Part shown: positions 1 through 64,000 of the stretch, piece after piece
Position numbering within the stretch: position 1 is the first letter of the stretch
Layout: every line of letters starts with the position of its first letter
From: Eledone cirrhosa
Lineage: Eukaryota
Assembly: GCA_964016885.1 (NCBI GenBank)
Contig: OZ024742.1
Span: 38,564,001-38,628,000, forward strand
Length of the DNA: 64,000 nucleotides
Direction of reading: 5' to 3'
Made by a program: the position numbers and the translations under genes
Notes under the pieces: generated by a model
Database searches by the model: none
What the model was told of the DNA's origin: nothing
What the model saw: only the letters and a program-made list of their open reading frames with translations

Positions 1-512
1 AAGGTTCACATTGGTATGGGCATAGTTATGTGGTTAAGGAGTTTGCTTTGCAACCACATAATTTTGGGTCCAGTCCCACTTCATGGTACTTTGAGCAAGT
101 GCCTTCTATAATCTTGGGTTATCCAATGCCATGTGAATAAAATTTAGTAGATGGAAACTGTATGGAAGCCCGTCATGTATTCTGTAAAGTGCTTAGCTGT
201 AGAAACCATGCCAAATATGAAAGGTAAGAGTCAAGATATGGTTCTCCATCCAATCTAGTCACAGTCATTTATGACTCATTCCATCCAAAGTGGATGTGAA
301 GATGAAATAATGATATATGTTTGTGTGTGTGTGTGTCTACATTTGTGTCTGAGTTTATGTTCCCTAATTTAATGGTTTCACAAAAAAGAAATCAATAAAA
401 TAAGTCCCAGACTTTTAAAAATATGATCAACTTCAAGGCAATGCTTCAGCATGACTACAGTCTAATGACTGAAACAAGTAAAAGGATAAAAGAGATAAAA
501 GAATAAACTTAC

Positions 513-37327
<36,815 letters not shown>

Positions 37328-40300
37328 TTTTCCTGAGTGTAGTCTACAAGTATAACAAGCAATCTATTACACATTCTTATCATAACCTGATTTTTTTTTT
37401 CTTCTATTAAACAACTACTAAACAGTCACAACTGATAAATATTAATCTAATCTAATCTGGCTGAGATAACACTCGCAAATAAGAACGAGGGCCGCCCCTA
37501 GGAGCATTGGATTTGGTGTACTTCATATTTGTTTTGGTTGCTGAATACAATCAGGGGTCGCTGCTTCTGAAGATCAATAGTTCTCTTCTAACTCGAGCGG
37601 GAGCACCTTACCATTGTCAATTTGCATTGATCATCTGCAAAGCCATATTGTTCTCAGAACCACTACACTAGTCTTTTGATGCGTGCAGCTGGCTGGAACT
37701 ACTACCACCCATTGATTTGGCAGTATTTATTTATTTTTTTAGATGGCCGTTGACTCATGAGTTTGTGACCTGTAAAATCTGTCCAACAATTCTTTCCTGA
37801 GACATTCTAACCACATGTCCATAGTATCGGAGCTGTGATCTCTCAATTCAGGGAAGTAGCGGCTCTACCTGGAGCAACTCTCTGATCTCCAAGCAATGCA
37901 CTCTATCGAATAATGTTACTCCAAAGACCCTTCAGAGGAACTCCATTTTGGCCACTTGTATTTGTGGTTGTATTCTTTCAGTCCTTACACAAGATTCATG
38001 ACCATAGGTAAGGGTTGGCAGAAATACCGAATTGAAGATAGTAAGTTTGGCTTTCACACCTACTGAATACTGAATGCTGAAGCTGGCGCATTACTGTACC
38101 AGCTCCTGTAATCTAGAAACACAAATCTTCAAATATATGCATAAGTATTTAACTTTTATAGTGTTTCATCATCATCACCATCTTCATTTAACATCCATCT
38201 TCCACACTAGCATGGGTTAGATGGGTTTGATGTACCTTATTACTGCCTCTCTGTATGAATAATTATTTCTGACAAATATACAAAACCTCAGATCTACAAC
38301 CATCAAGAAATGAGGTTTGATATTTAGGATTTCTTAATATTGTTGGCAAGGCGGCGAATTGGCAGAGTTGTTAAAATGTTAGATAGAATACTTTGCAGTA
38401 TTTGTTCCAGTTCTCTGAGTTCAAAACCTGCCAGTCAACTTTGCCTTTCATCCTTTCATGGTCAATAAAAAAGTACCTGTTTAGTACTTGGGTCGATATT
38501 TCCTCTATATCTCTTTCTCACTTCCTATTCTTCTCTGGAAGAAATCTGTTATGTTCAGACCTGGAGAGATGGGCTCTGCCAGGCTTAAAAATGCCCAAGA
38601 AACGCTGAATACCACTATGGCACCCTTACAACTCTATCAGGAGTTTCAGGATCAAGAAGAATGTTGTTGGCAATTTAAATAAAGAGTGGTTCTTTTTGTG
38701 CCTGAAGAAAGCACCTATAATCTTTTAAAGGCCCCCTCATGATTGGGAGAAGGGAGACCCTGACATGTGCATTGCTGCAGTAGGAAACAATGCATCAAGA
38801 TATATTTAGACTGAATATCTGGTCTGAATTGCAACATAGGAATGGTATAGACCTCCGTCGGTTTCCACAATGAGTGTTTTAGTTGTTTGATCACTGGAAC
38901 AGCCTGCTCATTAACTTGTAAATAGCTGAGTATTCCAGACATATGTACCCTTAACATAATCTCAAGTAGAAGATTCAGCATGACAATCAATCTGATGGGC
39001 TTCTAAACAGTTTCTATTTACCCAATTTCATTTACAAGAATGGGTTGATCAGAAGCTATGGCAAATATTTGCCCAAGATGCCACACAGAGAGATGGAACC
39101 TGGGACCTAATGATAATGAAGTGAACTTCTAAACCAGTCGGCCAATCTGCGTCCACCTGCAACAAAGCAAGATTCTACCAGATCAGCAGTTCTCAACCTG
39201 GGAGGTTCATGAGCCAATTCCAAACTTTCAAGTACTTCGTTAAAATGATAATATACAGACATTGTTGGGTATCCATTCATCTCTGAATATAAACATTTCT
39301 CTCTTTTGATTATTATTATCGCCGTAAAACATTTTAGGAAGAGGGTGTTGTAGCATGGGAAAATTCATTTAAATAAAATGGTCCTGAGTATTAAAAAGGT
39401 TGGCACCCACTACACTAAAAGCCGAAGTGATGGAAATAAACTGTGCGCCGGATTGTCAACTACCAGTGTCATCAAAGGGTTTTTGTAGTTTCTGCCAACC
39501 TCGGGTAAAGACTTCATTCGGTCACGAATGACTAGGCTTTGCACCTAGAAAGTTCCTCTTCGTGTGTTTTTGTGGAAGATAGTCGCCCACGCATACCAGT
39601 CTCCTCTTTTCACACTGTTGATGATGTCCAAGGGAAAGGCAAAAGCCGATACAGCTTGGCACCAATAACGCCGTAACTTATTTCTACAGCTGAGTGAACT
39701 GGAGCAATATAAAATAAAGTATCTTCTTCAAGGACACAATGCATCACCCGATCCGGGAATCGAACTCATGACCTCCCCATTGAGAATCCAACTTGTGTCC
39801 ACTCGACATTAAGCAATGCAGAGATGACACCCGGAAGTGTATGATTGTTAATCGAAATTCTTAACCCCTTCGCGACCATATTTCTAATGAAACACCCTCT
39901 ATTATAATTTATTAAGAATTTTGACAGATTCACTAAAATTATTGGTTATTTCACTACTAAGATAGTAACTTAATATATAGTTCTCATATAAACTTTAGGC
40001 CGAGAATTTTAACTGAAGTAGGAACCATTTAAAATGGATGGTTTTGTTTCATAAAACAGAAACGAATTTGGTGGTGTTATCACATAACCAAGGCTATTCT
40101 CAGAGAAGCAGTTAAGCTGAAAAACGGTACAAATTCTAAAATATATTAGACAAATTTAAACCTACTTTTTTCGACACGATATCATAAAACTACTAATAAT
40201 CGATTATTCAACCAAGTTAAACAAATTAATCGCATAAAGTCAAAAGAAAAAATATTTCATATATACATTTGTTTGTGCTTATGTGTACAATTAAATAATA

Positions 40301-40404
40301 TTGATTGTAAACTATGGATAATTTTTACCAGAATTATATGAATGACAGGACACCCACAAAATTATGCCACAGAATCGATTAAACTTCTTGTAAACAAACA
40401 AAAA

Positions 40405-40450
40405 AAAACGGAAGTAGAAACTACACGTGATGAAATTGGCGCTAAAATTA
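40405..40450 (-). promoter_or_regulatory. Candidate Ku70 promoter motif cluster (ETS, E-box, E2F-like)
   Basis: CGGAAGT 40409-15, CACGTG 40424-29, TTGGCGCTAAA 40436-46; possible minus-strand donor TG|GTAAAA at about 40328 for a non-coding first exon. Confidence 0.4.
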
Positions 40451-41029
40451 ACAGCGTAACATGCTTTCGTAACTCATTACCTTTACTTTAGATTACCTTG
40501 TAGAAAGCGTAGTTTTTAAAACTTAAAATAATAATAATAATTTCTTTATTTGCCACAAACGGCTGACATGGGGAAAACATTTAGGGCAACGCAGAACAGT
40601 ACAATGTTGTTTTTTTAATTAAAAGTTGTGATTTTATTATATCAAAATAAACGATGTACATGAAATTGCATAAGAGCAAAGTTTACCAGCCACTTCCTTC
40701 TGTTGTCTGTATCTGTTTATGTATTTACGTGTAGATGTGTGTGTATGTAACTAAAACGTAACGTACGTTACGAATGGACGACAATGATTATAACTTGTTT
40801 TTTAACAATTAATAGTGGAAAAGATTTCAAATTGTCTTAACTCGGGCCGCAACTCATGGTGTCTGACACTCCTACCAGCTACATAGCCTCTTCCATAAAT
40901 ATTTCACATGAAAATATAGGAGCAAAACAAAAGAAAATATTGAGTCAACACTATGTGTGTTAATTGGTCACACACAAGTGGTTTCGTGTAAAAAAGAAAA
41001 GTATAACAGAAACAGCAAACAAAAATGTA

Positions 41030-42080
41030 AACAAAAGAAAATTCCCCAATAGTGATGCATGCATGGAGAAATCTTACAAAAAGCCACGACCACCCTAGTC
41101 TCTAGGACAAGTACCTCCCCTAATTTACAAGTTCATACACACAAAACAGGCCCATTCGCTCGAACCATGCTTGTCACTCTCATCCATATTTTAGGACCTC
41201 GTTGGAAAAGAAAGAGCTTTTCTTTAACCCTTTCAACTCAGCCCCTCTTGCTATGGCCACTTGGCTCTTCCCAACCAAAGAAAGATGGTGCGGCTATCTT
41301 CACAATAGACACAGCCTTTAGCCAAATCTTTCCTACATGACAGCAACTGTTCAACATAGCTCCACAAGACAGCAATGCTTAGGCACTGGATGAATGTGTG
41401 CAGGATAGTTTTGTCATCCTGTGCACATCCCAGACAAGCTCGGCTGATGGCATTTCCTTGCCTGTAGCGCTTATCTTGAACTGGCAATTCCTCATGGTAG
41501 CACTGCCAGGCCAGGGATTTCTGGAAGTTATTCATTGGCCCCTGGCCAAAAGTTCTCCAGAAGAGAGCGGCTAGTTAATCGTCTTTAGTCCAGAGTTTCC
41601 CAAAGAATGGTGATGCTTTTTCCTAATAAAACACCAAAGTAGATTTTGCCCTGATCATAGTGCCTGACTGGCTGAGTGCTTGAAGACACCGCTGCAGTTG
41701 CAACCAGCTCCCTTTTGGTCTTTGCTTGACCCAGAATTACCATTCCATGAAGGAGACAGTGGGGAAATACGTGTCTGATGATTGGCAACCACACCTGTTC
41801 ACCATCAAGTAAATGCTTGAAATATCACAGCCTCAGTGCATGTCTGCACGTCGTCAGCAATGGCATGTTCAATCCTCCAAAGAGTGGGTGTTGAGAGCTG
41901 ATGGAATGCTACTCTTCCACAAAAAGAAAAAAAGCAGGTGTTCCCTTTTTGAAAATTGGGATTATCACTCCTCATTGCCATTGCATCTTCGGCCAGATTT
42001 TATCTTCCCCAGCAGCCTTGCCACATTTGAGCTCTTTAACTGCTCTTGTGACCTCAGCCTCTGAGAGATTAATCACTGCT
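41030..42080 (-). mobile_element. Decayed Tx1/L1-like LINE 3' region (zf-RVT-like)
   Basis: FQKSLAWQCYHEELPVQDK...RACLGCAQDDKTILHTFIQC...LWSYV resembles the Cys-rich domain after the RT. Related 3' remnants at about 47200-47460 and 51850-52530. Confidence 0.65.
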
Positions 42081-43617
42081 CCCAGATGTGTACATCAGAA
42101 GATGCTGTTGTGATCGGGTTTAGGAGCTCAGCAAAGTATTTTCTCTACTTCACGAGGATGCACCTCTTTGAAGAGAGGAGAACCCCAGGTGCATTCTTGA
42201 AAGTAGGTGTGGAGGAGGGCTTCTTACTACGAGGTTGGCAGATGGTCTGCCAGAACTCTTTATTTGCTGATGTGAAGTTGGATACCAGCTTAACCCCAAA
42301 GCCCTCTTATGTCTTAACTTTGGACTCCTTTACTGTCTCTGCAGCAATTCTTTGTGCCTGCTTGTACCACAAGTGCAAGAAAGAGGACTTATTTCCAAGC
42401 CAAGTTTTGTAAGCCTCCTTCTTTGCTTAGATGACATCTTTGACCTCTTGATTGAACCAAGGGGTTCCTGCCATCCAGCGCCACACCAACACTCGTTCAC
42501 TCGCAGCATTTAGTACCTGAAGCAGAAACTACTGCACTGAAAAATCTCCACACCATCTCAATATCCTCAGTTTTTTTTTTGGGGGGGGGGGGGGTCTCTG
42601 AATTTGGATGCAATAATATCTGCATACCTGGTCCCGACTTCTTTATCAACCAATGCACCAATTCCTTCCAATCACTTTTTTCTATGTCAGGTGGTCAGTG
42701 CCAACATGTGTGATGAAGTCTCCCATCAGGATACATAACTCAGTCTTAACTACATCTAACACTGCAGTGACTTCATCAAGGAAGAACCTGACTCCTTGTT
42801 TGGTGCATAAACATGCACTACCCACAGAGACCTATCTTTCAGTCATTGCTGGCACCACATCTGAATAATGGAGTTTTCATCCTCCATTAAAATCTACAGT
42901 ATCAGAGCCATGGAACTTTGTTGAGAAAACCCAGACTATATCTAGCTGGTAGCATCTAGCCTCCTCCACTAGTTCCTGCTCCTTACCAGGGTCCAACTAT
43001 CGAGGTTTGCTCCCTTTTGGACACTCTTTGGAGTCTCAGGATATGCAAACTTTATGCATCCATCCCACGCCTCTCAGGACAGGTCACAGGCATATCGCTA
43101 GTTTTTGCAGCATGAAATGAAGACTGCAATATATTTTTCGAACAAGTACCTCTACCTACGAAGTTTTGGTTGTTGTGGAAAAGGATGATAAACACAACAA
43201 ATACCAACAATTCTGGTTGGATATATAACTTCGCTTCAGCAAAACAGGCAAAAATATGATTACTTTGAATCGTAAATATAAAGTTTGATTATAGTGTTCA
43301 TAAATGAATATAGTGTTCAATAAGGCTTCTGTGTTGTGTGAGGGTCTCTTTGTTTACCATAGGATATTCCTTTAAAAAGTGACAAGTTGTAGTCAGTCAG
43401 TATGGTGCAGTTATGTTGTACAAGCGAAGTGACAGTGAACTGTGTTGTCTAGAAGTGACTGAGTGTTAGGACCACAGGACAGCCCATTTATAATGACAGC
43501 TAGTTATTTTTGATAGATAACAGATGGCCCTAAATCATCTAACCCATCTTAGTATGGAAAATGGACATTAAATAGTGGCAATGATGATGTACATATATAT
43601 ATATATGTGTGTCTATG

Positions 43618-43697
<80 letters not shown>

Positions 43698-44678
43698 ATT
43701 TGAATTTAAAAATGCATGAAAGGATGTATCCAATAGATGTAGTTGAGTATACTTTTTCATCCATCAATACTTTTAATATTCCTTGAAGAATGTACTAGAA
43801 ATGTGAGAGTAATAACAGAGTGAAGCTTCAGTTTCAAATAAATGAATATAATCGCTCTAGTGCTGGTGCCATGATAAAATGAACTCAATACACTCTGTCA
43901 AATGAGATTGTAGATGACTATAAATTGCACCTAGTACACACTATCACGTGGTATTACTGGTGCTTACACCAACCAATTTACTGAGTGTACTTGGTGCCTT
44001 TTATGGTGGCATCAGCATTTTACATGTTTTATTAATAAGGAATAAAACCCAGAAAATATGACCTAAGTCCTCAGCTGCTTGGTAAAAATATTAAATTTAT
44101 TAAAGTGCCTTACAAATTCTGTTAAACTTCAAATCATCATATAGAAAATGTGCCTTAATTCACAAAGCGTGAGTTAATTTGCTTATTTTGAATATGAAGA
44201 TTAAATATAATTGTTTCTACTTTTGGCACAAGGCCAGCAATTATCCCAGTGTATCACTGGTACTTTATTTTATCGACCCTGTAAGGATGAAAGGCAAAGT
44301 TAACCTCGGCGGGATTTGAACTCAGATCATAAAGGGAGGTAACTCTATGCTTCAAAGCATGGCGTCTGACCCTCTACCGATACTGCCAATCGATCGAAGA
44401 TTAAATATAATGAATATGATTTACAAAAGAAATATATTAACAAAAATGCGTCGGAAACGAAAAAAAAAAACACATTCCACACAACAGGGAATGTTAGTGT
44501 TATCCCATAAAATTTTTTAAAGTCATTCTTCAACACTCACAGCATTATCACAGGTGATATCGAGACTGAAGTGCTGGAATAGCCTAGCACCTACACGAAT
44601 ATCATCTGATATTTCAGTAAGATGAGCCACCAACGATGACAATAACATCGTTACCAGCGGCTCAGCTCCCGGAAAGTC

Positions 44679-44743
44679 ACAGACTGAATTATGTAATTTA
44701 CAGACTGAATTATGTAATTTACAGACTGAATTATGTAATTTAC
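44679..44743. repeat. Perfect 21-bp tandem repeat x3 (ACAGACTGAATTATGTAATTT)
   Basis: Read directly from the sequence. Confidence 0.95.
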
Positions 44744-45499
44744 CAATAAATTACAGTACTTCAGTAATTTATTCCATTTGACTTATAGATACTGTAACCT
44801 TCATCTCCACCGCAGTATCTAGGATGTGAGGCGGAACGAAAGACTCGCTAATCAGTGGCGTCCCAAGGGCACAAAGTGAGACAATCGGGCCTCTTCCCGG
44901 TTCATGTTGGGTATTGTCATAAAAAATGATCTAACATGAGTTGTAAATTAAAATAAATTAAGAAAAGGAGAGGAAGGACAAGTAACTTGATTTTAAACAT
45001 TTATTGTGAAAGATTTAGCTATCGAGCGATGAAAAAGATTATTCAATGATTGAAGGTGAGCGTAATGATAAAAAAAAAGAGAGTAAGAAGTGGAAGTGTA
45101 AAAAGACGAAATTGTTAGGTTTCTGACGAAAAGCAAATCACTAGACCTCCCCATCCAGCGTAACCAAACAAATTTATATTAGAAAATATATATTTTTCTC
45201 CGTGGCTAATAAAATATTTTCTCAAATGTAACCATATTTATAACAATATATGTTAATGGCCCTGATGGAAATACGTTAATAGATTATCATACTGCATAAT
45301 TTTGAAAATTATCTCTAATAGATGATAATATACTTTGATATTTATTTAAAATAATTCTATATGACTATTTACCTACTTCTCTAACCACTATAAAAGACAA
45401 TTATAAGTTGACTAGGAAAGAAGAAACATCAGTTTGTTTTATTGAAACAACTTTTATTTACTCAATATTTTTGAATGGCAAAATCTTCCCCCTTCACCT

Positions 45500-46700
45500 T
45501 TACAAAAATAGAGACAAGACAGGTTGTTCCAATTACAGAGGGATCCTCTTGTTAAGCCTCTCTGGTAAAGTCTATACTAAGTGTCTGGCAAAGAGATGCA
45601 GGGAGATTGTCGAGTCCAAGCTAGCTGATGAATAGTCTGGTTTTCGCCCTGGACACAGCACAATCAACCAAATATTCACACTGTGGCAAGTCTTCGAGAA
45701 ATCATGGGGGTACTGCCAAGAGCTATATTTGTGTTTTATAGACCTTGAAAAAGCATATGACCACATTCCTCGGGACCTGCTGTAGAAGATTGTGCAGGAG
45801 TGTGGGATTGATGGTCAGCGCCTTGCTGCCCTGATGTCTCTATTCGAATGCCCGAGTATTTGTGTTCAGATAAATGGTGTTAAATCGGACTCCACCAAGG
45901 GTGCGTACTGTCACCTCTCCTGTTTATTATTTTCATGAATAGGATTGACATGTGCAGCTGGATGTGAAGTGGTATCACGACTGCCAGATGTAAAATCTGT
46001 CAGCTGGAATTTGCAGATGACATGGTGTTATTTAACTCGACAAAAAGTGATCACCGACTTGCACTTGATAGGTTTGCTGCATGACTGGAATGAAAATCAG
46101 TGCTGCGAAAACTGAGACACTTGTCCTCTCAAGGAAGCCTGCGCAGTGCATGTAAGGCTGGATTAAATGCAAGTATTACAGGAGCTGGTGCAGTAATGCG
46201 CTAGCTTCAGCATTCAGTAATCAGAAGAAGGGAGGTAGGCGTAAAAGCCAAACTCGCTATCTTCAATTCGGTATCGTGGCAACCCTTGCCTATGATCATG
46301 AATCTTGTGTAATGGCTGAAAAAATATGATTGCGAATACAAGTGGCCGAAATGGGGTTCCTCTGAAGGGTTATTGGAGTAACATTACTCGATACATTGCG
46401 TAGCTCGGAGTTCAGAGAGTCATCCCAGGTAGAGTTGCTACTTCTGCAAATTGAGAGATCACAACTCGGATACTATGGGCATGTGATTAGAATGTCTCAG
46501 GAAAGAATGGTTGGACAAATTTTATGGGTAAAACCAACTGGCAGGAGATCCAGGAGTAAACCCAGAGCAAGATGGTTGGATACCATCCACGAGCTTAGCT
46601 GGTCTTGTTAGCCAAATCAGTTGGAGATGGTTGCTTCTGACAAGACCCACTGGAAAGAGTGTTTGAGAACTCTGCCCCCACGACTCCCCTCAGGAATATG
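45500..46700 (+). mobile_element. Decayed RTE/BovB-like LINE (second RTE family, (GAA)n tail)
   Basis: NYRGILLLSLSGKVY, GFRPG, FIDLEKAYD, FADD, IERSQLGYYGHVIRM...PTGRR. Further 3' fragments at about 4690-4985 (-), 13960-14255 (+), 37760-38120 (-), 58250-58492 (+), and EN remnants at 42400-43050 (-). Confidence 0.85.
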
Positions 46701-47583
46701 TGGGCAAAGAAGAAGAAAATCTTCACCTGTTATAAGGTTTCACATTTGTTGCTCACATTCATTCCTATGTCAGGCCTGATCAAACTGATCTATGACAAAA
46801 TCATTCTAGCCATGACCATATGTGCAAAGAACCAAGGACATTATCCAATGTGCATTTTCCCGAGACGATGAAGTGTGATTAGTGGGAGATTTTGTTGTTA
46901 TTTGTTGAGCGATTTTGCTACGGTCGAGCGATTACGCAGAATTTTCCTTTCTCTATCTCTTTTTCTACAATTGTCTCATTGAGTGGGCAGGGTGACTTTC
47001 ATATAATGTTTTGAACCTTCATCATTTTGTACTCTTGTGGAAAGCATTGTAAACTTAATTAAGAAATATAAAAAGAAATATAATTGTTTCTACTTTTGGT
47101 ACAAGGCCAGCAATTATACCAGTGCATTACTGGTACTTTATTTTATCGACCCCGTAAGGATGAAAGGCAAAGTTAACCTCGGCGGAATTTGAACTCAGAA
47201 AATACAACAGAACGAAAGCACAAACAAATATAATATAAAGGCAAGTGAAATAAAAAACAAAAAAAGAGAGACCCCCCCCTCCACACAGAAGCAGGTAGCA
47301 CATACAGAAGCTGGGACCACATACAACAAAAGGCAGGCGAAAGGGGTGGACAACTGAGCTGCTACCACAGCAAAAGATAACAGTATCGCGAGGAGCACCG
47401 GGAAACCTCTCTAATGATTTTTTAGGCAAGCCAGCACGCTCGCGGTGTTACCTCAGGTGATGGCGAGGCTGATGTTTAATTACCTTTTAACATCTTTTAT
47501 TCTAAGAAAAATAGACATTACGACAGATGACAATAAGTGCCTTCTGGAATGATTTGAGTACAGTACAGACCGGGAGGCCGCTA

Positions 47584-47653
<70 letters not shown>

Positions 47654-47683
47654 AGATCACAAGATGGTTAAAGGAGTTCCATG

Positions 47684-47754
47684 TATTTTATTATGCGCAT
47701 TTCAAAAACAAACATCATCATGCAATAATATTTGTGTTTTCATCAGATAAAACA
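47684..47754 (-). ncRNA. Minimal type I hammerhead ribozyme (intact core), left arm of fold-back element 2
   Basis: Reverse complement of 47851-47921. Confidence 0.83.
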
Positions 47755-47850
47755 GGAGAACATGATATGAAGGGTAAAAAACACTTGTGGATAGTGCAGT
47801 TTTAAATCAACAATCCACAAGTGTTTTTTAGCCTTCATATCATGTTCTCC

Positions 47851-47921
47851 TGTTTTATCTGATGAAAACACAAATATTATTGCATGATGATGTTTGTTTT
47901 TGAAATGCGCATAATAAAATA
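47851..47921 (+). ncRNA. Minimal type I hammerhead ribozyme (intact core), right arm of fold-back element 2
   Basis: Stem I TGTTTTAT (47851-58) / ATAAAATA (47914-21); core CTGATGA (47859-65); long stem II 47866-47901; GAAA (47902-05); palindromic stem III ATGCGCAT (47905-12); cleavage triplet AUA ending at 47913. Confidence 0.85.
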
Positions 47922-48151
47922 CATGGAACTCCTTTAACCATCTTTTGATCTTATATTATGTATACTCCAGTCCTACAAACTGTAGAGTGCTTCTTATCCG
48001 ATATCTGCATTGCTTTATTGTACTACAATAAAACTCACCTCCTACATATATATATATATATATATATGGAAAGTTATATTTAAATTATTGGGTTACAACT
48101 AGTAAATATTTATAACTGATATAAAAGCACTCAACAATAAAACTCACCTCC

Positions 48152-48190
<39 letters not shown>

Positions 48191-48317
48191 AAAGTTATAT
48201 TTAAATTGTTGGGTTACAACTAGTAAATATTTATAACTGATATAAAAGCACTCAACAAGTATTTGGAGTATATTTACGATATTAAATAAATGGAAACTAT
48301 ATCTATAAAACCATATT

Positions 48318-48383
48318 TATTTCATTATATATATTTCAGGGATATCATATTAACAATATGTTATGCCTTCCTCAGACAAAATA
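48318..48383 (-). ncRNA. Minimal type I hammerhead ribozyme, left arm of fold-back element 3
   Basis: Reverse complement of 48481-48546. Confidence 0.8.
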
Positions 48384-48480
48384 CAATATAGACAGTTTTA
48401 TAGATAAATCAACTTTTTCAAATACAAGTCGATGTTGAACGGTATGTCAAATCTATTTATCTATAAAACTGTCTATATTG

Positions 48481-48546
48481 TATTTTGTCTGAGGAAGGCA
48501 TAACATATTGTTAATATGATATCCCTGAAATATATATAATGAAATA
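48481..48546 (+). ncRNA. Minimal type I hammerhead ribozyme (intact core), right arm of fold-back element 3
   Basis: Stem I TATTTTGT / ATGAAATA (two GU pairs); core CTGAGGA (48489-95); stem II AGGCATAACATATT-GTT-AATATGATATCCCT; GAAA 48527-30; palindrome ATATATAT; AUA triplet ending at 48538. Confidence 0.8.
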
Positions 48547-48587
48547 AATATGGTTTTATAGATATAGTTTCCATTTATTTAATATCG

Positions 48588-48618
<31 letters not shown>

Positions 48619-48879
48619 GAAGAGTGAAGGAAAGCAGAAAGAAATACTAACAAAGAGCAAGTTTTCTATTAAAGTCAGTTTTATTCATAAAACTAATTAC
48701 TATATTACTTATGCAATATATGGTAAAAAAATTATCAGTTAAACATACTGATTAGTTAGTACATAAAGAGAAGACAAGATATTCCGGTTGGGTGTAACGT
48801 CGCTTGACAAATAACGAAAGCGAAGTAAAGAGTCCGGACATCTTCACAAGATGATACTGAAGAAAAGCAATGACCGCCT

Positions 48880-48920
48880 AGCGAGAGCGCATGCGTGCTT
48901 TCATCTGGGCCGCCATCTAA
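48880..48920 (+). promoter_or_regulatory. Probable DDB1 core promoter: NRF1-like and YY1-like motifs
   Basis: GCGCATGCG at 48887-48895 and GCCGCCATCT at 48909-48918, in a CpG-containing patch 70-105 bp upstream of the ATG. Confidence 0.6.
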
Positions 48921-48990
48921 AATTTTGTTTTGCAAAAGGCACGGAACCGTTGTCTTGGTAGGAGATAAAAGTTACGCTGGAACCACAATC

Positions 48991-49051
48991 ATGTCGTACA
49001 ATTATGTGGTAACTGCTCACAAACCTACGGCAGTCAATGCCTGTGTGACTG
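48991..49051 (+). CDS. DDB1: DDB1 exon 1 ([20 protein letters not shown])
   Basis: Canonical DDB1 N-terminus; donor GTAAGG. Confidence 0.97.
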
Positions 49052-50933
49052 GTAAGGAAAAAAATCAACCAAATATTCTCCACCAAACAAAAACAAACAC
49101 ACACCTCTTAAATGTTCTGTGTTGATTTGATTTTGTGTATTTGTGTTTACTGATACCTTAATAAATTTCCCGCTGCTCTTGGTCATCATCACTAGCAATA
49201 GATTGACCCTTATAGTATATAACTCACAAAATTCATACGAAAACAATCATTAAATTGTTTTGATATTTAAAGCAAAAATTGTTTCTCCATCATTTCTTTT
49301 GTTTTGATGTTTTTGTTACATCTTAATAGCTTCATATTAATTAATCATTTTTAATATTGACCCCCCCTCCCCCTCGTTCTTAATTTTCAATGTATTAAAC
49401 CCGAAGAAAAGGTAATCTCACGTCAAAGCAGGACTGCGACCCCGATTTCAATCCTCGGTTCTTGCCTCTAAAACAGTTGCCCTCAACCTTTTGATAATGA
49501 AAGGGGCCGATTTGAAGAACCCCATTTGGAAGGAGTACTACATTTTGAAATATACCAAATACGCACTCCAATTTCCAATCTAACACGTAAATAGCAGAGC
49601 ATTTTTTATCACAGGAAAAATAGAATTAAAGTTGATGAAAAATGTTAAAAACTAATATTAAAAACTGCTTTATTTTGAATATATATATTATGAGATACTG
49701 AACTTTTCCAACAAGCTTGGTAATGTCCAGTTTTATGTTAGCTATAGAAAGCATTGAAATTTGATGTAACCTCATGCTCAAACTTTCGACTAATAATCCC
49801 GGATTTAAATAATTTCATTTTTGAAAACGTACGAGGTCCGCATCCATTTATTTATAGGGGTATGGGTTTGGGACCACTGCTCTAAAGCTTTTGAGGAAAG
49901 CAAGAACGCCAAAACACCTCGTTTCCCGGCGCTAATAAAGAGTAAATTTAAACAATGACAATGAGGTTATTTTTCTTCGTACTTAAAGATATATTTCGTA
50001 TGAATTTGGTGAGTTATATATTAATATCCAGTTATGATCAAAGTCAATATATATTATGTTTATTGACCAAAGTTGTAAGTTCCATCACTATTCTATGAAG
50101 ACAAACTATGTCCAGCTATTTCTTATTTAACAAGCACCCCCTCGTCCACTTGTGCATTCTCGTTGTATGTAGATTGAGGCTTCGTGAAAACGCATGGCCT
50201 AATGGTTAGAATGTTGAATTCAAGATTATAAAATTCGTGGGTCCAGTTTATGGACCAGGTTGCGTGTTTTATTTTTTTTTAGCAAAACACTTCATTTCAT
50301 GTTCCTTTTCATGATAGGACTAGGACCCCTATCATTAAAACACCCGAGAAATCTCCTGAGATACAACCTCATATGAGGACAGTTAAAACTACACGTGTGA
50401 GCTGTAAATTTCATTTGAAAGCCTTACAAAATAAGTTTTTCTTTGTTTTGTAAACATGAAATTATCTCTGTTATTTATGGCTATTTTGTAAACAATTTGG
50501 ATAAATATATATAGTTGTCTTTTAAACCTTACTGTTGCATCTACTAAATTAAAAGATTTTATGAAATTCAGATTAATATTGATTACACAAACTGACCATT
50601 TTAATTTAATGGTCGAAGACGATTGACCATAACTCTTAAACATATTCGATCATCTTCAGTTGGAAAAGCTTTCTGATTACTTCCTCCATTGCGTACATTC
50701 ATATATTTATATTGAAATGTCCCGCTTTTTCTCGGTCGTTCATCCCGCATGCAGTCTTTTAGTTGTTTTGATTTAGAGTAAATAACTTAATGGAATTACC
50801 GGCCAAAATACATTCCATATGCAGTACAGTTAGATGTATATATATACGAACGTTAAGATTAAAACATCGTGTGCATTAGGTTTAAGACATCATATAAACT
50901 CATCTGTATATTTGTCTATTTATCTCTTACTCT

Positions 50934-50964
<31 letters not shown>

Positions 50965-53900
50965 TTATAGTGAATACAGCATCAAACAAATGTTGACATA
51001 ATATAAAGAAAAAGCAAATATTGATCCACCTTTTCTTTTTTTCTTCAAATGTACTACTACACGTGTACTTCGGCGACAGAACGAGTTCGCTGACAGTCAC
51101 CTATCAATCATAATTTTTTTCAGAAACAGTTACATAATGTTTTCTTAATATAGCTAGTTTCTTAGAGAATTATTGTACGTTGTTTTTAGTTTCTATTTTG
51201 ATCCTTTTCTTGTGTATTTTTCTCTCTCTATTTTATTTATCTTTCCAATATTTGTTTTTATTAAGTTAAAGTTGGAGAATTGGCAAAGCCATTAGAACGT
51301 TGGATACAATGTTTTTCAGTATTCGTTCCGACTGTCTGAGTTCAAATCCCGTGGAGGCCAATTTTACCTTTCACACTTTAGTGGTCGATAAATAAAGTAC
51401 CAATCCAAGTATTGGGGTCTTCCTATATTCCACGTTCTCTTTCTCTGGAGAAACCTACTGGAAAGAGATGTGCTCAACCAAGTTTTGAACTTGGTCACCC
51501 TGCATATGTTTGTATAAATTTTAGTCTCTCTCTCTCACACACATATATGTAATATCAAGAGTTTCCGTAGACTATATACAGGAAAAAGAGCGCTCTACGT
51601 TAAGTACAGAGCTAAAGTATATTATAAATAAATAAATGCTTTAGGTAGCATGCAACTATGTTGAGAATTTACTTATAATATATATAGACACTTACAAGTA
51701 CACATTTCATAGAGAATTAAATGTATGAGTAACTTTGGAGAAATAACTGTTTATAGGGACAACATGACCGAGATAGAAAATGCATTGTGTGTGTATAAAT
51801 TTTAAAGTTACAGGCAAACATATATATATAAGACATGGCATGTTATGGTTTTTTGTTTTTACAATTAATTAAGATTTTTATTATTCACAGTTGTATAAAT
51901 AACATTACAAATTGTTTATAATTCTTACAGAATGAACATATAAACACATAGTAAATACAAGTAATTATTGCCAAGAACCTCACAAATATAATGCACAAAA
52001 ATATATGATCAAAGCGGGAGAGAAAAAAACAAACATCAATTCATCACCAAGTGCGACAATCAGCTGCACACCACAAGACTCAATGGAAAATTTTGAGGCA
52101 AGCCACTATGCTTGCAACATTACCGCAGGTGATAGCAAGGCTAAGGCACTGAAGCTATCAGACACCCCCACAGGCATTACCTGACACCTCAGTAAGGTGA
52201 GCCACTAACAATGACAAGAACTTCGCTGTCAGTGGCCCAACTCCACCAAATGTCTCAAACATCGCAGGGTGGAAAAAAATTATTACTTGATAGTTCCCGG
52301 TATATTAGCGTTTTATTCAATTCAGTAATGGAAGTTGTGACCTTCATATTTACCGTGGCATCCATGATGTGGGGGGGAGCAAAAAAATCACTGACTGTAG
52401 CATCCCAGATGAGATATCTGCCTATTAACCAGGGACAAAGTGTAAGACCATCTTGTTTCTTCCCATCAATTCTGGATAATCCAGCCAGCTCCAGAACTGA
52501 GGGGATATTTACGCGAGCTAGGGCCTGATTAATGATCAGGTTTAGCGATAGTTATAAAGAATATTGTGTTTCAAGTCTTGACAATGGCTGGATTAAGCTT
52601 ATATGGGACCACTGGCTGAAACTTTCATTACAGCTCTTGAAAATTATTTATGATAGCAAAAATATTAGTTTGGGGGTCTTTTAAATATTATGGACACATA
52701 GCTACAGCCCATTTGCCCTTTTGCCGCCAAATCTGCCACTGGCTTCAACTATAAATTGAACATAGATTCTGTTTACAGATTGCTAGTGTTCTAACTTTAT
52801 GGTTGCACCACTTGGTAAATAAATTGACTGCTTAAGCAAAATGCTGCAGATTTATTGCTGAAGAGAATTGCATTGTTGAGGCTCGGATGCTTTTCTTTTC
52901 AAACACTGAAATATTGTACTTGCATGGGTTGGATGGGTCTTTTTCAACACAGTAGTTTCCCTTCACTTGTTGCATTTTATTTTGTCATCACCTCTGCCCA
53001 AGTCTTCCTTGGTTTCCTTTGCTGCAGCTTCCTTCCATTAGGAATTTCTGGCACTTCACCCAATGAACATCATCCATATGTATCATGTATTCATATCAGT
53101 GCACACTTCATTTAATTCTGCTTATAGCCAGTTACAATCTCAGTTCATCCATACTTTGTTGTTCATGCATATTAGCATCACACGTCCGTCAGAGCATACA
53201 TCATTTCTCTCCAGTCTTTGTATGTCCTCTGTATTTACTGCTCAAATTTCACTTCTGTGCACTTTGCACACAAGTATCATACAGCTGGTTTTTGTTTGTA
53301 GGGAGAAACCTTTTGTTGTCAACCCATCCATATGTCAACATGGAAAGTGGATGCAAAATTATGATGACACAGACTGTACAGGATTTAACCTAAGTTACGA
53401 AAAATGTGTGCGTTTACACATACATTTATGTATGTAAACATGTCTTATTTATGGTACTTGTTTTGGTTCTTTATATACTGAGTTCAAATCCTGCCATGGT
53501 CAACTTTCATCCTTTATGGATCAATAAAATAAAGTACCAGTCAAGTATTGCGTTCACTTTAATCAGCTTACCCCTCTCCCAAAATTGCAATCCTGCCGAG
53601 GTTGACTTTGCCTTTCATCCTTACGGGGTCGATAAAATAAAGTACCAGTAATGCACTGGGTAATTGCTGGCCTTGTGCCTAAAGTAGAAACAATTATTAT
53701 TGAGTGATGGCAGTATTGGTAGAGGGTCGGACGCCATGCTTTCCAGCATAGTTACGTCCCTTTACGATCTGAGTTCAAATCCCGCTGAAGTTGACTTAGC
53801 TTTTCATCCTTACGGGGTCGATAAAAGGAAGTACCAGTAATGCACTGGGTAATTGCTGGCCTTGTGTCTAAAGTAGAAACAATTATTATTGAGTGATGTA

Positions 53901-56900
53901 GAATGGCTTAAACTATCGCTTCTTGAAGCAGTCCATGTAGACCCCTAGGAGTGAATATAAGCTCAAGGGTCCATGGAGATGAATTTACTAGCTTTAATCG
54001 TTTTGTAGCGGAAGAACAAATATTTGTAACAGATGAACAATGTAGGATGGGGTGGGGTGGTTGTGAGGAAGGAAGGGTGTAGATTCATATATATATAAAA
54101 GCTATTTTTAGGTTTAATCAATACAATTAAAATATATATAATGTTATAAATTTCAGTTCAGAGCATTTATAATATAAGTATAAATGATATATAACAGGAT
54201 ATATCAATTGAGAAACAACTAGTATTTTGTACATATATACAGAACAAATAATATGTAAATTTAGATACATACTCCTAGATGTTAAAATGACTTAGAATCT
54301 CAGACAGATCTGTTCTGGAAACCAAAAAAAGAATACAAACCTTCAATATCAGTAATTAGTATCAATCACCAATTATCGATTTTGGTAATACGCATCTTAA
54401 GCCCTTTTAACAACTAGAAGTATGTATTTACACTTACATATTTGTTCTGTATATAGCTACAAAATACTAAGTGTTTCCCAATTGACACACCCTGTTATAT
54501 ATTGCTTATACTTATATATATATACATATATATATTTATGTATATATATCATCATCATCGTTTTTACGTCTGCTTTTCTATGCTTGCATGGGCTGAACGG
54601 GTCCTTCTCAGCATTGCATCTCTTCACTCACCATATTCCTTTGTCATCTCCTTTGTGAGTCTCAGCAATTTGTATGTTTGTGTGTGTGTGTGTGCGCATA
54701 TGTGACTAGAAAGATATCTATTTTCAGTCCCTTGGTTTGGAAACTGTTTTTACTTGACATTTAGCTATAATTATCTCTAAATTAACAAATGAATTATTCA
54801 AGTGAATCAGTTTCTCATGTATTGATTAATTTTAGCAAGATTAAGTACCTAGCAGCCAACAGATAAAATAGTTAAATAGAAATATAACAATCATTATGTA
54901 TTGTTATAGTGAAAATGTCGTGTGGAATATATTAAAAAAAATTATACAGCTACTCTTCACTGGCTTAGTGGTTAGGGTGTTGGCACATGATTAAAAAGTC
55001 ATGGGATCAATTCCTGTACTGGGTGGCACATTTTATTCTTGAGCAAGACACTTCATTTCTTGTTTCTTTTTATGATAGGACTCAGGGCCCCTATGATTAA
55101 AAGACCAACGAAACCTCAATGAGATACCACATTGTAACAGGCCAGCTAAATTTACATAGGTGTGAGCTGTAAATCTTTTTTTCACTCAATGAATATATTT
55201 ATCATGTAGATCACCAACATTATTAATACATATATTTATATATATATGTGAAAATGTTTTTGTTTTTTTAAATTTTAATGATACACAAAAATTTCAACTG
55301 CAAAGTTGAAATAACTAAATAAGATTTCAGTATCTATACATATAATTGTAGAGCAAATATTTATTTATTTGAACATTTATGTATGTAAGCATGCATGTTT
55401 GTATATATCATCATCATTAACACTATTTTACATCTGTTGTTCCATGCTTACGTGTGTGTAGTGGTCAATGGTAACAGGGCAAACCAGCCCATGAAAAGCC
55501 CCCTCTCACCCCTTCGCCTCTCCGATGTGCAGAACCTCTGGCTTATGCCACCTCATGGCTCTAAATTATTCTGAATTTTTCTTGCAGGAAATTTCACTTC
55601 ACCTCGTGACCTTAATCTGATCATTGCCAAAAATAACCGCATGGAAATATATGTTGTCACTCCTGAAGGTTTGCGCCCAGTTAAAGAAGTTGGTATTTAT
55701 GGTCGGATAGCTGTGTTGGAGCTTTTCCGTCCTCCAGTAAGTTATATTCTTGAAATTTTGACGTTTTAAAATTTTCTGTTTTTCTTTTTGTTTCATTTAT
55801 TATTATTAATAATAATAAATGAAATTTATAAAGGACGGTGGATTGGCAAATCGGTAGAGTGTTGGACAACATGCTTCATAGCACAGCGTTACGGCTCTTT
55901 ACATTTTTAGTTCAAATCCTGCTGAGGTTAGCTTTGCTTTTCATCCTTCTGGGGTTAATAAAATAAAGCACCATTAATGCACTGGGGTTGATTTAATTGA
56001 CTTTCCCCTTCCCCAAAATTGCTGACCTTGTGTCTATATAAGAAACCATTATTATTAACAGTATCGGGCGATGGATTGGCAGTATCGGTAGAGGGTCGGA
56101 CGCCATGCTTTCTAGCATAGTTACGTCCCTTTACAGTCTGAGTTCAAATCCCGCCGAGGTTAACTTTGCCTTTCATCCTTACGGGGTCGATAAAATAAAG
56201 TACCAGTAATGAACTGGGTAATTGCTGGCCTTGTGCCTAAAGTAGAAACAATTATTAACAGTATCAGTAGAGGGCCGGACGCCTTGCTTTGACGCATAGA
56301 GTTAGGGCCCTTGCCATTCTGAGTTCAAATCCCGCCGAGCTTAACTTTGCCTTTCATCCTTACGGGGTCGATAAATAAAGTACCAGTAATGTACTGGGTA
56401 ATTGCTGGCCTTGTGCCAATAGTAGAAACAGTTATTATTAATAATAAAAAAGTAACTGCATTGTCGACTGGACATTATTGTATTGAGCAAGACAAACACT
56501 ACTGGATTATAGACATAGCCATACCGAATGACATAAATATTGTCAGTAAAGTACTCCAACTTGAATGTAGAGATGGCAATACTGTATGGAATGCGAGAGG
56601 TAATATGAAAGTGATATCAGTTATGATTGGGACATTCAAAAAATAAGTATGGGGTTGATATAATTATTACAATCCCTTCATGATGGTACCCCAGCACATT
56701 CACAGTTTAATGACGGAAAACAGTAAAATAATATGAAAAAAAAAAGTGAAAAAATTAAATTTGTGTTTTACAGGGCGAAGAGAAAGATTTCATGTTCCTG
56801 CTGACATCACGCTACAGTGCTATGATCTTGGAATGTCAGCAGGAAGGGGACAACATTGACATCATAACCAAAGCACTTGGATCTGTGCAGGTATGTATTT

Positions 56901-59900
56901 TTCTAGCTGGTTCTGTGTTATCAATGATGATTCCACTTTTTCATGCTGATACATGCTGTTAGAAGGGTCGTCACAGATCAAGCCAGTACTTAATTGGAGT
57001 TACTACCCGCTTAGATGTGCCAGGGGCTCACATCTCGCTACATGTGCTCCAGCATCTCACAGAGTATGCTGGCTGCATTTTATTGTAGCACAAGTACTAG
57101 GGAAATTGTCAACCATTTGTTTGGCATGGTTTCTACAGTTGGATACTCTTGTTAACACCAACCACTTTACAGAATATACCAGGTGCATTTTATGGTACCA
57201 GCACCAGCAGGAAATAAAATTAAATATTCACTGTGTCTTCTACATAGGGCCCTTATCATTAAAACACTCCAGAAAACTATGAGATGTGACTTCATAGGAG
57301 GCCAGTTAAGCCTGCATAGGTGTAAGCTATAACAACATGATGCGACTGAAGCCCCCTATCATTAAAACACCCAAGAAACCTCCTATGAAATGCCTCATAG
57401 AAGGCTAGCTACACCTGCATAAGCTATAACATGATAAAACTTGAGCTCTTATTATTAAAATACTCAAGAAACCCCCTGTGAGATACAACCTAGGAGGCCA
57501 GCTAAACTTACAAAAGTCAGTTATAAATTTCATTTCATTTCATTTTCTTTCAGGATAGAGTTGGTCGACCGTCGGAAACTGGGATAATTGGAATTATTGA
57601 CCCTCTCTGTCAAGTGATAGCTTTGAGACTTTATGATGGCCTTTTGAAGGTCATTCCACTGGACAAAGACAGAGAGCTGAAAGCTTTTAATATACGGTGA
57701 TTATCCTTTGATCTTTTACCTATCATTACATTTCTATAACTATATATTTACATTTTACATAATAAAGGGAAGACAAAAATCGTATTGAAATTTGATTTAG
57801 AGTAAATAGTAACTCTGAAAACATCCTGTCATGATTTAACAGAAAATATATAAAATAGGTTTGTGAATTCAAATGTTTATAGTTTCTTTATTAGTGGACA
57901 GATTTTTGTAAAAATATTACAATAGAAGAGTAAAGAATTCAATTTTTTATGTGGTGCAGTCATTGTTTTGTTTAATACTTCTCAAGAATGCCTTGCTAGT
58001 GCAGTTTCATGCAGTACAGGACATTAAGTATTATTATTGGGTTTGTCAACCATCTGTAGTTTTAGTCTTAACTTCATGTACCACATGAAACTGCATTAGC
58101 TTGAAAAGTTAAAAAATAACACTATGCTTGCATCTGATTTAAGTCTTTATTTCACTGCAAATTTTCACAAAAATCTGTCCTCTAGTATACTATAGATATT
58201 TGAATTAACAACTATATGCACCCAAGGTTGAGTGCATACGTTTGAAAGTTGCTCCAGGTATAGTTGCTATTTCTCTGAATTGAGAGATCACAGCTCTGAT
58301 ACTATGGACATGTGGTTAGAATGTCTCAGGAAAGAATTGCTGGACAGATTTTATGGGCAAAACCAACTGGCTGGGGACGCCAAGCAAGATGGTTGCGTAA
58401 CAATCCATGAGCTCAGCTGGTTGCTTGTGTCAGGACCCACTGGAAGGTGTGCTTGAGGACTTTTCCCTCAAGACTCAAGCAAAGAAGAAGAAATATAGGC
58501 ACAAATGACATACAGGATTACATGTTTGAGTAACTTTATAGAAATACCTATTTACGGGGACAAATGTAGGGTTAGAATTGAGGACCTTGTGACTGTTATA
58601 GCAACATAATTGTGATAGGAGATGCATTGTGTATATGTTTGTGTGTGTAAATTTTAAAGTGTTACAGACAGATTTATATAAATAAATATACAAACACATG
58701 ACATTATGGTTGATTCTGCTTCATTTTCAGCTTAGAAGAACTGACTGTGATAGACATACAGTTCTTACATGGCTGCCAGGTCCCAACTATTATTCTTATT
58801 TACCAGGTAAGCTTGTTTGTTGTTAATGTTATTATTACTATTATTGAGATTCCTTTTGTCACAGCATGACAACTTCTCCAGTGCTGGTGCTCTGAACAAT
58901 GCACCCAATACACACTTTAAAGTGGTTAATGAAAGCAAGAGCATCCTTCTTAACTGTAGAAACCATACTAAGAAAGGATTGAGAAAACCCTGCAGTTATG
59001 TCAAGGGCCTGATAACTGTAGAAAACTTGCCAAAAAAAGAGTTGAGAGGACTCTTAGGTGTATCAAAGACATGACAACCTCCCTAATGCTGGTGCCACAA
59101 TAGAATGCACTCGGTAGGCTCTGTAAAGTGTTGGAATGTATGTAAGCAACATGCAGCCCCCCAGTACATCTGAGAGGTCAGTAGATTGAACTAAACACAC
59201 TTGATTTGTGACGACCCATCTAGTCTTTGCTAGCCGGGAAAATTGATGGTAAACAATGACAGTTTGGATTTTGGTGTGAGTAAAAAATATTACTAAATTA
59301 AGCTATTGGACTACCAGCTCAATTGCATAGTAAAACAAACACTGTAGAAGCTTTGAAACCTGGTAGTGAGGTCTTCTCAATTTAGTTAACATTACTGATG
59401 GTCTCGAATAACTACTCATCCTCATCATTCAATGTAAAATTAATAATCATATTTTAGCAAAGGATCAACTTTTCTGATTGTTCACAAAATATGTAGAGTC
59501 TTACTAAAATATGGCAGGATTATGTATGGTGGCTGAGAGGTTAAGATGGTGACTACAAAGTCTTGTTTAGCTATTGAGTTTCTTGAATTTGTCTCTGCTT
59601 ACTAGTCATGACTTTCAGAAACATTTTTCACGCTCAGAGTTACTGAAGCATGGAACAAACTACCAGCATCTGTTGTTAGCTGTCAAGACACTGCATCCTT
59701 CAAAACCTCCATGCTTCCCAAAATTCGCCAACACTACACTTGATATTCCCCCTCAATACTCACGTATGCATGTATCTGTGTGTATTTCATGACTCTTACA
59801 CTGTTCAATTTCCTGACATTTGTACATTATTCTATGTATTATACATGCACCTTTGATGAGTTATAGTGCACCTGAGCACTACACAATAATTTTCATTCTC

Positions 59901-62900
59901 ATTATCATTTCATTATCATCAGTTTTCCATGTTGGTTCTTATGGTCTGAGACTAGAGAGGTCAGAAGACTGCATCTTGCTCATACATCTTATTTTGACAT
60001 GGTTTCTAAGACTCACTGCCCTCTTTTAACACTGCATATTGGGTGCATTATATTTTGGCAAACTTTTAGATATGCTTGTTTAGAATTAAGGATCTAAAAT
60101 TGTTTTGAAAAAATACATGTTCACCATTTCATGTTAATTTTTCATTCTAGCATGGGTTAGACAAGTTGCCACAGTCTGAGACTTGACAGGCCACATTTTG
60201 CACACTTGGTGCACTTTGGCATGGCTTCTTTGGCTGGATGCTTTTCTTGAGACTAACTATTTTACAGTGTACTGGGTGCATTTTATTATGGCACCATTTG
60301 TATGCTTGCTTAGAATTAACTATTTTCAGGACTGTATTTCTCATGAAATTCATTCTATTTCAATTAATTAATGAAAAATTTTGAAAGATTTACTAAAATC
60401 ATTATTTCATTACTATGATAGTAACTTAACATATGGTTCTTATATAAAGTCATGCTGGAAAATTTAAATTTAAATAGGAACCTTTTTAAATGGGTGGTTT
60501 TATTTCATAGAACCAGAGCTGGTTTTTGGCTGGGTTGGTATCAAAAAGATTAAGGACGTAAAATTGTTTTGAAAAGTACATGGTGTCTTGTGCGACCCAT
60601 GCCAACATGGAAGAACAGGTGAAAAAATAGCCATGATGATGATGATACAAACAACTAAGCTTACATTTAATTATTGTTTTTGTTCTTATGCTCTCCATTG
60701 TAGGACCAACATGGGAGGCATGTAAAAACTTACCAGATTGGACTCCAAGAGAAAGAATTTCAAAAAGGACCATGGAAGCAAGACAATGTTGAAACAGAAG
60801 CATGTATGGTTATTGCAAGTGAGTACCTATATTATATGTAGACCATGTGTCTATGACATAGACAAAATGGCTGTGATGGTAAAGTATTAAACAAGTATGT
60901 TGTGACTTAGAGACAAAGTGGCTATGATGATAAGGTATTAAGCAAGTATATTATGATATAAAACCTATGTGGTTATGATGGTAAAATACTGAACAAGTTT
61001 CTATGTTATGACATAGAGACAAAATGGCTATGATGGTAAGGTATTAAACAAGTTTGTCTTAGGTTGTGAGGCCATATTTTGCTTATAGCATCATATTGCA
61101 TCTGATAAAATACTTGTTACAGCTCCAAGTTATATAGCTCTAGCAGTCTTCCTATGAAGTATGAAGTTGTATCTTATAGGAGTTTTCTCTGGTGAAGAAT
61201 TTAGAGAGATTCATTATCATGATGGTGTTTCGAACATAACTGAACAAAAGGTTATACAAAATTATGTTGGAAGATTTTAATTTAAATAGGAACCCCATTT
61301 ATAGTCCTTTCTTCTACTTTCCTATACAGGCATATCTGCTCTTCTTTATACCTTCCTCCCTCTTTTCATTACTTAATTTTGTTTTTATCTTTTTTTTTTA
61401 TTTTTCCATTATTGTATAACTTCTTTTTGTAAAATATATTTGACAAAATTCATGTAAAAAAAAAATTAGATGACAGATAAAAAAATATGAAAATAAGTGA
61501 TTATTGAACGAGTGAATTTTCTTTGTGAATTATTACCTTTTCTGTGTTTTTATTTTTTATTTTTGTACATTGCCATAAAACCACATTATTGTATTCTACC
61601 ATCCTTAATGTCCCTTTTATAAACCCTTTGTGGTTAATAAAGAAATCATTATCATCACTATTATTATTATTGGCAGTATCGGTAGAGCGTCAGACACCTT
61701 GCTTCACACCATAGAGTTATGACTCTTTACATTCTGAGTTCAAATCCCGCCGAGGTTAGCTTTCCCTTTCATCCTTACGGGGTTGATAAAATAAAGTACC
61801 AGTAACACACTGGGGTTGATTTAATCGTCTTTTCCCTTCCCTCAAAATTGTTGGCCTTGTACCTAAATCAGAAAACATTATTATTATCATCATCTTTATT
61901 ATTATTATTTCTTTACAGTACCTGAGCCATTTTGTGGGGCATTAATCATTGGACAAGAGTCAATCACATATCACAAAGGAGACAATTTTATTCCCATTGC
62001 ACCACCAGCAATAAAAGTAAAACATCATTTTATCTATATTTATTTTCCTCTTCATATTTTATCGCTAATGTTAGATATTCCCTTTAGAGCTGTGTTATGT
62101 TGTTGTTATTAGATCTCTATTGGTCTTGATAACAAGTGTTCCAGTTGTTCAAACAATGGAACATCCTACTCATTAGATTAATGTGCGAGTGTTCTGATCT
62201 AAACTGTGAGTGAAATTGGCTTGATGGAAATTATATGGAAGCCCATCAAATAGTGTCACACTGATTCTGTGTAAGAATTATATTAAGAATACACGTCTGT
62301 GGATTGTTCAGATTCTTACAAGTTAATTTGTGTTAGAGGTACAGTTGATCAAAGGAATGGTTGTTGAAGGGTGTTTGGAGCATAGATTAACAAAGATTCT
62401 TACATAACATGATGTAACTCTTTTAGATAAATATAACGACTGGTGATATATCATAGTAAAAAAGACAAACCTACCAGTACAAGCACTGAAGCACTAAAAG
62501 TAAATATGATGAGAAACTAGAGGCTGCAGTTTATGGCAATTAAATGGAGACAATGTAAGGTTTGATAGGACTTTTCAGTCTGGCTGAGCACTTGACAACC
62601 TCTTTAGTGATTGTATGATGATGATGATGATCATCATCATCATCATCGTTTTTACGTCTGTTTTTCCACGCTTGTATAGGTTGGACAATGATAATGATTT
62701 TAAATATACACCTCCGTATAGAACTAGAGGTGATATCAAAAGGGTTAATATATGACCTTCAGGATACATAAATGTGTAGCGAAAAAGTTCTAGGTTTCAA
62801 TATGTTAATCACAAAAGCCTGGCGTACTGTCCAGCTGGAATGGTATCTCTGCTGGTTAACTTCATAGATTGATAAAATAAGTACCAAACTTGAAAAAAAA

Positions 62901-63278
62901 CTACTGGGTTTGATATAATCAACTAAAACTTTGAAGGCTGTGCTCTAGCATGGCTGCAGTCTAGTGACTGAAACCAGTAAAAGAATTAATTTCATGAGGT
63001 GTAGCTTGTGAAGACATCATATAACCTTGTTTTTATTACATTTTGAAGAAGTTTTTCACATATATCATTTCATATAACTGGTTGAAATTTTTGTGTAATA
63101 ACTCTGTTTCTATTTAACATTACAGCAAAGTCCTTTAACATGTTATGGCAAAGTTGATGGATCCCGTTACTTACTCGGTGATATGGCTGGAAGACTTTTC
63201 ATGTTATTTCTTGAAAAGGAAGAAAAAATGGATGGCACTGTTGTAGTAAAGGACTTAAAAGTAGAACTCCTGGGTGAG
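48991..63278 (+). CDS. DDB1: DNA damage-binding protein 1, multi-exon gene span (8 coding exons in window; continues beyond the right edge)
   Basis: Exons 48991-49051, 55588-55736, 56774-56890, 57554-57696, 58731-58806, 60704-60818, 61919-62016, 63126-63278 splice to 912 nt starting [25 protein letters not shown], strongly similar to the animal DDB1 N-terminal propeller. Confidence 0.98.
54173..54516. repeat. Degenerate long inverted repeat (arms about 125 bp, spacer about 95 bp)
   Basis: 54173-54298 is roughly the reverse complement of 54394-54516; TA-rich flanks. Confidence 0.75.
55588..55736 (+). CDS. DDB1: DDB1 exon 2 ([50 protein letters not shown])
   Basis: ttgcag acceptor, GTAAGT donor. 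Confidence 0.97.
55835..56440 (+). mobile_element. Tandem trimer of a second tRNA-derived SINE family
   Basis: Head GGATTGGCAGTATCGGTAGAG...GAGTTCAAATCCCGCCGAGG, body GCCTTTCATCCTTACGGGGTCGATAAAATAAAGTACCAGT, tail GGCCTTGTGCC..AGAAAC(ATT)n. Other copies at about 697-920 (-), 14618-14845 (-), 33198-33420 (+), 36636-36815 (-), 44205-44390 (-), 47080-47200 (-), 53470-53890 (+), 61670-61880 (+). Confidence 0.85.
56774..56890 (+). CDS. DDB1: DDB1 exon 3 ([39 protein letters not shown])
   Basis: ttacag acceptor, GTATGT donor. Confidence 0.97.
57240..57530. repeat. Degenerate tandem repeat of about 90 bp, x3 (tail of a third SINE family)
   Basis: ATCATTAAAACACCCAAGAAACC..GAGATAC..GAGGCCAGCTA..AGCTATAA units; single copies end SINE-like elements at about 50190-50410 and 54958-55175. 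Confidence 0.7.
57554..57696 (+). CDS. DDB1: DDB1 exon 4 ([47 protein letters not shown])
   Basis: tttcag acceptor, GTGATT donor; [14 protein letters not shown] motif. Confidence 0.97.
58731..58806 (+). CDS. DDB1: DDB1 exon 5 ([26 protein letters not shown])
   Basis: tttcag acceptor, GTAAGC donor. Confidence 0.97.
59604..59912 (+). mobile_element. CR1-clade LINE 3' end fragment
   Basis: HDFQKHF..LRV..AWNKLP remnant plus the same 3' UTR. Confidence 0.85.
60704..60818 (+). CDS. DDB1: DDB1 exon 6 ([38 protein letters not shown])
   Basis: ttgtag acceptor, GTGAGT donor; GRHVKTY and KGPWKQ motifs. Confidence 0.97.
60854..61054. repeat. Degenerate tandem repeat of about 50 bp, x4
   Basis: Units ATGACATAGA..CAAAATGGCTATGATGGTAAGGTATTAAACAAGT. 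Confidence 0.8.
61919..62016 (+). CDS. DDB1: DDB1 exon 7 ([33 protein letters not shown])
   Basis: ttacag acceptor, GTAAAA donor; [10 protein letters not shown] motif. Confidence 0.97.
63126..63278 (+). CDS. DDB1: DDB1 exon 8 ([51 protein letters not shown])
   Basis: ttacag acceptor, GTAAGT donor; [15 protein letters not shown] motif. Confidence 0.97.
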
Positions 63279-64000
63279 GTAAGTTCCACAAAATTTTGAT
63301 TATTTTTCTGAAGCATGGATACTTGTTAATTTGTCTTCATCGTTATTGAGTGTTCTAGTTGTTTGATCAATGGAGCAACCTGCTTATGAAATTAATATGT
63401 AAGTGGATTGAACCTGGAATTTAGTTATTGCAAAGTAAACTTCTTAACCATCCAGCCACTTTACAGCGTGCACTGAGTGCATTTTAACATGGCACCTGCA
63501 CTACCACCTGATGGCAGATTGGGTGCTTTTTAATGTGACACCAGAACTACTACTGTACAGAGTGGACTGGATGCATTTTATCGTGGCATAAGCAATCCCT
63601 CTCTTATCAAAAGATAACCAACATTGGGAATCTTGTATCTGTCAATATGTAATGCAACATGAAATGGAAAGTAAGATGAAAGTCAAATCTTTGTCTCTGT
63701 TTTAATTCCTCATCCTTGTGAACAACATATATTTTAAGACTATTTTTCCAGCTAAAGCAAAGGTTAGCTTTGTAGGCCAAATGATAGGTTTTATACTTAT
63801 GGTTTTTTTAGGCAGTGCTTTATGACTGGATGGTCTTCTGGATGCCAAACTTTTTAGTTGCCTTTTACAATATGCAAGTGTACACTGTATTTATTCTAAA
63901 TCAGATACACACAGCTAATTCTAGTGGCTTCTCTTCAATTACACTACTAAGATGTGTGAATATCCTTGAAGTTAGGGTGTTAGACTTATAATTAAAATGT

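Follow-up and report, generated by a model that had tools for sequence, protein, structure and literature searches.

The element at positions 47649-48046 of the window, as we call the whole 64,000-nt stretch of Eledone cirrhosa DNA analysed here, is with a probability of roughly 0.7 a truncated head-to-head insertion into a (TA)n microsatellite, whose two arms would have been reverse-transcribed from uncut, capped sense RNA at both ends of the cut target and whose hammerhead is predicted to be masked. Its protein motifs leave little doubt that the parent is a Hydra-clade Penelope-like retrotransposon. Both clade and insertion form have been described before; the family is new. A preliminary description of this DNA had rightly seen a hammerhead and a recent insertion; it missed that they form the end of a Penelope-like retroelement (PLE).

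Layout of the insertion and its hammerhead motifs

The element proper lies between the target microsatellite, (TA)32, on its left (47585-47648) and (TA)10 on its right (48047-48066), the latter common to the tail end of a neighbouring sister element; a target-site duplication is unreadable. The span first proposed, 47641-48046, keeps its right end, and its left end moves to 47646-47649, because 47641-47648 belongs to the (TA)n run. The two arms (47641-47795 and 47810-47964) stand 14 nt apart and are as near-identical as had been claimed: they are 97% complementary over 155 nt, with four mismatches, one of them in the TA-like outer end.

The tail-less inverted arm occupies 47649-47812 on the minus strand. 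Its outer end, 43-46 nt beyond the cleavage site, corresponds to the short end of the family, and its inner end lies 121 nt upstream of that site, 3 nt short of the putative transcription start. On the plus strand, the sense arm begins 104 nt upstream of the cleavage site with the pseudo-LTR core (47810-47959) and goes on into a one-sided tail (47960-48046), about 90 nt without counterpart on the left. The tail spans the interval between the family's two fixed 3' ends; in full copies its sequence continues into the leader of a frame for reverse transcriptase (RT) and endonuclease. At the inversion junction (47796-47812; like both flanks, assigned to neither strand), the 14-nt 'loop' is the left arm's extra upstream reach. 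The ACA at 47810-47812 fits both arms if the source had the family's A variant, and many different joints were seen at 47812 in four runs of contigs, of unknown kind. The open reading frames listed between 44 and 52 kb of the window are two short ones.

The element and its neighbour stand tail to tail within one microsatellite, and about 110-120 nt are duplicated in tandem there (48025-48256), across the element's tail end, the TA run and the neighbour's tail end, with the short overlap ACAA. Elsewhere the window holds a tRNA-like match (24150-24207) and many dispersed repeats of 85-300 nt (families D2, D9 and D15), likely SINE families.

A type I hammerhead motif spans 47851-47921 on the plus strand, with cleavage predicted after 47913. 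The full core claimed for it is present (CTGATGA 47859-47865, GAAA 47902-47905, H17 = A47913), as is the mirrored core on the minus strand (motif 47684-47754; C3 47746, H17 47692, cleavage predicted after 47692), so that the type I core CUGANGA, GAAA and UH occurs on both strands. Stem I (47851-47858/47914-47921) indeed has eight contiguous pairs, one of them G-U. Stem II (47866-47901), put at about 15 bp, consists of 3 + 12 pairs flanking a C-U mismatch, with G-U in three; its core-closing pair is A-U. The palindrome at 47905-47912 of the plus strand reads ATGCGCAT.

A hammerhead descriptor matched the window four times, in this element and at 48269-48595, each on both strands. In 200 doublet shuffles the same descriptor gave a mean of 0.005 matches, and 1 of the 200 had a match; chance as the origin of the core is excluded. 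Rfam matched no hammerhead here, either at gathering score or at E up to 10; its miRNA matches lie below gathering score and reflect the long hairpin. That the hammerhead is genuine in kind is supported. As regards the stem III of the preliminary description, the palindrome exists and the stable monomer hairpin does not: folded alone, the motif is predicted to form stems I and II, and stem III, with 2 bp and a GCGC loop, to cost +2.9 kcal/mol at a pair probability of 0.001. By these fold predictions a monomer has no stable stem III, and the palindrome fits a dimer.

A young family of the Hydra clade

An own-genome search with 47810-48046 gave 56 matches from 40 scored candidates. Over 237 nt, the right arm and tail match a copy on a different contig without a single difference (100%), which bears out the recent insertion. 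A 24-mer across the cleavage site has 18,367 exact matches (9,201 + 9,166), its control none. In longer copies the arm runs into an RT-endonuclease frame of 800 aa; one locus (L034) carries, in order, arm and tail, frame, 3' region and second arm, and tandem units repeat with periods of 3,896 and 3,893 nt. Among the 143 copies scored in a protein search, out of 30,134 candidates and all 95-100% identical, at least 44 hold an open frame of 821 aa, or 800 aa from a conserved Met. Identity among five intact frames is 98.3-99.4%, and a tandem pair is identical. Three loci (L095, L097 and L099) are head-to-tail multimers with intact frames and joints without TA remnant; the two identical frames of L095 fit copying from circular or multimeric RNA.

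The single frame combines, by motif, an RT (YRDD) with a C-terminal GIY-YIG-type endonuclease (IY..YFG). It has an RWK-like motif (RWT) and DKT in place of DKG, where its relatives have RWK and DKT or close variants, and in addition a linker with CNCRIKNKC (CxCx5C), CNLC (CxxC) before a conserved E and CLH (CxH) after a conserved N. Craig et al. 2021 define the Hydra clade by these motifs, together with (TA)n insertion and hammerheads (PMC8557442; here and below we cite the accessible part of each source). TA flanks occur in the window and at most loci, and a pseudo-LTR hammerhead is present as in that clade, Hydra-1_Obim and Penelope-13_HM included. The frame has 15 homologues at 31-38% identity; a PF26215 label occurs among homologues. 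For the frame and 12 relatives (13 aligned proteins), neither RT nor GIY-YIG was matched in Pfam, and four fragments yielded nothing but a sub-threshold match to Peptidase_C54.

The family departs from the clade as described in several respects. Its unit measures about 3.9 kb, owing to a repeat-rich 3' region, whereas Hydra elements are generally shorter than 3 kb, which the paper gives as a tendency and not as a strict rule; its tail has about 90 nt instead of the typical 30-40; and an Asn/Pro-rich stretch of about 70 aa precedes the linker (PMC8557442). This insert, also rich in Thr (residues ~575-650 of the frame at L048:1114-3513), is absent from the 12 aligned relatives and reminiscent of the Asn-rich inserts in rotifer Penelope elements. 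Hydra-1_Obim is listed in the supplement of Craig et al. with a different hammerhead (PMC8557442); ours has a 15-bp stem II and an even-length perfect palindrome. A repeat survey of Octopus vulgaris reports recently active Penelope families and, in its accessible part, mentions neither hammerheads nor Hydra (PMC13282606).

The hammerhead recurs in distant relatives. Out of 79 metagenome loci with related frames we dropped 23 with less than 150 nt after the frame; within 600 nt after the frame, near the 3' end as in the clade, a sense hammerhead is found in 29 of the 56 kept, against 1/56 for the antisense and 1/56 for the coding control. Judged from these sequences, the hammerhead is a genuine and conserved component of such elements.

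Within the genome we compared 110 distinct motifs, selected by a pattern with fixed core; they are related copies and not independent events. All four bases occur at N7. Stem II positions 2, 3, 5, 6, 8 and 9 show A-U/G-C or C-G/U-A swaps and are paired in 94-109 of the 110, while stem I shows wobble variation only; stems I and II of type I, with compensatory change, are found across these 110 related motifs. The palindrome of helix III keeps its self-complementarity where TGCGCA gives way to TATATA or TATGTA. Stem II position 4 (47869/47898 in the window), three pairs above the core, is never paired: it is C-U or C-C in 105/110, across families, and may make a tertiary contact with a bulged stem I.

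With the metazoan PLE hammerheads of Cervera and De la Pena 2014 these motifs have in common the type I topology, a long helix II and a palindromic helix III suited to a dimer (PMC4209133). They differ in the unpaired stem II position 4 (C-Y in 105/110) and in the 10.1-11.1 pair, which is A-U in 95/110 motifs, without a bulged base after A9; those authors call G-C at the core-closing pair of stem II highly conserved (PMC4209133).

Elements 1 and 3 of the window belong to sister families, tied to related frames (36-81% identity). Element 3 (48067-48595), of a sister Hydra-type family, has a complete core on both arms, with CTGAGGA and a ATATATAT palindrome; its arms are 99% alike, and it is as intact as the element under study (Element 2), with a weaker predicted dimer. 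Element 1 (9130-9574), of a third sister family, lacks U16.1 in both arms and lies beside an extended (GA)n run; the initiator-like A of the family is precisely where its left arm stops.

Origin of the inverted arms

Among the first 100 24-mer matches on one contig (C1, first 27 Mb), neighbours within 6 kb faced outward in 29 cases, inward in 1 and stood in tandem in 4. Of the 29 outward-facing pairs, 27 combine a short end with a tailed one (pair L231 is probably not a true pair). The window and these 27 pairs have the form of a complex insertion of EN+ PLEs, an inverted 5'-truncated copy with a one-sided tail, which is the standard PLE layout (PMC8557442, PMC3846280, PMC2377424). It is known from the Hydra clade itself, in Penelope-13_HM among others (PMC8557442).

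A self-propagating non-autonomous unit (MITE-like, foldback or retrozyme-like), moving as a fixed 400-bp palindrome, might account for the 10 of the 29 pairs that come near the window's size, with spacings of 217-246 nt against 216, and for the few loci that have one junction in common. We hold it to be highly improbable: junctions and arm lengths vary among the copies, the longest arms measuring several kb and including whole reading frames, and private variants are common to the two arms of a locus. Nor is there the tandem array of short units that defines non-LTR retrozymes. The latter also have a type I hammerhead from a PLE pseudo-LTR and a short copy without protein, but theirs are head-to-tail tandem units, each with a hammerhead and with the motifs on one strand (bioRxiv 10.64898/2026.07.22.740005); the single inverted insertion of the window was rejected as a member of that class.

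Averaged over 10 loci, the two arms of one locus show 1.1 substitutions per 140 nt (2 in the window); between loci the figure is 7.3. This likeness indicates that both arms came from one source at insertion, and the arm homogenisation considered in the preliminary description becomes unneeded. The 27 pairs are also informative in their upstream reach: the tail-less arm extends farther in 18, the tailed arm in 4, and the two are equal in 5 (p = 0.004). The window has the geometry of the 18.

Arkhipova et al. 2013 favoured self-priming with an antisense template, without settling the question. The inverted arm of the same element would then be made by self-priming or fold-back on antisense RNA, or on the first cDNA, centred on CATATG. 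This is the published reading of palindromic head-to-head junctions, and it suits both the near-identity of the arms within a locus and the perfect palindromic joins at CATATG in 6 of 30 C-type loci. It does not suit the arm lengths. The 18 pairs with a longer tail-less arm are not producible by a tail-primed cDNA folding on itself, and a short-primed cDNA folding back has no tail available to copy. Two cDNAs, one per target end, fit the arm-length data.

The inner ends of the arms bear on the same question. They cluster at 120-126 nt upstream of the cleavage site, and a sharp 5' end lies at 124 nt. Across the genome, the base before ATATGTTG departs from the parent in 4,579 arms, and none of 30 inspected continues into parent sequence; it is the parent C in 7,479, of which 30 were inspected and 7 also end at that point. 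About 6,300 of 12,058 arms, or about half, would accordingly stop at one base. The context, TTCATA with A as +1, fits the human initiator consensus BBCA+1BW (PMC5287114). By eye, at least 4 of 20 loci in each of the sister families have arms whose ends coincide with TTCACT or GTCACT or fall slightly within, at distances of 125 and 137-138 nt upstream from the respective cleavage sites. A splice or trans-splice acceptor at the hot spot was rejected, as no AG precedes it.

At joins to TA runs, G follows TATATATA in 105 of 679 cases, where the parent base is C and background runs have 2.8% (5.0% at most; p ~1e-45). Untemplated G in L1 and SVA has been attributed to copying of the cap (PMC3287187). 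Six of 20 inspected G loci are paired arms with AT filler and not plain TA flanks. Among all non-parent ends G has a share of 44/100, with G before ATA in 5 of 11 non-C partner sites; this share is not decisive, because microhomology can give up to 45%. The 5' end sits in the 6-bp palindrome CATATG, which could by itself favour joins. Neither arm of the window reaches the start, one falling short by 3 nt and the other by about 20 nt, and neither carries a G. We infer start site, cap and cleavage from genomic DNA. In the literature searched, mostly outside subscription journals and in its accessible parts, neither a G derived from the cap nor a hot spot at the start site turned up for PLEs. At five loci (L367, L372, L373, L376 and L380), start-site joins often have untemplated or slipped AT and GATATAT repeats between the arms, which suggests addition by the RT or by repair.

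Several of these ends count further against fold-back on antisense RNA or first cDNA. This one base is the endpoint of some 680 arms that abut TA runs or AT filler, for the most part without a partner palindrome (40 loci inspected); the extra G and the initiator context indicate a sense 5' end; and the family of Element 1 ends at the non-palindromic TTC/ACT in at least 4 of 20 loci, by eye. We therefore consider such a fold-back unlikely, although it retains more weight than the fixed unit.

Arm ends do not pile up at the cleavage site: we estimate ~62 there, against 45 at the control and ~6,300 at the start. Non-parent bases number 186 at the cleavage site and 225 at a control 3 nt away, and true ends among those inspected were 10/30 and 6/30 (p = 0.38). 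The inserted RNA was thus mostly uncut. That the ribozyme never cuts cannot be shown in this way, because the fossils record only RNA used for insertion.

The reading we prefer, two-ended reverse transcription of sense RNA, would proceed as follows. The element's protein would cut (TA)n, and either target DNA end would serve as primer within the RNA leader, using one of two internal sites. The family shows two fixed 3' ends, one per arm, separated by 90 nt. Each cDNA would then grow upstream past the uncut hammerhead; it would either terminate early or reach the capped 5' end of the RNA and run off, in which case C would be added opposite the cap. The two cDNA ends would be joined via a few bases of microhomology. 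The hammerhead would belong to the parent's RNA cycle, and its cutting would likely need a second copy, through the 8-bp palindromic helix III, or the element's protein.

Related systems offer parallels. In vitro, Poseidon of Anolis carolinensis (PAc; Frangieh et al. 2024) has both strands extended, and two RT start sites make the tail (PMC11167929). As in our family, two fixed 3' ends define the tail, targets are AT-rich, and the hammerhead is uncut in the RNA used for insertion. PAc belongs to another clade; here, both ends lie upstream of the start codon, and the accessible part of that paper neither ties inverted arms to two-ended priming nor maps a capped 5' end (PMC11167929). LINE-1 twin priming likewise has both target ends priming cDNA on RNA, with microhomology end-joining, but its second priming takes place at a variable internal site and leaves the 3' end unduplicated (PMC11702581); in the present family the hammerhead region is duplicated because both arms start at fixed sites 90 nt apart.

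Predicted activity of the hammerhead and significance

The preliminary description named this element the best candidate for an active ribozyme in the window. 'Best' holds for the palindrome, which gives the strongest predicted dimer helix of the window's three elements: two-molecule pairing via AUGCGCAU is predicted at -10.5 kcal/mol, against -3.2 kcal/mol for ATATATAT. 'Active' does not hold up, and neither does 'pair', for the two motifs lie on opposite strands and are never in one RNA.

In RNA read through the plus strand the antisense arm precedes the motif. Such RNA is predicted to fold into a single long hairpin of about -242 kcal/mol, in which the hammerhead stem pairs have a sampled probability of 0.0; the minus strand gives the same hairpin. 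Even the right arm folded alone has a stem I probability of about 0.015; for the leader of L034 the value is 0.3-0.4. By these predictions the hammerhead at this locus would be masked by the complementary arm, and an active ribozyme here is very doubtful. The L034 leader measures 336 nt from the putative start to the frame (L034:5021-5357) and contains 10 upstream AUGs, most of them within the hammerhead; cleavage would take off the cap and seven upstream AUGs.

An active ribozyme cassette might arise if transcription began inside the junction, or if two transcripts paired as a dimer, and the hammerheads were thereby freed. The core is complete, stem II and palindrome show compensatory changes across sister families, the predicted self-duplex is strong, and since Penelope promoters can be internal (PMC2377424), a head-to-head stub might fire both ways. 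Against such a cassette, which we judge very unlikely, stand the hairpin of the read-through RNA, the low stem I probability of the right arm and the start base, absent from both arms here. Metazoan PLE hammerheads of this sort, moreover, gave no cleavage as monomers and low cleavage as dimers (PMC4209133), and the motif of Anolis requires protein for cutting, while insertion can do without the motif (PMC11167929).

The hammerhead pair itself is ordinary for PLEs: dual motifs on opposite strands, 100-700 bp apart, have already been reported (PMC4209133). Read-through of a stub would give long double-stranded RNA, likely a silencing trigger. What the stubs may add, and we lean towards this view, is a fossil read-out of Penelope integration: a capped start at one base, an uncut sense template, and two-ended priming at two fixed sites. 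If true, this read-out would decide between a sense and an antisense template, a choice left undecided in 2013, and one reaction would account for both inverted pseudo-LTRs and one-sided tails. The family, young, with many intact frames and more than 18,000 arms, offers a natural test bed for the open points of the literature: how inverted pseudo-LTRs and tails form, and what role the hammerhead has if the inserted RNA is uncut.
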